Source: an uncultured Candidatus Saccharibacteria bacterium
GTDB taxonomy: Bacteria > Patescibacteriota > Doudnabacteria > UBA920
DNA: 64,000 nt
Reading direction: 5' to 3'
Assembly (NCBI GenBank): GCA_964436545.1
Contig: CAYTCJ010000001.1
Span: 78,392 to 142,391 of the forward strand
Part shown: positions 1 to 64,000 of the stretch, one piece after another
Numbering within the stretch: the stretch's first letter is position 1
Layout of the letters: each line of letters begins with the position of its first letter
The notes under the pieces: model-generated
What the model was told of the DNA's origin: nothing
What the model saw: only the letters and a program-made list of their open reading frames with translations
The model's database searches: none
Translations under genes and position numbers: made by a program

Positions 1-1
1 G

Positions 2-883
2 TTGGACGACAGGGTGGTGGTGTTAACCGCCGATTTAGCCGAAAGTACTCGGGTAGAAGGTTTTGCCAAAAAATTTCCAGACAGGTTTATTGAATGCGGG
101 GTAGCGGAGCAAAATATGATGGGGGTGGCAGCCGGCTTGGCGCTTTATGGCAAAATTCCGTTTGTGGCTTCTTACGCGGTTTTTTCTCCGGGCAGAAATT
201 GGGATCAACTTAGAGTGAGCGTTTGTTATTCTAAAGCAAATGTAAAAATTGCCGGGGCGCATACCGGCGTATCGGTCGGTCCCGATGGCGCTACTCACCA
301 AGCTTTGGAAGATATTGCTATGGTAAGAGTTTTGCCGGACATTGTAGTGGTGGTGCCCTCTGATGCCATTGAAGCCAAAAAAGCCACTATGGCATTAGGC
401 ATAAAAGAAGGTCCGGCGTATGTTCGTTTAACTCGCGACAAAACTCCTTTAATTACCACAGTGGAAACCCCGTTTAAAGTGGGGAAGGCGGAAATTTTTA
501 AATCCGGTAATGATGTGGCCATTATTGCCTCCGGACCGGTGTTGTATAATGCGCTTTTGGCAGCACAGGAATTAGAAAAAGAAGGTATAAGTTGTATGGT
601 GGTAAATAATCACACTATTAAACCCATTGATACTCAAACCATTGTGGAGGTGGCTAAAAAATGCGGAGCAGTGGTAACAGTGGAGGAGCATCAAATTATG
701 GGTGGGTGTGGGAGCGCAGTGTGTGAAGTTTTGGCACAAAATTATCCGGTGCCAGTGGAAATGGTGGGCATGAATGACACTTTTGGAGAGAGCGGTAAAC
801 CGAATGAGTTAATAGAAAAATATGGAATGGGAAAATATGCTATAATAAATAAAGTAAAACAAGTACTAAAACGAAAAAAATGA
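2..883 (+). CDS. tkt: Transketolase C-terminal section (pyrimidine-binding and C-terminal domains), 5'-partial at window edge
   Basis: ORF translation matches the transketolase C-terminal half (ECGVAEQNMMGVAAGLA, TGVSVGPDGATHQALEDIA); the N-terminal end runs off the window. Confidence 0.8.
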   Translation: MDDRVVVLTADLAESTRVEGFAKKFPDRFIECGVAEQNMMGVAAGLALYGKIPFVASYAVFSPGRNWDQLRVSVCYSKANVKIAGAHTGVSVGPDGATHQALEDIAMVRVLPDIVVVVPSDAIEAKKATMALGIKEGPAYVRLTRDKTPLITTVETPFKVGKAEIFKSGNDVAIIASGPVLYNALLAAQELEKEGISCMVVNNHTIKPIDTQTIVEVAKKCGAVVTVEEHQIMGGCGSAVCEVLAQNYPVPVEMVGMNDTFGESGKPNELIEKYGMGKYAIINKVKQVLKRKK

Positions 884-1335
884 AACAAAAACATTATTAT
901 CAAGGCTTTACCCTCATAGAACTCCTGGTAGTAATTGCCATTATTGGCCTGTTAGCGAGTGTGGTGTTAGTGAGTTTAAATTCGGCTCGGAAAAAAGCGA
1001 GGGAGACTAAACGACTTGCAGACATAAAACAACTTCAAACTGCTCTGGAATTGTATTATGATGCCAATAATGCTTATCCACCAGATGGTGGATATCCTTT
1101 CTCCGACACAACTAATTCTGTAATTGCAGGTCCTACCAAGGCTTTGGGTCCTTATTTAAGCAAAATCCCAAATGATCCATTGTATGGAACGGGATGGGCA
1201 TCTTACCATTATGTTGGAAATACGACAGAGTATGGGATTTATTATTGTCGGGAAATTGCAACGCCAAGCTGTTGTTATGTAAGATCAGCAAATGGACCAG
1301 ATTCGGGTTGGTGGGGAGTTTCGGCTTGTCCATAA
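880..1335 (+). CDS. Type IV pilin-like / pseudopilin with class III (prepilin peptidase) signal
   Basis: N-terminus MKQKHYYQG|[20 protein letters not shown] is the canonical G-F-T-L-I-E prepilin cleavage and methylation motif; start overlaps the tkt stop (ATGA). Confidence 0.75.
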   Translation: MKQKHYYQGFTLIELLVVIAIIGLLASVVLVSLNSARKKARETKRLADIKQLQTALELYYDANNAYPPDGGYPFSDTTNSVIAGPTKALGPYLSKIPNDPLYGTGWASYHYVGNTTEYGIYYCREIATPSCCYVRSANGPDSGWWGVSACP

Positions 1336-1347
1336 AAATATTATTAA

Positions 1348-1953
1348 ATGATAAAAAATAATAAAAACCAATCCTTAACGGGCTTCACCCCAGTTAGAGC
1401 TTTAAAAAGTTTGATGCAAAATTTTAAAAAAAGTATTTTATCAAATCCGGTTTTTCAATATAAATCACCAACGGTAGCTCTAACGGGGTTCACCCTCATA
1501 GAACTTTTGGTTGTAATTGCCATTATTGGCCTGTTGGCGAGTGTGGTGCTCGTAAGTTTAAACACGGCTCGAACCAAAGCACGAGATACCAAAAGAAAAG
1601 CAGATTTAAAGCAACTCCAAACAGCTACAGAATTAAGATTTGATGCGGTAAATGATTATCCGGCTTCGGCAGGATGGTTTAGTAATCCCGGACACGGTGG
1701 ACTTGATGCTGCTTTAGTTCCTACATATGTGAGTAAGGTTTCAGATGACCCAATAAACACTGGTAGTAATATTTATATGTATTGGCGAAAAGATACTGTT
1801 GCTTATGGCTGTTTAACAAATTTAGGAGCAGACAAGTTTGCGTATTATGCGAAATTAGAAAATCCTACTGCTGAAGACCAAGCTACAATTTCTGACTCTT
1901 TTGATATATGTGTAAGAAACACATGGGGTATGAATTATAAAGTTGGACATTAA
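1348..1953 (+). CDS. Type IV pilin-like protein (paralog 2); start codon uncertain (alternative ATG near 1414)
   Basis: Contains [23 protein letters not shown] plus an upstream degenerate copy LTGFTPV; N-terminal nucleotide sequence about 85% identical to the neighbouring pilin genes. Confidence 0.65.
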
Positions 1954-1955
1954 TT

Positions 1956-2465
1956 ATGAAAAATAATAAAGGATTTACCCTTATTGAACTTCTAGTAGTT
2001 ATTGCCATCATTGGCCTATTGGCCAGTGTGGTGCTCGTAAGTTTAAATTCGGCCCGAGCTAAAGCGAGAGATGCCAAAAAAATATCTGACTTTGCTCAAA
2101 TTAGTAAAGCTATTCAATTATATTACGACAAGAATAACACTGTGCCACCGAATTTAGTCAACGGAAATGAATCTTGTGAGTTTGTCACTAACACAACTCA
2201 GTATGTTCAAACCATGCAAAATTTTGTTTCAGCCGGTTTTCTCTCCAGTGTTCCCAAGAGCCCGGGGACACAGGGTTATAATAGGGGATACTGCTATTTT
2301 GATTATGGGCCTAACAATAACATAGGAGTTTTGTTAGTTACTCAGCTAGAAAGCGCCACCCCATCTACCACCGGACTTTCACCTTCTTGCAGACCTTGGG
2401 CTTCCGGCACAAATTGGTGTGATCAATCTATAAATAATTATTATTGTTTATGCGTCCCCTATTAA
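1956..2465 (+). CDS. Type IV pilin-like protein (paralog 3)
   Basis: MKNNKG|[20 protein letters not shown] prepilin motif; variable Cys-containing C-terminal domain. Confidence 0.75.
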   Translation: MKNNKGFTLIELLVVIAIIGLLASVVLVSLNSARAKARDAKKISDFAQISKAIQLYYDKNNTVPPNLVNGNESCEFVTNTTQYVQTMQNFVSAGFLSSVPKSPGTQGYNRGYCYFDYGPNNNIGVLLVTQLESATPSTTGLSPSCRPWASGTNWCDQSINNYYCLCVPY

Positions 2466-3001
2466 AAAAAATTATTTTACAATCAAAATTGTATAAGTCT
2501 AACAGTGGTTTTACTCTCATAGAACTCCTTGTAGTTATTGCCATTATTGGTCTGTTGGCCAGTGTGGTGCTTGTAAGTTTAAATTCCACTCGAAAAAAAG
2601 CCAGAGATGTTAAACGATTGGCGGATATTAATCAAATCCAAAAAGCTCTGGCGCTCTATTACGATGCCAATGGTCAGTACCCAGCGCCTACGAGTGATGC
2701 CAGCTGTGGTGGATACGATACCACGGCTGACGGAACATTTTTATCGGTTTTAAGAACCGCCGGTTATTTAAGTAAAGATGTTTTAGATCCATCGATTAAT
2801 AGCAGTTGCCAGAATTATAAATATTATAGATATTCAGCGGGTGATAGCGGATGCGATGCCAATAAAGGCGCTTTTTATGTAATTGGAGTGGTGGATATGG
2901 AAACCAGTAGTGGCGCACATCCCGACAATCCTGGATTTTCCTGCACCGGGAGAAATTGGACAGGTGAATTTGAATGGGTAACCGGACAGTATGAAAAATA
3001 A
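2444..3001 (+). CDS. Type IV pilin-like protein (paralog 4); likely real start at TTG near 2495
   Basis: SNSG|[20 protein letters not shown] motif; C-terminal domain has several Cys. Confidence 0.65.
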   Translation: MFMRPLLKKIILQSKLYKSNSGFTLIELLVVIAIIGLLASVVLVSLNSTRKKARDVKRLADINQIQKALALYYDANGQYPAPTSDASCGGYDTTADGTFLSVLRTAGYLSKDVLDPSINSSCQNYKYYRYSAGDSGCDANKGAFYVIGVVDMETSSGAHPDNPGFSCTGRNWTGEFEWVTGQYEK

Positions 3002-3067
3002 ATTTTTATAATTATTTGAATACTTTATTTATTTTAAGCTTTAGTGTTAAAGCTTCACGATTAATGT

Positions 3068-4087
3068 ATGTTGGATATTATTTCTATCGGCGACGCCACC
3101 ATTGATACATTTTTGTTTATTGATGATTTGGAAATTAAAAAAATTAATGGCCAAACCAAGGCGATTTTTAATTGGGGAGATAAATTACCGGTAAAAGAAC
3201 TTTATAAAACTGTGGCGGGTAATGCCGCCAATAACGCGGTGGGGAGTGCTCGGTTGGGTTTAAAGACCGCTTATTATACCGTCTTGGCGCACGATGTCGG
3301 CGGGAGAGAAATTATTCACAAAATGAAAAAGGAAGGCGTATCGGAGCGTTATATTGTAATCGATGAAAAACACAGCACTAATGCATCGTTTGTCATTTCT
3401 CATAAAGGCGAGAGAACTATTTTGGTTTATCACCAACATAGAAAGTATAAACTACCGCCTTTAGTTCCATCGAGATGGGTATATTTAACCAGTATGGGTG
3501 AGGGGTTTGAGTCTATTTATCCCGAGTTGTGCCAGTATATAGACAGATATCAGAGTAATTTGGGTTTTAATCCCGGCACGTTTATGCTCAGAGCGGGAGT
3601 TAAGGTGAACAAAGAAATTTTAAAGCGAACTACGTTGTTATCTGTTAATGTGGAAGAAGCGCAAAGTTGGGTGGGGGAGAATAATCGAGATCCGGAAATG
3701 CTGTGTAAAAAATTGTTCAATCTAGGCCCGAAAATTATTGCCCTTACCGATGGCCGAAGAGGGGCTTATTCCTATAGCGAGCAAGGGTTTTATTATGTAC
3801 CGGAATATCCCGGACCCAGAATAGAAGCCACGGGTGCGGGTGATGGTTTTACTACCGCTTATATTGCCGGGTTATTCTATGGGTTGCCACATGCTCAAGC
3901 ACTTAAGTGGGGTCCGGTAAATGCGGGAAGTGTGGTGCAAAAAATTGGACCGCAAGCCGGTTTACTAACCAAACAGGAAATTGCATTACAATTAAAAAAA
4001 TTAAAAAAATTTGAAACCATCAACATTACCGATGCCAAGAGTAAAAAACAGGTAATGGCTATGGTGGCAAAAAAGAAAGATACATAA
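3068..4087 (+). CDS. PfkB-family carbohydrate kinase (ribokinase/phosphofructokinase-like)
   Basis: PfkB signature GAGDGFTTAYIAGL near the C-terminus; N-terminal GDATIDTF; sits in a glycolytic gene cluster. Confidence 0.7.
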   Translation: MLDIISIGDATIDTFLFIDDLEIKKINGQTKAIFNWGDKLPVKELYKTVAGNAANNAVGSARLGLKTAYYTVLAHDVGGREIIHKMKKEGVSERYIVIDEKHSTNASFVISHKGERTILVYHQHRKYKLPPLVPSRWVYLTSMGEGFESIYPELCQYIDRYQSNLGFNPGTFMLRAGVKVNKEILKRTTLLSVNVEEAQSWVGENNRDPEMLCKKLFNLGPKIIALTDGRRGAYSYSEQGFYYVPEYPGPRIEATGAGDGFTTAYIAGLFYGLPHAQALKWGPVNAGSVVQKIGPQAGLLTKQEIALQLKKLKKFETINITDAKSKKQVMAMVAKKKDT

Positions 4088-4090
4088 TTT

Positions 4091-4306
4091 ATGAGTAACT
4101 TAGCAGGGAATAGCGTAGCTTCCCAAAACCCGATTTTTCGATTTTGCTTAATTGCCTTTTTAGGGAGTGTGGGTTTGGGCTTGGTATTGAGTTGGCGAGC
4201 TACCAGTTTTATTACTTCGGAATATCAAGAAATTCCTCAATCCGCCCGAATGGTAAAAATTAAAAATATGAATAAGTTAACTCAAGAAAATTTAAAAGAC
4301 AAATAA
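4091..4306 (+). CDS. Small hypothetical membrane protein
   Basis: 71-aa ORF with one hydrophobic segment filling the gap between the PfkB kinase gene and gap; no recognisable family. Confidence 0.25.
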   Translation: MSNLAGNSVASQNPIFRFCLIAFLGSVGLGLVLSWRATSFITSEYQEIPQSARMVKIKNMNKLTQENLKDK

Positions 4307-4313
4307 TTTTTAT

Positions 4314-5339
4314 ATGGCACAACACATTAAAATTGGAATCAATGGGTTTGGAAGAATTGGCAGGCAGGCGTTTAAAATCGCTCTCGGTAAGCCGGAAATT
4401 GAAGTGGTGGGGATAAACGATTTGTCACCCACTTCGGTTTTGGCGCATTTGCTGAAATACGATAGTAATTACGGCCGGTTTGGTTTGGAAGTGAGTTTTG
4501 ACGAAACAAATTTAATTGTAGCGGGTAAAAAATATCCGGTAGTTGCAGAAAAAGAACCGGAAAAATTACCTTGGGGCAAACTGGGGGTAGACGTAGTTTT
4601 AGAATGTACTGGCCGGTTTACAGATAGTGAAAAAGCAGGAGCTCATTTGAAGGCTGGGGCAAAAAAAGTGATTATCTCCGCTCCGGCAAAAGACGAAGGT
4701 GTAACCCCCACCATTGTTTTAGGGGTGAATCACGACAAATACAAAGGCGAAAATATCATTAGCAATGCTTCTTGCACGACCAATTGCATTGCGCCGGTTT
4801 TAGATGTGCTAAATAAAAAATTCGGTGTGGAAAAAGCTTTTATGTCCACTATTCATAGTTATACCGCGGAACAGAATTTGGTAGATGGTCCGCCACCCGG
4901 AGGCAAATCCAATGACTTAAGAAGAGCTCGGGCGGCTGCCATCAACATTATTCCCACTACGACTGGCGCTGCCATTTCCGCCACCGAAGCCATTCCATCG
5001 CTCAAGGGCAAATTTGATGGTGTGGCGTTTAGAGTCCCAACGCCTGTTGGTTCATTATCGGATTTTACAGTTTTACTTAAAACTAATGTTACTAAAGAGC
5101 AGGTGAACCAGGCCTTTATTGAGGCTTCGAAAAATTCCCATTATCAAGGATACTTGGAAGTTTCTACGGAACCTTTGGTGCTTAGCGATATTGTGGGCGA
5201 CCCGGCCTCTTCGATTGTAGATTTGTCTTTAACTCAAGTGGTAGATGGCAATTTTATAAAAGTGGTGGCTTGGTATGACAACGAGTTTGGCTATAGTAAT
5301 CGGTTGGTAGAGGAAGTAATTTTAATACAGCGACACTAA
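4314..5339 (+). CDS. gap: Glyceraldehyde-3-phosphate dehydrogenase (type I)
   Basis: IGINGFGRIGR NAD-binding motif and the active-site SNASCTTNCIAP segment. Confidence 0.95.
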   Translation: MAQHIKIGINGFGRIGRQAFKIALGKPEIEVVGINDLSPTSVLAHLLKYDSNYGRFGLEVSFDETNLIVAGKKYPVVAEKEPEKLPWGKLGVDVVLECTGRFTDSEKAGAHLKAGAKKVIISAPAKDEGVTPTIVLGVNHDKYKGENIISNASCTTNCIAPVLDVLNKKFGVEKAFMSTIHSYTAEQNLVDGPPPGGKSNDLRRARAAAINIIPTTTGAAISATEAIPSLKGKFDGVAFRVPTPVGSLSDFTVLLKTNVTKEQVNQAFIEASKNSHYQGYLEVSTEPLVLSDIVGDPASSIVDLSLTQVVDGNFIKVVAWYDNEFGYSNRLVEEVILIQRH

Positions 5340-5357
5340 TATGCCAATAGCACGCTA

Positions 5358-5735
5358 ATGACGCTAATAATAGAACCACAATTATCCTTTAAGATTACAG
5401 GGTTGTGTTTTAAGGTTCATAATAAACTTGGCAGATTTGCAAGCGAAAGACAATATTGTGATGAATTAGAAAAGTTGTTCATAGAAACCGGATTGAGTTA
5501 TGAAAGAGAATGTGATATTAAAACCTTAGTCCCAGATTCCCCAAAAGGTAATAGAGTAGATTTTTTAATTGAAAAGCGAATACTGTTAGACGCAAAGGCT
5601 AAAAAGTTTGTGACCAAAGAAGACTATTTACAAATGATTCGTTATTTAGAGGCATCAAAACTGAAACTCGGATTAATTGTAAATTTTAGAAATACTTATA
5701 TTAAACCGAAGCGTGTAATTAATAGTAAAATTTAA
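5358..5735 (+). CDS. GxxExxY family protein (PD-(D/E)xK nuclease-like small protein)
   Basis: 125 aa with the typical C-terminal YLQMIRYLEASKLKLGLIVNF pattern and central DFLIEKRILLDAKA of the GxxExxY / TIGR04256-like family. Confidence 0.6.
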   Translation: MTLIIEPQLSFKITGLCFKVHNKLGRFASERQYCDELEKLFIETGLSYERECDIKTLVPDSPKGNRVDFLIEKRILLDAKAKKFVTKEDYLQMIRYLEASKLKLGLIVNFRNTYIKPKRVINSKI

Positions 5736-5779
5736 TTAGCGTTATTCGCGTGATGAATTTGTAATTTCGTGTCGCCTGT

Positions 5780-7009
5780 ATGATTAAATATTTAAGAACA
5801 TCAGTCATAAAGCATAAAACCGTAATTTTACGGCCGGATTTAAATTGTCCCATAAAAAATGGACGTGTAAGCGATGATTTTAGAATTCGGCAGAGTTTAC
5901 CCACCATTCAAGCATTAAGAGACCAAGGTAATAAGCTAATTATTTGCGGGCATTTGGGTCGGCCTAAAGGTGAGTGGCAAGCCGAATATAGTTTTGCTCC
6001 GGTGGCTAAACAACTGGCGGAGTTATTAAATTTAAAATTTGTCCAAACCGATGGCACTTTGCCCGATTATCAGATTCCGCATTTAATTTTTTTCACCGGC
6101 AATTTAACCAGTGATCAAAGCCTCAGTCAAGTTAAACAGAGTTCCGGTAAAGATGTGGTGTTTTTGGAAAATTTAAGATTTTATCCGCAAGAAGAAAAAA
6201 ATGATCCTCAATTTGCCAAACGTTTAGCCACTTTAGGTGAAGTGTTTGTTTTAGATGGTTTTGGAGTAGTGCATCATCCGGCGGTTTCGGTAACGGGTTT
6301 GGCGGAACACTTGCCCGCTTACTGCGGATTGTTATTGGAAAAAGAAATTAAGGCTTTAGATATGGTGTTAAAGCATGCCAAAAAACCTTTGGTGGTTATG
6401 ACAGGCGGGGTTAAGCTTTCCGAAAAAGTGGGCGCTTTGGAAAATTTGGGTAAAACCGCCAATAAAATTTTAGTGGGCGGGGGAGTGGCCAATTTAATGT
6501 TTAAGGTAAAAGGCTATGAAGTCGGTGTGTCTAAATTGGAAGAAGCTCAAACGCAAACCGCGTGGCACATTTTACAAAACTTTAAAGATAAATTAGTTTT
6601 GCCGGTAGATGTAGTGGTGGCTAATGCCAACATGGATAAACAGTCAATTCGCGTGTGCAGTCCGCACGAGGTTGGCCCCAATGAACAAATTTTAGATGCC
6701 GGACCCAAAACGATTATGGAATTTTCCAAAGTCATTAAAACTGCCAAAACTTTAGTCTGGAGCGGACCTTTGGGATTGTATGAAAAATCGCCTTTTCATC
6801 ATGCGACGTTTGCTTTGGCGCGCTTAATTGGTGGGCGGGGCAAAGGCAAGGCTTTTGTGGTGGTCGGGGGCGGGGATACGGTTGATGCTGTAAGGCAATC
6901 TCAGCAATTTGAACATATTGATCATGTCTCCACCGGCGGAGGCGCGATGCTGGAATATTTGGCCGGAGAAAAATTAGCCGGCATTGAAGCTTTAAAAAAA
7001 CATGATTAG
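5780..7009 (+). CDS. pgk: Phosphoglycerate kinase
   Basis: N-terminal RPDLNCPIKNGRVSDDFRIRQSLPTI and C-terminal GGGDTVDAV...STGGGAMLE motifs. Confidence 0.95.
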   Translation: MIKYLRTSVIKHKTVILRPDLNCPIKNGRVSDDFRIRQSLPTIQALRDQGNKLIICGHLGRPKGEWQAEYSFAPVAKQLAELLNLKFVQTDGTLPDYQIPHLIFFTGNLTSDQSLSQVKQSSGKDVVFLENLRFYPQEEKNDPQFAKRLATLGEVFVLDGFGVVHHPAVSVTGLAEHLPAYCGLLLEKEIKALDMVLKHAKKPLVVMTGGVKLSEKVGALENLGKTANKILVGGGVANLMFKVKGYEVGVSKLEEAQTQTAWHILQNFKDKLVLPVDVVVANANMDKQSIRVCSPHEVGPNEQILDAGPKTIMEFSKVIKTAKTLVWSGPLGLYEKSPFHHATFALARLIGGRGKGKAFVVVGGGDTVDAVRQSQQFEHIDHVSTGGGAMLEYLAGEKLAGIEALKKHD

Positions 7010-7011
7010 GT

Positions 7012-8418
7012 ATGGCACAGCATCAGCAAAAATTAAAACAAGTTGTAGAGCGGATTCGGTTTTTGTCATCTAATCAAGAAAAAGCGTATGTTTACCACGG
7101 GTCTACCAATACCACCCGAGCTTTGAAGTTTAAAAAAAATCACGTTGTGGATTTAAGTGATTTTGGCAATATTTTGGACATTGATGTGCAAAGTCAAACG
7201 GTAATTTGTGAGCCCAATGTGCCTATGGATAGGTTAGTGGAGGCGACTTTAAAGTATGGTTTAGTACCGCCGGTAGTTATGGAATTTCCCGGTATTACCG
7301 TGGGCGGGGGGATTTCCGGAGGAGCCGGAGAAAGCAGTTCGTTTAAACATGGTTTGTTCCATAATACGGTATTGGAAATGGAAATTGTGTTAGGTAATGG
7401 GGAAGTCGTTAAGGCTTCGCGAGAACAACATTCGGATTTATTTTGGGGAGTGGCGGGCGCTCTGGGTACTTTGGGGATAATTACCCAAGTTAAATTAAAA
7501 TTAATCTCTGCGAAAAAATTTGTTAAGGTGGAATATCAAACCGTTAAAAATTTTAGTCAAATGCAGGAAGTGTTAACGAGTTATGCCAAAACCACAGAAT
7601 ATGATTTTATGGAAGGGATTATGTACACTGCCAAATTGGGCGTTGTAATTTTGGGAAAGATGACCGATATTAGTGAGAAACCGGAAGTAATTGGTTTAAA
7701 TAAATCTTGGGGGAGGTGGTATTATAAGCATATTCAGTTTAGATTAAAAAATAAAATTTTTTGCGATTATTTCCCTTTGAGGGATTTTTTATTTCGTTAC
7801 GACAGAGGGGCTTTTTGGATGGGAGAGTATTTTTTTAAATTATTTCATTTGCCTGCCAATCGCCTAACTAAATGGATTTTTAATGCTTGGCTAAACACTC
7901 GGGCATTGTATCGCGCTTTGCATTCCGCCAATTTGGCGCAAAAATATATTATTCAAGATTTATGTTTACCGGCGTCAAAGGTGTGGGAGTTTTGTAAATT
8001 TTTGGAGAAACATTATAAAATTTACCCGTTGTGGTTTATTCCCTTAAAACCGGAAAGTCAACCGTGTCAATTATCCTTTGCCAATTTACCCGGCGAAGCT
8101 TTAGTGAGTATCGGAGTGTATGGCACGAGTGGTTTAATTAATCGGCGGGAATTGAAGAAAAATATTTTATTAAGTCAAAAATTGCAAAGTTTAGGCGGGA
8201 GAAAATGGTTTTATGCGACTAACTATTATTCCCGAACAGAGTTTTGGAAAATTTATAATCTTAAATGGTACGGTAGAATGCGAACCAAATATTCCGCCAA
8301 AAATTTATTTCCCGATATTTTTACTAAACTCACCACCAATGTTCAGAGTAAACCGGAAATTTTTAAAGGGTTTTTTAGGTTTTTGTTACACAAGAAGTAT
8401 TTAAAACTAAAAAGTTAA
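7012..8418 (+). CDS. FAD-binding (PCMH-type) oxidoreductase, DHCR24/Diminuto-like
   Basis: Collinear similarity to 24-dehydrocholesterol reductase: GITVGGGISGGAGESSSFKHGLF, DLFWGVAGALGTLGII, KSWGRWYYKHIQ, IYPLWFIPL. Confidence 0.7.
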   Translation: MAQHQQKLKQVVERIRFLSSNQEKAYVYHGSTNTTRALKFKKNHVVDLSDFGNILDIDVQSQTVICEPNVPMDRLVEATLKYGLVPPVVMEFPGITVGGGISGGAGESSSFKHGLFHNTVLEMEIVLGNGEVVKASREQHSDLFWGVAGALGTLGIITQVKLKLISAKKFVKVEYQTVKNFSQMQEVLTSYAKTTEYDFMEGIMYTAKLGVVILGKMTDISEKPEVIGLNKSWGRWYYKHIQFRLKNKIFCDYFPLRDFLFRYDRGAFWMGEYFFKLFHLPANRLTKWIFNAWLNTRALYRALHSANLAQKYIIQDLCLPASKVWEFCKFLEKHYKIYPLWFIPLKPESQPCQLSFANLPGEALVSIGVYGTSGLINRRELKKNILLSQKLQSLGGRKWFYATNYYSRTEFWKIYNLKWYGRMRTKYSAKNLFPDIFTKLTTNVQSKPEIFKGFFRFLLHKKYLKLKS

Positions 8419-8448
8419 ATATGGTATAATTAATTAGTCCCATAAAAG
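8419..8448 (+). promoter_or_regulatory. Extended -10 promoter (TAAATATGGTATAATTAAT) upstream of gpmI
   Basis: TGGTATAAT matches TGnTATAAT; an identical 19-mer recurs at 21862. Confidence 0.5.
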
Positions 8449-8456
8449 GGCTAATT

Positions 8457-10271
8457 ATGCCCAGTGATTTGAAACAAAATTTACTCGCTAGCGTCCCGGT
8501 TTTACCGCAAGTCCCGCACCCACCCCTTGCGGAGATTTTACATGGAAAAGCGGTCGGGGTAAGTGAGATAACAACACAGAATCTTAGTTTACCTCCCACG
8601 ACTCCAGCTACAACCAGCGAGACGCCATATAAAGGCGTAGGAGGCTTGGGTGATTCACCGGTATTTCAAAAGTTGGTTTTGGTAATTTTAGACGGTTTTG
8701 GTGTAGCCAGTCCTGCCCATGGCAACGCTATTTATCATGCACATCGGCCGACTTTGGATTATTTGGTAGCGAATTTTCCCAGTTTAACTTTGCATGCTTC
8801 CGGGCCTTTGGTGGGATTGCCTTGGGGAGAAATGGGTAATAGCGAGGTGGGGCATTTAAATATTGGCGCCGGTCGAATTGTGGGGCAAGATTTACCCAGA
8901 ATTACCACCAGTATTCAAAACGGGGAATTTTTTAAAAATCCTGCTTTGTTAGATGCCATGGTGCATGTGAATAAATTTAATTCCAAATTGCATTTAATGG
9001 GTATGGTTTCCGCCGGCGGGGTGCATAGTTTAGACCAGCACTTATATGCCCTTTTGTCTTTGGCCGAAGACCAGGGTATTCAAAAGGTTTACATTCATAT
9101 GTTTACCGATGGCCGAGATACGGAAGAAAAAGTGGCTTTGGAAGATATCAAAAAATTAAGGCAAAAAATTGCCAAAATTGGCGTGGGGGAAATTGCCACT
9201 GTTACCGGAAGGTTTTACGCTATGGATAGGGGCGGTCACTGGAACCAGACCACTGCCACTTACGAAGCTTTGGTGTTTGGTAAAGGGGAAATGGCTCATT
9301 CGGCCGAAGACGCGGTTTGGAAAAATTATCAAAATGGCGTTTACGATGAAATGATTAAGCCCACCGTAATTTGTGAAATTGGTCCCGGTGGGGGCGAATA
9401 CCCGGTGGCTAAAATAGACGACAACGACGCAGTGATTTTTTTTAATTTTCGTCCCGACCGAGCCATGCAACTTACTCAAGCCTTTGTGGAGCCGGAAAAA
9501 TTGGCTCAGAATTTTAAACATCCGAGGTTAAAAAATTTGTATTTTGCGACCATGACCGAGTATTCGCAAAATTTAAACATTCCCATTGCCTTTCCCAGAG
9601 TGGATTTAAAAAATAATTTGGCGGAATATTTGGCTAACAACGGCGTGAGCCAATTTCATATTTCGGAAAGTGAAAAATTTGCTCACGTAACTTCTTTTTT
9701 TGATTGTGGAATTACCAACGCTCTACCTAACGAAGAAAGAAAAATTATTGCCAGTCCGGACAACGGGAGAAACTATGTGGATCATCCGGAAATGTCTGCG
9801 GAAGAGCTTACCGATACTTTAGTGAATAAAATTAACAATACCCCGTGCCGGTTTTTTGTTGCCAATTTTGCCAATGCTGATATGGTAGGCCATACGGGTT
9901 CCTTAAAAGCCGGTATAAAAGCGGTGGAATCTTTGGACAAGCAACTCAAACTAATTTTAGAAGCTTGCTTGGAAAATCAGGCTTGCTTGATAATTACGGC
10001 CGATCATGGCAATATTGAACAGTTAATTAATGTGAAAACCGGCAATATAGATAAAGACCATACCACTAATCCGGTGCCATTATTGGTTGCCAATTTGCCA
10101 ATGAAATTTGCAAGCCCTAAAGATAAAAATTTTATGAGTTTATCCGCAGAGGTTCCCGAAGGTGCCATTTGCGATATTGCACCCACGGTTTTGGCTTTAA
10201 TGGGCATGAAAAAACCGGCGGAGATGACAGGGGTGAGTTTAATACCAAGTATTAGAAATTTTAATTTTTAA
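8457..10271 (+). CDS. gpmI: 2,3-bisphosphoglycerate-independent phosphoglycerate mutase with about 65-aa low-complexity N-terminal extension
   Basis: LVILDGFGV, SEVGHLNIGAGR, ANADMVGHTG, TADHGN motifs of iPGM. Confidence 0.9.
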   Translation: MPSDLKQNLLASVPVLPQVPHPPLAEILHGKAVGVSEITTQNLSLPPTTPATTSETPYKGVGGLGDSPVFQKLVLVILDGFGVASPAHGNAIYHAHRPTLDYLVANFPSLTLHASGPLVGLPWGEMGNSEVGHLNIGAGRIVGQDLPRITTSIQNGEFFKNPALLDAMVHVNKFNSKLHLMGMVSAGGVHSLDQHLYALLSLAEDQGIQKVYIHMFTDGRDTEEKVALEDIKKLRQKIAKIGVGEIATVTGRFYAMDRGGHWNQTTATYEALVFGKGEMAHSAEDAVWKNYQNGVYDEMIKPTVICEIGPGGGEYPVAKIDDNDAVIFFNFRPDRAMQLTQAFVEPEKLAQNFKHPRLKNLYFATMTEYSQNLNIPIAFPRVDLKNNLAEYLANNGVSQFHISESEKFAHVTSFFDCGITNALPNEERKIIASPDNGRNYVDHPEMSAEELTDTLVNKINNTPCRFFVANFANADMVGHTGSLKAGIKAVESLDKQLKLILEACLENQACLIITADHGNIEQLINVKTGNIDKDHTTNPVPLLVANLPMKFASPKDKNFMSLSAEVPEGAICDIAPTVLALMGMKKPAEMTGVSLIPSIRNFNF

Positions 10272-10284
10272 TTTTATAAATTAA

Positions 10285-11988
10285 ATGCAGAAAAAGTGGA
10301 AAGTCAAGCCGAAAGTTCCCAGTGAATTAGCATCAAGATATGAAAATTTTGATCCGTTTTTAGCGCAACTGTTATATAATCGGGGACTTACTGAGTCGGA
10401 TCAAATTACAGAATTCTTAAACACCGAATACGAAAGGCTACATAGCCCTTTTTTATTTAAGGATATGAAAAAAGCGGTTAAGCGAATTTGGCAAGCCATT
10501 GAGCAACAGGAAAAAATTTGTATTTACGGCGATTACGATGCCGATGCCATTACGGCCAGTGTGGTTTTACTCCAGACTTTTCGTTATTTGGGGGTGGAAG
10601 CAGGTTACTACATCCCAGACAGGTTTAGCGAAGGTTATGGGATTAATTTGCAAGCTTTGGAAAGTCTTAAAAATCAAGGGGTTAAATTGATTATTACGGT
10701 TGATTGCGGAACTAATGCCCGAGAGGCAGGCGAATGGTGTAAAGAGCATAATATTGATTTGATAATTTCCGACCACCACGAAATTATTGGCGAAATGCCT
10801 AAGGCTTTTGCGCTCATTAATCCTAAAAATCCACAAGAGATGTATCCGGACCGAGAAATTACCGGAGTGGGGGTGGCGTTTAAGGTGGCGTGTGGAATAT
10901 TAAAAAATCAAAAATCAAAAATCAAAAATCAAAATTTTATGGAAGGTTGGGAAAAGTGGCTTTTAGATTTAGTGGCCATTGGCACAGTTGCCGATTGTCA
11001 TAAGCTGTTAGGGGAGAATCGAATTTTGGTGAAGTTTGGTTTAAAGGTATTGGCTAAAACCAAATGGCTCGGGCTTCAAGCGCTTATAGCTTCTGCCGGC
11101 TTGGATTTTAACCGGCAGTTACCCGATACTTATACTTTAGGCTTTGTGCTTGCTCCTCGGCTGAATGCCACGGGTCGGTTAGAGCATGCCGGTTTGGCAG
11201 TAGATTTGTTAATGTGTAGCGATGCCATTAAAGCCCAGCAGTCGGCTATGGCCATTGAACAACTGAATCTCAAGCGCCAAGAAACCACGGCATTAATTTT
11301 GAGCGAGGCCCGAGAGCAGGCTTTGCAAATTCAAAATCGACCGGTGTTGGCCATTATGAATGCGCAGTGGCATAAGGGCGTCGTGGGGTTGGTGGCCGGA
11401 AAATTGGCAGAGGAATTTTACAAACCCACTTTTATTTTGGCACAAGAGGGAGCCGAGGCAACCGGCTCGGCTCGCACAGTGGGTAATTTTAATGTAGTGG
11501 ATGCTTTAACTTATTCCGCTAAACATTTAATTCGTTTTGGGGGGCACAAGCAAGCTGCGGGTTTAAGTTTGGATCCCAATAAGTTTGAAAATTTTTATAT
11601 CAGTCTGCTCGAGTTTGCCAACCAAAATCTAACCGAGGATGATTTATCACCCATATTGGAACTGGAAGCAGAGCTAAATGCTTCTGACCTACAACTTACA
11701 ACTTACAACTTACTCGCAAGCCTAGAGCCTTTTGGAGTGGGCAACTTTAAACCTAAGTTTCTAATTAAATCAGCGGAAATCATTTCGCAAAAACCCGTGG
11801 GTGCCAACCAGCAACATTTACAAATGCAAATTCAAATCGGCAGTAAGGTGATTCCGGCTATTGCGTTTAATTTTTCTCCGGTTAAAATTCCCGGTTTGGT
11901 AGATATAGCTTGTGAGTTGCTATTAGATGAGTGGCAAGGTAGAAAAAATTTAAAACTCAGAGTTATAGATATTATTGGAGTGAGTTAA
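10285..11988 (+). CDS. recJ: Single-stranded-DNA-specific exonuclease RecJ (contains two in-frame short tandem repeats)
   Basis: DHH motifs (YGDYDADAITAS, ISDHHE) and the DHHA1 region; repeat-encoded KNQKSKIKNQN and LQLTTYNLL segments. Confidence 0.85.
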   Translation: MQKKWKVKPKVPSELASRYENFDPFLAQLLYNRGLTESDQITEFLNTEYERLHSPFLFKDMKKAVKRIWQAIEQQEKICIYGDYDADAITASVVLLQTFRYLGVEAGYYIPDRFSEGYGINLQALESLKNQGVKLIITVDCGTNAREAGEWCKEHNIDLIISDHHEIIGEMPKAFALINPKNPQEMYPDREITGVGVAFKVACGILKNQKSKIKNQNFMEGWEKWLLDLVAIGTVADCHKLLGENRILVKFGLKVLAKTKWLGLQALIASAGLDFNRQLPDTYTLGFVLAPRLNATGRLEHAGLAVDLLMCSDAIKAQQSAMAIEQLNLKRQETTALILSEAREQALQIQNRPVLAIMNAQWHKGVVGLVAGKLAEEFYKPTFILAQEGAEATGSARTVGNFNVVDALTYSAKHLIRFGGHKQAAGLSLDPNKFENFYISLLEFANQNLTEDDLSPILELEAELNASDLQLTTYNLLASLEPFGVGNFKPKFLIKSAEIISQKPVGANQQHLQMQIQIGSKVIPAIAFNFSPVKIPGLVDIACELLLDEWQGRKNLKLRVIDIIGVS

Positions 11989-12156
11989 CATTTTATCATT
12001 TTATCATTCTAACATTCTAACATTTTAACATTTTAACATTCTAACATTTTAACATTCTAACATTTTAACATTCTAACATCTTATCATCTTAACATCTTAA
12101 CATTCTAACATGGGTTGTTTTTTGATAGATGATAAAATATTATTATGTTAGAATGA
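11988..12156. repeat. Tandem 8-bp repeat array (CATTYTAA, about 15 units) followed by a short inverted copy
   Basis: cattttaacattctaa... units between recJ and rnhA; 3' segment gatgataaaat...ttagaatg is the reverse complement of the units. Confidence 0.8.
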
Positions 12157-12163
12157 ACTTATT

Positions 12164-12655
12164 ATGAAACTCATTATTTATACCGATGGGGGAGCGCGGG
12201 GTAACCCGGGTCCGGCGGGGATTGGGGTAGTAATCACCAACGAAGCCGGAGAAATTCTTGGTAAACATCAACAATACATTGGTAAAGCTACCAACAATGT
12301 GGCGGAGTATAAGGCGCTCATCCTTGCGCTTCAGAAAGTGCAGGAAATTCTAGATATCAAATATCAAATATCAAATCAGATTCATCTCCCCCCTCCCTTA
12401 CCCTCCCCACAACAAGGGGGAGGGAATTTGAATCTGGAAATTAGAATGGATAGTGAGTTGATTGTTCGGCAGATGCAGGGGAGGTATAAAATCAAAGACC
12501 CCACACTTCAGGTTTTGGCGGGTCAGGTATTAACTTTAATTAAAAATTTTCATCTCGTGAATTTTACGCACATCCCCAGAGCGCAAAATCAGGAGGCTGA
12601 TACTTTAGTTAACTCAGCGATCGATGCTTATTTAGCGCAGGCTAATGAAGTTTAA
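12164..12655 (+). CDS. rnhA: Ribonuclease HI with about 24-aa repeat/hairpin-encoded insertion
   Basis: IYTDGGARGNPGPAGIGVVI, NNVAEYKALILAL and MDSELIVRQM motifs; insertion ILDIKYQISNQIHLPPPLPSPQQGGGNLNLE lies between conserved blocks. Confidence 0.85.
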   Translation: MKLIIYTDGGARGNPGPAGIGVVITNEAGEILGKHQQYIGKATNNVAEYKALILALQKVQEILDIKYQISNQIHLPPPLPSPQQGGGNLNLEIRMDSELIVRQMQGRYKIKDPTLQVLAGQVLTLIKNFHLVNFTHIPRAQNQEADTLVNSAIDAYLAQANEV

Positions 12656-13954
12656 GTCGCGGTCATCTAAAATCCATAAAGTCTTTTTATCTTCCGACAA
12701 GAAGCAGGTTTTAATATTTTTGCCCGAATAGAGCAAGAATTGGTTGGGTGTTGGCTCAGAGCTTAATTCTGAGGCGTAAATTTGGTTTTGGTGAGTAAAG
12801 ATGACATAGTCTAAATCTTCTTCAATCATCGGGTGGAGCAGTGAATAGTTAGGGAGGGAGGCGGAGGAGAGTTGGTTTTTTTGGTTAAGGTAAAAGAAGG
12901 ATTGATTAGTTTGCCAAATAAGTCCGTTAGTGGGGCTACTTAGGGCTTGAGTAAAGGTGCGGGAAATTTCCACTAAGTTTCCGGTTTCTAGACCGAATTG
13001 GTATAAATTTTGGGCGGAATGGAAATAGACGAATTTTTTATTAACCGAGTTTAGTGTAATGGATTTTAACGGGGAGGGTAGTGTGTAGAGAGTTTGGAGG
13101 TTTTGAGTTTTTACATCTAAACTTTTTAATTCGGCGGATTGGGCGGTTTCGTTTATAAAATAAAGTTTATCTTCTTGATATTGAAAATCAGTCAGGGTTT
13201 CGGTAGTGCTGAGTAGTAAAGGTTTTTTGCTCTTTAGGCTTAAAAGATAGGGTTTATTTTTATCCAGAAAGATAATTTCGCCTTGGTTATTGAGAGTTAA
13301 ATGCGTAGCGGAATTAGGCAGGGTATCGGTAAGGTCTAAAAGTGTTTGGGTATTGAGTTCTACCAGTAAAACCGGTGGTTTTTTTTGAGTTGGCTGGCCG
13401 GTTAACAATAAAAAATTGCCATTGGGGGAAGCTGTAAGTTTATTGGTGACTTTTGGTAAGGTAAGTTTTGCCGGAGTGCTGGAAGAATTATTTTTCTTGA
13501 GCCAATACAAGGTTGTATTATCTACAGCGAACAGCTGGTTGTCTTTTACCCAGAGGTCGTTTAGGTTGGTAAGCAAAGTAGAGGTGGCGCTAGGGGCTCT
13601 GAATAAAATAATTTTTTTGTCTTCGGGTTTGGCCCAAAAAACTTTACTCGGTTCCAGTTTAATGGTGGTTTGCCAAGTTTGGTAATGAGGTTTTTGGGCG
13701 GTTAATAAGTATTGGCCTTGTTGTAAATCGCGAATGTATTTATATTCCGCGTTGCCCAAATTTTGTTCCAAGTTATTTAGGTAAATGGTTGCATCCGCCG
13801 GCTCAATTTTAAAAGCAATAATGCCGGTAGAAATAATTTTTTTGGTATGCCAGTTTAATTTTTTTCCACTCACAAAGAGAATAATTAGCGGTACGGTAAT
13901 GCCAAAAATTATAAAGCCAGCGACAATTAAACTGTATCTAAATTTTTTATTCAT
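12632..13954 (-). CDS. Hypothetical membrane-anchored protein (N-terminal TM, PEGA-like segment, beta-propeller-like C-terminal region)
   Basis: N-terminal hydrophobic helix; PADATIYLNN is PEGA-like; long repeat-like beta-rich tail. Confidence 0.4.
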   Translation of the reverse strand: MNKKFRYSLIVAGFIIFGITVPLIILFVSGKKLNWHTKKIISTGIIAFKIEPADATIYLNNLEQNLGNAEYKYIRDLQQGQYLLTAQKPHYQTWQTTIKLEPSKVFWAKPEDKKIILFRAPSATSTLLTNLNDLWVKDNQLFAVDNTTLYWLKKNNSSSTPAKLTLPKVTNKLTASPNGNFLLLTGQPTQKKPPVLLVELNTQTLLDLTDTLPNSATHLTLNNQGEIIFLDKNKPYLLSLKSKKPLLLSTTETLTDFQYQEDKLYFINETAQSAELKSLDVKTQNLQTLYTLPSPLKSITLNSVNKKFVYFHSAQNLYQFGLETGNLVEISRTFTQALSSPTNGLIWQTNQSFFYLNQKNQLSSASLPNYSLLHPMIEEDLDYVIFTHQNQIYASELSSEPTPNQFLLYSGKNIKTCFLSEDKKTLWILDDRDLNFISLR

Positions 13955-14272
13955 AAGGTTTACGCACTACCATTTTTTTAAACTGGCAAAGCCAGATTTT
14001 CAAAAGTAGTTTTGGTCAATTTCTTCGTTATTTTCTTAAAATTTTACTCATCGTAGGCAGGGCTACGCTTTTGCAAAATCCCTGCCTGCCGGCAGGCAGG
14101 TTAAGCAAATGTCTTGAAATTGCCTCAATGCGTAAGCCCTATTTAAGTAATAGTGTAGCTTAAAACGTGAGTTGTTTCAATATTGGTAATTTGTTATAAT
14201 TGGCTTTGAATTAAGTATGAAGTAGCGGTAATTATTAAATTTTGCTTAATTCTGACTTCTTAATTTTATACT

Positions 14273-15280
14273 ATGTTTGAGAATAAAATCGGAATAGATT
14301 TAGGCACTGCCAATACTCTGGTATTTTTACCCAAAAAGGGCATTATTATTAATGAGCCCACAGTGGTGGCAATTTCCATTGAGGATAATAAAGTGTTGGC
14401 TGTGGGACAAGAAGCTAAAGAAATGCTCGGGCGGACTCCGGAAACCATTGTGGCCAGTCGGCCAATGAAAGATGGGGTAATTGCCGACTATCGGGTAACC
14501 GAAGCCATGCTCAGATACTTTATTAATAAAGCTTTGGGTCGCGTGCGTTTTTTTCGGCCCGAAGTTATGATTAGCGTGCCCGGGGGAATTACTTCTACAG
14601 AAAGGCGAGCAGTAATTGATGCCGGAGTGAGCGCGGGCGCCAGAAGCGCTTACGTGATTAAAGAAACCGTGGCTGCGGCAATTGGTGCCGGCATTCCCAT
14701 TGGGGAAGCGCGGGGTAATTTAATTATTGATATTGGCGGAGGCACCACCGATGTGGCGGTGTTGTCTTTGGGCGGGATTGTAAATTCCACTTCGGCACGC
14801 GTGGCCGGTAACCAAATTGATGCTTCCATTGTGGAATACATTAGAAAGAAACACGGTTTGGCCATTGGGGATAGAACCGCGGAAGAAATTAAAATTACCA
14901 TTGGCAGTGCTTTGCCGGTGTCTGAAGAAGAAGTAATGGAAGTAAAAGGGCGGGATAATTTAACCGGTTTGCCAAAGACCGTAAGTGTTTCCACCAACGA
15001 AATCACTCAAGCGATTCAGGAAGATTTAAAAAATATTGCCCGCGCTGTTAAAGTGGTTTTGCAAGAGACTCCGCCGGAATTAGCCAGCGATGTAATTGAT
15101 CGGGGCATGATTATGACCGGAGGCACTTCTTTATTAAGGAATTTAGACCAATATATTAGCCAAAGTGTGGGAGTGCCCTGTTTCTTGGCCGACGAGCCTT
15201 TATTGTGTGTAGCCAAGGGCACCGGGCTGGCGTTAGATAATTTGGATAGTTATAAAAAGAGTATTTTAAGCTCCAAATAA
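14273..15280 (+). CDS. mreB: Rod shape-determining protein MreB (actin homolog)
   Basis: IGIDLGTANTLVF, IIDIGGGTTDVAV and MIMTGGTSLLRNLD motifs. Confidence 0.95.
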   Translation: MFENKIGIDLGTANTLVFLPKKGIIINEPTVVAISIEDNKVLAVGQEAKEMLGRTPETIVASRPMKDGVIADYRVTEAMLRYFINKALGRVRFFRPEVMISVPGGITSTERRAVIDAGVSAGARSAYVIKETVAAAIGAGIPIGEARGNLIIDIGGGTTDVAVLSLGGIVNSTSARVAGNQIDASIVEYIRKKHGLAIGDRTAEEIKITIGSALPVSEEEVMEVKGRDNLTGLPKTVSVSTNEITQAIQEDLKNIARAVKVVLQETPPELASDVIDRGMIMTGGTSLLRNLDQYISQSVGVPCFLADEPLLCVAKGTGLALDNLDSYKKSILSSK

Positions 15281-15420
15281 AGCTTTCTGCTAGCAAAGGC
15301 TGTTTGAGCGCCGGAGTTTTCCTATAAACCGGAATTAGGCAAAACTAAAAAAGTTTGGTATACTAATGCCATACGCGGTTAAACAAAATTTTTGAAACAA
15401 AAGTCAATACCATTTATAAT

Positions 15421-15915
15421 ATGATCGAGTCATCTCAGGGAAATAGCGGATTTAAAAAATCATTGTATGTTTTTTTATGTTCGCTTTTAGGCATGCTATT
15501 GTTTTTAATTTTGCATCGCTTGTTGGTGATTGGTTATTTTTCTGTAACGAGTAATAATTTAATGCAGACTTTGACCGCTGATCCGATCTTGGAATTGGCG
15601 CTGGAGTATTTGTCTTTATTTTTTGCTGTGTTAGCCGGCAGTTGGTATGGAATATGGCTGGGCCTTGGGTGGTATACTTGGGTTTATGAAAGTGAAAATT
15701 GTCGTCAAGGTTTGGTTGAGCATATTGTTAAAACATATTGGCCCAGTAAAACGGTGAAACATGATTTACACGAAAAAGTAAAAAATTTATCTGAACATTT
15801 GGCAGTGAGTGTGGCGAGTAAAAAAACTGTGGGTGTAAAACCCAAAATTAGTAAACCCAAAGCAATTAAGAAAAAAATCATTCGAAGAACATCTAAGACA
15901 AATGGCAAAGTATAA
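15421..15915 (+). CDS. Hypothetical membrane protein
   Basis: Three or four predicted TM helices and a Lys-rich C-terminus; lies downstream of mreB. Confidence 0.35.
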   Translation: MIESSQGNSGFKKSLYVFLCSLLGMLLFLILHRLLVIGYFSVTSNNLMQTLTADPILELALEYLSLFFAVLAGSWYGIWLGLGWYTWVYESENCRQGLVEHIVKTYWPSKTVKHDLHEKVKNLSEHLAVSVASKKTVGVKPKISKPKAIKKKIIRRTSKTNGKV

Positions 15916-16309
15916 GCTACAATCCGAGGCGTTAATTAGTTTTGGGTCAATCCTCAAATGGGGTTTGGTAATGTGGTTAATTTTGTTTGTATTCAAGTGG
16001 TGGTTTTTGGCTTGGCTGGGGGCTGTGGCTTGGGTAGTGTGGGTGTATTACGTTTTAATTATTTTAGCCAGTCGAAAATTAAGCAGAAAGTTTGGAGTAA
16101 TTAATATTCTGGAAGCCGGATTTATTGGGATTATTTGGGGAATTATGATTTTATTTTTAGATTCTTTGGTGGCCAAAAAATTTTTAGATGCCTCTGTATT
16201 TGTGAATAAGGCATATTGGCTGAGTTATTTTGTAATGTTTGTGTCAGTATTTTTTTTACACCAAAAACGGCATATTGCTATTCGGCAGGAACAAGCGCAT
16301 CACCATTAG
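15902..16309 (+). CDS. Hypothetical multi-TM membrane protein (possibly MreD-like)
   Basis: 135 aa, about four TM helices, position downstream of mreB. Confidence 0.35.
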   Translation: MAKYKLQSEALISFGSILKWGLVMWLILFVFKWWFLAWLGAVAWVVWVYYVLIILASRKLSRKFGVINILEAGFIGIIWGIMILFLDSLVAKKFLDASVFVNKAYWLSYFVMFVSVFFLHQKRHIAIRQEQAHHH

Positions 16310-16488
16310 CAAACTCCCGCACCACCACTTTTTTAAACTGGCAAAGCCAGCTTTATAAAAAGTGGTTTTGGTCAATTTCTTCGTTATTTTTTGAGAATTT
16401 TATTCACCGTAGATAAACTACGCTTCATAAAATTCTCAAAAAATGCCTCGAAATTGACTCAATGCGGTAGTTTGCTTATTAAATTCCA

Positions 16489-16516
16489 TTGACAGTTTAG
16501 CTTAAAATGTTAATAT
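16489..16516 (+). promoter_or_regulatory. Sigma-70-like promoter (TTGACA, 16-nt spacer, TAATAT)
   Basis: Near-consensus -35 and -10 hexamers directly upstream of the T-box-like leader. Confidence 0.5.
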
Positions 16517-16524
16517 ACTTATTA

Positions 16525-16715
16525 AGTAAATAGTATAAAACTATAGCGAAGTCGCGATTCGCTTTTGTTGCTGGTAAAATGTCAGACGGTTAGGCTCGCC
16601 GTAAAAAGAGCAATAAGTGCAGACCGAATTTTCGGATTAAGGCAAAAGCAAGGTGGTACCGCGGGAAAACCCGCCCTTGTGAATAACTTATGGTTATTCT
16701 TAAAGGCGGGTTTTG
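16525..16715 (+). promoter_or_regulatory. T-box-like leader: conserved antiterminator box AAGGUGGUACCGCGG (16648-16665) followed by an intrinsic terminator (16668-16715)
   Basis: 13 of 14 match to the T-box consensus AGGGUGGNACCGCG; downstream hairpin AACCCGCCCTT...AAGGCGGGTTTT. Confidence 0.5.
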
Positions 16716-16747
16716 TAATTGCCCGAAAATTTTGAAGGGAGGAGCTC

Positions 16748-17065
16748 ATGAAAGTAATAACTATGCGGGCTCGTCCCGCGCTCTGTTTAACTTTTTTTCT
16801 TTTCTCCTTTCGGGTGTTTCGGCCCGTAGGGGAAAGCGAATTGAGGGTTCTTTGGTCCAGGTGGACCAGGGAAACAGTGGGAAAAACACTTCCCATACCC
16901 TCCACGAAACTCTCCGTTATACCCCTTAAAAAAGGTGTGGTGGAGGTAACCTTCTCCGGCTCAAGCAAGATGAGCCCGGAGGAAGCTAAAAAAGCCGGCG
17001 AATCGCTGGCAGAATTCTTGCAGTATCATCTGTTTAGTTATTCGCTCTGGCAACAGGGCAAATAA
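16748..17065 (+). CDS. Hypothetical protein downstream of T-box-like leader (coding status uncertain)
   Basis: Strong RBS GGGAGGAG 5 nt before ATG; 105 aa with no recognisable family; the region is also rich in RNA-like hairpins. Confidence 0.3.
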   Translation: MKVITMRARPALCLTFFLFSFRVFRPVGESELRVLWSRWTRETVGKTLPIPSTKLSVIPLKKGVVEVTFSGSSKMSPEEAKKAGESLAEFLQYHLFSYSLWQQGK

Positions 17066-17300
17066 AAAACTGATGATTTCCATGCGCGCTTTAAGTGTTT
17101 CGGAGGACATTTAAGGCGCGCTAAATTTTTATTTGACCCCCGTTAGAAGTTTTATAAACGAGTTATGAGCAATTAATAGAAATCCAAAGCATTGTCTTTA
17201 ACTTCTAACGGGGTTGACAAAAGGTAAACGAAAGTTTACTTTTAAGATATAAACTAATAACTTGCCACAAAACAGTTTTGAGTTATTACTTATTAATTAG

Positions 17301-18680
17301 TTGTTATCAGTTATGACTCCCATTATCTTACATTTAGATATGAATAGTTATTTTGCCTCGGTGCTTCAGCAAGACAACCGGGCTTATAGAGGCAAGGTTT
17401 TAGGTGTGTGTGAGCATTTGGGCGGAATTATTATTTCTGCCAGCAAAGAAGCAAAAAAATGGGGTATAAAAACCGGCACGCCGGTGTGGGAAGCCAAAAA
17501 ACTTTATCCCAAAATTATTTTAACTCATACTACAGCGGAAAGGTTTAGGTTTTATACTCGTCGGTTAATTAAATTGGTTTCCGACTATACCGATCAGGTG
17601 GAAGTCTATAGCATAGATGAAGTGTTTCTTGATATTACGCGGACGTGTAATATCAGCCAATCAGCTTATCAGCATACAAGCTTGTCAGCTGGAGGGGGAG
17701 TTAATCCGTTTGCGGAAGCGGTAAATATGGCTTTGGAAATTAAACACCGCATGAAGCAGGAGGTGGGGGATTATTTAACTTGCAGTATTGGCATTGCGGA
17801 AAATAAAGTTTTAGCGAAAATCGGTTCAGATTTTAAAAAGCCGGATGGCATAGTAGTGATACAAAATTCTAAATCCGAAATTCTAAATCCGAAACAAATT
17901 TTAAATTCTAAATCCCAAATCTTAAATTTGCAAAAAGAAGATTTGTATCATTGCTTAAAGCTCACAGATGTGCCGGGAATTGGGGAGAGACAAGCAAAAA
18001 ATTTACATGCTCTAGGCATTAAAACTTTAGTGGATTTAAAACATTATCCCCAAAGTCATTTAATGGCTCGTTTTGGTAGAATTACCGGACATCATTTGCA
18101 TAATTTAGGCCAATTAAATGCTTCGTGGAAAACTTTGGTTCATCAACAACAAGAAATTAAATCAATCGGTCATATGTACACTTTGCCTAAAGAGTATCGA
18201 AAGCCGGAATTTTTTGAACCCGTGTTATTTAAACTGTGCGAGATGGTGGCTAGGAGGCTGAGGCGGAAAAATTTAGAAGGGAATGTAATCCATGCTTTTT
18301 GTTATTTTGAAGACCATCAAAATTGCGGTAATAGTTTGAAGGTGGGGGATTATATAAGTGATGGGCGGGAAATTTTTAGGTATGCCTCGGATATTTTAAA
18401 AATTTTAAATTCCCCCGCCTTCGGCACCCCCTCTTTGGCCACAGAGGGGGGAGGGGGAGTTAGGAAATTTAGCATGATTGGTATTACCATATCTAATTTA
18501 AGACCAGCCACAGGGCAATTAAGTTTATTTGGGCATAAAGAAGAGAATACAGGGTTATTAAAAGCTTTAGATAAGATTAATAACAAATATGGCGAATTCA
18601 CCGTAGCTCGTGCGCCAATTTTAGCTACCGGCAAAGTTTTTCGCGACAGTGTGGGTTTTGGCAGAGTTAAAGAGCTCTAG
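17301..18680 (+). CDS. dinB: DNA polymerase IV (Y-family) with in-frame repeat and hairpin insertions
   Basis: ILHLDMNSYFASV, SIDEVFLDIT and the PGIGERQAKNLHALGIKTLVDL HhH motif; inserts NSKSEILNPKQILNSKSQILNLQ and NSPAFGTPSLATEGGGGVRKF. Confidence 0.85.
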   Translation: MLSVMTPIILHLDMNSYFASVLQQDNRAYRGKVLGVCEHLGGIIISASKEAKKWGIKTGTPVWEAKKLYPKIILTHTTAERFRFYTRRLIKLVSDYTDQVEVYSIDEVFLDITRTCNISQSAYQHTSLSAGGGVNPFAEAVNMALEIKHRMKQEVGDYLTCSIGIAENKVLAKIGSDFKKPDGIVVIQNSKSEILNPKQILNSKSQILNLQKEDLYHCLKLTDVPGIGERQAKNLHALGIKTLVDLKHYPQSHLMARFGRITGHHLHNLGQLNASWKTLVHQQQEIKSIGHMYTLPKEYRKPEFFEPVLFKLCEMVARRLRRKNLEGNVIHAFCYFEDHQNCGNSLKVGDYISDGREIFRYASDILKILNSPAFGTPSLATEGGGGVRKFSMIGITISNLRPATGQLSLFGHKEENTGLLKALDKINNKYGEFTVARAPILATGKVFRDSVGFGRVKEL

Positions 18681-18779
18681 GTTATCCACATGCTTGACAA
18701 ATAATTTTTGCATGATAATCTTAATTCACAATTGAATATTTGTATAGACCTTTTGCAAAAGGTCTTATGTATAAATCGT

Positions 18780-18998
18780 TAATTTGGAAGTCGCGCTCCA
18801 AAGATGATGTGTCGCAAAATCGACAACGGAAACCAATCCGTAAAATTTGGTTCGGAATTATTGTTCCGGCCTGAGAGTCTTAAAGTAATATTTAAGGAAA
18901 ACAAGGTGGTACCGCGGTGAATCAATATCACATAGTAGATTGAGAATCCGTCCTTGAAAATAACAGTTTTTGTTATTTTTGTGGACGGATTTTATTAT
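18780..18998 (+). promoter_or_regulatory. Second T-box-like leader: AAGGUGGUACCGCGG (18903-18917) followed by an intrinsic terminator (18944-18998)
   Basis: Identical 16-mer CAAGGTGGTACCGCGG to the copy at 16650; hairpin AATCCGTCC...GGACGGATTTTATT. Confidence 0.45.
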
Positions 18999-19203
18999 TA
19001 GTAGGATTTTCGCTTTTGCAAAATACTCCCTCTGTTATTCCGAGCGAGTCTTCGCCAGCTGGCGGACGAGCCGAGGAATCCCTTATATATTCAAGACTTA
19101 AGGGATCCCTCCCATCTCCGCCAAGGCTACGGTGGGCAGGCCACTCATCTAAATTTACTAAGATAGGCTTGCCCGACGAAGCTTTGAGCGTAGTCGGGTT
19201 GGG

Positions 19204-20148
19204 ATGACAACAAAGACGGAAGTTCTAAAAAATTTTATGAATTATTTAAAAGATAACGATCTGACGCCCAAGCAAATTAAAGAAATTTTAGAATTAAGTG
19301 CTAAAGTCAAAGCCGAACCACAAACTTTTAGCCAAATTTTAAAAGGTAAGACCGTGGCCTTGTTGTTTGAAAAGGCTTCGCTCAGAACCAAATTTACTTT
19401 ACAAATTGGCATTGAACAATTGGGGGGTTATTCGGTTTTAAATGATGGTAAAATTCCAGACAGAGAGCCCATTGCCGATATTGCCAGAAATTTGGAAAGG
19501 TGGGTAGATATGGTTGTGGCGCGGGTGTATGCGCATGCTACCTTGGAAGAATTGGCCAAAAATTGCTCGAAACCGGTAGTCAATGCTTTAAGTGACTTAT
19601 ATCATCCGTGTCAGATTCTAGCCGATATGCTTACTTTGCAAGAAAAGTTTGGAGATTTAAAAAAAATTAAATTAGCTTTTGTCGGCGATGGTAATAATGT
19701 GTGTAATTCGCTAATTTTAGCCGGGATGGCTTTGGGGTTAGATTTAAGAGTCGTAACACCTGCTTCCTACGAACCGGAACAAGCAGTGGTGGCAAAAGGC
19801 AAGAAGTTAGGGGTGGGGAGTCATGGCCGTTTATTGATTACCCATCGGATTGCGCAAGCCGTGAAAGGTGTGGATGTGATTTATACCGACACTTGGGTAA
19901 GCATGGGACAAGAAGCCGAGGCCGATGTGCGCAGAAAGGCTTTTAAAGGTTTTCAAGTAACCGAAACAATGTTTAAGTTAGCTAAAAAGTCAGCGGTGTT
20001 TATGCATTGTTTACCCAAGCATCCGAACGAAGAGGTGGCTGATGAAATTTTTGAATCGTCAAGGTCGTTGGTTTTTGAGCAAGCGGAAAATCGTTTGCAT
20101 ACCATAAAAGGTTTGCTGATTTATTTGAATTCGTTTAAAGATTCGTAG
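19204..20148 (+). CDS. argF: Ornithine carbamoyltransferase
   Basis: SLRTK carbamoyl-phosphate motif, DTWVSMG and HCLP ornithine-binding motifs. Confidence 0.85.
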   Translation: MTTKTEVLKNFMNYLKDNDLTPKQIKEILELSAKVKAEPQTFSQILKGKTVALLFEKASLRTKFTLQIGIEQLGGYSVLNDGKIPDREPIADIARNLERWVDMVVARVYAHATLEELAKNCSKPVVNALSDLYHPCQILADMLTLQEKFGDLKKIKLAFVGDGNNVCNSLILAGMALGLDLRVVTPASYEPEQAVVAKGKKLGVGSHGRLLITHRIAQAVKGVDVIYTDTWVSMGQEAEADVRRKAFKGFQVTETMFKLAKKSAVFMHCLPKHPNEEVADEIFESSRSLVFEQAENRLHTIKGLLIYLNSFKDS

Positions 20149-20160
20149 TCCGCTTGAAGT

Positions 20161-21858
20161 TTGGGTTTATGGTATGATGTAAGAGTGAAATTTATTAAAA
20201 ATTTTGGAAGCTATATATACAATAACCCTGCGGGACAATGGATTCCGGTGTTTTTAATTTTAGTTGTTGGCACAGGTTTTTATTTTCAAAATTTAGGCAC
20301 GAGTTACATTACGCTGTGGGACGAGGTTGTGCATGTGAATGTGGTAAAAAATTTAAGCCAAACTTGGTGGCCACCCAAGTTGCATTTAACCGACATTGGG
20401 AGCGATTTTCAGGATTGGACCAATAATTATATTTGGGTGCATAAACCGCTGTTACCTTTATATCTTCAGGCCTTGGTATATAAATTTTCTCCCACTTTGT
20501 GGGCGTTTCGTTTGCCTGGGGTGATTTTCGCTTTAATGACAGGTGGGTGTTTATTTTGGCTGGTGAAAAAACATTTTGACGTAATTTCGGCTTGGGTGGT
20601 TTGCAGTTTTTTTGTGTTTAACCCGTATGTTTTGGAACTGGTAAAAGGTCGGCAGTTTTCCGGACTTCACGATTTAATGTTTGTTTTTTTTGGAGTTTTG
20701 GCGTTAAACCAACTTTTAAAGATAAGTAATTTGGGAGGGAGTTGGTTGTGGTTTGGTTTATTGGCCGGACTGGGTTATTTAAGCAAAGGCGGATTGGCTT
20801 TTTTATTTTTTATCCCTCTGTTAGCCATAGTGGGGCATCAACCAGCTAAAAAAACCGTAAGTTTAAATTTTTTGTATGCCGGTTTGGTTACACTAATAAC
20901 TATTTTTCCGGAAAAAGTTTATTTGTTAATTGTGTATCCGGCGGAATATTTTTTTGAACAGAGTTTGCAATTTTTACACTTGTTTAAATATTTGGAATAT
21001 TGGGGCCGGCCGTGGGATTATTATTTAAGTGTGTATTTAAGAGATATGCTCACGCCCCAAATGTATTTGGTGGGCTTGGCCGGAGTGGGGTTTGGTTTGT
21101 ATGCTTGGACCAGAGATTTTAAACTAAAGCTTTTAACCTTGTGGGTGTTGGCTTTTTTAGTGCCCCTATCGGTGGGCATGACAAAAATTTCCAATTTTAT
21201 TTTGGCAATTTTGCCGGCAATATATATTTTACTCAGTCAATTTTTTCTTTGGCAAATGCGCACTAAAAAGTATGCGGAGGTTTCGGCTTGGGCGAGTTTA
21301 AGTCTGGTGGTGTATGGGTTAGTCCGTTTAGATGTTGGCAGAATTAAATTGCATTTGTTTCAAGACTTTGCCGGAGTGCAAAGATTCGCTCTGGCGGGGT
21401 TTTCGCTGTTAGGGTTGGCTGTGTTATACAGCGGGTTTAAATTTATAAGCCAAAAAATTAATTTGGCAAGGACGGCTAAAATTTTATTGGGACTGAGCGG
21501 GTTACTCATAGTAGGCACTTACTTACGGGCCATGCAAATTAATAATCGTAAGTTTTTAAGTTTTGCCGATTATCCGGTGCAGGCCAATTTAAGCACCGTA
21601 GCGTCTAACTTGTCCGCCACTTTACCGCACAATGCCATTGTGCTCACTTATTTTCCCACGCTCCCCAAGTCGCACTTATACTTTCAATATTTTGCCAGCC
21701 GAGATGCGATGGAAATTTATAATCGACAACCTTTATTTTTGTTATTACAACAACTGCCCAAAAATCGCCCGAAATTTGTTTTATCAGAAATACCTCTCAG
21801 TTTTGAAACTTTGGCCTTAATTACCCCAGAGAGGTTATATTTCTATCAAGTCAAATAA
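20161..21858 (+). CDS. GT-C fold glycosyltransferase (ArnT/PMT-like, family 39/83) integral membrane protein
   Basis: 565 aa with about 12 TM helices; N-terminal loop region typical of dolichyl/undecaprenyl-phosphate sugar transferases. Confidence 0.5.
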   Translation: MGLWYDVRVKFIKNFGSYIYNNPAGQWIPVFLILVVGTGFYFQNLGTSYITLWDEVVHVNVVKNLSQTWWPPKLHLTDIGSDFQDWTNNYIWVHKPLLPLYLQALVYKFSPTLWAFRLPGVIFALMTGGCLFWLVKKHFDVISAWVVCSFFVFNPYVLELVKGRQFSGLHDLMFVFFGVLALNQLLKISNLGGSWLWFGLLAGLGYLSKGGLAFLFFIPLLAIVGHQPAKKTVSLNFLYAGLVTLITIFPEKVYLLIVYPAEYFFEQSLQFLHLFKYLEYWGRPWDYYLSVYLRDMLTPQMYLVGLAGVGFGLYAWTRDFKLKLLTLWVLAFLVPLSVGMTKISNFILAILPAIYILLSQFFLWQMRTKKYAEVSAWASLSLVVYGLVRLDVGRIKLHLFQDFAGVQRFALAGFSLLGLAVLYSGFKFISQKINLARTAKILLGLSGLLIVGTYLRAMQINNRKFLSFADYPVQANLSTVASNLSATLPHNAIVLTYFPTLPKSHLYFQYFASRDAMEIYNRQPLFLLLQQLPKNRPKFVLSEIPLSFETLALITPERLYFYQVK

Positions 21859-21861
21859 ATA

Positions 21862-21890
21862 TGGTATAATTAATAACATCAATCATTCAA
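21862..21890 (+). promoter_or_regulatory. Extended -10 promoter (identical 19-mer TAAATATGGTATAATTAAT)
   Basis: Exact repeat of the gpmI promoter motif upstream of ORF 21909. Confidence 0.5.
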
Positions 21891-21908
21891 TTTTGAAAGG
21901 AAATAAAA

Positions 21909-22172
21909 ATGGCAGAAGAACAATATAAGCAAATGCTTACCGATTTAATTAAAAAGCAAATGGTCGTGTTAGGGCCGAATATTGCTTTAGATAAAGCCAG
22001 AAAAGTGGCGGGTTTAAAGGTAAGTGATGAAGGCAATGTTTTAGTTGTGGAGGGGGATCCGCAATTGGTGTTAAAAGGCGTGGCCAACGAATATATGCAG
22101 TTGTCCGGACAAATTGCGCAAATGACTTTAAATAGTTTGGTGGAAAAGTATCCAACTTTAAAAAGCTTATAA
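21909..22172 (+). CDS. Hypothetical small protein
   Basis: 87 aa; RBS GAAAGGAAA upstream; preceded by an extended -10 promoter motif. Confidence 0.35.
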   Translation: MAEEQYKQMLTDLIKKQMVVLGPNIALDKARKVAGLKVSDEGNVLVVEGDPQLVLKGVANEYMQLSGQIAQMTLNSLVEKYPTLKSL

Positions 22173-22198
22173 AAACCAACAGGTAGGTTTGTTTTACT

Positions 22199-23863
22199 AT
22201 GTTTTTAAACTATTTGTTAATAATTAATTTTTTAATGCTGGCCATTGTGGTTACCGGCTACGCTTATTCCAGTACCCGGGAAAGAAAATATTTACATTCA
22301 GCGGCTTCGCAATCTTTGGAGCTTCAGCAAAAGGTGTATCAGGCGCAAGTTTTAAAAGAAATCAACGAAAGAATCGGTTATTCTTTAGATACTAACAAAA
22401 TTGTAGACATTATTACCAGCAGTTTGGGTAATTTATTGGAATACGATACGGTTTCGTATATGGTATTGGAGGCTAACCAAAAAGTGGTGTTTAAGTGCCA
22501 AGTGGAAAATTCGGTGAGTCATAAGTTTATTGAGGAAGTGAAAACCAAAATGTTAGATTCTTATTCGGCAATTTTAAACACCCACATTACTCCGGAAAAA
22601 ATTGACGAAAGTATTACCGGCAACATTTTGGATGATAGTTTAAAAGTCAGTGTGTTGTCTTTTTTTAATTTACCCGTGGTTATTTCCGGCAAATTAGTCG
22701 GGTTAATTAATGTGGCCAGTCAAACCAAGGGTCAGTATGGCGATAATCAGGCCACCATTTTATATACCATCACCAACCAAGCCGCTTTGGCTGTGTCGAA
22801 ACTGCAAGCGGTGTTGGAAAGCGAAAAAGGTAAATTGGCGGGAATTATTTATTCTTTAATCGATGGGGTAATTATGGTAGATACCGATAACCAGTTAATG
22901 GTTTATAACCCCACGGTGAGGAAAATTTTTAATTTACCGGCCGACAAACCGCTTACCATTTTTGACATTGTCGATGGTTTGGCGGGAAAAGTGGATTTAC
23001 GCACTAAAATTGAACAAGCCATTAAAGAAGACAAGCCGGTAATTGCTCCGGAAGTGTATTTAAAAGATAAAGCTTTGGAAATTACGGTTTCGCCGGTAAA
23101 AGATACCTCTGGGAATGTGTTTGGCGCCAGTGTGTTATTCCACGACATTACCACAGAAAAGTCGCTGGAAAAATTAAGGCAAGAATTTACCGCCATGATG
23201 GTGCATGAACTTAGAGCGCCTTTAACCGCAGTTAGGTGGTCCTCGGAAAGCATGGTAAAAAATTTAGCTACGGCCCAGGGGATTGATCCGCAAAAAATTA
23301 AAGACACGGCAGTTACCATTGAAACCGCTTCCAATAATATGCTGGAGTTGGTGAATGATTTGTTAGACGTGGCAAAAATTGAAGCGGGCAAATTTGAGCT
23401 GAATTTGCAAGATAACGATTTGGTGGAAATTTTAGTTTCGCAAGTTAAAGCTTTTAAATCTCAGGCGGAAATGAAGCATTTAACCATCAATTTAACCAAT
23501 CCGCCCAAATGCGTGGTAAAATTAGATAAAGTCAGAATTTCTCAAGTTTTGGGTAATTTGTTGTCTAATGCCATAAAGTATACGGACAGTGGTGAAGTGC
23601 AGGTGGATTTGCAAGTTAAAGAAGCGGAAAACCAAGTGGTGGTAGCGGTTAAAGATTCGGGGATTGGCATTCCTCAAGAAGATCTGAATTTGTTGTTTTC
23701 TAAGTTTAAACAATTAAAATCGGGCGATCGAAGCCGGAAAGGCACGGGTTTGGGTTTGGTGGTAAGCAAGGGGATTGTGGAGTCGCATAACGGGAAAATT
23801 TGGGCGGAAAGCGCGGGAGAAAATTTGGGCAGTATTTTTTATTTTTCATTACCAATTAAATAA
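22199..23863 (+). CDS. Sensor histidine kinase (N-terminal TM, GAF/PAS-like sensor, HisKA, HATPase_c)
   Basis: H-box MVHELRAPLTAV; N, G1 and G2 boxes NAIKYT, DSGIGIP, GTGLGL. Confidence 0.85.
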   Translation: MFLNYLLIINFLMLAIVVTGYAYSSTRERKYLHSAASQSLELQQKVYQAQVLKEINERIGYSLDTNKIVDIITSSLGNLLEYDTVSYMVLEANQKVVFKCQVENSVSHKFIEEVKTKMLDSYSAILNTHITPEKIDESITGNILDDSLKVSVLSFFNLPVVISGKLVGLINVASQTKGQYGDNQATILYTITNQAALAVSKLQAVLESEKGKLAGIIYSLIDGVIMVDTDNQLMVYNPTVRKIFNLPADKPLTIFDIVDGLAGKVDLRTKIEQAIKEDKPVIAPEVYLKDKALEITVSPVKDTSGNVFGASVLFHDITTEKSLEKLRQEFTAMMVHELRAPLTAVRWSSESMVKNLATAQGIDPQKIKDTAVTIETASNNMLELVNDLLDVAKIEAGKFELNLQDNDLVEILVSQVKAFKSQAEMKHLTINLTNPPKCVVKLDKVRISQVLGNLLSNAIKYTDSGEVQVDLQVKEAENQVVVAVKDSGIGIPQEDLNLLFSKFKQLKSGDRSRKGTGLGLVVSKGIVESHNGKIWAESAGENLGSIFYFSLPIK

Positions 23864-24009
23864 AATGTTCAATTTTTAATTTACAATTTTCAAAATTTTT
23901 TTTGCTTGGAAATTGATAATTGAGAATTGAAAATTAAATAATAATTTAGTCATTTCTAAATGTACTCACATTAGATGAGGCTAGGTTATATAATTTTGAA
24001 GGGATTATT

Positions 24010-24393
24010 ATGGCGAAAATTTTAGTTGCCGAAGATGACAAGCTCATTTCCGGCTCACTCTGTGACGGTTTAAAGGCCGCCGGTTTTGAGGCTTTTCCCG
24101 CTTACGATGGCGAGGAAGCAGTGGCAAAAGCCAAAGAAATTAAACCTGACTTGGCGTTGTTAGACATTATGATGCCAAAATTGGACGGGATTGGCGTGTT
24201 GTGGGAGTTTAAATCTAATCCGGAAACCGAAAAGTTGCCGGTAGTGGTGCTTACGAATATTGGCGATGTAGACACCATTAGCAAAATTGTGGAAGCCGGA
24301 GCTACTGACTATTTATTAAAGAGCGACCAATCTATAGACGAAGTCGTAAAAAAAGTGAATGAGGTGTTAAACCGCTCAGTGAAGCTGGGTTAG
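24010..24393 (+). CDS. Stand-alone response regulator receiver (CheY-like)
   Basis: ILVAEDD, LALLDIMMPKLDG and VVLTN receiver motifs. Confidence 0.85.
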   Translation: MAKILVAEDDKLISGSLCDGLKAAGFEAFPAYDGEEAVAKAKEIKPDLALLDIMMPKLDGIGVLWEFKSNPETEKLPVVVLTNIGDVDTISKIVEAGATDYLLKSDQSIDEVVKKVNEVLNRSVKLG

Positions 24394-24398
24394 TAAAT

Positions 24399-24818
24399 AT
24401 GAAAGTTGTTTTACAAGATCAATTTAGGTATATTTTACGGGTAGATGCCGGCGAAGAAGTTTTTGCTCAGCTTAAAAATTTTGCCGAGGCACATCAGATT
24501 TCATCCGCTTATTTTAGCGGGATTGGGGCGTGTAGCCAAGCTCAGCTCTCGTATTTTAACTTGCACAGCCGGCAGTACCAAACCCACTTATTTGGCGAAG
24601 ATATGGAAATTGTGGCATTAACCGGAAATGTGTCGCTCCTTAATGGGGAGGTGGCTTTGCATGCGCACGCGGTATTGGCTAAAGCGGATTTCACATGCCT
24701 AGGCGGGCATGTTATGAGTTTGACCATTTCTGCCACTTGCGAAATTTTTTTAGTTAAATTGGCAGAGCCGATGCACAGAACTTTTCAGACCGCATTAAAT
24801 TTAAATTTATTAAGTTAA
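24399..24818 (+). CDS. PPC-domain (DUF296) predicted DNA-binding protein
   Basis: Matches the DUF296 pattern: RVDAGEEV, FSGIGACSQAQLSYF, LTGNVSLLNGEVALHAHAVLAKAD, CLGGHV. Confidence 0.6.
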   Translation: MKVVLQDQFRYILRVDAGEEVFAQLKNFAEAHQISSAYFSGIGACSQAQLSYFNLHSRQYQTHLFGEDMEIVALTGNVSLLNGEVALHAHAVLAKADFTCLGGHVMSLTISATCEIFLVKLAEPMHRTFQTALNLNLLS

Positions 24819-24822
24819 CTTT

Positions 24823-25332
24823 ATGGATATTTTAGCTCATAGCTTGTGGACTAACGCGGTATTTTATAAAAAATTCAGACTGGAAACTCGGCAACGTTTT
24901 TTGGCCGTGTTCTTTGGGGTCTTGCCCGATTTAGTATCGTTTGTGCCCAGCACTGTTTATTTACTGTTCGTGGGCAAGCGGTTTTCACCGGCTTTGTTTG
25001 GCTCCGATTTGTGGGTATTTAAATACGCGGAAGCCTCGTATAACTACTCTCATTCCATGGTGATTTTTTTGGGTATCGCGTTATTAATTTTCGTTATTAG
25101 AAAAGGTAAGGTGTATTGGCCTATGTGGGGCTGGGCTTTGCATATTGTAATAGATATTTTTACGCATAAAAATTTTTACGAAACGCCGTTTTTGTTTCCT
25201 TTGTCGGGTTTTCGGTTTAGTCATGGGATTTCGTGGGCGCATCCCACTTTTATGTTGGTAAATTATTTGGCTTTAACCGCGGTTTATTTAATTTGGTTTT
25301 TGGTGTTACGAAAAAAATATGCCAAAACCTAA
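24823..25332 (+). CDS. Membrane-bound metal-dependent hydrolase-like protein (DUF457/YdjM-like)
   Basis: MDILAHSLWTN start, conserved His pairs (HIVIDIFTHKN), multi-TM. Confidence 0.4.
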   Translation: MDILAHSLWTNAVFYKKFRLETRQRFLAVFFGVLPDLVSFVPSTVYLLFVGKRFSPALFGSDLWVFKYAEASYNYSHSMVIFLGIALLIFVIRKGKVYWPMWGWALHIVIDIFTHKNFYETPFLFPLSGFRFSHGISWAHPTFMLVNYLALTAVYLIWFLVLRKKYAKT

Positions 25333-25819
25333 AATTAAAGAATTTTTTGTCATTGCGCATAATATTCGCTCCTTGCATAATGTGGGTTCAATATTTAGAA
25401 CCGCCGATGCGTTTAACATCACCAAAATCTATTTAACCGGGTTTACCGGCACGCCTGAGCATTATGTGCACCGGCAAAAAATTGAAAAAGTCGCTTTAGG
25501 GGCGGAAAAATTGGTGCCTTGGGAGTATGTAAAATCGCCCACTAAATTAATTAAGACCTTAAAAGCCAAGCAGGTGCAAATTGTGGCGTTAGAAAATCAT
25601 TTGCCTAAAGGGGTAAAGCTGGCTGGCCTTGTGGCGTTACATAAATTTAAACCCAAATTTCCTATTGCCTTAGTTTTGGGACAGGAAAGAAAGGGGATAA
25701 GCCAAGCGATACTGAATTTGTGCGATACAGCCGTGGAAATTCCCATGTATGGGCAAAAAGAAAGTTTAAACGTGTCTGTGGCGTTTGGAATTGCCGGTTT
25801 TTGTTTGACTGGGAAGTAA
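25319..25819 (+). CDS. SpoU/TrmH-family RNA 2'-O-methyltransferase
   Basis: SLHNVGSIFRTADAF, LVLGQERKGIS and LNVSVAFGIA SPOUT motifs. Confidence 0.8.
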   Translation: MPKPKIKEFFVIAHNIRSLHNVGSIFRTADAFNITKIYLTGFTGTPEHYVHRQKIEKVALGAEKLVPWEYVKSPTKLIKTLKAKQVQIVALENHLPKGVKLAGLVALHKFKPKFPIALVLGQERKGISQAILNLCDTAVEIPMYGQKESLNVSVAFGIAGFCLTGK

Positions 25820-25883
25820 TTGGGTTATATGCAAAATTGTTTTTGTGGATATCTGGAAAGTATAAGTAAAATCCTCAATAAAA

Positions 25884-25912
25884 TCAGCACTTTTGCTGGT
25901 TTTTTTATTTAA
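25884..25912 (+). terminator. Putative intrinsic terminator after the TrmH-like gene
   Basis: CAGCACTTTTGCTG hairpin followed by a run of seven T. Confidence 0.45.
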
Positions 25913-26115
25913 CCCTTTGGGTTTACTTTAGGGTTTTTGTGGTGTATAATTACATTAATTGGTGAAGAGTGGTATAAGGTGGTAAAAAATGGTGAAATTT
26001 GTGGATATCTTAAAACGCTGAATGTCCACTGAATTGACTGCAGTCGCTGAAAAAACGCTGAAGTCTTTGTCGGCGATTAATCAGCGTACACATCGGCCAT
26101 TAATCAGCGGTAAAT

Positions 26116-26547
26116 ATGTTTATAGGTGAATATCAAGCCAGCATAGATGAAAAAGGTAGAACCGCAGTGCCGGTTAAATTTAGAAAACTGTTAAAAAAGA
26201 AAGTGGTGGTTACTCGAGGTTTGGACCAGTCGTTATTTTTATACAATGTAGATGAGTGGAAAAAGTTAGCGGAAAAATTGGCTAGTCTCCCAATTTCTAC
26301 CGGTAACACCCGAGCTTTTTCCCGGCTCATGTTAGCCGGCGCTATGGATGTGGAAGTGGACAAGCAAGGCAGAATCAGTTTACCCGGGTATTTAAAAGAT
26401 TTTGCAAAGATGCAGAAGAAAATTATTTTTGCCGGCTTGTATAATCGGGTGGAAATTTGGAGCGAAGAGTTATGGAATGTATATAAAGCACAAACCGAAA
26501 AAGACAGTAACATTATTGCGGAACAGTTAGGCAGTTTGGGAGTATAA
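26116..26547 (+). CDS. mraZ: Transcriptional regulator MraZ
   Basis: Two SpoVT/AbrB-like halves with GEYQASIDEKGRTAVPVKFR and DKQGRISLPGYL. Confidence 0.9.
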   Translation: MFIGEYQASIDEKGRTAVPVKFRKLLKKKVVVTRGLDQSLFLYNVDEWKKLAEKLASLPISTGNTRAFSRLMLAGAMDVEVDKQGRISLPGYLKDFAKMQKKIIFAGLYNRVEIWSEELWNVYKAQTEKDSNIIAEQLGSLGV

Positions 26548-26570
26548 GATAATTGACCAAAATTTGAAAA

Positions 26571-27542
26571 TTGACCAAAATTGACAAAAATTATCAGCAC
26601 ACACCAGTTTTATTAAATGAGGTGTTGGAGTATTTAAACCCCAAGCCGGGACAAAATTTTGTAGATGCAACTTTAGGCGGAGGCGGATATAGTTTGGCCA
26701 TTTTGGATAAAATATTACCGAATGGCAAACTTCTCGCAATTGATTTGGATAAAGATGCGATTAAAAATTTTCAATTTACAATTTCCAATTTTCAAATAAA
26801 AAATCAGGCATTAATCACACTGCATCACGGGAACTTTAAAGATATAGATGAAATTTTAAAGAGTGAGAATTTTCCTAAACCTGACGGGATTGTGGCGGAT
26901 ATTGGGTTATCTTCTTACCAGTTAGACCAAGCCGGCAGAGGGATTAGTTTTCAGAAACAGGAAGAATTAGATATGCGGTTTAACTCCCACACTCCGGGGT
27001 TAACTGCCAAAGAGATTTTAAATAATTATTCGGAAACCGACTTAAGAAAAATTTTTGAAGATTATGGAGAAGAAAAGTTTAGCAGACAAATTGCCCGAAA
27101 GGTGTATGAGTTAAGAGGTAAGGGTCAAGCATTAAATACCACGGCGCAATTGTATCAATTGATTCAAGAAGCTTTGCCCAAACCCTATAAACACAAAGCC
27201 GACAGTAGCGCCAGGCGGATTTTCCAAGCTTTAAGGATAGCGGTAAATGGAGAATTGGAAAATTTGGCGGTTTTTTTACCCCAAGCGTTTAAGGCTTTAA
27301 CACCTGGGGGCAGGTTGGCAATTGTGAGTTTTCACTCTTTGGAAGACCGAATAGTTAAACAGTTTTTTGCCGGGTTGGCTAAAGGCTGTGTGTGTCCGCC
27401 CGAGTTTCCGGTATGCGTGTGCCACCAAAAGCCGGCAGGTAAAATTTTAACCAAACAGCCCATAGTGGCGGGCGATGCCGAAATCTTGCAGAATTCTCGC
27501 AGTCAATCGGCCAAATTAAGAGTAGTGGAAAAACTTATTTAA
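26571..27542 (+). CDS. rsmH: 16S rRNA (cytosine1402-N4)-methyltransferase RsmH
   Basis: HTPVLLNEVLEYL, DATLGGGGYS, VSFHSLEDRIVK. Confidence 0.9.
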   Translation: MTKIDKNYQHTPVLLNEVLEYLNPKPGQNFVDATLGGGGYSLAILDKILPNGKLLAIDLDKDAIKNFQFTISNFQIKNQALITLHHGNFKDIDEILKSENFPKPDGIVADIGLSSYQLDQAGRGISFQKQEELDMRFNSHTPGLTAKEILNNYSETDLRKIFEDYGEEKFSRQIARKVYELRGKGQALNTTAQLYQLIQEALPKPYKHKADSSARRIFQALRIAVNGELENLAVFLPQAFKALTPGGRLAIVSFHSLEDRIVKQFFAGLAKGCVCPPEFPVCVCHQKPAGKILTKQPIVAGDAEILQNSRSQSAKLRVVEKLI

Positions 27543-27579
27543 AAAATAAAAACATAAAATCAAAAATTAATTATCCTCT

Positions 27580-27936
27580 ATGTTAAAAGAATTCGCTTTA
27601 CCTTCCAGTTTGGTCCAATCTAAAAATTTTCACGGTTTTAAACTTGAGACTCGTTTGGCTCCGGCTAAAATAATTGCCGGAGTGTTAATTGCTCTCAATG
27701 CAGTGCTCTTAATTTCTTACATTGTGGGGGTGAATTTACGAGCTTCCAGCGGGTATGAAATAAAAAGTTTGCAAACGCAAATTAATAATTTAAACCAAGC
27801 TAACAAAAAATTGAATTTAGAAATTGCGGAAAAAAGCTCGGTGGCAAATTTGGAAATGGAACTCTCTAACCGCGGGTTTGTGCCGGTAAAAACCGCAATT
27901 TTCTTAGAAGCCACTCATGGCTACACCATGCGATAA
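27580..27936 (+). CDS. Cell-division protein FtsL-like (single TM plus coiled coil)
   Basis: 118 aa with one TM then a coiled coil (LQTQINNLNQANKKLNLEIAEK); conserved dcw position between rsmH and ftsI. Confidence 0.5.
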   Translation: MLKEFALPSSLVQSKNFHGFKLETRLAPAKIIAGVLIALNAVLLISYIVGVNLRASSGYEIKSLQTQINNLNQANKKLNLEIAEKSSVANLEMELSNRGFVPVKTAIFLEATHGYTMR

Positions 27937-27938
27937 TT

Positions 27939-29672
27939 ATGGGCAGAACGTTTAGTAAACCTCCGGATAATTTTTTTAAAAGAACAGCCTTGGTGTCTGT
28001 TTTTTTCTTATTGGCGTTTGTGGTAATTGCCGGCCGATTGTTTTTTTTACAGGTGGTAAATGGGAAAGCCGCCCGCTTGTTGGCGGAAGATCAGCACAGT
28101 ATTTTTACCAAACTGTTAGCCACTCGCGGGGAAATTAAAATTACCGATAAATTTTCTCAAGGTCCCATAATTGTTGCCACCAATATTAAAAAACCTTTGG
28201 TGTATGCGGTGCCGGGCGCCATTGTTAACCCCGAGGCCACGGCTATAAAACTGAGCGGGATTTTAAAAATGGATGAAAAGGAAATTTTAGCCAAGTTTGC
28301 CGATGTTAAACGCAAGTATGTGCCCATTAAAAAACAGTTAACCGAAGCGCAAGCGCGCGCCATTAAAGACTTAAAATTGAGTGGAATTAATTTTGATACC
28401 GAAGATATTCGCGTGTATCCGGAAAACAGCTTGTTGTCCCAGACTTTGGGTTTTGTGGGTTATAAAGAGCAAACAAAAGAAGGCTTGTATGGTTTGGAAA
28501 AATATTTTGAAACCGAGTTAGCCGGGAAAAACGGGCAAATTTTTCAGGAGGCGGGCGCAAAGGGAGCGTGGGTGTTTGGTGCAGCGCGGGAATTAACTCC
28601 ACCGGTAGACGGCATGAACTTAATTTTAAGCATAGACAAATCCATTCAGTTTAAAGCGGAAACTGTGCTTAAAACAGCGGTTAAGAAACACGGGGCCGAT
28701 GCCGGCAGTGTAATTGTGGCTGACCCCAAAACCGGACAAATTTTAGCTCTGGCCGGATACCCGGATTTTAACCCCAATGAATACAACAAAGAAGAAAACC
28801 CTAAAACCTATTTAAACCAAACGGTAACCGGCGTGTATGAGCCGGGGAGTGTGTTTAAGCCTTTAACTATGGCGTTCGCCATAAACGAAAACAAAATTAC
28901 TCCGAGCACCACTTATGTAGATACCGGCAAAGTGGAAATTGACGGGTACGAAATCAAAAATTCCGATTTAAAAGCTCATGGCAAACAAACCATGACCGAA
29001 GCTTTGGAAAAATCTTTAAATACCGGATTAATTTTTGCCAAAGAACAAATTGGCAACCAAAAATTTTACGAATACGTGCAAAAATTTGGTTTTGGCAAAC
29101 CCACGAACATTGAACTCTCGGAACAAAAAGGCAACTTGGATAATTTAAAAGCCAACATTAAAGTAAATTTTCATACCGCCAGTTTTGGGCAGGGGATTTC
29201 GGTAACCCCCATTCAACTCATTCAGGCTTATACGGCCATTACCAATGGCGGAAAAATGTTAAAGCCCACGTTATTAAAAGCCAAAATTTGGCCCGATGGT
29301 AAAACCGAAGTGGTTAACCCAAAAGTTATTGGCGAGGTAATTAATGAGAAAACCGCCAATATGGTTTCTGCTATGATGGTCAACGTGGTGGAAAACGGGC
29401 ATGGTAAACGCGCCGGAGTTAAGGGCTACTACATTGCGGGAAAAACCGGCACAGCGCAAGTGTCCAAAAAAGACGGCAAAGGTTACGAAGCCGATTTAAC
29501 CATTGGTTCGTTTATTGGGTTTGGGCCGGTGGAAGACCCCAAATTTTTAATGTTAGTGAGAATTGACCACCCCAAAGATGTCACTTTTGCGGAAAGCACA
29601 GCAGCGCCGGTGTTTGGCGAAATTGCCGAGTTTATTTTGCATTATTTAAACATCCCACCCACTCGGCCTTAG
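27939..29672 (+). CDS. ftsI: Peptidoglycan D,D-transpeptidase (class B PBP, FtsI/PBP2-like)
   Basis: N-terminal TM; SVFKP (SxxK), SLN (SxN) and KTGTA (KTG) motifs. Confidence 0.85.
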   Translation: MGRTFSKPPDNFFKRTALVSVFFLLAFVVIAGRLFFLQVVNGKAARLLAEDQHSIFTKLLATRGEIKITDKFSQGPIIVATNIKKPLVYAVPGAIVNPEATAIKLSGILKMDEKEILAKFADVKRKYVPIKKQLTEAQARAIKDLKLSGINFDTEDIRVYPENSLLSQTLGFVGYKEQTKEGLYGLEKYFETELAGKNGQIFQEAGAKGAWVFGAARELTPPVDGMNLILSIDKSIQFKAETVLKTAVKKHGADAGSVIVADPKTGQILALAGYPDFNPNEYNKEENPKTYLNQTVTGVYEPGSVFKPLTMAFAINENKITPSTTYVDTGKVEIDGYEIKNSDLKAHGKQTMTEALEKSLNTGLIFAKEQIGNQKFYEYVQKFGFGKPTNIELSEQKGNLDNLKANIKVNFHTASFGQGISVTPIQLIQAYTAITNGGKMLKPTLLKAKIWPDGKTEVVNPKVIGEVINEKTANMVSAMMVNVVENGHGKRAGVKGYYIAGKTGTAQVSKKDGKGYEADLTIGSFIGFGPVEDPKFLMLVRIDHPKDVTFAESTAAPVFGEIAEFILHYLNIPPTRP

Positions 29673-29727
29673 CTAGGTTTATTAGCCTTGCGAGATTAGT
29701 AAAAATTCGGTAAGATAGGTAAATTAT

Positions 29728-30732
29728 ATGTCCAAAATTATGTCTAAAACTCAAGTGAATGTAGAACTGCACAGTCATTTAGGGAGCGCGGTGCATCCGT
29801 CTATTTTATGGTCCATTGCACACAGGCAAGGCATAAAACTGCCCACTAAAAATTATTGGGAGTTTGAAGACATGATCACCATGTCCGGCACAGAGAAAAA
29901 TAAAAATTTAGTAGAAATGGATAGACGGTTTTTTCACTGGACCGAACTAATTCAATCTTCGCCTGAAGCCATAGAAGAATCGGTCAAGTCTACCATTGGC
30001 GGAGGCTACCGCAAATGTAATATTGTAGTACACGAACTCCGGTTTAACCCCATGAAGCGTAACCGAGGCGGAGAGCGGGATTTGGACCACATAATTATGT
30101 CCGCAGTGTGGGGTATGGATAAAGCGGTGCTGGAATATCCTCAAGTAAAAGCGGGCATTATTTTAATGATGGATAGGACTTTAGATTTCGCGCAAAACGA
30201 AATTATTATTAAAAAAGCCATTAAGTATAAAGCTAAAGGCATTATTGGTGTAGATTTAGCTGGACCAAACCGCAAAACTTTTAGCATGCAAAAACATGCG
30301 GAGTTGTTTGCTTTGGCGAGACGTGCGGGTTTGGGGATTACAGTGCATACCGGAGAAGAAGCGCAATTGGCGGAAATGCGGTATGTGGTAAAAGCAATTA
30401 AGCCCGACCGAATCGGCCACGGGATTCAGTGTCATAAAGATAAAGCGCTTATGGCCGAAGTGGTGAAAAATAACATCACGTTGGAAATTTGTCCGACTTC
30501 TAATTTAAGAAACAGCGTGATTAAAGACAGTAATCAAATGAAAACCGCGCTCAAGACTTTACTGACGAACAAGGTAAAATTTACCATCAATACCGATGGT
30601 CCGGAAATGTATAAATCCAATATTTTAGACGAGCAAGAGTTTTTGCTCCAACAGAAAATTTTAAGCCCACAGGAACTTGCCCAAACCATTGCTTGGGCCA
30701 AGGAAGCGAGTTTTGTTAAACAGGAGCACTAA
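29728..30732 (+). CDS. Adenosine/adenine deaminase family amidohydrolase
   Basis: VELHSHLGS metal-binding start, HTGEE and FTINTDGP motifs of the A_deaminase family. Confidence 0.6.
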   Translation: MSKIMSKTQVNVELHSHLGSAVHPSILWSIAHRQGIKLPTKNYWEFEDMITMSGTEKNKNLVEMDRRFFHWTELIQSSPEAIEESVKSTIGGGYRKCNIVVHELRFNPMKRNRGGERDLDHIIMSAVWGMDKAVLEYPQVKAGIILMMDRTLDFAQNEIIIKKAIKYKAKGIIGVDLAGPNRKTFSMQKHAELFALARRAGLGITVHTGEEAQLAEMRYVVKAIKPDRIGHGIQCHKDKALMAEVVKNNITLEICPTSNLRNSVIKDSNQMKTALKTLLTNKVKFTINTDGPEMYKSNILDEQEFLLQQKILSPQELAQTIAWAKEASFVKQEH

Positions 30733-31624
30733 CTGCGGTTAAATTTTTTGCCGGTTTGGTTAGTAAGTAAATCCCCAAACAAATGGGGAATAAAGATAAA
30801 ATTTGCCAGTAAGTTGGAGATTGGTTTAAAATCAAGTAAGAAAAAATTAGTGTAAAAAAGGGCGTAATGCTGTTTAAGGCCGTGGCTTTGGTAATGCTTA
30901 ACCTGTGGATGCCTTCTATCCATAACATTTTGGTAAGGCCAAAGTGCAGTATGCCATTAAACAACAGCAAAAAAATAACCGGTTTTACGGAGGAATTGGC
31001 CACAGACTCAAATTGGTTTACCAAGAGAAGTAAAAAAGGTAAAGCTAAAACGGTGCGTAAGAATAAAATTATTTCGCTGGAGGCGATTTTTCTTAATTTT
31101 TGCTGGTAAAAATTGCCCACCGGCGCACACATGGTTGCCAATAGAATAAAACTATCTCCCAAGTTAATGGTTAAATTTTTGGGAAATAAAATAATTAGCG
31201 CACCCACCAGCATAGCCATGGCGCCATATAAATGCGTCCGCGATAAAAATTGTTTTTTCCAAAGGTTAAGAAAAATATAACTGAATAAAATTTCCAATAA
31301 CACGATAATGCTGGCATTGCCCGGGGTGGTATGTTTGAGTCCCAAATAATAAAGCGCATAGTAACCAAAGCCAATAAAAAGGGTAACGTAAAGACTTTCC
31401 ACCCACACTTGTTTTTGCCACACTTGATGCCATCGGTGTCTAAAACTAATTAGTCCGGCGAAAAAACCGGCAGAAATTATATAGGTAAGCACCAAAGAGA
31501 AAAAAGTGGGTAAACTGTTAAAAGTAATGGTGGCAAAAATGGGGAAAAAGCTGGCAATTACACTTTTGCTCATAATTGCCAGTTCGCCTTTATGGTTTTC
31601 CGAAGTAAAAGGGTGTTTAAACAT
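30716..31624 (-). CDS. EamA/DMT-superfamily transporter
   Basis: About 10 TM helices in two repeated halves. Confidence 0.5.
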   Translation of the reverse strand: MFKHPFTSENHKGELAIMSKSVIASFFPIFATITFNSLPTFFSLVLTYIISAGFFAGLISFRHRWHQVWQKQVWVESLYVTLFIGFGYYALYYLGLKHTTPGNASIIVLLEILFSYIFLNLWKKQFLSRTHLYGAMAMLVGALIILFPKNLTINLGDSFILLATMCAPVGNFYQQKLRKIASSEIILFLRTVLALPFLLLLVNQFESVANSSVKPVIFLLLFNGILHFGLTKMLWIEGIHRLSITKATALNSITPFFTLIFSYLILNQSPTYWQILSLFPICLGIYLLTKPAKNLTAVSAPV

Positions 31625-31730
31625 TATTAAATTATAGCATATCTAACTCTTTTCTTTTTTTGGGTTTTATTTTATAATATGTTAGTATTTGTTTAGGATT
31701 TGAGGTTTTAGAGTTTAAATTTTTGGATTT

Positions 31731-31815
31731 TGGGGGTGTCGCTCCGACCGTCGCTTTAAGCTATGGCGGACAGGCAAGTGGTAAGGCATCCCGATGGAAT
31801 CGGGACATACCGTAC
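31731..31815 (+). pseudogene. Degenerate tRNA-like fragment (5' part resembles the downstream tRNA-Gln, with a 31-nt insertion; no T-arm or acceptor 3' strand)
   Basis: TGGGGGTGTCGC...GCAAGTGGTAAGGCA aligns to tRNA-Gln; anticodon-like stem TCCCG/CGGGA; no TTCGAAT T-loop. Confidence 0.4.
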
Positions 31816-31865
31816 TGGAGTTTATTTAATCAGCATGATCTTTAATATATTTTTTTAAAAATGAT

Positions 31866-31940
31866 TGGGGTGTCGCCAAGTGGTAAGGCAGCGCCCTTTG
31901 GAGGCGCCATCCGTAGGTTCGAATCCTACCACCCCAGCCA
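31866..31940 (+). tRNA. tRNA-Gln (anticodon UUG)
   Basis: Manual fold: acceptor UGGGGUG/CACCCCA (U1:A72), D-stem GCC/GGC, anticodon stem GCGCC/GGCGC, loop CUUUGGA, T-loop TTCGAAT, encoded CCA. Confidence 0.85.
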
Positions 31941-32161
31941 TTTTTAAAAAAATAGATGTTTACAATCTATTTTAAAAGCTTGTAGTCACTTTTTGTTTTG
32001 GAATAATTTCAATATCAAAATTTATAATTTTAAAAAGCGGAGCATTTATTACAAGGCTTCGAATTTTTATTTGAAAATTTTTATTAGTAGATTACATGGC
32101 GGAGTAATTTGTTATATGGCAATTTGGAATAATCCATAATGGAATACTATCATATAAGTAT

Positions 32162-32383
32162 ATGCCGAGAGCAATTTATCAAGATGAGCATAAAAATATC
32201 GTTGAGCGTTTGAAAAAAGCGCGTTTTGAAGCCGGTATGGGGCAAATTGAAGTAGCAAAAAAACTTGGAAGAACTCAGTCTTATATTTCTAAAATTGAAT
32301 CAGGTCAAAGACGATTTGATATTTTGCAACTCAAAGAGTTTGCAAAACTTTATAAAAAAACCCTAGATTACTTTGTAAAATAA
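32162..32383 (+). CDS. HTH XRE-family transcriptional regulator; candidate restriction-modification controller (C) protein
   Basis: 73-aa Cro/C1-type HTH (QIEVAKKLGRTQSYISKIESGQ); stop overlaps the start of the next gene (TAATATG). Confidence 0.65.
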   Translation: MPRAIYQDEHKNIVERLKKARFEAGMGQIEVAKKLGRTQSYISKIESGQRRFDILQLKEFAKLYKKTLDYFVK

Positions 32384-32384
32384 T

Positions 32385-32957
32385 ATGCAAATTTTAGAAC
32401 ATAAAGCAAAAGTGTTTGGTTTGGAATGTAAGCTTGAGCTTTTGCATTTTGATAAAAATGATAGTAAGGAATGGAAGAGGATTTTTGACATTTGGAAAGA
32501 GCTTAAATTAGGGTTAAGAAAATATAAGTCTAGAGAACCTAATATGCCAGAAGGATTATCAGAAGTAGCTTTTTGTCTTTGGTCTGGCTCGGCTCGGTAC
32601 GTAAAACTTAAAGGCTCTAAAAAAGGAATTGCAGGCTCATTTGATACATTTGATTTAAAAAATAATAAAGCTCAACAGATAAAGGCTTGTAGTATTGAGT
32701 TTGATTTAACTTCGTTTGGACCAAAATCAAAATGGGATGATTTATATTTTATAGATTTTTATAATGACGGAAAAGTAGACGGTAAGTTTGATGTATATTT
32801 AATCTCAAATAAATACATTAAGAATCAATCACTCAACAAAAATGAGTTTTTTACCGATCAACAGAAACAAAAGAGAAGACCGCGTTTTGGAATTAAAAAA
32901 GAGATTATTCAAAAATATAGAATTAAGCCTTTGGCAACAAAAGTAAAAGTTTGGTAA
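32385..32957 (+). CDS. Putative type II restriction endonuclease (no family recognised by eye)
   Basis: 190 aa, translationally coupled to the C-protein gene; stop abuts the stop of the convergent C5-methyltransferase gene. Confidence 0.4.
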   Translation: MQILEHKAKVFGLECKLELLHFDKNDSKEWKRIFDIWKELKLGLRKYKSREPNMPEGLSEVAFCLWSGSARYVKLKGSKKGIAGSFDTFDLKNNKAQQIKACSIEFDLTSFGPKSKWDDLYFIDFYNDGKVDGKFDVYLISNKYIKNQSLNKNEFFTDQQKQKRRPRFGIKKEIIQKYRIKPLATKVKVW

Positions 32958-34535
32958 TTAATCCAGTGCTTTCATTATTTGTTTTGCCAAAGCTTCGATG
33001 ACTGGAACACTCACAGAATTTCCTGCTTGTTTATATAAGGCAGAATCTGAAATTTTTGGCAGAACATAATCTTTCGGAAAACCTTGAATTCTAAAACATT
33101 CCAAAGGGGTTAATTTTCGAATCCCTTTTTTATCAATAATTATTGGAACATTATGTCCGCCCATTCCCATATTTGCAGTTAATGTTGGGCAAACACCACT
33201 TTTGTTTTCTCTTACATACTGCCTGCGCCATTGGTAGACTTTACCTTCCTCTTTTACATAATTTTTTAGCTTTTCAAATAATGGTTTGTTATTATAATAA
33301 TATTTTACTGGGACATCTTTCTCTAGTAAATCAGTAATTTTAGTATTTAATCTAACTGGACTAGGAAATTCAAATTTGTCTGAATAAATCTTATTTTTAA
33401 AACCTACAATATATATCCTTTCTCGATTTTGAGGGATATTTCCATATTCCATAGTGTTTAAAACCTTAATTTTTATATAGTAGCCTAAGCTTTGTAATGT
33501 CTCCCCAATAATTTTAAATGTTTTGCCTCCGTCATGACTCTTTAAGTTTTTTACATTTTCCAAAAGAAAACCTGCTGGTTTTCTAGCTTCTAAAATTCTT
33601 GCAATATCAAAAAATAAGTTCCCTCTTCCTTTTTCATCATTAAATCCTTGCCTATAACCTGCAATAGAAAAAGCCTGACAAGGAAAACCACCTAACAGAA
33701 AATCAAATTTTGGTAAATCATCAATTCCAATTTTTCTGATATCTTCAATAACTAGTTTTGTATCTTTAAAATTTAGATCATAAGTATCCTTGCATTGTGG
33801 TTCAAAATCATTTGCGAAAACAGTTTTAAATCCGGCATTTTCAAAACCGAGTCTAATTCCTCCCACTCCAGCAAATAAATCAATTGTTTTAAAATCAAAA
33901 TTGGTTTTTTTCGTTTCTATTTCCCCTGATGTATTATTTGGATTACTAATGACTTGAATGACAACGCCTCTGACTTCAACATCAGCTCGAAATAATGTAG
34001 GCATGTTTGGATTTCTTGGTTCTAAATTAAAGCCCTTTCCTTTTCTGTAAAGTTTTTTTAGTGTAGCTTGATTATCGTCGATAATAGCAACAACTGTTTG
34101 GCCATTTTCAGCCACTGATTGATGTTTAATTATTACAACATCACCATCAAAAATTCCATCGTTAATCATAGAATTTCCTACGACTCGGAGTGCGTAATAA
34201 CCCTCCGATGTTTTTATTTGGGGGTTAATTACCGATATGGATCCATTGCGTTCTTCAATTGCCGGTAGGGGATAGCCCGCTCTAATATTGCCAATTATTG
34301 GGATTTCAATTATTGATTTTATTTGTTTTTTTAGTGTTAAACTTCTTGCAGAATTTTGGGATTTGGCAAGATAACCTTTAATTTTTAACGAATTAATATG
34401 TTCGTGGATAGTGGAAACTGCTTTAAGTCTTAATTTTTTTCGTATTTCTTCAATTGTTGGCGAAATACCGTTTTCAGCGATGTAGGTATTTATAAAATCA
34501 AAGACTTGTTTTTGTTTTTTAGTAAGGGATAGCAT
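32958..34535 (-). CDS. Fusion protein: LexA-like repressor (wHTH plus S24 autopeptidase) fused to a DNA (cytosine-5)-methyltransferase
   Basis: N-terminal 200 aa collinear with E. coli LexA (LTKKQKQVFDFI..., cleavage site AG in IRAGYP, GNSM Ser, ATLKKL Lys); C-terminal FKTIDLFAGVGG (motif I), GGFPCQAFSIAG (motif IV) and ENV (motif VI) of C5-MTases. Confidence 0.8.
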   Translation of the reverse strand: MLSLTKKQKQVFDFINTYIAENGISPTIEEIRKKLRLKAVSTIHEHINSLKIKGYLAKSQNSARSLTLKKQIKSIIEIPIIGNIRAGYPLPAIEERNGSISVINPQIKTSEGYYALRVVGNSMINDGIFDGDVVIIKHQSVAENGQTVVAIIDDNQATLKKLYRKGKGFNLEPRNPNMPTLFRADVEVRGVVIQVISNPNNTSGEIETKKTNFDFKTIDLFAGVGGIRLGFENAGFKTVFANDFEPQCKDTYDLNFKDTKLVIEDIRKIGIDDLPKFDFLLGGFPCQAFSIAGYRQGFNDEKGRGNLFFDIARILEARKPAGFLLENVKNLKSHDGGKTFKIIGETLQSLGYYIKIKVLNTMEYGNIPQNRERIYIVGFKNKIYSDKFEFPSPVRLNTKITDLLEKDVPVKYYYNNKPLFEKLKNYVKEEGKVYQWRRQYVRENKSGVCPTLTANMGMGGHNVPIIIDKKGIRKLTPLECFRIQGFPKDYVLPKISDSALYKQAGNSVSVPVIEALAKQIMKALD

Positions 34536-34714
34536 TTTAATTAAATTAGTAATTATTTAACTATATTAATAATAACCGAATAAAAGCCGAAAAGCAAAGC
34601 AAGTTGTCCACAAAGTTTTTTTAATACAGGAGAATATTGTAATAATCTAAAGAATATAATAAACTAGAAATACTTACTCAAATGGCTAAGTTGTAAATAA
34701 TTTAATATTTTCTT

Positions 34715-34987
34715 ATGAAAATTGTGGTAAAGGCTAAGACCGGGCAAAAAACAGAAGCCGTTTTGGCGCCTCCCTTAACCTTATTTAAACCTACTCCCAC
34801 CGCTTTAGAAACTTACATTGTTAAAACCAAAGCTAGGCCCATTGGCGGTAAAGCCAACGAAGCCATTGTTCAATTATTAGCCCAACATTTTAAAGTGCCC
34901 AAAACTTCCGTAGTGTTGGTGTTGGGGGCTCATGCCAAGCAGAAAGTTTTTGAAATTAATTTAGGACATTCATACCGCCACCCTTAA
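34715..34987 (+). CDS. DUF167 (YggU-like) family protein
   Basis: KAKTGQKTEAV, GGKANEAIVQLLAQHFKVPKTSVVLVLG pattern of the YggU family. Confidence 0.6.
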   Translation: MKIVVKAKTGQKTEAVLAPPLTLFKPTPTALETYIVKTKARPIGGKANEAIVQLLAQHFKVPKTSVVLVLGAHAKQKVFEINLGHSYRHP

Positions 34988-35044
34988 GACGGGCAGAATC
35001 TGAACTTTAAGACCAAATCAAGCTCTTGTCGTTCTTGATCAAAT

Positions 35045-35560
35045 ATGAATGTCCTAAGGTATGTTAATATGACTTATTTATTTTCCATTACCGCGGGTAT
35101 GTGCATAAGTTATTTGGCTTTGCATTGGGTGTTTGCGACTTTTTTTAAAAGTCGTCTGGTACCCTCTACCCAAAGTCCTTTTTCTCTAATTTCTTTAGGG
35201 ATAATTGTGCTACTTAGTTTGGCAAGTTATGCGCTGGCTGGCTGGGTTTCTAACCCGGAATTAAGCAACCGTTTATTGCATATGCTAGGCGGGGGCTTTT
35301 TAGCTATGGCAACTTGTTTTTTGGTGGTGCGCGACAGCCGGTTTATTGTTAGCCGAACCCAATTTTTACTACTGAGTTTTTTGGTAGTTATGGCTCTGGG
35401 GGTGGGGAATGAAATAGTGGAATTTGTTCTGCAAAATTATTTTTATTGGAAGTTTGCGCAAACCGTAAACGATACTTGGTTAGATTTAGTAAGTAATCTG
35501 CTGGGTGCTTTGGCCGGCGGGGTAGTGTTTACACCTTGGGTAAAAAAACAGCTACATTAA
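35045..35560 (+). CDS. Hypothetical multi-TM membrane protein
   Basis: 171 aa with about five TM helices. Confidence 0.4.
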   Translation: MNVLRYVNMTYLFSITAGMCISYLALHWVFATFFKSRLVPSTQSPFSLISLGIIVLLSLASYALAGWVSNPELSNRLLHMLGGGFLAMATCFLVVRDSRFIVSRTQFLLLSFLVVMALGVGNEIVEFVLQNYFYWKFAQTVNDTWLDLVSNLLGALAGGVVFTPWVKKQLH

Positions 35561-35574
35561 CTCCATACTCTTAA

Positions 35575-35871
35575 ATGCTAAAAATTAATTTTACCGCAAA
35601 GGTGTGGTTATATAACGGGCACAGTGCTTGGCACTTTATTAGCCTGCCCAAAACCTTGTCCGCAAAAATTAAAAAACTTTTTTTGGGTCTGGAAAGAGGT
35701 TGGGGTTCTTTGCCGGTTAAAGTCACGCTGGGGGAGAGTGTGTGGCAAACCTCCATTTTTCCGGACAAAAAAACCAACAGCTATTTATTGCCCCTGAAAG
35801 CCGGCATCCGGAAAACAGCCCACCTAAAAGTTGCAGATAAAGTAAAAGTCAGCTTGGAAATTTTAGTGTAA
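35575..35871 (+). CDS. DUF1905 family protein
   Basis: WHFISLPK..., WGSLPVKVTLGESVWQTSIFPDKK...YLLPLKAGIRK matches DUF1905. Confidence 0.6.
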   Translation: MLKINFTAKVWLYNGHSAWHFISLPKTLSAKIKKLFLGLERGWGSLPVKVTLGESVWQTSIFPDKKTNSYLLPLKAGIRKTAHLKVADKVKVSLEILV

Positions 35872-35885
35872 TTAAACTTCCTTTT

Positions 35886-35945
35886 TACCCTCCTTCCTTT
35901 GTGGTCTTATTCGCGCGAATAAGACCACAAAGGGGGAGGTTTTAA
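35886..35945. repeat. Long perfect palindrome, C-rich/G-rich flanked (terminator-like; related to the hairpin-element family)
   Basis: CCTTTGTGGTCTTATTCGCG / CGCGAATAAGACCACAAAGG 20-bp arms flanked by CCCTCC...GGGGGAGG. Confidence 0.6.
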
Positions 35946-36041
35946 GTAAAATGAGGCGGGCTGAGACACAAAATTTACAGTTTCGTTAATTTTTGTTATA
36001 TTTAAATCGCCGAATATTATTTAAATATTAGCTGAGCAACC

Positions 36042-36665
36042 ATGAGCCTATTTTTCCCCAAACAGCCGGAATTTTTTAAGAATTTGCATGAGTTAAACCA
36101 TCATTTACAGGCCATAGTAAAACTTTTTTCTCGGTTTGCTCAAGAGTTTAACAATTTTAGTGAATTTTCCAAACGAGCTTCGGAAATTGAACATTTGGGC
36201 GACGAAAAAACCCACGAAATTATTACCCAACTAAACACCAGCTTTATGACTCCCATAGACCGGGAGGATATTTATTTGTTAGCTCACCAGTTAGATGACA
36301 TTATAGATTTAGTGGAAAACATAATTCATAACGTGCAACTTTACGGGGTGGAGAAGAAATTTTTTGGCTTGGAAGCTTTTGCTCCGCTTATGCTTCAGGC
36401 TGGGGAAGAAATGGGTAAAATGCTAACGGTTATGGAAAAATTAAAGCACACGTCCGAATTAGTAGAAGTAAAAATTAGAATTCATAATTTGGAAGACGAG
36501 GCGGACAAAATTTTTACCGAGGCGATTAGTAAATTATTTAATTCGGAAACCAACCCCATTACGGTAATTAAAATTAAAGACTTACTGGAAAATTTGGAAC
36601 AAGTGTTAGATAAGTTTCAGAATGTTTGCAACATTATTGAAGGGATTGTGGTTAAAGCAGGGTAG
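36042..36665 (+). CDS. DUF47 / PhoU-like phosphate transport regulator homolog
   Basis: 207 aa helical protein adjacent to pit (as B. subtilis ykaA sits beside pit); helical-repeat pattern. Confidence 0.55.
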   Translation: MSLFFPKQPEFFKNLHELNHHLQAIVKLFSRFAQEFNNFSEFSKRASEIEHLGDEKTHEIITQLNTSFMTPIDREDIYLLAHQLDDIIDLVENIIHNVQLYGVEKKFFGLEAFAPLMLQAGEEMGKMLTVMEKLKHTSELVEVKIRIHNLEDEADKIFTEAISKLFNSETNPITVIKIKDLLENLEQVLDKFQNVCNIIEGIVVKAG

Positions 36666-36676
36666 GGCTTACAACT

Positions 36677-37669
36677 ATGGAGCACATTACGCTGTTTATT
36701 ATCTTTATTATTTTTATTGCGTTAGCTTTTGATTTTACCAATGGCATTCACGACGCGGCTAATTCGGTAGCCACCATTGTATCTACCCGCGTCTTAAGTC
36801 CGCGTCAGGCAGTGGCTTGGGCGGCTTTTTTTAATTTTATCGCTTTTTTAGTGTTTGGTACTTCGGTGGCCAAAACCATTGGGAAAGGGCTAATTGATAT
36901 TGCTGTGGTGACTCCGGCAGTGGTTTTAGCCGGATTGTTAGGCGCCATTCTATGGAATTTAATGACTTGGTATTTGGGTTTGCCCACCAGTTCCTCTCAC
37001 GCGCTAATTGGCGGGTATGTGGGTTCGGCTGTGGCCAAAGGCGGGTTGAAGGTAATTTTGTGGGCAGGCTGGACCAAAACTTTGGTGTTTATTGTGTTTG
37101 CGCCTTTAATTGGGTTTTTTCTGGCTTATCTTTTTATTATTATCACTTCTTGGGTGTTGTACAAGCGTCAAGCTTCTCCCACTCCGGTGAACGTGTGGTC
37201 AAAACGGTTGCAATTGGTTTCCGCAGCCCTGTATTCTTTAGGCCATGGGGGCAATGACGCGCAAAAAACCATGGGGATCATTACCAGTTTATTGGTTTCT
37301 GCCGGAGTTTTATCGACTTTTAAAATTCCGCTGTGGGTGGTGCTTTCTGCCCACGGGGCCATGGGACTAGGGACTTTACTGGGCGGATGGCGCATTGTTA
37401 AGACCATGGGGCAGAAAATAGTAAAATTAAGACCCATAGATGGCGTGTGCGCGGAAACGGCCAGTGCGATTAGTTTGTTTATTTCCACTCATTTTGGCGT
37501 GCCGGTGTCCACCACGCACGTGATTACCGGAGCCATTTCCGGCGTGGGTGCCAGCCGAAGACTGTCTGCGGTTCGTTGGCATGTGGCTTTCAAAATTTTG
37601 TGGGCATGGGTGCTTACCATTCCTTGCGCAGCTGTAATGGGGTTTGTGTTATATTGGGTAAGTCATTAG
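36677..37669 (+). CDS. pit: Inorganic phosphate transporter, PiT (PHO4) family
   Basis: GIHDAANSVAT and GGNDAQKTMGII paired motifs; about 10 TM helices. Confidence 0.8.
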   Translation: MEHITLFIIFIIFIALAFDFTNGIHDAANSVATIVSTRVLSPRQAVAWAAFFNFIAFLVFGTSVAKTIGKGLIDIAVVTPAVVLAGLLGAILWNLMTWYLGLPTSSSHALIGGYVGSAVAKGGLKVILWAGWTKTLVFIVFAPLIGFFLAYLFIIITSWVLYKRQASPTPVNVWSKRLQLVSAALYSLGHGGNDAQKTMGIITSLLVSAGVLSTFKIPLWVVLSAHGAMGLGTLLGGWRIVKTMGQKIVKLRPIDGVCAETASAISLFISTHFGVPVSTTHVITGAISGVGASRRLSAVRWHVAFKILWAWVLTIPCAAVMGFVLYWVSH

Positions 37670-37685
37670 CCTTGGGAGCCTAATT

Positions 37686-38240
37686 GTGCAAAAACAGATT
37701 ACTTATCAACATCAAACTCTGCCTTATTGTTTAAAGGTGAGTAGTAGAGCAAAACGGATGCGGTTAAGCGTGGCGTGCGACGCTTCGGTCACTTTAACTC
37801 TGCCTAGGGGAATGGATTTTTGCGTGGCGGAAAAGTTTTTACAAAAGAAGTTAAATTGGGTAGTTAAAGCTTTGGAAAAATTTAAGCTCATTTCACACCG
37901 GATACTGCCGAAATCCAGCCGACGTGAATATTTGCATTACAAACAGCAGGCTTTTAAGTTAGCGGTGGCTAAGGTGCAAGCCTTAAACCAACATTACGGG
38001 TTTGAGTACAAACACATTCGCATCAGAAACCAAAAAACTCGGTGGGGGAGTTGCAGTCGAAAAGGCAATTTAAATTTTAATTATAAAATTGTTTTTTTAC
38101 CCGAAGACCAACTGAATTATTTGGTGGTGCATGAGCTGTGCCATTTGAAAGAGTTTAATCATTCTCCGGCGTTTTGGCGGTTGGTGGCAGAGACCATTCC
38201 CAATTATCGCCACTTAAGAAAACTCCTGCATACCTGGTAA
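37686..38240 (+). CDS. YgjP-like metal-dependent hydrolase (DUF45, WLM/SprT-like)
   Basis: HExxH in VVHELCHLKEFNHSPAFW; typical 180-aa length. Confidence 0.7.
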   Translation: MQKQITYQHQTLPYCLKVSSRAKRMRLSVACDASVTLTLPRGMDFCVAEKFLQKKLNWVVKALEKFKLISHRILPKSSRREYLHYKQQAFKLAVAKVQALNQHYGFEYKHIRIRNQKTRWGSCSRKGNLNFNYKIVFLPEDQLNYLVVHELCHLKEFNHSPAFWRLVAETIPNYRHLRKLLHTW

Positions 38241-38309
38241 CCATTCGCGCGCTTGCCCGCCTCTGGAGGGAATGGTTACCAGATTACAATAGTAGTTTTT
38301 TGATATTTT

Positions 38310-38510
38310 ATGAACGGACAACTGAGAGACAATATTAGCATAGGTTTAGAAGTGGAAGTGGTTTTAAAAGCCCACCAAAAAACCGGGCAATTAACCCGGG
38401 GGAAGGTTCTGGAAATTTTAACGAATTCCGCTTTTCATCCGCATGGCATTAAGGTAAGGTTAGCTTCCGGTCAGGTGGGTAGAGTTCAGCACATCATCAA
38501 TCAAAAATAG
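38310..38510 (+). CDS. YwbE-like small protein (DUF2196)
   Basis: GKVLEILTNSAFHPHGIKVRLASGQVGRVQHI matches the YwbE family. Confidence 0.55.
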   Translation: MNGQLRDNISIGLEVEVVLKAHQKTGQLTRGKVLEILTNSAFHPHGIKVRLASGQVGRVQHIINQK

Positions 38511-38511
38511 A

Positions 38512-39915
38512 TTACCTGGAAAAAGATTTTTTAAAAGCCCTGCCGAACCTCGGACGACCGAATCGTGAAAAAGGATTGGGTTTTTTTCGGGCGCCAAAAC
38601 CGGAACGGGAACGGTTAAAACGACCATTGGTAAGCCGTTCGTTATTTTCCGAATGGGTAGGGGAGTCAAATTTTTTGTAAATCGGTTTGGGGGTAGCGGA
38701 ATTGTTAAGGCCCAGCGGAGGCGTTTGGTTAAACGGTGCTCGGTAACTTGGTCGGTGAGCGGAAAAATTTTTAAACGGCGCAACCGGTCTAGAGGAAGCC
38801 AAGTTTTTGGTGGGCAGTTGTTTTTTAATTAAACGTTCAATGTTCCAGACATCGCGTTTTTGGTCTAAGGTAGCCAAAGAAATGGCATGGCCGGCTTGTT
38901 CGGCTCTGCCGGTTCGGCCGATTCTATGCACATAGTCGCTGGCTTGTTCGGGTAAATCGTAATTAATTACCAATTCAATGCCACTTACGTCCAGGCCACG
39001 AGCGGCAATATCGGTTGCCACTAAGACGCGGTATTTGCCCAGCTTAAAGCCTCGCAAAGCTTCTAACCTTTGACTTAAAGATTTGTTGGAATGGATTTCG
39101 GTGGCTGTAAATTTTTGTAATTTTAATTCGCCGGCAATTTTTCTGGCTCCGTGTTTGGTACGGGAAAAAACCAAAGTACTGCCTTTGTATTCATTTAAAA
39201 TTTTCAACAATTCCGGCATTTTACCTTGTCGGTCCACAAAAATTATTTCTTGAGTCACTTTGCTGGCAGTGGAGCCGGCCGGTGCCACTTCCACTCGCAC
39301 CGGTAGCTTCATATAAGTGGAAGCGATTTTAACAATTTCCGGGTCCATGGTGGCGGAAAAGAGCATGGTCTGTCTTTCCTTGGGTACGTGGTTTAAAATT
39401 TGTTTCAATTGGGGGGCAAAACCCATATCTAACATTCTATCGGCTTCGTCTAAAACTAAAATGCCAATATCGGCTAAGCCAATACTTTTTTGTTCTAAGT
39501 GGTCAATGAGTCTTCCGGGGGTGGCAATAATTACGTGGGGCCGGTTTCTTAAAGCATACATTTGGCGAGAGATGGCTTCGCCCCCAATTAATACGGCGGT
39601 TTTTAAGCCTAAGCTTCTGCCTAAATTTTGCAAGGCTTCGTTAACTTGAATGGCTAATTCGCGGGTAGGTAATAAAACGAGGCCTTTAAATTTATTTTGC
39701 GCAATTCTTTGGAGCATGGGCACGCCAAAACCTAAGGTTTTGCCTGTACCCGTTTGAGCAATACCCATAACGTCTTTGCCTTCTATGGCAATGGGTATGG
39801 CTTGCAGTTGAATGGGAGTAGGGGTTTTAAAGCCTTTATGAGTAAGAATTTCTAACAGCTTAGGCGCAATGCCTAGGCCGTGAAAGGAAGTTTCGTTGTT
39901 ATTTATTGGGGTCAA
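38512..39915 (-). CDS. DEAD-box ATP-dependent RNA helicase with RG-rich C-terminal tail
   Basis: AQTGTGKT, PTRELA, DEAD, SAT and HRIGRTGR motifs. Confidence 0.95.
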   Translation of the reverse strand: MTPINNNETSFHGLGIAPKLLEILTHKGFKTPTPIQLQAIPIAIEGKDVMGIAQTGTGKTLGFGVPMLQRIAQNKFKGLVLLPTRELAIQVNEALQNLGRSLGLKTAVLIGGEAISRQMYALRNRPHVIIATPGRLIDHLEQKSIGLADIGILVLDEADRMLDMGFAPQLKQILNHVPKERQTMLFSATMDPEIVKIASTYMKLPVRVEVAPAGSTASKVTQEIIFVDRQGKMPELLKILNEYKGSTLVFSRTKHGARKIAGELKLQKFTATEIHSNKSLSQRLEALRGFKLGKYRVLVATDIAARGLDVSGIELVINYDLPEQASDYVHRIGRTGRAEQAGHAISLATLDQKRDVWNIERLIKKQLPTKNLASSRPVAPFKNFSAHRPSYRAPFNQTPPLGLNNSATPKPIYKKFDSPTHSENNERLTNGRFNRSRSGFGARKKPNPFSRFGRPRFGRAFKKSFSR

Positions 39916-39964
39916 TTGATAGGGGTTAAAACTAAGATTATAATTATATCACAATCCTTTTATT

Positions 39965-40648
39965 TTGTCAATTATCGATTCTATAAGAATGAATAAAAGG
40001 TGTGATATAATATTTAGGTTAAAAATTAAATACACATTAATGGAAAATACACATCAACATCATGAACAGCTCCCCGGTGGAGTGCAAAAAGTTTTTTTGG
40101 TTTGGGTAGGCGTGTTAGCTTTAAGTTTTGGGTTTGCGTTTTTGGTTGGTCAACAAGTGCTCAGAATGAGCGCAAATGATCCGCAAACCGAAATTATGGC
40201 AAGTTTTTACGAAAGTTTAAGCCAAGGTCAGGATCCCAGTTTGTTTGGTTCTATTCCGCCGGTGGATATGGCTAAAGATTTAACGCCTTTTGTAAATATT
40301 TACGATAGCGAAGGTAAGTTTGTAGCCGGTAACGGACAATTAGATGGGGCCAACCCCAGTCCGCTTAAAGGGAGTTTGGCCACAGCCAAGCAAAAAGGTG
40401 AAGTGTATTTTACTTGGTCACCTAAGGCAGGAGTAAGAATTGCCACTATTTTAAAACCTTACAAAGCAGGTGAGAAAGAAGGTTATATTTTAACCGGTAA
40501 ATCTTTAAAAATCGCTCAAGGGAGAATTGCCAATTTAATGAAGATTGCTGTATTGGGTTTTGTGGTTTCGGTTTTAGTATTGTGGGTTGTGTTAAATTTG
40601 TTAGGATATACCAAACATACATTGCCACATAAAGCTGGCCATGTTTAA
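39965..40648 (+). CDS. Hypothetical membrane-anchored protein (probable start at ATG 40040)
   Basis: TM helices near the N- and C-termini with a soluble middle region; no recognisable family. Confidence 0.35.
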   Translation: MSIIDSIRMNKRCDIIFRLKIKYTLMENTHQHHEQLPGGVQKVFLVWVGVLALSFGFAFLVGQQVLRMSANDPQTEIMASFYESLSQGQDPSLFGSIPPVDMAKDLTPFVNIYDSEGKFVAGNGQLDGANPSPLKGSLATAKQKGEVYFTWSPKAGVRIATILKPYKAGEKEGYILTGKSLKIAQGRIANLMKIAVLGFVVSVLVLWVVLNLLGYTKHTLPHKAGHV

Positions 40649-40703
40649 GGAATAAGTTTCAGTTAATAACTAAAAGCCTGGCATAGCCAGGCTTTTAGTA
40701 TAT

Positions 40704-41321
40704 TTAAGATGATCTCGTCATGAGCTGTTTTAAAGCCACTTTAAGTCTTTTTTCGTATTCAGATATTCTTGCCTTAACGGTGTTTATGTTTATTTTCTCA
40801 TCTTCTGCAATTTCTTCATAACTCATACCCTCCTGTTTTTTTAATTGGTATAATTTTATAGTGTATAAAAGATAAGTTTTTTTCACCCCGTGAGGGTCAT
40901 GAGTTATTTTGTTGAGTAACTCCCGATTGGCTTTTTCTAGTAAGTCTTTTGCTATTAATCCTTGGTCAAAATTTCTAGGAGGGTGAGGGATGGCATCTAA
41001 ATTATTTTCTTGATTAACATCTACAATTCGTTGATGAGGTCTGCTGGCACGAATGGCATCTATGGCGGTATGATTGACAATTGTAATAAGCCAACCTATT
41101 AAATTTTGTTTATCTTGTTGTGTAGATATGTTTGCCGTTGCTTTAAGTAAGGCTGTTTGGATAATATCTTCAGCTTGTTCGATTAATAAGCGGTTTCCCC
41201 GAAATTTTTTTTTAATATGAGTGAGCAGTAATTTTCTAAGCTCCGGAGAGTTAATGAAATCAATTAGTTCTATTGGATTAATTTTTTCAGGAACTAAAAA
41301 TCTCTGATCTGGGTTAGTCAT
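40704..41321 (-). CDS. Sigma-70 family (ECF-type) RNA polymerase sigma factor; start trimmed to avoid overlap with glnA
   Basis: Region 2 (AEDIIQTALLKA, LIGWLITIVNHTAIDAIR) and region 4 HTH (MSYEEIAEDEKININTVKARI). Confidence 0.65.
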   Translation of the reverse strand: MTNPDQRFLVPEKINPIELIDFINSPELRKLLLTHIKKKFRGNRLLIEQAEDIIQTALLKATANISTQQDKQNLIGWLITIVNHTAIDAIRASRPHQRIVDVNQENNLDAIPHPPRNFDQGLIAKDLLEKANRELLNKITHDPHGVKKTYLLYTIKLYQLKKQEGMSYEEIAEDEKININTVKARISEYEKRLKVALKQLMTRSS

Positions 41322-41346
41322 ATTTGCCAAGAAGAGTTTTAAATTA

Positions 41347-42423
41347 TTAGGCTTCGGGTTTAAAATTTTCCCAGTGGTATTTGTCGGGGTTAAAGCCTTC
41401 TCCACAAGTGGTTTCAATAAGCGCCGTGGCAATTTGGTAGGGGTCTAAGTTGGCAGCGGGGCGCCTGTCTTCCAAATAACCTTTTTTAGCATTGGCAGTG
41501 GCCATGGGGATTCTAATGCTCGCGCCTCTATCGGAAACGCCATAGCGGAATTGTTTATAACTGCAAGTTTCGTGTTTGCCGGTTAAGCGTTTGTCGTTGT
41601 TGGCGCCATACACGCGCATGTGGGCGTTATGAAATTTGCCCAGTTGTTCACAGGCTTTATTAATCACTTCCAGTCCGCCATCTTGGCGCATGGCTTTGGT
41701 GGAAAAATTGGTATGGCCACCGGCGCCATTCCAATCGCCAGTCATGGGTTTGGGGTCCAGTTTGGCATACATTTCAAAATCTTCGCCATGGCGATATAAA
41801 ATCCAACGTGCCAGCCACAACTGGTCGCCGGCTTCCAAAGGCGGAAGTACGCCAATTTGAAATTCCCACTGCGCCGGCATGACTTCGGCATTAATGCCGG
41901 AAATGGCAAAGCCGGCTTTTAAACAATCTTTTAAATGGGCTTCTACAAGTCTTCGGCCATAGACTTCGTCGCTACCCACTCCGCAATAATATTTGCCTTG
42001 CGGGTGAGGAAAACCGTCTTTAGGCCAGCCATAGGGCCAATCTTTGCGGTAGAGGGTGTATTCTTGCTCAAAGCCAAACCAAGGTTCGTGTTCTTGATAT
42101 TTTTCCGCCACTTGTCTAAGCACACTGCGGGTGTTAGTGGGGTGGGGAGTGCCGTCGGCATTTAAGACTTCGCACATGACTAAAATGTTAGGCTCTCCCC
42201 GAATCGGGTCGGGCATAAAATACACCGGACGCAAAGCGCAGTCGGAAAAATGACCTTCGGCTTGTTCGGTGCTACTGCCGTCAAAACCCCAATCGGGGAT
42301 GTCTTTAACTTCTCTTACTGGGCCATCTAAAACTTTGGTTTTGGAACGGAGTTTGGCAGTGGGTTTTTTGCCATCCATCCAAATATATTCTGCAAAAATT
42401 TTTGCCATATATTTTTTTGCCAA
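41347..42423 (-). CDS. glnA: Glutamine synthetase, type II (eukaryote-like)
   Basis: Collinear with GSII: DWGFDGSSTEQAEG, PWFGFEQEYTL, NAEVMPAQWEFQIG, GNWNGAGGHTNFSTKAMR. Confidence 0.9.
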   Translation of the reverse strand: MAKKYMAKIFAEYIWMDGKKPTAKLRSKTKVLDGPVREVKDIPDWGFDGSSTEQAEGHFSDCALRPVYFMPDPIRGEPNILVMCEVLNADGTPHPTNTRSVLRQVAEKYQEHEPWFGFEQEYTLYRKDWPYGWPKDGFPHPQGKYYCGVGSDEVYGRRLVEAHLKDCLKAGFAISGINAEVMPAQWEFQIGVLPPLEAGDQLWLARWILYRHGEDFEMYAKLDPKPMTGDWNGAGGHTNFSTKAMRQDGGLEVINKACEQLGKFHNAHMRVYGANNDKRLTGKHETCSYKQFRYGVSDRGASIRIPMATANAKKGYLEDRRPAANLDPYQIATALIETTCGEGFNPDKYHWENFKPEA

Positions 42424-42795
42424 ACTTCAAAAAAGTGAAGTTATTACCAAAAGTTTAAGGGTTGTTTAAATTTAGCCTTGGGTTTTTGGTATCTAAACTT
42501 TGCTTTTTAGAATTTTAACAATAGAATTCACAGGACTGCATGTTTTAGCTAGGGCAAAGCCCTAAGCTTTAAAACATGCATTTAGCCAATTACTTCGTTA
42601 TTTTGCTACGCTTTTTGTCGCCGTATGATGCATACGTCTCCAAAAATTCTCGCAAAATGTCTTGTTCTTGACTAAACCTGTAAATTCTAAATTAATTTTT
42701 TATATTTTTAATATAGCAAATTTTTCGGAAAAAAAGGTGTGGACAAAGGGGGTGGTAAGTTGTAAGTTGGTAAGCGAGTAAGTAAATAAGCAGGT

Positions 42796-42840
42796 AAGAA
42801 AATAAGAAAAGCGCGCCGGTGGATGGTACCGGCGCGCGGG
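42796..42840 (-). terminator. Intrinsic terminator on the minus strand (GC hairpin plus U-run)
   Basis: Minus strand reads GCGCGCCGGUACCAUCCACCGGCGCGC followed by UUUUCUUAUUUUCUU. Confidence 0.6.
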
Positions 42841-42849
42841 AAAGCTTGA

Positions 42850-43047
42850 TCACTTGCGCGGAAAGCACTCGTGATCGGCTCGCCCCGCCCACTCAACGGT
42901 GGGCGACGGTTGTTTCGGGGGTTCCGCCGGCGGTCGCACCGGCGGGCGGGGGTGCTCAAGTGAGCAACCCCCTGAAGTGGTGGGGGTGGGCAGGGCGTCG
43001 GCCGCATGGCGGTCGACCTCCGGCCCGTGAGGATCCCATTCTTGCAT
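42850..43047 (-). CDS. GC-rich small ORF (65 aa, Pro-rich) with consensus RBS; an alternative reading is a structured RNA
   Basis: AAAGGAGGATACC-ATG RBS, ORF spans a sharply GC-rich segment, and an intrinsic terminator follows immediately. Confidence 0.35.
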   Translation of the reverse strand: MQEWDPHGPEVDRHAADALPTPTTSGGCSLEHPRPPVRPPAEPPKQPSPTVEWAGRADHECFPRK

Positions 43048-43286
43048 GGTATCCTCCTTTCAAGGAGGAGTTTAAAGGAAAGCTGGGAAAATTGTCAAAT
43101 CTTAATGATAGTTTAAAGAAATAATGTTTTGCAATTTATTATATAGAAAATGGATTCCAGATCCATCCACCAGATGGCGGACGGGATGACAAGACAGAAT
43201 TTATCAGACCAATATGACCAATACGTCTGATGGCGTAGTTTGTGTGTTATAATATTCAATATCCAAATAATTAAACTAGACCACCA

Positions 43287-43931
43287 ATGAATAATTCCAT
43301 GCAAGAGAACCATAACCTAAATTCCAATCACGGGCCCATAGCTGCCAGTTTGTATGTGGCGTTTCAAATTATTGCCAATGTCTTGGCAGTTAAAATCGCC
43401 CTCATTCCGTTTACGACTTGGGCAGTGGCCGGCGGAACCATTATTTATCCGTTTACTTTTACCTTGCGAGATTTTGTGCACAAGACTTTGGGTAAAAAAC
43501 AAGCGCGTCAAATTGTAATTTTGGCTGTCTTGGTAAATGTGGTGATGGCAATTTGTTTAATCTTGGTGGGTAAATTAGCTCCGGCTCCGCAGTGGGGACT
43601 GCAGGAGGCGTATGAAAAAATTCTTTTGCCAGTGGGGAGAATTGCAATTGCCAGCATAATTGCGCAAATGGTTTCGGAGTTGGTAGATACGGAAATATTT
43701 TCTCGGGTGTATAAAAAATTCGGAGATGTGGAAGCGGTTTTAATTTCCAATACCATTGCGTTAGTGATAGATAGTTTGTTGTTTGTAGGAATTGCGTTTT
43801 ATGGCACTTTGCCCGGGGCGGTGTTGTGGCAAATTATTGTGGCGCAATTAGGGGTAAAATTTGTGCTGAGCGTTATTTCTTCGCCCACGGTAAAACTCAT
43901 CCCGAGGCAAGTGGAAATGGAGAAAATATAA
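43287..43931 (+). CDS. Queuosine-precursor transporter (YhhQ/QueT, DUF165/VUT family)
   Basis: 214 aa, about six TM helices, conserved ASLYVAFQIIANVLAVKI and YPFTFTLRDF pattern of the YhhQ family. Confidence 0.6.
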   Translation: MNNSMQENHNLNSNHGPIAASLYVAFQIIANVLAVKIALIPFTTWAVAGGTIIYPFTFTLRDFVHKTLGKKQARQIVILAVLVNVVMAICLILVGKLAPAPQWGLQEAYEKILLPVGRIAIASIIAQMVSELVDTEIFSRVYKKFGDVEAVLISNTIALVIDSLLFVGIAFYGTLPGAVLWQIIVAQLGVKFVLSVISSPTVKLIPRQVEMEKI

Positions 43932-44022
43932 AGCAGATTGCTAATGACTAATGACTAATATCGAATGACAAATTAAATTATTATCTATCGTATTTTATTC
44001 GTCATTGATTGGAAATTAGTAA

Positions 44023-45027
44023 TTAGGTTTTAGACATTGTGCTTGATAAGGTTTTTTGATATTTTTTTAAGCGAGTTTCAATTGCCTCAAAGTCTAAGTT
44101 GGTAAGTTTAAGGGTGCCAAAATCTTCCACACAAAAACTGGCTAAGACCGTGGCTATTTCGCAAGCGGTTTTAATAAAATTTAAAGTGGTATTTTGGTGT
44201 TTGGCAATATAACCCATAAGGGCGCCGGCAAAAACATCGCCGGCGCCGGTGGGGTCTTTAACTTTTTTAAGTTTAACTGCGGGCAAAGAAAAGTGGTTGA
44301 GTTTGGCGTTTTTGCCATTGGCAAAAAATAATGTCATACCTTGGGCGCCTTGCTTAATAATGAGCAAGGGTTTAAGTTTGGGGTTCATGAGTTTATAAAT
44401 TTTTTGCGCGCTGTCAAACAGGTTGGTAGTGTGAGAAAGTTCTTGCGCCTCTGTTTCGTTCAGCGTAAGCAGGTGGACTTGTTTGATGACTTTTAGCAAA
44501 TCGGCCTTGGCAGAGTTTATCCAAAAATTCATGGTGTCCAAACCAATAAATTTTGTCCGCTGGGCCGATTGGATTTGTTTTAAAACTTCCAGTTGCAGTT
44601 TAGGGTGGATATTGCCTAAAAATACATAGGTGGATTGGGCGTGTCTGAAAGTTAGTTCAGGGACAAAGTCGGCAAAGACGCCCAATTCGGTTTTTAGGGT
44701 ATCGCGGTGGTTTAAATCTTTATGGTATTTGCCTTGCCAATGAAAAGTTTTACCCGGTTTTTGCTTTAAGCCGGAAATATCCACTTTGTGTTTTATAAAG
44801 ACGGAGAAATGTTTAAAATCATTGCCTACCACGCCCACAATGGCTGTGGGGGCAAAAAAACCGGAGGCCAAAGCAAAATGGCTGGCGCTCCCGCCTAAGG
44901 TCTTGTGGATTTCGCCAAAGGGCGTAATGATGCTATCGTAGGCAATGGAACCCACGCATAATAGCTTGGAAGGTTGACCTGGAGTTTTTCCCATAATATA
45001 ATTATAGCAGATGATTAGACTTACCAA
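44023..45027 (-). CDS. PfkB-family sugar/nucleoside kinase (second paralog)
   Basis: PfkB signature DPTGAGDVFAGALMGYIA; N-terminal LLCVGSIAYD. Confidence 0.7.
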   Translation of the reverse strand: MVSLIICYNYIMGKTPGQPSKLLCVGSIAYDSIITPFGEIHKTLGGSASHFALASGFFAPTAIVGVVGNDFKHFSVFIKHKVDISGLKQKPGKTFHWQGKYHKDLNHRDTLKTELGVFADFVPELTFRHAQSTYVFLGNIHPKLQLEVLKQIQSAQRTKFIGLDTMNFWINSAKADLLKVIKQVHLLTLNETEAQELSHTTNLFDSAQKIYKLMNPKLKPLLIIKQGAQGMTLFFANGKNAKLNHFSLPAVKLKKVKDPTGAGDVFAGALMGYIAKHQNTTLNFIKTACEIATVLASFCVEDFGTLKLTNLDFEAIETRLKKYQKTLSSTMSKT

Positions 45028-45402
45028 TGAACAATTAATTAAAGTTTCAGATATAGCATCGCAAGTTGGGACAGTGGCTTTTAGTTCTGCGATTTTGCCC
45101 TCGGTTTCTGATTTAAAAGGAGTTTGGATGCTTTTTAGTCTTACTTTTGCCTTTGCTTTATGGTATTGGAGTATAATTATAATAAAAATAACAAAGGAAA
45201 TTTAAAATTATGAAAATAGAATTATTTTATGTGGTTTTAGGAATTGCAGTGTTGGCGATCATTTTGGTTGCCTTGCCGACTTTGCTTGACAAGCGGAAAA
45301 AATAAGCGTAAGCTGGAATTAAGATGAATAAGAAATTAGCCCAAACTGTAGTTATGATGATGCCTTTTGCTACTCGCAAAGGCTAGTTTAGATATTATTT
45401 CT

Positions 45403-45440
45403 AAACCCCGCCCTTTGCAAAGGGCGGGGTTTGTTTTTTA
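45403..45440 (+). terminator. Intrinsic terminator
   Basis: CCCCGCCCTTTGCAAAGGGCGGGG perfect hairpin followed by TTTGTTTTTT. Confidence 0.75.
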
Positions 45441-45772
45441 TCCCCTCTGAGGGGAATCATACACAGTAGCGGGTGAGTAAGACGAATATTCACACTTTGT
45501 CATTCCGGAATTCTGCTCTTTGTCCCAAAGGGCGGAATATCCGGAATCCAGTTATCATAGAAACTAAATTTTGGATTCCGTCTTAGGTGTACTTGCCCAG
45601 GATGATACCAGAGTTATAAAAAGGGTAATTAAACTTTATGAAAATATTTTATTACATAAATCAAAACATGATGATGCGAACCCGCTTGTGGAAGTGGCTA
45701 AATTGCGCGTGAGTTTTCTCCTTCGCAGTTTTGCCACCTTCACCAGGTAGGCAAAATTTTAGGGAGGAAAAA

Positions 45773-46615
45773 ATGAATTGCATTTACATCAGCGACACTC
45801 TGGGCGACGACAATGCCCGGGGTCGCATCACCACGCGTCTTTTGACGGGGATCGGCGAGTCTGTCTTCACCTCGGTCACCCCAATTGGGGTGGATAGCGA
45901 AGTAGAGGGGTTCGTTCAGTTGGTTGACCTGCTGGACGCAACCCGGGGGAACAAGGCGGTAATTCTGTTCAACGTCGCCCCTAGGGGCGTGAACAAGAAG
46001 CGACTGCCGAACGGTTCGCCGTTTGGACATCTGCGGGTGGGGAACGCGGATATTTTCCCGACTGTGGAGGGTCGGGTGCTTCCGCTCCTTCAAAATCTTT
46101 TGAACAGGCGCCTGCGGGTGCGAGTTCACGAGATTTGTCCAGAGGTGCTGGGGGCGGTCGGGATTCCGCGGTACCAGTGGAAGTACGTGACTTCCACGCA
46201 GTTCCGTTCCTACGAGTTCCTTCCTGACCTGGCCAATGCGGTCATGTCAGGTAAGGAAGTTCCGGGACGGGAAATGGCGGTGGCACGGATCCGTGGGGGC
46301 GGGGGTTTCGTCGGGATAGTGGACAAGTTCGGCAACATTAAAACAACGGCGTTGCCGAGCGACATCGGCTTTCGTCCCGGTCGCACGCTTGCCCTGGATC
46401 TTGGTGGCACAGAGGTTCGCCTCCCGTGCTACCCGAAACTCAAGGACGTCCCGTGTGGTACCCTCGCCGCGGTCGTGGGTTCGTCTGGCCTCTGGGTCGG
46501 GCGGGCGAACAAGCGGTTCGTTGAGATAGTTGTGCAGAAAGGGGACGCGTCGTCCCGTTTGTACGACCTCACCGGGGTCGCCGTGGCCCCGGGACTCAAA
46601 TTGCAGTTCGCGTAG
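45773..46615 (+). CDS. GC-rich, likely horizontally acquired gene; SAM hydroxide adenosyltransferase (DUF62 / fluorinase-chlorinase) family-like
   Basis: GGGAGG RBS 5 nt before ATG; about 60% GC by eye; motifs IYISDTLGDDNARG (compare SDLGTTDDS), VAPRGVN (compare VDPGVG), DKFGNIKTT (compare DxFGNV). Confidence 0.45.
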   Translation: MNCIYISDTLGDDNARGRITTRLLTGIGESVFTSVTPIGVDSEVEGFVQLVDLLDATRGNKAVILFNVAPRGVNKKRLPNGSPFGHLRVGNADIFPTVEGRVLPLLQNLLNRRLRVRVHEICPEVLGAVGIPRYQWKYVTSTQFRSYEFLPDLANAVMSGKEVPGREMAVARIRGGGGFVGIVDKFGNIKTTALPSDIGFRPGRTLALDLGGTEVRLPCYPKLKDVPCGTLAAVVGSSGLWVGRANKRFVEIVVQKGDASSRLYDLTGVAVAPGLKLQFA

Positions 46616-46624
46616 ATGCGCAAA

Positions 46625-46665
46625 AGCGGGCGGACCTTAACCAGTCTGCCCGCCGTTTTTATTTA
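46625..46665 (+). terminator. Intrinsic terminator after the GC-rich gene
   Basis: GCGGGCGGAC...GTCTGCCCGCC hairpin followed by GTTTTTATTTATTT. Confidence 0.7.
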
Positions 46666-46857
46666 TTTAAATGTTTTTTGGTTTCGTAGGGTTTTTTGGT
46701 GTCGGCTTTTTATTATGTTTATAATCCCAATCAGTACCGCCTTCAAAGGGGTGTAATCCAGAAAGGACATCTTCGTAATGTGTTTCCTCTGGCTCTGGTA
46801 AATAGTTTTCTGTTTTTTTTGGCATAATTCTTAATTCACTATTCATAATTCTATCTT

Positions 46858-48378
46858 TTATCCCAAACTGTGCCTTAACACAGCTTGTTTTTCTATGAGT
46901 TTAGTTAATGATTTTTGAGTAAAAATTTGTTTATGGAGCTGGGCGGATAACTGTTGGTGGGCTTTGGCTTGTGGGGTTTGGGCGCTAAATTCGGTGAGTA
47001 AATAACTTTCTAAAGCCTGAACATCTTGCCAAACCTGTTTTAAACCCGGGAATTTTTTACTTAAAGCCAAAAGCCCCGGTTTGTACAGGAATTGACCGGC
47101 GAATAATAAATCTGTTTTTAAATTCAGATAAGTTTTTTCTAAAAGTTGAATTGTGCCATTATCTATGGCGGTTTTTATGCCTCTGCCGGTGCCAATTAAT
47201 TCCGGAGGCAAGCCTAAAGCATATAAACTGCCGGTAAAGCTAATGGCTCTGGGCAAGCGCACTTTGCCTGTGCCTCGACTATAACCAAACAAGCCAATAT
47301 GTTGAACTCTTTCCCGTCTTTTGGGAAAATGTAAAGCCACTTGATTAATGAGAGGAGCCAGGCTTTCTACGGTGGGTTGGTAAACAGCTTCAAAGGTTTG
47401 AGTAAGTTGGATTAAAGTTTGTTCTTCGGTTGGGCTTAGGGTTTTGGCTGAGTGTTTGGGGAAAGTTTCGTTAAAGTAAGTAAGCGCTTTTTTAACTTGC
47501 GCTTTGGGAAAATCGTAACGAAAAGCACTTTGGATGGTGGTGGTTTTTACGCCTCGGTATTCGGCACAAAAAGCTTCCGGTGAATTGGGGTTAAGTCCGC
47601 CTCGAAAGGGTAAAGTGCCGGCGCCAATAATTGGGTAGAGGGGCAAACGATGTTTTTTACTAAAGTGCAAATAGCGGGAAAAGGCAAGTTTTATGGCCAA
47701 AACTGTGGGGACCAAACCGGAGTTTAATGCCGGGTCGGAACGCGCCACAAAAGGCCTTAAATATTTGGGTCGGCTTTTAAATTTGTGTTCATAAAGCGCC
47801 AAATATTTTTCTAAAATTTTATGAGAATGAATAATGCTGTTAACGGTTTCAAACAAAGGAATGACTTCTAAAAACATTTCGCAATTTTCTTCCATGCGGT
47901 TAAGCGGGTGTCTTAAGCAAGCAATTTCTTTAAAAGCTTCTTGAATGGCAATTAACTCCTCGGCGGTTTCGGTCATGGGTAAAATTACTTCAAACAAAGG
48001 GGGGGCGTGAAGTTGGGTTTGGCGAGCTAGGCCGGTTGCCGTGAGTATGCCCATTAGCGCCCGAGACATTCGGAATTCGTGCTGAACTTTGGGGTTGGGC
48101 AAACGGAAAGTTAAAAATTTATTTTTGCCTAATTGATGAGTTTTAAAATAATCGTAATGATCGGCTAACATTCTTTCTACTACCGATTCATCGACTAATT
48201 TACCTTCCCAGTCCCACATGTATTCATCGGTATTTAAGTCTTTAAAACAGGTAAAGCTTTCTTGGGTTTCGTGGACAGCCGGAATAAACGCACTGTTTTT
48301 TTGCCAAAAAGGCACCGAGGCGTGGTCGGGGTGCTGAGTGGCCATACAGCTGGGGATTTTGCGGGGGGATTTTTTCAT
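46858..48378 (-). CDS. ppcA: Phosphoenolpyruvate carboxylase, archaeal type (PepcA family)
   Basis: N-terminal MATQHPD signature of archaeal-type PEPC; about 500 aa length; internal similarity blocks. Confidence 0.7.
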   Translation of the reverse strand: MKKSPRKIPSCMATQHPDHASVPFWQKNSAFIPAVHETQESFTCFKDLNTDEYMWDWEGKLVDESVVERMLADHYDYFKTHQLGKNKFLTFRLPNPKVQHEFRMSRALMGILTATGLARQTQLHAPPLFEVILPMTETAEELIAIQEAFKEIACLRHPLNRMEENCEMFLEVIPLFETVNSIIHSHKILEKYLALYEHKFKSRPKYLRPFVARSDPALNSGLVPTVLAIKLAFSRYLHFSKKHRLPLYPIIGAGTLPFRGGLNPNSPEAFCAEYRGVKTTTIQSAFRYDFPKAQVKKALTYFNETFPKHSAKTLSPTEEQTLIQLTQTFEAVYQPTVESLAPLINQVALHFPKRRERVQHIGLFGYSRGTGKVRLPRAISFTGSLYALGLPPELIGTGRGIKTAIDNGTIQLLEKTYLNLKTDLLFAGQFLYKPGLLALSKKFPGLKQVWQDVQALESYLLTEFSAQTPQAKAHQQLSAQLHKQIFTQKSLTKLIEKQAVLRHSLG

Positions 48379-48630
48379 ACTCTTTCATTTTTTCACAATC
48401 TTTTGTTAATGTCAAAAATTTGGTATTATATGAAAAGGTTATAGGGGTTAGGTTTTAGTTGTCCATTTTTACCATAAGCTCGCAGAGCTAAGTTTATAAT
48501 TCTTTTAGCTTTGCTTGGTCTAATTCTTATAACACTTACCGGTGGGCTTGGCGGGGCAATGGTGTATGGTCCCAATGCCGACCCTTTCTTTAAACCAGTT
48601 TTTGAGTTGTTGATGCGGTAAAAGTTTTTT

Positions 48631-48663
48631 AACCCCTCCTGGAACAGGAGGGGGAGGGGGTGG
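48631..48663 (+). repeat. Hairpin element (forward copy) directly upstream of the DUF559 gene
   Basis: CCCCTCCTGGAACAGGAGGGGGAGGGGGTGG; ends 4 nt before the ATG and supplies GGAGG as RBS. Confidence 0.7.
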
Positions 48664-48667
48664 TAGA

Positions 48668-49018
48668 ATGAATTATCTTTATAACAATATTAAATTAAAA
48701 TTAGTTAGAAAGCACTTACGAAATAATTCCGGTTTGCCTGAGATTATTCTTTGGGAGCAATTAAGAGCAAGCAAGTTGGGAAAAAAATTTAGAAGACAAT
48801 ATGGTGTAGGTAAGTTTGTTCTCGATTTTTATTCTCCCCAAATTCGGTTGGGTATTGAATTAGACGGAGCTACGCATGATAACATAAAAAGTTTTGAGAA
48901 AGATATAATTAGGCAGAAATTTATTGAAAGCCAAAATATAAAAGTAATTAGATTCCAAAATAAAGATGTTTTAGAGAATTTAGAAGGGGTAATTAATGAA
49001 ATAAAAAAATATTTGTGA
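48668..49018 (+). CDS. DUF559 endonuclease-domain protein (Vsr-like fold)
   Basis: LPEIILWEQLRASKLG..FRRQYGVGKFVLDFYSPQIRLGIELDGATHD...KVIRFQNKDVLENLEGVINEI matches DUF559. Confidence 0.75.
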   Translation: MNYLYNNIKLKLVRKHLRNNSGLPEIILWEQLRASKLGKKFRRQYGVGKFVLDFYSPQIRLGIELDGATHDNIKSFEKDIIRQKFIESQNIKVIRFQNKDVLENLEGVINEIKKYL

Positions 49019-49020
49019 TA

Positions 49021-49060
49021 CCACCCCTTAGTCCCCTCCTATTTTAGGAGGGGAAAAAAG
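49021..49060 (-). repeat. Hairpin element (inverted copy) directly downstream of the DUF559 gene
   Basis: Reverse complement reads CCCCTCCTAAAATAGGAGGGGACTAAGGGGTGG, matching the upstream copy. Confidence 0.65.
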
Positions 49061-49065
49061 TATTT

Positions 49066-49139
49066 GCGGGATTCGTACAGTGGCAGTATGCGACCTTCCC
49101 AAGGTTGAGACGAGGGTTCGATTCCCTTATCCCGCTCCA
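49066..49139 (+). tRNA. tRNA-Gly (anticodon CCC)
   Basis: Manual fold: acceptor GCGGGAU/AUCCCGC, anticodon stem CGACC/GGUUG, loop UUCCCAA, T-loop TTCGATT, encoded CCA. Confidence 0.85.
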
Positions 49140-49289
49140 AAAAGTAAAACTTGATAATATAAAAAGTCATTGAAAATTATATGGGGCAATGGCGCCAATT
49201 ATCGTTGAGAATGATTTAGGAAAAATTGTATAAAGTTTGTAAAATTACTCTATTTTATGTATAATTAAGGCAATTAAAGCCTTTTTTAT

Positions 49290-50585
49290 ATGACATCAAA
49301 AAATCTAAGTCTGGAAAGCTACAAGGGTACTCGGGATTTTTATCCCGCAGATCACTTTATTCAGGACTATATTTTTAGCGTTTGGCGCAAGGTGGCTAAA
49401 AAATACGGTTACGTGGAATACAGCGCTTCCATTTTAGAAGAAACCGAGTTATACAAGGCCAAAAGTGGCGATGAAATTATCAATGAACAAACCTATTCGT
49501 TTATGGACCGCGGGGGTCGGGAAGTTACGATTCGTCCGGAAATGACTCCTACGGTGGCGAGAATGGTGGCGCAAAAGCGCAAAGAGCTATCTTTACCTCT
49601 GCGGTGGTTTAGTATTCCCAATTTGTTTCGTTACGAAAAACCTCAACGAGGCAGACTTAGAGAACATTGGCAATTAAATGTCGATATGTTTGGCGTGGAA
49701 GGCAAAGACGCCGATGTGGAAATTGTGCGCTTAGCTTACGATATGATGAAAACTTTTGGCGCCAAAGATGAACAGTTTGTGATTCATTTAAACAGCCGAA
49801 AATTTCTGAATCATTTATTAATTGACTTTTTAAGGCTAAATGAAACGGAAAAGAAAAATACCGCTAAACTTTTAGACCGAATGCGTAAATTAAGTCCCAA
49901 AGAATTTGAGGAACAGGGTGAGGCAATTTTAGGTAACGCCAGATTTAAAGTTTTGCATAAAATTATTGGCACCAACGATTTAAACGATTTACCGGAAGAA
50001 ATTCAAGCTCATGAATCGGTAGGTGAATTAAAAGCCATTATGCAAGAGTTGAACTCCTTGGGTGTTAAAAATTTGGCTTTTGATATTGGTCTTGTTCGGG
50101 GTTTTGATTATTACACCGGCACGGTGTTTGAAATGTACGACACGAGTCCTTCTAACCCCAGAGCTTTGTTTGGGGGAGGTAGGTATGACGATTTAGTGAG
50201 TATATTTGGCGTGGAAAAAGTTAGTGGCATTGGGTTTGGGTGGGGTGATGTAACGACTCGTGACTTTTTGGAAACTTACAATTTATTGCCTAAGTACAAA
50301 ACGGAAGTGGATTTATACATTTGTCATTTGGAAGGGTTTAAAACTCCCTCAGTGACGTTGGCTGACGATTTAAGAAAATTAGGCTTAAATGTGGCAGTGG
50401 ATTTAACCGATAAAAAATTACCCGCGCAAATTAAATTTGCCGACCGAGAAGGGATAGGGTTTATTTTGGTAATTGGCGATGAAGAAGTGAAAAATAATAA
50501 ATATAAACTTAAAAATTTAAACTCCGGCGAAGAGCAGACTATGTTTAAAGAGTCGGTGGTGGAATTTATTAAAGCCCAAAAATAA
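49290..50585 (+). CDS. hisS: Histidyl-tRNA synthetase
   Basis: KGTRDFYP, RPEMTP and RYEKPQRGRLREHWQ class II motifs; anticodon-binding C-terminal domain. Confidence 0.85.
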   Translation: MTSKNLSLESYKGTRDFYPADHFIQDYIFSVWRKVAKKYGYVEYSASILEETELYKAKSGDEIINEQTYSFMDRGGREVTIRPEMTPTVARMVAQKRKELSLPLRWFSIPNLFRYEKPQRGRLREHWQLNVDMFGVEGKDADVEIVRLAYDMMKTFGAKDEQFVIHLNSRKFLNHLLIDFLRLNETEKKNTAKLLDRMRKLSPKEFEEQGEAILGNARFKVLHKIIGTNDLNDLPEEIQAHESVGELKAIMQELNSLGVKNLAFDIGLVRGFDYYTGTVFEMYDTSPSNPRALFGGGRYDDLVSIFGVEKVSGIGFGWGDVTTRDFLETYNLLPKYKTEVDLYICHLEGFKTPSVTLADDLRKLGLNVAVDLTDKKLPAQIKFADREGIGFILVIGDEEVKNNKYKLKNLNSGEEQTMFKESVVEFIKAQK

Positions 50586-50620
50586 ATTTACTCTTAGAGA
50601 ATATTGAAAATGGAAATTTT

Positions 50621-51049
50621 ATGGAATTGCAAGTCGGAGTAAAAATTTTACTGCAAAATTCGGAAGGAAAATTTTTGGTATTATTAAGAAACCCCCAAAC
50701 CTACCCGGATGCCGGAGAGACTTGGGATATTCCAGGTGGGCGGATTTTGCCCGGAGTGAGTTTGTTAGATAATTTAAAGCGAGAAATTCAGGAAGAAACT
50801 CAATTAGACTATACAGAAGAGCCGAAATTAATTTCCGCTCAAGATATATTTGCTCACAAATCCACAGACAAAAATCTTCACCAGCTAGCCGAACGACATG
50901 TGGTGCGGTTAACTTATTTGGGCATTATAACCGGCGAACCCGCTATTAACCGGCAAGAGCATTTGCAGTATAAATGGTTAAGTTTAGCGGAAATAAAAAA
51001 ACTTCCCAATTTGGATAAATATTTAAAAGCAATAATAGAAAAATTATAA
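50621..51049 (+). CDS. NUDIX hydrolase
   Basis: Nudix box PGGRILPGVSLLDNLKREIQEETQL. Confidence 0.8.
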   Translation: MELQVGVKILLQNSEGKFLVLLRNPQTYPDAGETWDIPGGRILPGVSLLDNLKREIQEETQLDYTEEPKLISAQDIFAHKSTDKNLHQLAERHVVRLTYLGIITGEPAINRQEHLQYKWLSLAEIKKLPNLDKYLKAIIEKL

Positions 51050-51051
51050 AA

Positions 51052-51897
51052 ATGGAAAAAAGAATTGGTTTACCAAAGGATCGGATTAGGGAGTTAAGGT
51101 CAAGCTTGCATCATTATGAACAAGTACAAGCAGGAAAAGTAAGGGAATCTCATGGTATTGATACCCGAACCAATGCTAAGAGTGTAGTAGACTTTTCAGA
51201 TAGGAGTTCCTGGAATAGGTTTGATGAAAATCAAACTGAAATTTCTAAAGATTTTAAAGGAGTTTTAGGGGAAAGTTTAGATATTAACGAATTTTTATTT
51301 TTTAGATTTCCTGGTAGGGAAGATTTGGTTTTGATTGAGGTGGGTGGACCCGGGTATGGTTTAAGGGCTAGTATGCCACAGGTGGCAAGGTCTTATGCTA
51401 TTTGTTTGGAGGATAAAGATATTTACAATTATAGTAGTAAAATTTTAGATCCAACATCGCACACAGTAGTTTCCAGAGTAAGTGTAAATAATCAACAAGT
51501 GCCAGCAGATTTAACACAACCGGAAACTTTTAGAGAATTAAGTAGAGTAATGTCAGGTACCAAGGCAGATGTGTTAATTGAACGAATGTATCGGGGTTGG
51601 AAATACATTTATCAAAAGCCAGAAGTATTATTCCATATATTAAATAAATATTATAAGTTAATGTCTGATAATTCAGTAATGTTTATTCAATTAATATACA
51701 AACATCCAACTGATATGGAAAAATTTAGTGAGTTTATTAATCAAGTAAATTTAAAATTTTTAGGTAAATTAAAAATTAAATTTATAAAACTTTCTGGAAT
51801 GAATTATCACTATACACTTTTAATAGAAAAATTTCCTGGTTGTCCTAAGGAGTTGACCTCGCTCAGACAAAATAAAACTTACCAGCATGAACATTAG
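51052..51897 (+). CDS. Hypothetical protein (possible Rossmann-like fold)
   Basis: LIEVGGPGYGL glycine-rich segment; no confident family. Confidence 0.35.
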   Translation: MEKRIGLPKDRIRELRSSLHHYEQVQAGKVRESHGIDTRTNAKSVVDFSDRSSWNRFDENQTEISKDFKGVLGESLDINEFLFFRFPGREDLVLIEVGGPGYGLRASMPQVARSYAICLEDKDIYNYSSKILDPTSHTVVSRVSVNNQQVPADLTQPETFRELSRVMSGTKADVLIERMYRGWKYIYQKPEVLFHILNKYYKLMSDNSVMFIQLIYKHPTDMEKFSEFINQVNLKFLGKLKIKFIKLSGMNYHYTLLIEKFPGCPKELTSLRQNKTYQHEH

Positions 51898-52435
51898 TCG
51901 TGAAATTGCAAACAATTTAATGTGTGAGTGGGTAAAGTCCGAAAGTCTTAGAAACCATATGTATAGTGTGGAAAAAGCTATGCGGGCTTACGCTAAAAAA
52001 TATGGTGGCAATGAGGAAATATGGGGCATGGCCGGATTACTTCACGATTTTGATTATGAAAAGTTTCCTGAAGTGAATGCAGAAAAACAGACGGGACATC
52101 CGTTTGAAGGCGTTCGGCATTTGCAAAGTTTAGGCTACCCGGACGAAATTATTCAAGCCATTTTAGGCCACGCACTATATAGCGGAGTGCCCAGAACCAC
52201 CCCCATGGCCAAGTGTTTATTTGCCGTAGATGAGTTATGCGGGTTTGTGGTGGCGGTTTCTAAAATGAAACCCGATGGGTTAAATAGTTTGGAAGCTAGG
52301 TCAGTTAAGAAGAAGTTAAAAGATAAAGGTTTTGCCGCTAAAGTCAGCCGAGCAGATATTGCTTTAGGGATAGCGGAGTTAGGTGTAAGTGAAGATGAGC
52401 ATATAGATTTTGTGATAAAAGCCCTAAGAGATTAA
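51887..52435 (+). CDS. HD-domain phosphohydrolase (YqeK-like)
   Basis: H...HD motif (LLHDFDY), about 180 aa. Confidence 0.6.
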   Translation: MNISREIANNLMCEWVKSESLRNHMYSVEKAMRAYAKKYGGNEEIWGMAGLLHDFDYEKFPEVNAEKQTGHPFEGVRHLQSLGYPDEIIQAILGHALYSGVPRTTPMAKCLFAVDELCGFVVAVSKMKPDGLNSLEARSVKKKLKDKGFAAKVSRADIALGIAELGVSEDEHIDFVIKALRD

Positions 52436-52463
52436 TTTGTTGTAATTAGGAGATATAAACAGA

Positions 52464-53324
52464 ATGAAAAAAATAATCAGTATTTTAATTATAGTAGTGT
52501 TAGGTTTATGGGCTTTTGAATTTTATTCCAACCACACTGCCAAAATTAAACAATGGACAAAAAGTTTAAAACAAGGCGAGGTGATTGAAAATTTACACAC
52601 GGAAATTTTTACCCCCGGGGGACTTAGAGCTAAATTTGAATCCGTCAACGCTAAGTTAACTTTAAAAGGTGTTATTGAACAGACCAATCAGGAACGGGTG
52701 CAGTACGGTAAGACAATCTTGCAGGAAAATGAAGAATTAAACCAAATGGCTTTACTAAAGGTGCAGGATATGTTTGCCAATCAATATTTTGAACACCTTT
52801 CGCCTTTAGGCAAAGGTCCGGCAGATTTGGCAAAACAGATTGGTTATGCTTATATTAGTGTGGGGGAAAATTTAGCTTTAGGAAATTATAAAGATGATGC
52901 AGAGTTGGTTGACGCTTGGATGAACAGTCCGGGGCATAGAGCCAATATTTTAAATGGGAAATTTACAGAAATTGGCGTGGCGGTAATGAAGGGTAAGTTT
53001 GAGGGTAAAACCACTTGGCTTGCTGTGCAAGAGTTTGGTCGGCCCACTACCGAATGTCCCAAGGTGGATGAATTTTTAAAAGCTCAAATCGATGCCAATA
53101 CGGTGGAAATTAATACTTTAGAAAAGCAAATTAATCAACTTAAGTTGGAAATTGAATCTGCTACTGAGCCCAAAAGTAAGAGCGAATTAGAAATTTATAA
53201 CAAACAGGTAGAGGCCTATAATGCGCTTATAAAAGTCTTTAATAATCGAATTGATCAGCAAAAAGAGGTGGTGTTTAGGTTTAATTCTCAGGTTAAGGCC
53301 TTTAATGCGTGTATTGGAGAATAG
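52464..53324 (+). CDS. CAP/SCP/PR1-like domain protein with N-terminal TM and C-terminal coiled coil
   Basis: QTNQERVQYG...GENLALG...WMNSPGHRANIL...EIGVAV CAP-domain motifs. Confidence 0.65.
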   Translation: MKKIISILIIVVLGLWAFEFYSNHTAKIKQWTKSLKQGEVIENLHTEIFTPGGLRAKFESVNAKLTLKGVIEQTNQERVQYGKTILQENEELNQMALLKVQDMFANQYFEHLSPLGKGPADLAKQIGYAYISVGENLALGNYKDDAELVDAWMNSPGHRANILNGKFTEIGVAVMKGKFEGKTTWLAVQEFGRPTTECPKVDEFLKAQIDANTVEINTLEKQINQLKLEIESATEPKSKSELEIYNKQVEAYNALIKVFNNRIDQQKEVVFRFNSQVKAFNACIGE

Positions 53325-53377
53325 TGAAAATTTAAACAATTTGTTATAATAATTTAAAGAACATTAATTGAAAATAT

Positions 53378-54541
53378 ATGAACAAAAAATTTGTAGTTTT
53401 GGGATTAATGTCGGTTTTTTTGTTGGCTCCCAGCACACAAGCAGCGGAGTTTTTGGCACCCAAGTCAAACGAGGATCCCAATGTTACTGTATCAGCCTCG
53501 GAAAGTAGAAAAAATTTATATGCTGTGGGCGCCAATGTAACTGCCAATGGTGTCATTCAAGGGGATTTAATGACAGCCGGAGGTATGGTTACCGTTATTG
53601 GTGATGTAGAAGAAGATTTAAACGTGGCGGGCGGATCTTTGGCTTTAAGTGGAAAAGTAGGGGGTGATGCTCGAGTCGTGGGTGGAAATTTAACCATTTC
53701 CGGACCCATTGCCGGAGATTTATTAGTTGCCGGAGGCAACATTAGCTTAACCGAAAAAGCCAGCGTAGGCGGAGATTTAATTTTAGCCGGCGGAAATGCA
53801 ATTTTAGATGCGCCGGTGGCTGGGGATGTGCGGGTTATGGCCGGAAACTTAACTATTAATAATAAAATCAGTAAAGCAGTCAAAGTGAGGATTGCCGGGG
53901 ACCGAAAAAACGAAGGTAATTTGGTTTTTGGACCCAAGGCCGAGGTAATGGGTAAAATTCAGTATAAGGGAGTTAAGCCCGCTGTGGTAAAAGAAGGGGC
54001 AAAAGTTACGGACATAGAATATACCCCAATAGTTAAAGTTAATCATCGAGCTTGGTTAGGTATGGGAGTGGTGGTTAAGTTTTTGGCGATTTTATTGACC
54101 GTGTGGGTGTTAGTAAGATGGCAGAAGGAAAAATATCAACAATTGGCAACCGGAGTTATGGAAAAGTTTTGGGAAAATTTGGGCATTGGTTTAGTGGGTG
54201 TAATTGTCACACCAATTATTGGCATACTGTTATTAGTAACTTTTGTTGGGTTTTATATTGGGATTATTTTATTACTCTGGTATGTGTTAGTATTATTAAT
54301 GGCTTATTTACTCGCTGTGATGGTTTTGGGTTTGTGGTTAATGAAGACTTTAAAAGTCAGAGCCGATTATGCCATATTAGATTGGAAGACGGCTGTGTTT
54401 GGTTCGGTCGGAATGTTGGTTTTAGGTTTTATTCCGGTGGTAGGTTGGTTGGTTTGTTTGGTAATCTTTTTAGCTTCTGTGGGTGGAATTCTAAAAGTCG
54501 GAAAACAAAAGTGGGGAATGAAAAATATATCGAACATTTAA
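53378..54541 (+). CDS. Secreted beta-helix repeat protein (DUF4097/bactofilin-like repeats) with C-terminal multi-TM anchor
   Basis: Signal peptide; about eight repeats of G(G/D)xLxVxGGNxxL; four or five C-terminal TM helices. Confidence 0.4.
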   Translation: MNKKFVVLGLMSVFLLAPSTQAAEFLAPKSNEDPNVTVSASESRKNLYAVGANVTANGVIQGDLMTAGGMVTVIGDVEEDLNVAGGSLALSGKVGGDARVVGGNLTISGPIAGDLLVAGGNISLTEKASVGGDLILAGGNAILDAPVAGDVRVMAGNLTINNKISKAVKVRIAGDRKNEGNLVFGPKAEVMGKIQYKGVKPAVVKEGAKVTDIEYTPIVKVNHRAWLGMGVVVKFLAILLTVWVLVRWQKEKYQQLATGVMEKFWENLGIGLVGVIVTPIIGILLLVTFVGFYIGIILLLWYVLVLLMAYLLAVMVLGLWLMKTLKVRADYAILDWKTAVFGSVGMLVLGFIPVVGWLVCLVIFLASVGGILKVGKQKWGMKNISNI

Positions 54542-54559
54542 CATTTAATATCTATAATT

Positions 54560-54841
54560 ATGGGAATTTTTGACAAACTTAAAGACATTAATGAAATGCG
54601 CAAGGAAGCCAAAGTGATTCAAGCGCAAATGGCTACTGTGGTAATTTGTGGGGCTTCTTCTGGGAGTAAAATCAAATTGTCTATGGATGGTAACTTTGAA
54701 GTTAAATCCGTAGAGGTGGATGCTTCTGTAGTCGGTGATAAAAGCGAAGTGGCGAGACACATTCGCTCGGCTTTGGAAGATTTGTTTAAAGATTATAAAA
54801 AACAAATGCAAAAGAAGTTTGGACAGTCATTAATGGGATAA
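54560..54841 (+). CDS. ybaB: YbaB/EbfC nucleoid-associated protein
   Basis: 93 aa, MRKEAKVIQAQMA...GSSGSKIKLSMDGNFEVKSVEVD pattern. Confidence 0.65.
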   Translation: MGIFDKLKDINEMRKEAKVIQAQMATVVICGASSGSKIKLSMDGNFEVKSVEVDASVVGDKSEVARHIRSALEDLFKDYKKQMQKKFGQSLMG

Positions 54842-54988
54842 TGCGATGCACATATATGTATTGAATTATGAATCAAGAATTATGAATTATGAGGTAAGAG
54901 TAAAGAATTATGAAGTATGTCCCGCAGAGCGGGATCCCTGCCTTGTCGGCAGACAGGCGTCTTTGGTGGAAATTATAAAGTAAGAACA

Positions 54989-55879
54989 ATGATTAGAATT
55001 TTAATTAAAGTCTTATTGTTGGTAATTGTTTGTTTGCCATTTTCAGCCAAAGCCTTAGATATTCAAGATTTTGCACAAGGCGCCATGAATAACGGTTTAA
55101 CGGCGGAAAGTTATTTGGTAATTGATAGTACGAACGGAAAAGTATTAATGCAAAAAGATATCCAAAAAACTTGGACTCCGGCTTCGCTTACCAAATTAAT
55201 TACGGCTTTGGTGGTATTGGATAAAAATCCAAAATTACAAGGCAATGTCACGATTAAAAAAGCCGATGAAGTAGGTGGGGCTAGAATTGCCACCAAACCC
55301 GGTGTAAGTTATAAAGTAAAGGATTTGTTTTTTGCTATGCTGGTGGCTTCGGCTAATAATGCGACCAATGCTTTAGCCAGAAGTACGGGGCTAAGTTCAG
55401 AGGAGTTTGTTGCTAAAATGAACGAAAAGGCTAAAGTTTTAGGTGCTATTAATACTGTATTTGTGGAGCCCACAGGTATTAGTGAAAAAAACGTCAGCAC
55501 AGTTGAAGATTATGCCAAAATTGCTCAAAAAGCTTTTGCGAGCCAAACTATTTTATTAGCGGGAAAAACCGCGGAATATAATTTTAGGGCCATTAATAAT
55601 AAACGATATTTGCATAAATTAAAAAATACTAATAAACTCTTAAAAGATGGGGAAATGGAAATCATTGCGGGTAAAACCGGTTACCTAGATGAGTCAAAAT
55701 ATAATTTTACCGCTTTAGTAAAGGACCAGTTTAATCAATCGGCCATTATTGTTTTGTTTGGAGCCAAGGATCCAAGCGCACAATTTAGAGAAACCAAACA
55801 ACTTACGTTTTTAAGCGGGTTGGTTAAACAATTAAATTTTTTGGGTGGGGCGGTGTTAGGCGTTGATGATGTTAAGTAA
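54989..55879 (+). CDS. D-alanyl-D-alanine carboxypeptidase (S11, PBP5/6-like); the ORF extends upstream to 54917 through a GC-rich hairpin region
   Basis: SLTK (SxxK), SAN (SxN) and KTG motifs; signal peptide beginning MIRILIKVLLLVIV. Confidence 0.75.
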   Translation: MIRILIKVLLLVIVCLPFSAKALDIQDFAQGAMNNGLTAESYLVIDSTNGKVLMQKDIQKTWTPASLTKLITALVVLDKNPKLQGNVTIKKADEVGGARIATKPGVSYKVKDLFFAMLVASANNATNALARSTGLSSEEFVAKMNEKAKVLGAINTVFVEPTGISEKNVSTVEDYAKIAQKAFASQTILLAGKTAEYNFRAINNKRYLHKLKNTNKLLKDGEMEIIAGKTGYLDESKYNFTALVKDQFNQSAIIVLFGAKDPSAQFRETKQLTFLSGLVKQLNFLGGAVLGVDDVK

Positions 55880-56010
55880 AAATAACTGTTTTATTTATTT
55901 TTGTTATTCCGAATTTATTTCGGAATCTCTTTAAAAAAAATAAGGTAAGCATAGATTCTGAAACAAGTTCAGAATGACAATTAATAATCAACCAAGATAC
56001 TAAAAAAATT

Positions 56011-56724
56011 ATGGGAAATATATATTCAAATCAAGACGATAGCAAGTTAGGAACTAAGAGAGTTGTAACCATTGGGATTGTAGTTTTATTATTTCTAGGT
56101 TTTGGATATTATTTGTTTACAATTTCCGGCGGAGTACCAACTTCCGGGAGTGTGGATTTTAATTTAAAAGATGTGAAGCCCACCGACAAATTGCGTGAAG
56201 TTCAGGTCGATGACCATATTTTAGGCAATCCACAGGCTAAAAATACCATGGTGGCGTTTGAAGATATTCAGTGTCCGGCTTGTAAAAATTATGAACCAAT
56301 TTTAAAATCTTTTGCAACTGAATTAAAAGAGACTAAGGTGGTGTTTCGGCATTACCCATTACCTATGCATAAAAATGCCGGTTTGGCGGCTTTGGCCTCG
56401 GAAGCGGCCAATTCCCAAGGTAAATTTTGGGAATGGGTAGGCTTGGCTTACGAGAGACAAGAGAAATGGTCGGAGCTTTCCAATCCCACAGAAATATTTG
56501 TGGAAATTGCCAAAGATAGCGGAGTGAAGGATTTGGAAAAATTTAGATTGGATGTAAACAATAAAACTTTTAAAGCCAGAGTGGAAACCGATGTCAGAGA
56601 GGCAGTGGGTTTAAATGTGGGTGGCACCCCGACTTTGTATTTTAATGGCGTTAAACTGGAATTAGCCAGCTTAGAAGGCATAAAACAGCAAGTGGAGAAG
56701 ATTTTAAATAGCAATCAGCAATAA
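56011..56724 (+). CDS. DsbA/BdbD-like thiol:disulfide oxidoreductase, membrane-anchored
   Basis: CPAC active site in a thioredoxin fold; N-terminal TM. Confidence 0.75.
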   Translation: MGNIYSNQDDSKLGTKRVVTIGIVVLLFLGFGYYLFTISGGVPTSGSVDFNLKDVKPTDKLREVQVDDHILGNPQAKNTMVAFEDIQCPACKNYEPILKSFATELKETKVVFRHYPLPMHKNAGLAALASEAANSQGKFWEWVGLAYERQEKWSELSNPTEIFVEIAKDSGVKDLEKFRLDVNNKTFKARVETDVREAVGLNVGGTPTLYFNGVKLELASLEGIKQQVEKILNSNQQ

Positions 56725-56938
56725 GCGAATCAGCAGTCAATAATCAAATCAGTAAGTAAGTTGGTAAGTTGTAAGTGAGTAAGTAGAGAAGTTGGTAAAA
56801 ATAAATTTAGGGCGACGTGGATGTAGAGTCCAAAATGCCTTAGGTCTGCGGTAGGGACGTGCTCAAGTGAGCAGGTATTATTATTGTCAAATAAAGTTTA
56901 AAAAATTAATAAAATTATTTTAGAAAGGAATCAAATAT

Positions 56939-57133
56939 ATGACCCCCCATTTAACCCCGCCTAAAACATTGCAAGGGCCAGATCATCATTATAAAGATGA
57001 TCCAAGAAATCCAGAACGTAGGAGGGTAAGGGGAGGGGTGGAAAAAATGCACGGAGGTGATTTAGATTTAGAGGATAAGCGGTTAGATGATTTAAAAAAA
57101 GAATTAGATGAACACAGAGGGAAACCAAAATAA
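56939..57133 (+). CDS. Hypothetical small highly charged protein
   Basis: RBS AGAAAGGAA upstream; no recognisable family. Confidence 0.25.
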   Translation: MTPHLTPPKTLQGPDHHYKDDPRNPERRRVRGGVEKMHGGDLDLEDKRLDDLKKELDEHRGKPK

Positions 57134-57305
57134 TAATTTTAAATTTATGTCATCAAAAATATCCAAAGCTGAGTTTTCTAGGACAATTAGAGAAAGAAGA
57201 ACAAGGGAAGGTGACGGAAGACAAAATCTTGATAATGACGATCAGGATGCAGAAGGAAAATATGTTGAAGATGGAGAACAACCAGAAGAAGAAACAGAAG
57301 AATAA
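57108..57305 (+). CDS. Hypothetical small acidic protein
   Basis: 65-aa ORF with an acidic, low-complexity C-terminus. Confidence 0.2.
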   Translation: MNTEGNQNNNFKFMSSKISKAEFSRTIRERRTREGDGRQNLDNDDQDAEGKYVEDGEQPEEETEE

Positions 57306-57339
57306 ACTTATCTAAAATTTATTTAACAAAAGTTTATTC

Positions 57340-58698
57340 TTGAGAGGTTTTGGTCTATGGGTTATAATGGGTGGTATGAAACAGAACTCCCCCAGACCCC
57401 TTCTTTCGAAAAGAGGGAAGAGAGAGCTCCCTAAGGGAGAGAGAAAAAAGGTGCTGATTGCATTAAGCGGTGGAATTGACAGCGCGGTTTCGGCATATCT
57501 ACTTATCAAACAGGGCTTTGAGGTGGAAGGTGCGTTTATGAAGAATTGGACGAGCCAAGAGGGATTACTTAAAAACGAATGTCCGTGGCTTTCGGACAGG
57601 CGAGATGCCTTAAGGGTGGCCGGATTTTTAGGCATTAAACTGCATACGTTGGATTTTGAAAAGCAATACCAAAATACGGTAATGAAGTATTTTTTTTCCG
57701 AATACAAAGCCGGCCGAACCCCCAATCCGGATGTAATGTGCAATAAGGAAATTAAGTTTAAATTGTTATATAATTGGGCTCGCCATCACGGATTTGATTA
57801 TTTAGCTACGGGACATTATGCCCAAGTAGTAAGTAGTAAGTTAGTAAGTAATAAGTATGAAAAACAAAAAACTTACAACTCTACAACTTACAACTTACAA
57901 CTTTTTCGGAGTAAAGATGAATTCAAAGATCAAACTTACTTTATCTATAACATCAAAAGCGAACAATTGCCACATTTATTATTCCCAATTGGGGGGATGA
58001 AAAAAACCGCTGTGCGTGAGTTGGCGCGAAAAATAAAATTGCCCAATGCGGAAAGAAAAGAAAGTATGGGCCTCTGTTTTGTGGGTAAAATTCGGCTGAA
58101 AGATTTTTTACAACAAAAAATAAAAGCGAAGAAAGGGGAGATAGTGTTGGCTTCGGGTTTGTCATCTCGGCCTTTGAGCCGGGATCTAGAATTAAAGAAC
58201 TGGATTCCGGATAGCCTTTCGGGTGCACTCAAGGCTTCTGGAATGACAGAATTGGTTATTGGACAGCATTTTGGGCTTCATAACTACACTATTGGCCAAA
58301 GACAGGGGATACAAGTGGGCGGTAAAGGCGGGCCGTATTATGTTTTAAGTAAAGATTTAAAGCATAACCGACTTTATGTAACCAATGATCCCAATGACAA
58401 AAGGTTGTTAGTCAAAGAAGTGCAAATTCATAGTGTGAATTGGATAACTCCCCCTAACCCCCTCTTTGGAAAAGAGGGGGGAGGGAGAATTTCCCCTCTT
58501 AAAATAAGAGGGGATAAAGGGGTGATATTACTTGGTAGATATCGTCATCAGGGGGAGCTGGTGCCACTTACAGTATCTCAAATAAACCAAGATTTATATA
58601 AAATAATTTTTAAAACTCCACAAAAAGCTGTTGCCAGTGGGCAAAGTTTGGTATTATATAAAGGTAAGGAATGTGTGGGAGGGGGAGTAATTGGGTAA
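57340..58698 (+). CDS. mnmA: tRNA-specific 2-thiouridylase MnmA with three in-frame repeat/hairpin insertions
   Basis: PP-loop LIALSGGIDSAV, catalytic CNKEIKF and GLCFVG; insertions at 57387-57445, 57826-57903 and 58448-58524. Confidence 0.85.
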   Translation: MRGFGLWVIMGGMKQNSPRPLLSKRGKRELPKGERKKVLIALSGGIDSAVSAYLLIKQGFEVEGAFMKNWTSQEGLLKNECPWLSDRRDALRVAGFLGIKLHTLDFEKQYQNTVMKYFFSEYKAGRTPNPDVMCNKEIKFKLLYNWARHHGFDYLATGHYAQVVSSKLVSNKYEKQKTYNSTTYNLQLFRSKDEFKDQTYFIYNIKSEQLPHLLFPIGGMKKTAVRELARKIKLPNAERKESMGLCFVGKIRLKDFLQQKIKAKKGEIVLASGLSSRPLSRDLELKNWIPDSLSGALKASGMTELVIGQHFGLHNYTIGQRQGIQVGGKGGPYYVLSKDLKHNRLYVTNDPNDKRLLVKEVQIHSVNWITPPNPLFGKEGGGRISPLKIRGDKGVILLGRYRHQGELVPLTVSQINQDLYKIIFKTPQKAVASGQSLVLYKGKECVGGGVIG

Positions 58699-59037
58699 AT
58701 GAGCAAAAATGACAAGAATAAGTAAGAATGACAAGAGTGAAAAATAAGAATTAGCAAAAGAATAAATTCATTAGGCTCGTCAGAGGCAGTTCAACCAGTT
58801 CATCCGGCTGAAGGAGTTAATAATCCTCCTGCTAGAGGAAACGGTAATACTGCAGAAATATCTGAATTAGCAATACTCTTTTCTAGAAAAGCAAAAATAG
58901 AAACACAACTATTAGCTCTTGAAGCATTACACGAAGCTGAGTTTACGGATAATGAGGTTAGAAAATTTATGGATAATTTAAAGCAAGAATTACAGAAAAT
59001 TAATGAACAAATTAAAGTATTAAATAAAGGTTAAAAT

Positions 59038-59682
59038 ATGGCAGAAGATGATTTTTTAAAAAATTTGGAAATGCAAATGGCTGGAGTGACAGGAGGCGAT
59101 GGTTTAACTGATGAAGAAAGAAGAATATATAACACAGTTACGCAAGCTCTACAGTCAGGAACAGGAGATAATTTAACCCGAGAGCAGATTACAACCTTTA
59201 AGAAAGCTCGACAAGTTTTGGAAGAAACACACAGAAAAGCAAATAATCCGGAAAATATTACAGTAAATATTCGCCCCGGAGTGCCTTTAAAAGTAAAGCG
59301 TTCAAATGGACAAATAGACGAAGGTTGGACTTTGGCCTATAATCAGAGGTATTTAAATGAAGGGAGGGTTGTTATTGAAAAAGATAAACAAGATGGAAAA
59401 GGTGGACAGCTTCAAAAAGAAATTCCAATTAAAGATTTAGCAGAGGTGAATGATTTAGCTAGAATAATGAGTGAACCAGAAAATGTAATGGAGTGGGGAG
59501 GGTTTGGGGTATTAGATAGAATAAAAATAAAACAAACCGGTGAGATACGACTTATTCATCAATTTGCAAAAAGAGATGGTGAGGTGAAGGCAAAAGTAGC
59601 AATGAGTGGAGATAGTCATAAAAATTTTAAATTTGAATATTATAGTTTTGAGCAAATAGAAAGAGTACCGCTTAGGTATTAA
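59038..59682 (+). CDS. Hypothetical protein (AT-rich)
   Basis: 214-aa ORF with no recognisable family. Confidence 0.35.
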   Translation: MAEDDFLKNLEMQMAGVTGGDGLTDEERRIYNTVTQALQSGTGDNLTREQITTFKKARQVLEETHRKANNPENITVNIRPGVPLKVKRSNGQIDEGWTLAYNQRYLNEGRVVIEKDKQDGKGGQLQKEIPIKDLAEVNDLARIMSEPENVMEWGGFGVLDRIKIKQTGEIRLIHQFAKRDGEVKAKVAMSGDSHKNFKFEYYSFEQIERVPLRY

Positions 59683-59781
59683 AACGAAAAGTTAAATAAA
59701 AAAATAAGGGTTATCATTGTGTGGCACAAAGATAACCCTTATATATTTATTTATTCACCAAAAAATGGGAACAAGAGGAAT

Positions 59782-61809
59782 TTATGGTTTAAGGAATTTT
59801 ACCATTAACAGAGCCACAATGTTGATAATTTTTATCATGGGGTTTATAGCTGGACCGGCAGTGTCTTTGTAAGGGTCGCCTACGGTGTCGCCGGTAACTG
59901 CCGATTTATGAGCATCACTGCCTTTACCCCCAAAACTGCCTTCTTCAATATATTTTTTCGCATTATCCCAAGCAGCTCCGCCTGTGGTCATACTAATACC
60001 CACAAACAAACCGGTTACTATGGTACCCACCAAAAGTCCGCCTAAGGCTGCTGCTCCCAAAAGCCAACCCACCAATACCGGTACCACTACCGGAATTAAA
60101 GCCGGCACAATCATTTCTTTTATGGCAGATTTGGTGACAATGTCTACGGCTTTGGAATAGTCGGGTTTTGCGCTACCTTCCATTATGCCTTTAATTTCTC
60201 TAAATTGTCTTCTAACTTCTTCTACTACGGCTTTGGCTGCATTACCCACGGCGCTCATGGCAATAGAAGCAAATAAGTAGGGCAAAAGGCCACCAATTAA
60301 CAAGCCGACTAAAACTTTACTATCCGATAAATCAAATACCGAGGAAATCCCCGCTAAATTTAATTCTTGAGTGTAAGCGGAAAACAAGACCATAGCTGCC
60401 AGGCCAGCCGAAGCAATGGCGTAGCCTTTAGTTACGGCTTTTGTGGTGTTGCCTACGGCGTCCAAAGGATCGGTAACATCTCTCACGCTTTTATCTAACC
60501 CCGCCATTTCCGCAATACCACCGGCGTTATCGGTTATTGGGCCAAAAGCGTCTATGGCTACAATTATTCCGGTAAGGGAGAGCATGGACATAACGGCTAA
60601 AGCTACACCATACAGACCGGCTAAATTGAACGTTATTAAAATTGCCACCACAATTACCAAGACTGGCGCAGCGGTAGATTGCATACCCACAGCTAAGCCT
60701 TTAATAATATTGGTGCCGTGTCCGGTGGTGGAGGCTTCTGCAATGTCTTTAACCGGTGAAAAGCTTTTGGAAGTGTAATATTCGGTAATTAAAACCACTA
60801 AGGCAGTAACTAACAAACCAATTAAGGCGGAGTAGTATAAATTCATTTCCGGATAAACGCCGTTGTTGCCCATTAGTTTTTTAGTGACCGGATAAAAAGC
60901 AATGGCCGAAAGGATGCCGGAGACAACTAAGCCTTTATACAAAGCGCCCATAATATTTTGGCTTTTACCCAAGCGCACAAACCATGTGCCAATTATGGAA
61001 GTAACTATGGATACCGCGCCAATCAATAAAGGAAATAATATGGCGTTTTCCGTGGCAGTAGCATCATTTGTTGAAACTGTTGTAAATGTAAAACTACCTA
61101 GGAGCATTACGGCAATAGTAGAGACCACATAAGTTTCAAACAAGTCTGCTGCCATACCGGCGCAATCACCTACGTTATCGCCCACATTGTCTGCAATCAC
61201 CCCGGGATTTCTTGGATCATCTTCCGGAATATTGCTTTCAATTTTACCTACCATATCTGTTCCCACGTCTGCGCCTTTAGTAAAAATTCCACCGCCTAAG
61301 CGGGCGAAAACCGAAATTAAACTGGAACCAAAAGCTAAGCCGGCTAAAGCGGGTAAATTATGAGTAACTAAATAAAAAGTGGAAACGCTTAATAGTCCAA
61401 AACCCACTACAAACAGGCCGGTTACGCTTCCGCCTTGGAAGGCTAAAGCCAGGGCCGGACCCAAACCTTTTTTGGCAGCTTCGGCAGTTCTAACATTGGC
61501 TCTTACCGAAATATGCATACCCACAAAGCCGGCCACAGCGCTTAAAATTGCGCCTACCAAAAAGGCCACAATGGTTTGGTTATCAAACTTACCCAGTTTT
61601 AGTAAAACAATTACCACCACAGCCACAATGGCTACGGTTTTGTATTGGCGGGCCAAATAGGCTTTGGCACCGGCTTGAATAGCCTGGGCGATTTCTACCA
61701 TTTTGCCTTCACCTTGGGGGCTTTTAAGAATTTTATATATTAAAAACGCTCCATACAGAAGCGCTAAGACCGAAGCGCCAATGACGCCGGCTAAGTAGCT
61801 ATTTTCCAT
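59782..61809 (-). CDS. hppA: Membrane-bound proton (or sodium)-translocating pyrophosphatase
   Basis: [26 protein letters not shown] and [14 protein letters not shown] signature motifs; about 15 TM helices. Confidence 0.95.
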
Positions 61810-61862
61810 TAGTTTATGTATTAATATTTAATGATATTATTATAGTTATTTTTGGAGAAAAA

Positions 61863-62450
61863 TCAAGCTCGGGGATGGGTGTTTCTCTTTATTTGGGAAA
61901 TATCTTCCAAAATTCTTCCATGATAAATAATCAGTCCCATGCTAATGGAAATTTGTGCTTTTTGGAGTAACGCAGACCAAGCTTTTAATAAGTTGACATC
62001 CATTTCATATGGAGGGTGAAAATTTTCCGTAATGGAAGCCAGTCTTTCGGAGTTTTGAAAAAAAAGCTTAGAGGTTACTTGGGTGGTTAGCTGAATTTTG
62101 TCTTCGTAAGTTTTTAATTGCTTAAGGCATTTTGGGTGGTTTAGTGGATTTTTTAGCAATTTTTCTAATTGGTTTATTTGCCCACCTAATTCATCTAAAT
62201 CTGTTTGAAGCAGAATTAAACGTTCTTTAATATCAGCTAAGGTTTTTTGGTTTTCCGGCGATAACGATTTGGGAGGGTCAGGGAGGTTAACTTGCCTCTC
62301 GGCGTTTTTTCTTAATCTTGTGGCTTCCCTTTTTTGCCCAACATAGTTTTTGATTTTTTCGCCAATTGTGTTCCCCGCGGTTATACCAAAAATCGTCAAG
62401 CCTAAGCCGGTTGCTATTTCTCGTCGTGTAAATGGTTCTTGGGGTTTCAT
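61863..62450 (-). CDS. Hypothetical protein (N-terminal TM plus coiled coil)
   Basis: Hydrophobic N-terminus and a coiled-coil segment; adjacent to the next ORF. Confidence 0.35.
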   Translation of the reverse strand: MKPQEPFTRREIATGLGLTIFGITAGNTIGEKIKNYVGQKREATRLRKNAERQVNLPDPPKSLSPENQKTLADIKERLILLQTDLDELGGQINQLEKLLKNPLNHPKCLKQLKTYEDKIQLTTQVTSKLFFQNSERLASITENFHPPYEMDVNLLKAWSALLQKAQISISMGLIIYHGRILEDISQIKRNTHPRA

Positions 62451-62996
62451 TTAGAAAAATTTTACCGAATTAACCATCGCTTCAAATAAGGGTTTTAAAG
62501 TTAAAGATACCCCTAAGTCAAAAGTAAAATAGTTGGCATTATCTTTTACTCCCAATACCATACCATCTAAGCTTAAGGCTTCTTTGCCAGCGACTTGAGT
62601 TTTTTTTGCGGGGAGGTCGCTGAGTGCGTAGTAGTTATCTTGAGAAATATAAATATGGATATTACTGTATTTGGCACCTGGGTCTATTTCTACCACGTAG
62701 TAGCCGTTTTGATTATTGATTGATTTAATTTTCCATTCGGGTTTATATTTAAATTCAAATTTGTATTCGGTGTTGGTATAAGTTTTCCAATCGGCAGTGT
62801 CTATGGTTATGGTTGGCTCAGATTGGGGTTTTTCTACAGCTTGGGTAATGGGCAGAGCAGGTTTTTTTACAGTTTCAAGAAAAGGAGTAGGCTGGGAATA
62901 ATCTTTATACATAAACCAACTGGCAAACACTCCAAAAACAGCAATGGTAAATAATATAAGAAAACTTCTGGATTCTAAAGAAAGATTTTTTTTCAT
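62451..62996 (-). CDS. Hypothetical secreted/membrane-anchored protein
   Basis: N-terminal TM or signal peptide; no recognisable family. Confidence 0.35.
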   Translation of the reverse strand: MKKNLSLESRSFLILFTIAVFGVFASWFMYKDYSQPTPFLETVKKPALPITQAVEKPQSEPTITIDTADWKTYTNTEYKFEFKYKPEWKIKSINNQNGYYVVEIDPGAKYSNIHIYISQDNYYALSDLPAKKTQVAGKEALSLDGMVLGVKDNANYFTFDLGVSLTLKPLFEAMVNSVKFF

Positions 62997-63296
62997 TTTT
63001 GTATTTTTAGATTATTTATGATTTTTGCTCTCCTGTTTTTTCCTCCCTTGCTTGTCCACCACAGCTTTAGCGACGGTGGAACGGGAGGAGTTAGGGGAGG
63101 GTGATAAAAGGTTTATTTATTAAAGAGTTTATCCAGCCCCGCTTGGTTGCCACAATAATATAAATTTTTGGTTAAATTTACACAAAAACCCGGGTTTTTG
63201 GCAATAAAGGAATATTTGGGTAAAAACCAGTATAAGAAAATTAAAACTCCGGCAAGAATAACGTAGAATAAAAATTTAAAATGTTTAAACATTTGT

Positions 63297-63371
63297 TTGG
63301 CTGCCCGGGAAGGATTCGAACCTTCGATGGAGGATTCAGAGTCCTCTGCCTTACCGCTTGGCTACCGGGCA
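63297..63371 (-). tRNA. tRNA-Gln (anticodon CUG)
   Basis: Manual fold of the reverse complement: acceptor UGCCCGG/CCGGGCA (U1:A72), anticodon stem GAGGA/UCCUC, loop CUCUGAA, T-loop TTCGAAT, encoded CCA. Confidence 0.85.
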
Positions 63372-63480
63372 AAGAGGCTATGATAATCTGGATTTTGCCC
63401 AGTATCGTGATTTATTTAATAAACCCTAATTATTATATAGTATTTATACCAAAAAATAAAGTATTTGCTATAATACCAAA

Positions 63481-64000
63481 ATGCACAAGCTGATTAAAAT
63501 CTTAAAATATTTAGGGGTGGGGGTAATGGCTTTACTGCTTGTAGATGCCGGGTTGGTGTTTGGTTTTGCTATAAAATCATCAAATATCCAAAAAGCTGAT
63601 GCCATAATTATAATGGGTGCGGCCATAAATAGTCCGGCTTTGTATAACCGCAGTTTGACGGCCTTAACTTTATACGAACAAAATTTAGCGCCGATTTTGG
63701 TTTTGTCAGGCGGGCGTATTTCGGACAAAGATATTTCCGAGGCCACTTATATGCAAAGAGTGCTTCAGAGTAAGGCGAATAAGCCTTTAAATGTAATTTT
63801 AGATGAGCAGGCGAGTAATACTTTGGAAAATATCAAAAACTCAAAAAATCAGCTACCAGACGCCAAAGCTATTATTGTTATTACAGATAAATTTCATTTG
63901 GCCCGAAGTGTGATTACTGCAAAATTTTTAGGCTATAAAGCAGTGTTTTGGGCTGCGCCGAAAGGGGAATATTATCCAAAAAGTGGGTGGGCTTTTTATT
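63481..64000 (+). CDS. DUF218 (YdcF/SanA-like) domain protein, 3'-partial at the window edge
   Basis: Open frame from ATG 63481 to the window end; N-terminal TM then ADAIIIMGAAINSPALYNR...ILVLSGGR typical of DUF218. Confidence 0.55.
   Translation, partial: MHKLIKILKYLGVGVMALLLVDAGLVFGFAIKSSNIQKADAIIIMGAAINSPALYNRSLTALTLYEQNLAPILVLSGGRISDKDISEATYMQRVLQSKANKPLNVILDEQASNTLENIKNSKNQLPDAKAIIVITDKFHLARSVITAKFLGYKAVFWAAPKGEYYPKSGWAFY

Follow-up and report, generated by a model that had tools for sequence, protein, structure and literature searches.

Insertion of a palindromic element in rnhA

Why does a gene for RNase HI carry a C-rich and G-rich palindrome within its reading frame, and where could such an element come from? 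The question was raised by rnhA in the window, the whole stretch of 64,000 nucleotides of Patescibacteria DNA analysed here. Names of homologs, such as Ca. Doudnabacteria and "Patescibacteria group", point to a genome of the CPR. The rnhA ORF (12164-12655, plus strand) encoded 163 aa and was identified as RNase HI by matches to Pfam RNase_H/RVT_3 and to PDB 3U3G (E 7.6e-39). Both matches were split into two parts, aa 2-61 and aa 89-157, so aa 62-88 (27 aa, 81 nt; 12347-12427, plus strand) stand in place of the 7-residue loop of 3U3G, a Thermotoga-type structure, between helix A and strand 4. These residues, around which the ORF was translated as ...QIHLPPPLPSPQQGGGNLNLE..., had no counterpart in solved RNase H structures or in the closest homolog.

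The earlier note had described a hairpin element at 12352-12440, and the sequence there was as it described, except that the left arm CAGATTCA lay one base to the left of its implied place. Three components were recognized. A heptanucleotide tandem array, (ATATCAA)x3.3, was detected by TRF at 12354-12376 (plus strand). An outer inverted repeat spanned 12377-12436, with CAGATTCA at 12377-12384 and TGAATCTG at 12429-12436. Between its arms was a three-block element (12388-12424, minus strand), which on the plus strand ran in the order CCCCCCTCCC (12388-12397), TTA, CCCTCCCC (12401-12408), loop ACAACAAG and GGGGAGGG (12417-12424). Read on the minus strand, it consisted of a Y block, an R block and a mirror R block, CCCTCCCC-loop-GGGGAGGG-TAA-GGGAGGGGGG, and matched the three-block pattern as CCCTCCCC-N7-GGGGAGGG-TAA-GGGAGGGG. 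The predicted peptide segment from the translated element was LPPPLPSPQQGGG.

In the AlphaFold model the RNase H core was intact, with pLDDT of at least 94 versus 51-72 in the insert; helix A ran on to residue 73 and was followed by a low-confidence coil over residues 74-89, which the hairpin encodes. Given this intact core and this coil, the insert is best read, from the model, as a tolerated and probably disordered surface loop. It presumably lies on the face opposite the catalytic acids, as the known fold of RNase H would place it.

Copies in the window and their three-block architecture

Further copies were found in two other genes. The copy in dinB (18410-18461, plus strand) was composed of TTCCCCC - GCCTTCGGC - CCCCCTCT..AGAGGGGG - GAGGGGGAGTT and translated in frame as NSPAFGTPSLATEGGGGV. 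At the C-terminal end of mnmA (58446-58525, plus strand) two hairpins that bear C and G extensions make up a composite, which gave the in-frame peptide TPPNPLFGKEGGGRISPLKIRGDKGV. The dinB copy and the mnmA C-terminal copy had ACCCCCTCTTTGG...ARAGGGGGGAGGG (13+13 nt) in common, and both were present as had been proposed. The mnmA N-terminal copy was also located, at 57384-57446 (plus strand), although it was degenerate: it lay at the 5' end of mnmA, where it either extends the protein at its N-terminus or belongs to the leader, was translated only with a start at ATG 57376 or further upstream, and preceded an MnmA alignment to PDB that began at aa 34-35. Solved structures of DinB and MnmA showed gaps or an unaligned region where the insertions sit. 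The statement that the insertions preserve the frame of housekeeping enzymes was borne out, with the rnhA, dinB and mnmA copies lying inside intact ORFs.

Most copies in the window were intragenic. Two intergenic copies, absent from the earlier note, flanked a gene for a Vsr-like PD-(D/E)xK nuclease of the DUF559 family (PF04480; 48668-49018, plus strand, 116 aa; Pfam E 1.3e-25; PDB 3HRL), and they offer the best lead to the origin of the element. One was placed immediately 5' of the start (48633-48666, plus strand) and read CCCCTCCTG-GAA-CAGGAGGGG + GAGGGGGTGGTA; the other was placed immediately 3' of the gene (49019-49054, minus strand) and read TACCACCCC (complement of GGGGTGGTA) + TTAG + TCCCCTCCTA-TTT-TAGGAGGGGA. 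Thus the 5' flank terminated in GGGGTGGTA before the ATG and the 3' flank opened with TACCACCCC after the stop, each joined to a hairpin. A terminator role was considered for the 3' copy and rejected, since a run of A follows it, not of T. Hairpin 2 of the mnmA composite was 35/39 identical to this 3' flank, with one compensatory pair among the differences, and the composite as a whole resembled a cassette that had no ORF.

The pattern did not arise by chance, since CCCCTC-N5-16-GAGGGG occurred 5 times in the window versus 0 in 100 shuffles and the three-block motif 7 times versus 0 in 30 shuffles. All six elements of the window fitted the three-block pattern at 7 nt with at most 1 mismatch, and on one strand the copies had the order pyrimidine block, loop, complementary purine block, short loop (TAA, TTA, CTA or GA) and mirror purine block. 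The rnhA element belongs to this dispersed family of three-block palindromes, and its unit is a C/G/G-mirror motif of the BoxC/PIT type, more than a simple hairpin. When RNA folding was computed with Watson-Crick pairs only, z-scores were -2.7 for rnhA, -2.8 for dinB, -3.2 for the mnmA C-terminal copy and -0.3 for the mnmA N-terminal copy. A whole-window Rfam scan at the gathering threshold returned only 3 tRNAs and no match to the element. A description of the elements as stop-free in all six frames was wrong: 5/6 frames were open in the rnhA core, 4/6 in the dinB copy and 3/6 in the mnmA composite. The elements are stop-poor, not stop-free, so selection must filter which insertions survive.

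E. coli has been known since the 1990s to carry BoxC/PIT repeats, for which, to our knowledge, no origin, mobilising enzyme or function is established. The likeness of the window copies to BoxC/PIT/TM_ECO (PMC4666352) extends to the C-rich block, the loop of 3-8 nt, the complementary G-rich block, the second loop TTA/TAA and the mirror G-rich block, and also to their being multi-copy, dispersed in both orientations, sometimes in inverted pairs, and at loci variable between relatives. The TM_ECO consensus, CCCTCNCCC-N3-6-GGGNGAGGG-N3-GGGNGAGGG, was not matched by the CPR copies, whose blocks were of 7-8 nt (CCCTCCCC, CCCCCTCT) versus the 9-nt CCCTCNCCC; loop 1 in rnhA was of 7-8 nt. Judged by their sequence, the window copies appear to share the architecture of TM_ECO and not to be TM_ECO in the strict sense. 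In E. coli K-12, TM_ECO was counted 23 times, and 262 proteobacterial genomes together had 3610 copies; it formed a stable triplex in vitro, was located "always" between genes and was not linked to mobile elements, and its loci were hypervariable from one E. coli strain to another, while cyanobacteria were rich in other G/C-rich triplex motifs that were reported separately (Holder et al. 2015, PMC4666352). The copies described here differ from BoxC/TM_ECO in lying inside the intact ORFs of rnhA, dinB and mnmA, in their host among the Patescibacteria, and in their association with DUF559, no such link being reported for BoxC. Literature searches for follow-up on the PIT elements found none.

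Distribution among relatives and in other genomes

An alignment of 24 homologs revealed that the loop between helix A and strand 4 of RnhA was hypervariable. The closest RnhA homolog (P0002, 87% identical) had no hairpin. In the syntenic rnhA of locus L006, with about 65% protein identity, the identical 21-nt core CCCCCCTCCCTTACCCTCCCC was present at the same site, and rnhA of locus L003 had another hairpin there, CCCCCTCTTA-TCT-TAAGAGGGGG. Among the best 120 homologs, 8 bore the Pro-rich...Gly-rich signature in this loop, and hairpin-bearing homologs were scattered among relatives without it in a neighbour-joining tree (about 125 aa, of weak resolution as to vertical inheritance or repeated gain of the rnhA copy). 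The dinB copy was absent from L006 DinB. The insertions are lineage-specific, patchy and polymorphic among relatives. The comparison with orthologs thus agreed with insertion, as the earlier note had expected: P0002 RnhA and L006 DinB were free of copies, and the structures were gapped at all sites.

The loop was variable in nearly all CPR homologs of RnhA, and other heptamer arrays were carried in it. The ATATCAA array is a separate module of a genome-wide set of heptanucleotide arrays, outside the palindromic family, and the outer CAGATTCA/TGAATCTG repeat, which L003 and L006 do not have, is specific to the window copy in rnhA. The terminal inverted repeats and ATATCAA repeats, earlier taken as parts of the element, were therefore both present in rnhA and neither was a feature of the family. 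No target-site duplication and no shared termini were seen at the rnhA junctions.

An exact scan with CCCCCTCTTTGG-N2-4-ARAGGGGGGAGGG, with one genome per species, gave four matches. Three of the four were in "Ca. Saccharibacteria" MAGs, all three in frame inside housekeeping genes: uvrC in L007 (...NSPSPLFAKEGVAKPGEF... in UvrC), murD in L008 (...GTPPPPSLAKEGVKGELE... in MurD) and topA in L009 (...ATPPPPSLAKEGVAKPGAF... in TopA). These copies and the window dinB copy had a near-identical unit of about 50 nt in common, AACTCCCCC - spacer (often GGCTTCGCCA) - CCCCCTCTTTGG - loop - AAAGAGGGGG - GAGGGGGAGTT, which occurred in both orientations and in different reading frames. A second copy was found in UvrC of L007 and a third in a 976-aa ORF of the same locus. 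Literature searches for in-frame palindromes in CPR found nothing. In a metagenome scan with an 18-mer, 20 of 120 matches were of the hairpin class, all 20 intergenic, on contigs of 38-57% GC; about 75 of the 120 were rejected as an unrelated high-copy repeat at contig ends.

DUF559 cassettes

The arrangement around the DUF559 gene of the window was not confined to it. In the 14 closer-homolog DUF559 genes with readable flanks (36-72% GC), hairpins were present on both sides of the gene, in the order hairpin (with or without a small hairpin) and G-extension, DUF559 ORF, complementary C-extension (with or without a small hairpin) and hairpin. This layout was observed in the CPR loci L131 (two DUF559 copies) and L132, in a Bacteroidetes MAG (L133, two copies), in contigs of 43-72% GC (L134, L135, L137), in genomes of 52% and 65% GC (L144, L145), and in L007 and L142. 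The extensions in L137, GGAGGGGGAAG and CTTCCCCCTCC, were perfectly complementary. Direct repeats of the whole compound module flanked DUF559 in L007 (about 80 nt) and L142 (about 120 nt), and in the metagenome loci L116 and L120 the motif was immediately 5' of the DUF559 start codon. The same modules as those of the solo copies form the ends of the DUF559 cassettes.

In 61 kb of L131-L133, 16 of 17 CT/GA hairpins abutted DUF559 genes, while a GIY-YIG ORF and about 55 other genes were without them. Long hairpins in L131-L133, L144 and L145 were virtually confined to the vicinity of DUF559, with none elsewhere in stretches of 20 kb, so there was no pool of pre-existing targets in those genomes. 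A Pro-rich tail produced by read-through was found in 29/120 DUF559 homologs versus 1/120 RnhA homologs (Fisher p = 9.5e-9). More distant DUF559 homologs (L136, L138-L140) had no hairpins.

The DUF559 gene is a candidate autonomous partner of the repeats. Residues E64 and D66 of its product were invariant in an alignment and are presumably catalytic. We know of no cleavage or transposition activity of DUF559. A search of the literature for a link between DUF559 and repeats found nothing, and as far as the searchable literature shows, the link appears unreported. The cassette layout across genomes of 36-72% GC gives BoxC/PIT a concrete candidate enzyme, present in E. coli K-12 as ycjD, and with such a consistent layout the question of the mobilising enzyme becomes directly testable.

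Positions of cassettes in related genomes and the case of ycjD

Locus L142 was syntenic with the window from the PEP carboxylase gene to the HD-domain gene, with HisRS 77% identical. At the site of the window's DUF559 gene, L142 had no DUF559; it had a solo motif of the rnhA type, CACCCCTCCC-TAT-CCCTCCCC...GGGGAGGG, within an insert of about 115 nt, for which a possible TATAGGT duplication was noticed as a single case. The L142 cassette was located after the HD gene, where the window has an empty spacer of 28 nt. Both cassettes and solo copies thus occupy different positions in related genomes: where one of the two carries the cassette, the other is empty or holds a solo element.

In E. coli, ycjD was the only DUF559 gene, and its end fell inside CCCTCTCCCTGAAAGAGCGAGGGGG. 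It was followed by a fragment that by eye was like the 3' end of ycjD itself, then by TM_ECO no. 9 about 170 nt downstream. Only 1 of 18 E. coli TM loci adjoined ycjD. The gene was found in 3378 of 5426 E. coli genomes (missing from 2048, or 38%) versus BoxC in all 5426, so BoxC persists without the nuclease. Dispersed remnants of DUF559 3' ends beside other E. coli BoxC copies were looked for, and this idea was rejected, with at most 2 places per genome. The 14 window ORFs scanned against Pfam included no transposase.

Probable origin of the insert

The rnhA insert is probably a solo copy of the end module of DUF559 cassettes, a member of the compound-palindrome family that was tolerated in frame, and we infer that DUF559 mobilised it. 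Since solo copies and cassette ends share modules, the solo copies look like ORF-less relatives of the cassette ends; by analogy, they would stand to these ends as REPs to RAYT genes or MITEs to IS elements. The nuclease, which has a Vsr fold, may recognise the folded repeat, whose third block is the mirror G-rich (or C-rich) one, and nick or cut it. The nick or break could then be repaired by copying from another copy, or by recombination, through which cassettes and ORF-less ends would spread. In CPR/Patescibacteria, coding DNA would have received copies by insertion or by copying, and only those would survive whose length is a multiple of three, whose reading frame is free of stops and whose site is a permissive surface loop; the survivors would be translated as Pro-rich and then Gly-rich disordered peptides.

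Several observations fit this origin less well. Neither a target-site duplication nor shared termini mark the rnhA copy, ycjD adjoins a single TM locus and BoxC occurs in genomes that have no ycjD, and hairpins are missing at the distant DUF559 homologs. The identical core at one rnhA site in the window and in L006, despite protein identity of about 65%, could mean selection on the element and not neutrality. Cassettes of DUF559 could also insert at, target or persist at repeats that existed before them, and the hairpins may be regulatory or translational control signals of the DUF559 gene itself, for which a GGAGG ribosome-binding site in the 3' arm of the hairpin would speak.

A wider form of the preferred reading, in which DUF559/YcjD nucleases and BoxC/PIT-type palindromes make up an unrecognised class of mobile cassettes across several phyla, with ORF-less ends spreading like REPs or MITEs, is put forward tentatively, as a possibility somewhat short of an even chance. 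If true, it would account for where the BoxC repeats of E. coli came from and would provide a steady supply of new peptide loops in essential proteins of CPR bacteria, which have almost no intergenic space.

We regard it as unlikely that the repeats are mobile or recombinogenic independently of DUF559, through an unseen transposase (e.g. an IS200/IS605-type RAYT), gene conversion or illegitimate recombination from non-B DNA, and that DUF559 genes are free-standing selfish cassettes homing preferentially to, or retained beside, the repeats. The hypervariable E. coli TM loci with no mobile-element link (Holder et al., PMC4666352), the presence of BoxC in every E. coli genome with or without ycjD, and the L007 and L142 cassettes between direct repeats of the whole module, as expected for recombination at a pre-existing module, are all consistent with it. 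Against it stand the genomes L131-L133, L144 and L145, where the lack of hairpins away from DUF559 leaves no pre-existing targets, and the absence of a transposase from the 14 scanned ORFs.

Much less probable still is a local origin of the rnhA segment, by slippage in a hypervariable loop or by hairpin-templated duplication, with the segment kept for mRNA or DNA structure or as a Pro/Gly linker and its likeness to other copies reflecting convergent low complexity. Such an origin would suit a loop that varies in nearly all CPR homologs, always with short tandem arrays, as well as the identical 21-nt core at the same site in two genomes and the pairing retained in L003 with a different stem sequence; it is opposed by the fact that unrelated genes and genomes carry copies built of the same three blocks with TTA/TAA as second loop, by the closest homolog, which does without the element, and by the disorder of the modelled peptide.

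An assembly artefact of G/C homopolymers, which the earlier note had kept as an alternative, or a segment removed from mRNA or protein like an intron or intein, can be dismissed with near certainty: nothing but the homopolymer runs speaks for either, an independent Logan assembly (L001) encoded the identical RnhA protein, which argues against an artefact, other samples had homologous inserts in contigs of JGI, NCBI and Logan, the frames are intact with no Rfam match, and an intein or intron is ruled out by the absence of motifs and by a size of 39-79 nt, far too small for an intein or any known intron.

Comparison with other repeat systems

Among known systems, the Rickettsia palindromic elements (RPE) are alike in being palindromic repeats in frame in the housekeeping genes of a reduced genome; work by Ogata and colleagues from 2000 reportedly described them as extra stretches of peptide at the surface of proteins that stay intact. 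The palindromic repeats described here were likewise read in frame within protein-coding genes, and by analogy the CPR in-gene copies can be regarded as a functional counterpart of RPEs. The two differ in size and host: RPEs are of about 100-150 bp, occur only in Rickettsia and have no known partner gene, whereas the elements here are of 39-79 nt. Unlike RPEs, the latter also consist of three-block motifs of C-runs and G-runs and form the ends of nuclease cassettes. Mention of RPEs was also found in PMC10969869. The present lineage would join Rickettsia as the second in which essential enzymes routinely contain the translation of a palindromic repeat, and the finding bears on the tolerance of selfish DNA in reduced genomes, the origin of new surface loops, and the annotation and alignment of CPR proteins.

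The element had been proposed to be REP-like or MITE-like, and the first part holds in a broad sense for a dispersed palindromic family. REP/REPIN and RAYT systems likewise have short imperfect palindromes, many solo copies and one small enzyme gene flanked by repeats. REPs are extragenic, whereas most window copies are intragenic, and a RAYT is a Y1 transposase of the IS200/IS605 type, whereas the flanked gene among the 14 window ORFs scanned is a DUF559 Vsr-fold PD-(D/E)xK nuclease. The hallmarks of MITEs, namely shared terminal inverted repeats, target-site duplication and an IS parent, were not found at rnhA, the CAGATTCA/TGAATCTG repeat occurring only in the window rnhA copy. Another MITE trait, derivation by internal deletion from an autonomous element whose enzyme acts in trans, may have a parallel in the solo copy that matches a DUF559-cassette end at 35/39 positions.

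Vsr-like homing endonucleases of the I-Bth0305I family provide a precedent for a Vsr-fold nuclease as a selfish mobile gene (PMC3239194, PMC2677866). Those enzymes have an additional region for DNA binding and are encoded within group I introns or between split inteins, whereas DUF559 is free-standing between palindromic modules. Among viral contigs, a scan with a single DUF559 protein gave no match, and an alignment-based DUF559 scan gave 7 loci.

Heptanucleotide arrays and in-frame inserts

Tandem arrays of heptanucleotides, each with 3-8 copies, were observed in frame within conserved genes of the window, namely in recJ (10903-10934 and 11690-11713), rnhA (12354-12376), dinB (17864-17920) and mnmA (57824-57857 and 57870-57903), with a further array at 26766-26795 and an intergenic one at 54862-54919. 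These arrays are read in all three frames and therefore encode peptides that repeat every 7 aa (e.g. KNQKSKIKN). In the helix A/strand 4 loop of RnhA, almost every CPR homolog carried a heptamer array at the same place, while the heptamer itself varied: the loop peptide ISNFKFQISN was encoded by (ATTTCAA)n, LTTHNSQLTT by (CTTACAA)n, VSSFEFRVSS by (GTTTCGA)n and GLRAKGLGLS by (GGGCTAA)n. The two arrays in mnmA were inverted copies of one another, and could form a long hairpin.

By comparison with solved structures, an additional in-frame insert was present both in MnmA (LSSRPLSRDLELKNWIPDSLSGALKASGMTELV, window 58157-58255, aa 274-306) and in DinB (SQSAYQHTSLSAGGGV, window 17650-17700, aa ~117-133), and neither was the C/G three-block motif (pyrimidine, complementary purine and mirror purine blocks). 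The spacer between recJ and rnhA (window 11985-12111) was filled by 16 tandem copies of an 8-mer, TTAACATT / TCTAACAT.

Nuclease and restriction-modification genes

A small free-standing nuclease gene was located in the gap-pgk spacer of three syntenic CPR genomes. It encoded a PDDEXK_3 nuclease in the window (5358-5735) and at 2126-2536 of L006, the relative with RnhA ~65% identical, and a GIY-YIG nuclease at 14875-15171 of L131, a CPR locus with two DUF559 copies, where pgk was also broken into two ORFs. Selfish nuclease genes appear to have a hotspot in the gap-pgk spacer.

A patch of low GC (30%) at window 32385-34535 held a Bsp6I-like restriction endonuclease gene (32385-32957, + strand), adjoined by a gene on the - strand (32958-34535) for a 525-aa protein in which LexA DNA-binding, peptidase S24 and C-5 cytosine methyltransferase domains are joined, an unusual SOS-repressor/methylase fusion. 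The presence of a C5-methylase in the same genome bears on a possible genuine Vsr-like repair role of DUF559.

Related loci in other genomes and metagenomes

In the syntenic relative L142, a solo three-block motif was situated inside an insert of ~115 nt (3387-3505). The ends of this insert are short inverted repeats (CATCATA / TATGATG), and the 7-nt sequence TATAGGT may be duplicated. Among the junctions seen, no other was MITE-like.

In E. coli K-12 (L141), the GTG start codon of ycjD, the only DUF559 gene of that genome, fell within the 3' arm of a perfect 16-bp hairpin. Downstream of ycjD, in the region L141 4190-4420, a fragment (GGAGACGGTGCTGGAGAATATTCGGCAAGGTCTGAACCG...) between ycjD and the BoxC/TM repeat TM_ECO no. 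9 resembled the 3' end of ycjD, as judged by eye.

About 75 of the L013-L130 loci from the metagenome 18-mer scan (e.g. L016, L018 and L024) carried a high-copy repeat, ...GCATAGGTGTAGCC-AGAGGGGGGAGGGGGAGT-GGACTGGAGGGGTTAGCCCCCTCCA..., distinct from the hairpin class, in samples Ga0056131/2, Ga0209788 and Ga0209681. It was mostly placed at contig ends, and is therefore assembly-breaking in some organism of 40-50% GC in these samples.

Follow-up and report, generated by a model that had tools for sequence, protein, structure and literature searches.

T-box riboswitches have been described as falling into two groups, long-Stem-I elements that act on transcription and ultrashort Stem I elements that act on translation, the latter being ileS-specific regulators of Actinobacteria such as Mycobacterium and Nocardia (Sherwood, Grundy and Henkin 2015, via PMC7583486; preprint 10.1101/2023.02.28.530422). 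According to a 2020 review (PMC7583486), transcriptional T-boxes need the distal platform of Stem I for fast tRNA capture, so that an ultrashort T-box coupled to a terminator would be kinetically disadvantaged. We found no mention of T-boxes in Patescibacteria/CPR in the literature searched, which is not proof of their absence elsewhere. Here we describe a leader of this kind (leader 1) in a 64-kb stretch of patescibacterial DNA, the window. Spanning 16489-16714, it contains a strong promoter, a T-box motif and an antiterminator whose bulge reads UGGU, overlapped by an intrinsic terminator, arranged as follows:

16489-16516, + strand: promoter, with -35 TTGACA, a 16-nt spacer and a TG-extended -10 TAATAT (10 of 12 consensus positions)
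16530-16544, + strand: small hairpin AUAGU-AUAAA-ACUAU directly 5′ of Stem I, with one mismatch in L001
16545-16563, + strand: ultrashort Stem I, a 19-nt hairpin (AGCGAA / loop GUCGCGA / UUCGCU) with a 7-nt loop like an anticodon loop
16571-16585, + strand: minimal Stem II (CUGG / UAAAAUG / UCAG), with an AAAAU loop motif present in all copies
16586-16611, + strand: Stem IIA/B pseudoknot, IIA ACGG (16586-16589)/CCGU (16599-16602) and IIB GCUC (16594-16597)/GAGC (16608-16611)
16615-16643, + strand: Stem III region, with purine-rich AAGUG, a core hairpin CCGA-AUUU-UCGG (16624-16635) and an A-rich 3′ flank; aligned to Stem III by RF00230
16649-16679, + strand: T-box and antiterminator, CAAGG-UGGUACC-GCGGG-AAAA-CCCGC-CCUUG, an A1/bulge/A2 fold of -14.2 kcal/mol
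about 16666-16716, + strand: intrinsic terminator AAAACCCGCCCUU...AAAGGCGGGUUUU, -25.9 kcal/mol, z = -6.6 (0 of 200 shuffles fold equally well)

A first-pass annotation of this DNA had proposed a T-box matching its consensus at 13 of 14 positions, between a near-consensus sigma-70 promoter and an overlapping intrinsic terminator. All three proposals stand: the motif AAGGUGGUACCGCG at 16650-16663 matches 13 of the 14 positions of the consensus AGGGUGGNACCGCG as given in PMC11297988, and the promoter and terminator are those listed above. Folding, which the same annotation had advised for locating Stem I and the specifier, yields the 19-nt hairpin at 16545-16563, in which the proposed specifier CGC (Arg) occupies 16553-16555, between a U and a purine. 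The ultrashort nature of Stem I, a second T-box at 18.8 kb and the link to arginine were absent from that annotation.

Transcription is predicted to start at about 16523, only ~22 nt from Stem I, which makes a long Stem I impossible in leader 1; in these leaders, promoters lie 22-35 nt 5′ of the short hairpin. In L001, one of the related loci compared here, the -35 and -10 elements keep their positions despite diverged surroundings. The hairpin at 16530-16544 has a variable counterpart at the same site in the argF-type leaders of L001, L035 and L044. Taken in isolation, the Stem II hairpin folds with marginal stability and probably needs its tertiary context. No S-turn could be recognised by eye in Stem II, whose position is occupied by a covarying hairpin of 4-5 bp. 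The conserved CCGUAAAA of the Stem IIA/B region lies at the F-box position. Further 3′, the antiterminator is built from an A1 helix (CAAGG/CCUUG), a 7-nt bulge (UGGUACC) and an A2 hairpin (GCGGG-AAAA-CCCGC); its UGGU would pair with a tRNA 3′-ACCA bearing discriminator A73. The terminator includes an inner AAUAAC/GUUAUU hairpin and a UUUUGU tail, and has CCCGCCCUU in common with the antiterminator. The stretch from Stem I through the antiterminator is ~135 nt long.

A search with the Rfam T-box model, the check that the first-pass annotation had recommended, gave a divided answer. At its gathering threshold (93 bits) RF00230 has no match anywhere in the window, where the whole Rfam library at gathering thresholds finds three tRNAs only. 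Locally, RF00230 does produce a full-length match at 16511-16681 (36.9 bits, E = 2e-6), below the gathering score. The low score of leader 1 arises because ~45 nt of Stem I are absent. Indeed, alignments of these leaders to the model delete 45-66 nt of Stem I and show a 19-20 nt hairpin instead, that of leader 1 being placed on the helix just under the Specifier Loop with the remainder of Stem I deleted. Neither a long Stem I nor a K-turn or S-turn was identifiable. Other sub-threshold Rfam matches within 16300-17300, to miRNA, snoRNA and sRNA models, were set aside as hairpin artefacts. Since such leaders score 37-42 bits against a threshold of 93, they are invisible to standard Rfam annotation and the class may be under-counted.

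A second leader of the same build, T-box 2, lies in the window upstream of argF:

18783-18998, + strand: T-box 2, the argF leader (local RF00230 match at 18771-18958, 42.3 bits, E 6e-8)
18783-18802, + strand: Stem I, UUUGGA / AGUCGCGC / UCCAAA, with CGC at 18792-18794
18810-18825, + strand: Stem II
18826-18852, + strand: IIA/B pseudoknot
18853-18868, + strand: extra hairpin
18879-18896, + strand: Stem III
18902-18956, + strand: antiterminator, with a UGGU bulge and a 27-nt insertion in A2
18943-18993, + strand: terminator, followed by UUUUAUUAUU and of the same design as that of leader 1
19237-20148, + strand: argF (ornithine carbamoyltransferase), the gene predicted to be under T-box 2; Pfam OTCace_N and OTCace, NCBIfam 365 bits against a cutoff of 306

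The start of argF at 19237 was placed by reference to its orthologues in L001 and L035. T-box 2 carries the 14-mer AAGGUGGUACCGCG in identical form at 18904-18917, and has orthologues upstream of argF or argF-argG-argH in L001, L035, L044, L048 and L050. The possibility raised earlier that the motif belongs to a generic dispersed repeat can be discarded: the 64 kb contain just two exact copies of the 15-mer AAGGTGGTACCGCGG (at 16650 and 18903), each inside a leader with its own terminator.

Conservation of the leader was assessed over 10 copies, which come from one narrow lineage and are phylogenetically non-independent. In their alignment 99% of the cells at paired positions are paired, and no shuffle out of 500 scores as high for covariation. 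All 6 pairs of Stem I have changed on both sides around an invariant loop core G-(U/C)-CGC-G, and all 5 pairs of Stem II covary, again with changes on both sides, around the invariant AAAAU loop. The pseudoknot behaves similarly. The one departure from ACGG/CCGU in IIA is the AUGG/CCGU of T-box 1 in L001 (a C-G to U-G wobble), and 4 of 4 IIB pairs covary in the argF-type alignment; IIB is ACUC/GAGU in the L001 copy of leader 1, a compensatory change from G-C to A-U, and AACCAA/UUGGUU, GUUC/GAAC, CCCAA/UUGGG or AUCU/AGAU in other paralogues and orthologues. Among argF-type leaders Stem III has been replaced wholesale (CUUAAA/UUUAAG, CCGCCCUUUG/CAAAGAGUGG, CUGCC/GGCAG) with retention of the helix. 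A1 is invariant among the copies, and the first A2 pair is G-C, G-U or A-U across the 10.

Furthermore, a covariance model trained on three argF-type leaders only finds every leader of the ORF105 type (40-50 bits, E ~1e-10) and nothing besides those leaders in 319 kb. Leader 1 is also the most conserved segment of its neighbourhood, with an identity of 0.98 to L035 against 0.78-0.85 for the flanking genes, and of 0.87 to L001 against 0.69-0.81. No more distant members were found at 30 other CPR dinB loci or at loci L045, L046 and L049. The divergent 5′ end of L008, considered as a different leader, is most likely a chimeric contig end.

Judged by its conservation in orthologous loci, its covariation and its paralogue 5′ of argF, leader 1 is a genuine though atypical member of the T-box superfamily; the sub-threshold RF00230 match, the anatomy and the comparative data outweigh the failure at the gathering threshold. 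With canonical class I T-boxes (RF00230; Bacillus subtilis tyrS and glyQS) it shares the 14-nt T-box at 13 of 14 positions, an A1/A2 antiterminator with UGGN bulge competing with a mutually exclusive terminator that ends in a U-tract, an F-box-type IIA/B pseudoknot, a Stem III, a predicted default OFF state and a sigma-70-type promoter. Unlike them, it has no long Stem I with K-turn, internal Specifier Loop with S-turn, AG bulge and distal platform of interdigitated T-loops, scores in the range of 37-42 rather than 93 bits, and has a target outside the aminoacyl-tRNA synthetase, biosynthesis and transport genes.

The ultrashort ileS T-boxes are alike in having a short Stem I hairpin with the specifier in its terminal loop and no tRNA-elbow platform, followed by a decoding module of Stem II plus IIA/B pseudoknot, a Stem III and a discriminator with UGGN bulge. 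In the window, a short helix likewise replaces Stem I (16545-16563; 18783-18802), and its loop would carry the specifier. In contrast to those elements, the leaders described here have an intrinsic terminator with U-tract in leader 1 rather than a sequestrator that hides the Shine-Dalgarno sequence (SD), a putative CGC rather than AUC in the loop, and arg genes or an orphan cargo rather than ileS, ultrashort T-boxes having been reported only for ileS and tRNA-Ile. Their hosts are Patescibacteria, as metagenome-assembled genomes, and not Actinobacteria, and a 4-5 bp hairpin with an AAAAU loop stands in place of the elongated S-turn Stem II. The combination of ultrashort Stem I, minimal Stem II, terminator, proposed Arg specifier and CPR host was not found among the described T-box types.

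The specifier is most likely CGC, read by tRNA-Arg, because the loop core G-(U/C)-CGC-G is common to all copies and because of the arginine gene context. Leaders with this core lie upstream of argF in the window, L001 and L035, and upstream of argF-argG-argH in L044 and L048; in L047, a leader at the position of leader 1 precedes a gene for an ArgA-like N-acetyltransferase (GNAT), followed by dinB and argF. Since the second loop position varies between U and C while CGC-G is invariant, GUC and UCG are excluded as codons. Most copies have UGGU as the antiterminator bulge; L050 has UGGC, which implies G73. tRNA-Arg carries A73 or G73, which fits both bulges. No tRNA-Arg with an ACG or GCG anticodon is encoded in the window or in the loci of relatives examined, and the arginine specificity proposed here rests on gene context.

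The same architecture and mechanism could instead serve a non-Arg tRNA, the specifier being GCG (Ala) or another reading of the loop. GCG, then A/C, is likewise invariant in the loop GUCGCG(A/C/U), and A73 of tRNA-Ala matches UGGU; canonical T-boxes, moreover, place the codon 3′-most in the Specifier Loop with a purine after it, which in leader 1 would give GCG-A. We consider this reading unlikely, since arginine genes (argF, argFGH or the ArgA-like acetyltransferase) are the targets wherever a leader's target can be interpreted. In argF-type copies, too, GCG precedes a pyrimidine (C or U), whereas the nucleotide after CGC is G in every case. The UGGC bulge of L050 implies G73, which is unlikely for tRNA-Ala. 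In addition, T-boxes favour codons that end in C (PMC7583486).

Taken together, we propose that leader 1 is a functional minimal T-box riboswitch that attenuates transcription, with uncharged tRNA-Arg as its most likely ligand, a reading to which we give a probability of about 0.7. Transcription would begin ~22 nt 5′ of the 19-nt hairpin, whose 7-nt loop (G-U-CGC-G-A) would offer CGC to the tRNA anticodon in the manner of kissing anticodon loops. The 4-5 bp Stem II with its invariant AAAAU loop and the IIA/B pseudoknot may buttress the codon-anticodon helix and so substitute for the missing tRNA-elbow platform. Pairing of an uncharged 3′-ACCA with the UGGU bulge would stabilise the antiterminator (-14 kcal/mol) and let RNA polymerase read through into the cargo; with the tRNA charged or absent, the more stable terminator (-26 kcal/mol) would form and transcription would stop at 16714. 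As for its origin, leader 1 is a shortened paralogue of the leader of argF (argF-argG-argH in relatives) that became coupled to a cassette slot holding differing small G+C-rich orphan genes in close relatives. Counterpoints to the T-box reading are the score of 36.9 against 93 bits, the weak lone Stem II and a cargo with no known connection to arginine.

A rival reading would make leader 1 a duplicated argF leader in decay, no longer sensing tRNA and acting as a leaky constitutive terminator or not at all. Leader 1 is indeed shorter than the argF leader, with neither the extra hairpin nor the insertion in A2. It also has a weak Stem II and an orphan cargo, and no T-box accompanies the ORF105 homologue of L009. 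Decay is nonetheless improbable for the best-conserved segment of the region, in which every functional element is intact and the near-consensus promoter is retained. Furthermore, leader 1 has undergone compensatory changes of its own, in IIB in L001 and in Stem I, Stem II, IIB, Stem III and A2 in L047.

Downstream of the terminator, the region that would be expressed by read-through is organised as follows:

16715-17114, + strand: swappable cargo cassette, comprising a 5′UTR with SD GGGAGGAG (16737-16744), ORF105 and the 5′ half of the downstream terminator
16748-17065, + strand: ORF105, 105 aa, an orphan with RBS GGGAGGAG
17084-17131, + strand: strong terminator closing the cassette, with a 17-bp stem and a T-rich tail

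The first-pass annotation had noted a 105-aa frame as the only downstream coding capacity, and ORF105 is in fact the sole ORF before the next terminator. The same source had left a choice between a T-box with an unusual target and a downstream region that is not what it seems. Our results support the former, as ORF105 is coding and belongs to no recognisable family; of the latter, it holds that the cargo mRNA is abnormally structured and that close relatives carry different cargo. The window and L035 are homologous up to 16714 and again from 17115, L035 having an unrelated 112-aa ORF (ORF112) in between, and in L047 the ArgA-like acetyltransferase stands behind the leader 1-type leader. The cassette has a G+C content of 0.48, against 0.40 for the window.

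Comparison of ORF105 between the window and L001 gives 18, 15 and 46 substitutions at codon positions 1, 2 and 3, a peak that shifts in two control frames, and its codon changes are 33 synonymous versus 26 non-synonymous. The frame, whose study in relatives had been suggested earlier, stays open without any indel in each of the five homologues, at amino-acid identities as low as 53%, and the SD is conserved at the correct distance. By these signs ORF105 is a real, selected coding gene. It matches only 3-4 clusters in sets of 5.8 billion and 1.84 billion proteins, and no match was found in Pfam, NCBIfam, PHROGs, PADLOC or a PDB-sequence profile search. AlphaFold2 models it (pLDDT 79, pTM 0.70) as beta-hairpin, helix, beta-hairpin and long helix. 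Foldseek against the PDB returned nothing below E 0.01, and the weak generic alpha+beta matches (YbjN, ACT-like, one PheRS-beta domain; E >= 0.01, TM <= 0.54) were not retained. A signal peptide was also dropped, since the N-terminus is a predicted beta-hairpin and is non-hydrophobic in P0004. The fold of ORF112 resembles M20-peptidase dimerisation domains, a generic ferredoxin-like fold (E ~1e-4, TM ~0.5); homology between ORF105 and ORF112 is not demonstrable (BLASTP E = 0.1).

The cargo RNA is itself unusual. Its fold z-score is -6.2 in the window and -8.4 in L001, against a genomic coding baseline of -0.5 +/- 1.2, and compensatory changes affect 15 of the 95 pairs of its consensus structure, which 0 of 500 shuffles reach. 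With the raised G+C content and a 128-aa ORF open on the opposite strand, this could mean that the frame at 16748-17065 is spurious and that the leader controls a structured non-coding RNA. We regard this as very improbable, given the excess of third-position substitutions in the ORF105 frame only, the synonymous bias, the intact frame and SD of the homologues, a confident compact AlphaFold2 fold and the lack of any Rfam match.

Just as doubtful is an action on translation through a sequestrator, which all described ultrashort Stem I T-boxes employ (preprint 10.1101/2023.02.28.530422) and which the ~20 nt separating argF-type leaders from the start codon in L001, L035 and L044 might allow, as the alternative hairpin is G+C-rich and directly followed by a U-tract and the SD of leader 1, 23 nt 3′ of the hairpin, is not paired by it and is free in the OFF fold.

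Among the targets of these leaders, an arginine link is present for argF, for argFGH in L044 and L048 and for the ArgA-like GNAT of L047; for ORF105, an orphan, none could be demonstrated. The rtpA (anti-TRAP) leader of Bacillus subtilis is a canonical long-Stem-I T-box that senses one tRNA and drives a very small protein of known partner and function, a regulatory cargo tied to the same amino acid. Leader 1 is similar in driving a very small protein and not an enzyme, and rtpA is a precedent for a regulatory cargo. ORF105 differs from anti-TRAP in that neither relatives nor a partner can be recognised for it, and in that the cargo can be exchanged from strain to strain.

We tentatively suggest, as a more speculative extension, that leader 1 is a cargo slot gated by arginine starvation, in which a duplicate of the arg-operon T-box is joined to small-protein genes, G+C-rich and horizontally acquired, that strains exchange (ORF105, ORF112, ArgA-like GNAT). 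The cargo transcripts might be under dual selection for a ferredoxin-like protein and a very stable conserved RNA structure, acting as dual RNA/protein regulators or as long-lived messages that tune the arginine economy of an episymbiont. If this were true, a transcriptional T-box could work without any tRNA-elbow contact.

A functional leader 1 would provide a direct test of the requirement for elbow contact in co-transcriptional tRNA sensing, as well as a very compact natural scaffold for engineering. It would also imply direct monitoring of tRNA charging by CPR bacteria, which rely on their hosts for amino acids, and the orphan cargo would mark small proteins of unassigned function as part of the arginine-starvation response.

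Features in the window
13963-14056 and 16318-16412: two copies of a ~95-bp direct repeat
16386-16444: inverted repeat with 27-nt arms
16489-16716: leader 1, a T-box leader upstream of ORF105
16650-16663: its T-box 14-mer, AAGGUGGUACCGCG
16666-16714: its terminator
16737-16744: its Shine-Dalgarno sequence
16748-17065: ORF105, a 105-aa ORF
17138-17213: long inverted repeat, CCCCGTTAGAAGTT...AACTTCTAACGGGG, around ~48 nt
17222-17240: perfect palindrome, GGTAAAC-GAAA-GTTTAC
18783-18998: leader 2, the paralogous argF leader
19001-19236: G+C-rich, highly structured 236-nt insertion
32958-34535, minus strand: 525-aa ORF
49066-50585: hisS

The first-pass annotation had read leader 1 as a promoter, a T-box motif and an overlapping terminator, and all three are present. 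The promoter is TG-extended (TTGACA-16 nt-TAATAT), and the 14-mer carries one mismatch to the consensus AGGGUGGNACCGCG as cited in PMC11297988. In the predicted fold the antiterminator CAAGG/UGGUACC/GCGGG-AAAA-CCCGC/CCUUG (-14.2 kcal/mol) is overlapped by a terminator of -25.9 kcal/mol (z = -6.6) with the tail UUUUGU. The exact T-box 15-mer occurs twice in the 64-kb window and, since both copies lie within leaders having their own terminator, it is not a dispersed repeat. The Rfam T-box model RF00230 has no match at its gathering score of 93 bits; a permissive local scan yields a full-length alignment (16511-16681, 36.9 bits, E = 2e-6) that covers the antiterminator and Stems II, IIA/B and III, and in which 23 nt stand in for 68 Stem I consensus positions. 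Stem I is here a hairpin, AGCGAA/GUCGCGA/UUCGCU. Its distance from the promoter is unconstrained, because three related loci (L035, L040 and L042) carry an insertion of about 25 nt between promoter and conserved leader relative to the window (L035 3177-3202). Further upstream, the direct repeat (87-88% identical) flanks the mreB-ORF164-ORF135 block; its second copy is part of the inverted repeat 16386-16444, which lies just upstream of the T-box promoter and resembles a bidirectional terminator.

A motif scan of the window and related loci located leader 2 upstream of the ornithine carbamoyltransferase gene argF (42.3 bits against RF00230, E = 6e-8). Both leaders have a short hairpin where Stem I is expected (UUUGGA/AGUCGCGC/UCCAAA in leader 2), a Stem II hairpin of 4-5 bp with an AAAAU loop, a Stem IIA (ACGG/CCGU) with a loop that makes the IIB pseudoknot by pairing with downstream sequence, a Stem III, an identical T-box bulge UGGUACC and a terminator that encloses an AAUAAC/GUUAUU hairpin. 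Orthologues of leader 2 precede argF in L001 and L035, and a complete argF-argG-argH operon in L044 (OTCase identity 74%) and L048 (70%). The L048 leader lies in a different neighbourhood, with a perfect TTGACA-17-TATAAT promoter ~35 nt upstream of the hairpin, and L050 has a truncated copy ahead of argFGH. After argF, L044 and L048 continue with argG, argH and an ArgA-like GNAT (L044 5917-9285, L048 4402-6845); in the window the next gene after argF is the PMT_2 gene (20149-20161), as it is in L001 and L035. T-box control in this lineage seems to have been kept for argF alone, which makes one ask whether the enzyme works anabolically or catabolically. The 236-nt insertion (z = -5.8), carrying the palindromic motif ATTCCGAGCGAG...CGAGGAAT, separates the leader 2 terminator from the argF start. 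It is absent at the orthologous sites of L001 and L035, single-copy in the window and partially matched within L044, and it may uncouple argF from the riboswitch or bring a promoter. In L044 an 89-aa ORF and a ParE/YafQ-family toxin gene (4097-4639) are inserted between dinB and the argF T-box. The histidyl-tRNA synthetase gene hisS, with a tRNA-Gly gene upstream, has no T-box; the only T-boxes in the window are the two arginine-type leaders, neither of them ahead of a synthetase gene.

A covariance model (R1) built from three argF-type leaders only recovers all leader 1 copies with 40-50 bits (E about 1e-10), and has no further match across 319 kb of CPR DNA. Aligned with one another, the three argF sequences have 98% of their cells paired; both sides change in 8 pairs, and the IIB pseudoknot covaries at 4/4 pairs. 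An alignment of ten copies, fitted to the model and made of mutually related sequences, has 99% of cells paired, with both-side changes in 6/6 Stem I and 5/5 Stem II pairs; its covariation score was reached by none of 500 shuffles, and slid partners reduced pairing to 30-50%. Leader 1 has compensatory changes of its own: IIB is GCUC/GAGC in the window and ACUC/GAGU in L001, and in L047 the changes affect Stem I (CCGGA/UCCGG), Stem II (CCGA/UCGG), IIB (CCCAA/UUGGG), Stem III and A2, whose first pair is A-U, with the loops kept. It is also the best-conserved stretch of the neighbourhood, with identities of 0.98 to L035 and 0.87 to L001, against 0.78-0.85 and 0.69-0.81, respectively, for flanking genes.

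The Stem I hairpin loop reads G-(U/C)-C-G-C-G-(A/C/U) in all copies. Variation at loop position 2 rules out GUC and UCG as specifier, leaving CGC (Arg) or GCG (Ala). T-boxes prefer a C at the third position of the specifier codon (PMC7583486). CGC has this C and is followed by a purine in every copy, and the 7-nt loop of leader 1, G-U-CGC-G-A, is laid out like an anticodon loop, with U 5' of the triplet and a purine 3'. The interpretable targets are all arginine genes: argF, argFGH and the tandem GNAT of L047, whose best NCBIfam matches, below the curated cut-off, are ArgA-type amino-acid N-acetyltransferases and which is 69% identical to the GNAT after argH in L044. The bulge UGGU would predict discriminator A73, and the L050 bulge UGGC would predict G73; the discriminator of tRNA-Arg may be either. 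Neither the window nor the related loci contain a tRNA-Arg gene with an ACG or GCG anticodon. From loop variation, targets, codon context, anticodon-like layout and the fit between bulge and discriminator, we infer that the sensed tRNA is tRNA-Arg.

The OFF helix is a G+C-rich hairpin with a U-tract directly after it, and the Shine-Dalgarno sequence, 23 nt downstream of the hairpin, is free in the OFF fold. The modelled structure thus points to transcription attenuation, not ribosome-binding-site sequestration, as the read-out. We put at roughly 70% the probability that leader 1 is a functional, tRNA-Arg-sensing, terminator-coupled minimal T-box; what we say of it beyond anatomy and comparative evidence is inferred, and the sampled lineage is narrow.

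The ORF behind leader 1, which the annotation had left uncharacterised, has no recognisable family, and its substitution pattern marks it as a real coding gene. Relative to L001 (77% nucleotide identity), the window has 18/15/46 substitutions at codon positions 1/2/3, the peak shifts with the frame in two control frames, and codon changes are 33 synonymous and 26 non-synonymous. Every homologue keeps the frame intact, even at 53% amino-acid identity. The family is tiny (3 clusters in 5.8 billion proteins, 2 representatives in 1.84 billion), with no match in Pfam, NCBIfam, PHROGs, PADLOC or PDB-sequence searches. AlphaFold2 predicts a hairpin-helix-hairpin-helix fold (pLDDT 79, pTM 0.70) with no significant PDB neighbour by Foldseek. 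In the JGI contig L008 the first ~110 nt (1-110) are G+C-rich, unrelated to the leader and joined to ORF105 within its N-terminal codons, most likely a chimeric assembly end rather than a real rearrangement.

The window and L035 are homologous through the leader as far as 16714 and again from 17115, a position in the 3' half of the downstream terminator. Between these breakpoints L035 and four metagenomic contigs carry, behind the same leader, an unrelated 112-aa orphan, ORF112 (predicted fold beta-alpha-beta-beta-alpha-beta), and the slot varies further among relatives.

Content of the slot between the membrane-protein genes and dinB
Window, L001, L007: T-box and ORF105
L035, L040, L042, L043: T-box and ORF112 (L041 sequence ends within the leader)
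L047: T-box and ArgA-like GNAT, then dinB and argF without its own leader
L009: single-domain GNAT and ORF105 homologue, no T-box
L010: single-domain GNAT only, no T-box detected
L044: nothing

The cargo genes (G+C 0.48 and 0.55, GC3 0.53 and 0.65, against 0.37-0.40 for the genomes) are compositionally foreign. In the simplest history, a duplicated and shortened copy of the arg-operon leader has come to control a variable slot.

The cargo messages are themselves strongly folded relative to dinucleotide shuffles: z = -6.2 for ORF105 in the window, -8.4 in L001 and -8.0 for the unrelated ORF112, against a mean of -0.5 (SD 1.2, minimum -3.9) for 20 equally long coding segments taken from the window as controls. 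RNAalifold of the ORF105 family gives 95 pairs in about ten local hairpins, with 92% of cells paired. In these five sequences, the same from which the structure was derived, 15/95 pairs are preserved through changes on both sides, a number matched by 0/500 shuffles and compared with 3-7 such pairs in slid controls; some consist of two synonymous changes, such as TCC to TCT paired with CCG to CCA. Constraint appears to act on the cargo genes at two levels, protein and RNA structure; possible reasons are a more stable message, slower translation or a second function at the RNA level.

The window is chromosomal DNA of a CPR bacterium, about 40% G+C. Its genes include mreB, two small membrane ORFs, dinB, argF, a PMT_2 glycosyltransferase, glycolysis genes, pilins and hisS, and the nearest dinB and argF relatives are in Patescibacteria (CPR) metagenome-assembled genomes. 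The palindrome sits inside the dinB promoter, separating its -35 (TTGACA) from its -10, is kept in L035, L008, L009 and L044, is the only perfect TAAAC-N4-GTTTA site of the window and is probably an SOS (LexA) operator. The long inverted repeat between cassette terminator and dinB promoter is kept in L035 and L008; a mir-969 Rfam match there is spurious, produced by the repeat itself. The 525-aa ORF fuses a complete LexA (DNA-binding domain and S24 peptidase) to a C-5 cytosine DNA methyltransferase, an unusual domain combination.

No paper that connects T-boxes with Patescibacteria turned up in the literature searched. A long Stem I bearing an elbow-binding platform is generally needed by transcriptional T-boxes, and ultrashort Stem I elements are found in translational T-boxes (PMC7583486, section 6.2); ultrashort T-box RNAs are all reported to regulate ileS and respond to tRNA-Ile (2023 preprint 10.1101/2023.02.28.530422). 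Leader 1 would function as a T-box does and shares the discriminator and pseudoknot modules. It differs from class I in scoring below the RF00230 threshold and in its Stem I, and from the ultrashort class in the sequestrator, the ileS target and the actinobacterial host, and is therefore not a plain member of either. What would surprise a T-box specialist is an ultrashort Stem I coupled to a terminator, a specificity for arginine in CPR bacteria and an orphan cargo that can be swapped.

Follow-up and report, generated by a model that had tools for sequence, protein, structure and literature searches.

Rickettsia palindromic elements (RPEs) are described as palindromic selfish repeats that lie in frame within unrelated Rickettsia housekeeping genes (Ogata et al. 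2000; PMC10969869). The repeats of REP/REPIN-RAYT pairs are short hairpins, single or in inverted pairs; a small nuclease gene lies between two inverted units, repeat type and enzyme are co-inherited, and REP family members carry a GTAG or CGTC tetranucleotide tag at one end (PMC3733652). Vsr-like (EDxHD) homing endonucleases such as I-Bth0305I, which may be free-standing or intron-borne, are encoded by small selfish nuclease genes at variable loci, and I-Bth0305I itself has NUMOD DNA-binding domains and lies in a group I intron (PMC3239194). The element described here, from a Patescibacteria genome, resembles each of these in part. Like the RPEs it is a palindrome in frame in housekeeping genes of a reduced genome, where it adds a surface segment that appears compatible with the protein's fold. 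Compared with RPEs by description only, it is about 55 bp long (a third of their ~100–150 bp), has GC-rich homopyrimidine/homopurine arms, belongs to a family found in many phyla rather than one genus, and is linked to a nuclease gene; we know of no enzyme for the RPEs. The best explanation, to which we give a probability of about 70%, is that a segment of the dinB gene is a copy of a dispersed selfish palindromic element, non-autonomous and RPE/REPIN-like, that is tolerated in a permissive loop.

This segment lies in a 64-kb window (the whole stretch of DNA that was analyzed), inside the gene for a Y-family DNA polymerase. The features of the gene are:

17313..18680, + strand: Y-family DNA polymerase IV (DinB), the host gene; 455 aa, catalytic motifs intact; Pfam IMS, IMS_HHH_1 and IMS_C; PDB 7yll
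17691..17707, + strand: 3' end (GGAGGGGGAGTTAATCC) left from a second copy, at DinB hot spot 1; L001 has an intact copy at this junction
18410..18462, + strand: GC hairpin element proper; absent from most orthologs; layout the same as in L053, L043, L113, L016, L057 and L096
18410–18416, + strand: element head TTCCCCC, part of the DinB copy
18417–18425, + strand: element mini-hairpin GCCTTCGGC, part of the DinB copy
18427–18450, + strand: element main hairpin CCCCCTCT-TTGGCCAC-AGAGGGGG, part of the DinB copy
18451–18462, + strand: element tail GAGGGGGAGTTA, part of the DinB copy

The IMS catalytic core (E 1.8e-35) and the IMS_C little finger (E 1.7e-13, residues 283–404) are both present in the 17313–18680 reading frame, which makes its product a member of the DNA polymerase IV group, and the best PDB match is DNA polymerase IV 7yll (E 1e-41). 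The initial annotation had quoted a 64-mer starting at 18406; the sequence is real, with the start off by one (it occupies 18407–18470), and its translation in the DinB frame is NSPAFGTPSLATEGGGGVRKF. The element proper (18410..18462) reads approximately SPAFGTPSLATEGGGGV in that frame, and the peptide spanning the insert is by conceptual translation, for example, ILNSPAFGTPSLATEGGGGVR; maintenance of the frame suggests that the GC hairpin element is translated as part of DinB. The insert corresponds to residues ~366–385, inside the IMS_C range 283–404 and so in the little-finger region where it had been placed. In the structural model it is coil with pLDDT <50, between a confident helix (351–365) and a confident strand (386–394), and the alignment to 7yll ends at residue 363. 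The insert is thus modelled as a disordered surface loop leading from helix to strand, which on this model decorates rather than disrupts the little-finger domain. In the mechanism we favor, dinB would have received the element by insertion of DNA, and the little finger would now have an additional disordered loop joining its last helix to its last strand.

Conservation in DinB orthologs generally, which the initial annotation had named as the finding that would speak against it, was looked for and is not seen: 33 of the 37 orthologs lack the segment, which eliminates a conserved DinB feature, and the four that have an insert at the same site are P0001, P0003, P0004 and P0005. The L001 ortholog has a clean empty site where the window gene has the insert. 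Judged from these alignments, the segment is an insertion. Its right junction, GGGGGAGTTAGG/RAATTT, is common to L003, P0004 and P0005, and by family consensus its right end is ...GGGGGAGTTA (18462). An AAATT/AAATTT inverted repeat had been reported to flank the element. The right-hand AAATTT encodes K-F of the host protein (E-F/K-F in the insert-free orthologs), and the repeat is therefore not an element terminus. Such a pair is unremarkable in AT-rich DNA.

At hot spot 1 of the same gene the window keeps only the 3' remnant, and L001 has an intact copy there whose core is identical to the window's DinB copy at 49 of 53 positions (92%); the two dinB genes are 80% identical overall and 70% identical at synonymous third positions. 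A copy in the RNase HI gene is present in the window and L003 and is not found in L001. No three-taxon tree accommodates all three patterns of presence (both DinB sites and RNase HI) unless a loss or a repeated gain is assumed, so that, on these comparisons, copies of the element have been gained and lost between close relatives. At the DinB and RNase HI sites, where filled and empty orthologs are ~20% diverged, the boundaries are approximate and no clean target-site duplication stands out. One gene-less copy in L198 has TATAGG on both sides.

The DinB element is ~53–57 bp long, GC-rich and imperfectly palindromic. As single-stranded DNA the 18407–18470 segment takes a three-way fold with a minimum free energy of -17.9 kcal/mol (z = -2.9; 1 of 200 shuffles was equally stable). 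In the family as a whole the head (..AAC-N-CCCCC) is complementary to the tail (GGGGG-N-GTTA..), these enclose one or two hairpins, and each hairpin has an all-pyrimidine 5' arm and an all-purine 3' arm. The window has ten GC hairpins with homopyrimidine/homopurine arms, where Markov shuffles give 2.8 +/- 1.7, and the tail 9-mer GGAGTTAGG occurs three times (18456, 52375 and 63087) against 0.29 expected; these excesses, with the z of -2.9, rule out chance or low complexity as the source of the DinB hairpin. A known structured RNA family was also rejected, since a search of the whole window with the Rfam covariance models at gathering thresholds returned only three tRNAs and no known RNA family at the element. 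The fact that all the hairpins are of the same "Y" type was considered as a sign of orientation relative to replication and set aside; a pyrimidine-first hairpin is identical on both strands, and the uniformity is therefore a structural property that is uninformative on this point.

The proposal that the segment belongs to a hairpin family was borne out: the window also has related copies within RNase HI and MnmA, on both sides of a DUF559 gene and between genes; the tail said to be common to the DinB and intergenic copies is indeed GGAGTTAGG in both (18456 and 63087). Some five to seven copies are present in the 64 kb, and the relevant features are:

12377..12436, + strand: copy in frame in RNase HI (HLPPPLPSPQQGGGNL), diverged, its inverted arms 23 nt long
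48631..48667, + strand: upstream unit of the DUF559 module, a CCCCTCC-TGGAACA-GGAGGGG hairpin plus tail GAGGGGGTGGTAGA that abuts the ATG
48668..49018, + strand: predicted DUF559 / Vsr-like PD-(D/E)XK nuclease gene, 116 aa, the candidate trans-acting partner
49019..49054, + strand: downstream unit of the DUF559 module, head TACCACCCC plus hairpin TCCCCTCC-TATTT-TAGGAGGGGA
57385..57417, + strand: degenerate copy at the MnmA 5' end (AACTCCCCCAGACCCCTTCTTTCGAAAAGAGGG), weak fold
58444..58528, + strand: double-hairpin copy in frame in MnmA, with head ATAACTCCCCC, two hairpins and tail GGGGTGATAT; z = -3.8
63040..63106, + strand: intergenic relative with both GGAGTTAGG and GGGTGATA tails; fold alone not significant

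The site of the window's diverged RNase HI copy is occupied in L003 by a canonical one (TCATAACTCCCCC...CCCCCTCTTATCTTAAGAGGGGG). A tRNA gene is found at 49066, just past the downstream unit of the DUF559 module.

At least 113 genome contigs, representing many phyla, contain the pattern CCCCCTCT-N7-8-AGAGGGGGGAGGG, where uniform composition would predict ~0.5, and the extension GGAGTTA, which was outside the search pattern, is conserved at at least 70–90% among the matches listed. By these matches the family spans many phyla; it is also multi-copy. Its terminal types are ..TAAC-N-CCCCC / GGGGG-N-GTTA.. (the AGTT type) and the variants TGGTA and TGATA. Among the matches listed, 13 of 16 from CPR lie inside long ORFs (those of MurB/C/D, SecA, LigA, UvrC, UvrD, TatD and another DinB), whereas only 5 of the 68 named non-CPR matches do so, the non-CPR copies listed being mostly intergenic. 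Within CPR genes the G arm is used in all three registers (RGGRGSY, KRGEGEL, EGGGGV) and in both orientations. This bears on whether the DinB segment could be a feature selected by the host, as a Gly/Pro-rich flexible loop or as a hairpin that adjusts how well the mRNA is translated or how stable it is. Its maintained frame, stable hairpin (z = -2.9) and surface-exposed position in the model would suit such a role, but the same DNA gives different peptides in unrelated genes, most DinB orthologs do without it, non-orthologous copies are more alike in nucleotides than is the host gene, and in other phyla the copies are intergenic; we regard host selection as extremely unlikely. With a selfish element, persistence in DinB may be explained by the site and the sequence: the loop would be a permissive one, and homopyrimidine/homopurine arms yield no stop codon whichever strand and frame are read. 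Stop-free arms would be a simple explanation for the survival of the element in genes generally. If this is correct, essential genes of Patescibacteria would often be invaded in frame in the RPE manner (MurB/C/D, SecA, LigA, UvrC/D, DinB, MnmA, RNase HI), with consequences for annotation, protein-length inflation, alignment and phylogeny of CPR proteins.

The GC clusters of yeast are GC-rich elements of an AT-rich organelle genome, and other organelle GC hairpins, such as the sponge mitochondrial elements (PMC2800124), are similar to the present family in that they invade an AT-rich compact genome, sometimes in coding regions; they differ in being organellar, unrelated in sequence to the bacterial family and without a DUF559 link. 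The protein encoded at 48668..49018 is 42% identical to the L032 DUF559 protein, its relatives match PF04480 at E 4e-35, its match in the PDB is 3hrl (E 9e-11), and it keeps the invariant D53, E64, D66 and H70; it is thus predicted to be a DUF559 / Vsr-like PD-(D/E)XK nuclease. DUF559 is a very large family of "unknown function", among the larger uncharacterised nuclease families. Its members fall in one group with Vsr and with I-Bth0305I, the homing endonuclease (PMC3424549, PMC3239194), and one of them, from Caulobacter, acts in vivo as an endonuclease that damages DNA (PMC12907096). Unlike I-Bth0305I, the DUF559 protein here is a bare ~116-aa domain encoded between palindromes.

In 80 metagenome loci selected by DUF559 protein similarity alone, a hairpin lies within 120 nt upstream of the gene in 66 of 76 cases and downstream in 65 of 73, so that 131 of 149 DUF559 gene ends (88%) have a hairpin, as against 13 of 186 other gene ends (7%) in the same loci (Fisher p 3e-56). 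The genes are bracketed by hairpin/tail units in inverted orientation; in the window module (48631–49054) the downstream head is the reverse complement of the upstream tail. Head and tail are of the same type in 28 of 28 loci, flank type follows the protein tree (proteins of one type are 56% identical, those of different types 46%), and gene-less termini elsewhere in the DUF559 loci agree with the local flank type by 16:1 and 6:1. The layout is unchanged around distant homologs (29–40% identity) on contigs of 70% GC. The window gene has flanks of the TGGT type and the DinB copy has an AGTT-type tail; the cognate nuclease of the DinB copy is therefore not within the 64 kb seen, and an AGTT-type DUF559 gene (7525–7884) is present in the relative L198. 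The cassette is at different loci in the window and L198, and where L198 has it the window has an empty spacer of 29 nt.

The arrangement parallels REP/REPIN-RAYT in its hairpins, its enclosed small nuclease gene and the joint inheritance of the two, but the flanked gene is PF04480 DUF559 (PD-(D/E)XK, Vsr-like) rather than HUH Y1, the GTAG/CGTC tag is absent, and the CPR copies are intragenic, not extragenic. We weighed whether these could be classical REP/PATE hairpins moved by an HUH Y1 transposase (RAYT or IS200/IS605 TnpA) whose gene lies elsewhere in the genome. Dispersed short hairpins in inverted pairs, with a mini-hairpin stable in the single strand, would be expected of such a system. 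That a Y1 enzyme is responsible is nevertheless very hard to credit: the ends lack the tag (as defined in PMC3733652), DUF559 takes the place of RAYT in 88% of cases, and no Y1 transposase lies beside any copy examined.

The R''/R' boxes of integron attC sites, RYYYAAC / GTTRRRY, have conserved AAC/GTT, and the ends ..TAAC and GTTA.. of the AGTT type resemble them; attC sites too are imperfect palindromes, located after a gene and folding in single-stranded form. The DUF559 cassette might then be moved by a tyrosine recombinase (integron-like or Xer-like), with the DinB copy a solitary site at a secondary target, and the element-gene-element arrangements in L197, L198 and L115 and the different cassette loci in related genomes would fit. 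However, the terminal triplets are not kept in the TGGT and TGAT sister subfamilies (GGGGTGGTA, GGGGTGATAT), which have no GTT/AAC; attC needs asymmetric extrahelical bases, which the perfectly palindromic copies in L075, L066 and L101 do not have; copies are dispersed over many contigs and in housekeeping genes without arrays; and the cassettes examined adjoin housekeeping genes with no integrase among those neighbors. We judge this explanation highly improbable. Like MITEs, the family has complementary heads and tails (terminal inverted repeats), small size and many copies, and deletion derivatives of the DUF559 unit are found in L094 and L069. The solitary copies are head-hairpins-tail, a permutation of the gene-bearing hairpin-tail-gene-head-hairpin unit, and so do not look like simple internal-deletion MITEs.

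We return to the DUF559 protein as partner of the selfish element. It may act in trans on the palindromes, a proposal that we rate at somewhat less than even odds. The enzyme would cut the palindrome, or nick it, when extruded or single-stranded, and host repair or recombination would then copy the element, as in REP/REPIN-RAYT pairs or with free-standing homing endonucleases. On this view dinB would carry a non-autonomous by-product of the DUF559-repeat system, and the insert would not be a feature of the polymerase. Points against it are that we know of no DUF559 protein that cleaves or transposes these palindromes, that the 116-aa nuclease has no obvious strand-transfer function, and that the window's DUF559 flanks and the DinB copy differ in type. 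The dispersed palindrome could be real and the nuclease not its mobiliser, the gene being a passenger or a preferred landing site, or the hairpins being its own regulatory or insulating signals, with spread through, for example, host recombination or replication template switching at hairpins. Consistent with this, the tail supplies GGAG and ATG and the head TAA, start and stop codons being embedded in the flanking termini GTTATGA and TCATAAC; L198 has ~115-nt direct repeats of the element on either side of its DUF559 gene, a pattern that recombination between resident copies would produce; predicted inversion targets with flanking inverted repeats are enriched in DUF559 genes (PMC9881135); and the Caulobacter protein was interpreted as a repair nuclease (PMC12907096). 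We nonetheless think this unlikely, given the 88% versus 7% association with the same architecture from CPR to 70% GC Proteobacteria-like contigs, the co-variation of flank type with both the protein and nearby gene-less copies, and the truncated DUF559 remnants between termini in L094, L069, L042 and L062, expected of a decaying selfish unit.

The broader generalization is more tentative than the trans-acting role itself. DUF559 proteins would be the trans-acting partners of palindromic repeats across phyla, a second REPIN/RAYT-type association that is PD-(D/E)XK-based and mechanistically distinct. CPR genomes have almost no intergenic space, and if this reading is true their repeats would for that reason be forced into the loops of essential proteins, which they would remodel. 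DUF559 would then have a testable function whose substrate is a defined ~55-nt DNA. A near-identical repeat in Nitrospirota, Thermodesulfobacteriota and CPR is unusual and implies either horizontal spread of the nuclease-repeat module or strong constraint through a shared recognition mechanism. Searches of the literature on DUF559 with repeats, on CPR intragenic repeats and on REPIN/RAYT/Vsr gave no earlier description of the family, although their coverage was incomplete and prior work is possible. A phage reservoir of the repeat family is not supported, the motif occurring once in 2.9 million viral contigs. DUF559 homologs from the viral-contig collection retain the flanking hairpins.

The segment within the little finger of DinB (DNA polymerase IV) is a copy of a palindromic DNA element that has moved recently and exists in multiple copies; a loop of the protein tolerates it. 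The 64-nucleotide sequence quoted in the initial annotation is indeed present, but its true position is 18407-18470, one base later than had been reported. Its host ORF of 455 codons (17313-18680, + strand) matches Pfam IMS, IMS_HHH_1 and IMS_C and, among solved structures, DNA polymerase IV (7yll, E 1e-41), and the segment reads NSPAFGTPSLATEGGGGVRKF in the DinB frame, as claimed. As single-stranded DNA it has a three-way fold, made up of an outer stem, a GCC-TTC-GGC mini-hairpin and an 8-bp CCCCCTCT/AGAGGGGG hairpin, with a minimum free energy of -17.9 kcal/mol (shuffles, -10.9 ± 2.4; z = -2.9). The tail GGAGTTAGG, correctly noted as common to the DinB copy and an intergenic copy (at 63087), occurs 3 times where 0.29 occurrences are expected. 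An AAATT/AAATTT inverted repeat had been put forward as flanking the segment; its right AAATTT is a K-F codon pair of DinB, and since orthologues without the insert keep E-F or K-F at this junction, the flank is host sequence and no element end.

The hairpin family is, as had been proposed, multi-copy in the window, where relatives of the DinB copy are found as follows:

12377-12436, in-frame copy in RNase HI
48668-49018, 116-aa ORF with element units on either side; a DUF559 gene (small Vsr-like PD-(D/E)XK nuclease family), 42% identical to that of locus L032, structure match 3hrl (E 9e-11)
57385-57417, degenerate copy in MnmA
58444-58528, in-frame copy in MnmA, with head ATAACTCCCCC, two hairpins and tail GGGGTGATAT
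63040-63106, spacer (intergenic) copy

A scan for hairpins that have a GC-rich arm of only pyrimidines or only purines gives 10 in the window; Markov shuffles give 2.8 ± 1.7.

Best hits that resemble Doudnabacteria place the source genome in the Patescibacteria (CPR). Alignment of 37 DinB orthologues shows three hypervariable spots:

site 1, after CNI(R/S), in the palm
site 2, after KPDGIVVI
site 3, in the little finger, in the interval between the last helix and the last strand

The segment is not a general feature of DinB, as 33 of the 37 orthologues lack ..EGG(G/E)GVR(K/E)F at site 3; only the window protein (P0001) and the orthologues P0003, P0004 and P0005 have it. At the DNA level, comparison with two syntenic relatives, L001 and L003, shows that the L003 dinB gene carries the element with the same right junction as the window (GGGGGAGTTAGG joined to GAATTT). 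Site 3 of L001 is clean, and an intact copy (CTCTCCCACCTTCGGCACCCCCTCTTTGGCCAAAGAGGGGGGAGGGGGAGTTA) is present instead at site 1, where the window has only a 3' remnant (GGAGGGGGAGTTAATCC). The window site-3 and L001 site-1 copies are identical at 49/53 core positions, and identity between the two dinB genes is 80% overall and 70% at synonymous third positions. The in-frame RNase HI copy is present in the window and in L003 (where it is canonical, TCATAACTCCCCC...CCCCCTCTTATCTTAAGAGGGGG) and absent from L001. No three-taxon tree fits these three presence/absence patterns unless at least one loss, or a gain that happened independently, is assumed; copies are therefore gained and lost within about 20% nucleotide divergence, with reading frames kept.

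Whether the insert decorates or disrupts the little finger had been left to structural modelling. In an AlphaFold2 model built on the orthologue alignment (mean pLDDT 80.3), insert residues ~366-385 are coil, with pLDDT below 50 at 371-382, between a helix (351-365) and a strand (386-394); the little finger has its normal beta-alpha-beta-beta-alpha-beta order, and the insert thus decorates a permissive loop and interrupts no structural element. Other low-confidence stretches are 118-128 (the site-1 remnant), 189-201 (a tandem repeat at site 2), 272-280 and the C-terminal tail (445-450 and 453-455), and the alignment to 7yll has gaps at sites 1 and 2 and stops at residue 363. Maintenance of the frame suggests that the insert is translated.

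Other repeats also occur in DinB. Site 3 of L003 (about 10960-11125), P0004 and P0005 has an extra inserted segment upstream of the GC hairpin that encodes LAPSHSASSGHAL and seems to belong to a further repeat class that has landed in this permissive loop. AT-rich in-frame tandem repeats lie at 17864-17929 (site 2) and 17651-17690 (site 1) of the window, one with a 14-nt unit (AAATTCTAAATCCG, encoding SKSEILNPKQILNSKSQILN) and the other with an 8-nt unit (TATCAGCT); 'NSKSEILN'-type peptides are found at sites 1 and 2 of many orthologues, so these constitute a second, unrelated in-frame repeat family. A different hairpin family at 45403-45432 and 16666-16714 includes a perfect 15+15 palindrome (AAACCCCGCCCTTTG/CAAAGGGCGGGGTTT) and AAAACCCGCCC.../...GGCGGGTTTT, and peptides such as GLKPAPT/KPSPTE at site 3 of P0042, P0037 and P0016 look like in-frame copies of it.

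A search of 596 Gb with the pattern CCCCCTCT-N7-8-AGAGGGGGGAGGG (21 fixed bases) matched at least 113 genome contigs, where chance would by calculation give about 0.5 matches at uniform composition, and under 10 if GC were as high as 70%. The matches listed include Nitrospirota, Thermodesulfobacteriota/Deltaproteobacteria, Bacillota, Chloroflexota, Planctomycetes, Acidobacteria, KSB1, Omnitrophota and many lineages of Patescibacteria (CPR), and among them each of the 7 bases past the pattern (GGAGTTA), which the search did not require, is conserved at levels from at least 70% to at least 90%. The DinB-copy layout (head, GCCTTYGGC mini-hairpin, A, main hairpin, tail) recurs exactly in Nitrospirae (L053, L043, L113), KSB1 (L016) and Saccharibacteria (L057), and the mini-hairpin of L057 and L096 is GGCTTCGCC, with the middle pair flipped in a compensatory manner. 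The full family consensus is (C)ATAAC-N-CCCCC...(one or two hairpins)...GGGGG-N-GTTAT(G), and some copies are perfect palindromes of ~52 nt (for example L075). The idea that the element is an attC-like site is weakened by this symmetry, by the loss of GTT/AAC in sister subfamilies, and by the lack of arrays and of integrases near the copies examined.

Counting as intragenic those named matches in which a long ORF runs at least 40 codons beyond the match on each side, 13/16 CPR copies are intragenic versus only 5/68 elsewhere (among the matches listed). The CPR host genes, identified by eye, are MurC, MurB, MurD, SecA, LigA, UvrC, UvrD, TatD, a GT2 glycosyltransferase and another DinB (L068, site 1). 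The G-rich arm is read in all three registers (RGGRGSY, KRGEGEL, EGGGGV) and both orientations are used, a mixture that fits DNA-level insertion filtered for open frames only; selection for a particular peptide does not fit it. No arm made up of pyrimidines only or of purines only can contain TAA, TAG or TGA, whichever strand is read, which may be why the element is tolerated in genes. We put the probability that the DinB insert is a selfish element at roughly 0.85. In L048 and L081 unrelated genes downstream of an element seem to take their Shine-Dalgarno sequence and start codon from its tail, GGAGTT-ATG (in L048 a 108-aa ferredoxin-like ORF), so elements may donate translation start signals.

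Several matches run straight into GGAGTT-ATG and an ORF that belongs to Pfam DUF559 (PF04480, E 4e-35), a member of the PD-(D/E)XK group with Vsr, 3hrl and the homing endonuclease I-Bth0305I (PMC3424549, PMC3239194). The window DUF559 gene is preceded by CCCCTCC-TGGAACA-GGAGGGG-GAGGGGGTGGTAGA directly before its ATG, and its TGA is followed by TACCACCCC-TTAG-TCCCCTCC-TATTT-TAGGAGGGGA; head and tail are reverse complements of each other. The element family is genetically coupled to DUF559 genes. In a non-circular test, 80 metagenome loci picked purely on DUF559 protein similarity had a hairpin within 120 nt upstream in 66/76 cases, downstream in 65/73 and on both sides in 53, versus only 13/186 other ORF ends in the same loci (Fisher p 3e-56). 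The layout is constant (hairpin, optional mini-hairpin, tail, ATG ... stop, head, mini-hairpin, hairpin), with start and stop codons often inside GTTATGA/TCATAAC, and is kept by homologues of only 29-40% identity on ~70% GC contigs. Head and tail types (AGTT, TGGT or TGAT) agree in 28/28 typable loci, protein identity is 56% within flank types versus 46% between them, and gene-less termini more than 300 nt away share the local DUF559 flank type (16:1 and 6:1; hypergeometric p about 3.5e-4). Loci L094, L069, L042 and L062 hold truncated DUF559 remnants between intact termini. Many small 'viral' IMG/VR contigs (L204-L229; 4-9 kb, ~70% GC) also carry DUF559 with hairpin/mini-hairpin/GGAGGGGG flanks.

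Sequence comparison shows the DUF559 cassette to be mobile too. In L198, a relative of the window (HisRS 77% identical), DUF559 follows an HD gene between ~115-nt near-identical direct repeats of element pieces (7344-7460 and 7875-7990), and the orthologous window spacer is an empty 29-nt interval (52436-52463). The window cassette lies between PEP carboxylase and a tRNA, where L198 has a gene-less element. The L198 repeats and 52436-52463 form the clearest filled/empty pair for an entire cassette. No target-site duplication was made out for element copies in filled and empty sites that are ~20% diverged. By analogy with REP/REPIN-RAYT pairs and Vsr-like homing endonucleases, DUF559 might act in trans on the palindromes, with copying done by host repair or recombination; that it is their mobilising enzyme is a tentative idea which we consider somewhat doubtful. 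Among its weak points are the permuted order of solitary copies compared with the unit that carries the gene, and the difference in type between the DinB copy (AGTT) and the window's only DUF559 (TGGT). A Caulobacter DUF559 protein causes DNA damage in vivo once a methyltransferase is removed (PMC12907096), and DUF559 genes are overrepresented among targets that have inverted repeats on both sides (PMC9881135).

Nearest in behaviour are the Rickettsia palindromic elements, likewise known as in-frame insertions in housekeeping genes (PMC10969869), but the present element differs in size and lineage, both defining for that group. REP/REPIN-RAYT systems are nearest in genetic organisation, but the element lacks the Y1 enzyme and GTAG/CGTC tag that define REPs. 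The literature searched, whose coverage was incomplete, held no prior description of these elements or of a DUF559-repeat link; extension to a new nuclease-repeat partnership is plausible but unproven.

Elsewhere in the window, an island of ~240 nt at 42806-43042 (about 70% GC in a 40% GC genome) lies between a YhhQ-like transporter gene and glutamine synthetase (- strand). Rfam gives no match to it at thresholds as loose as E ≤ 1, nor does it contain a convincing ORF, and it may be an undescribed structured RNA. A 294-aa ORF (45731-46615) lies in a markedly GC-rich stretch unlike its surroundings that may be recently acquired DNA; at 46-48 kb the GC content is 47%, and many local islands exceed 70%. 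At 35896-35933 lies a palindrome of 19+19 nt that is perfect and has zero spacer (CCTTTGTGGTCTTATTCGC/GCGAATAAGACCACAAAGG). Finally, 2 kb at 32001-34000 has only 30% GC and a GC skew near zero, a composition atypical for the window, and shares part of its length with a minus-strand ORF of 525 aa (32958-34535).
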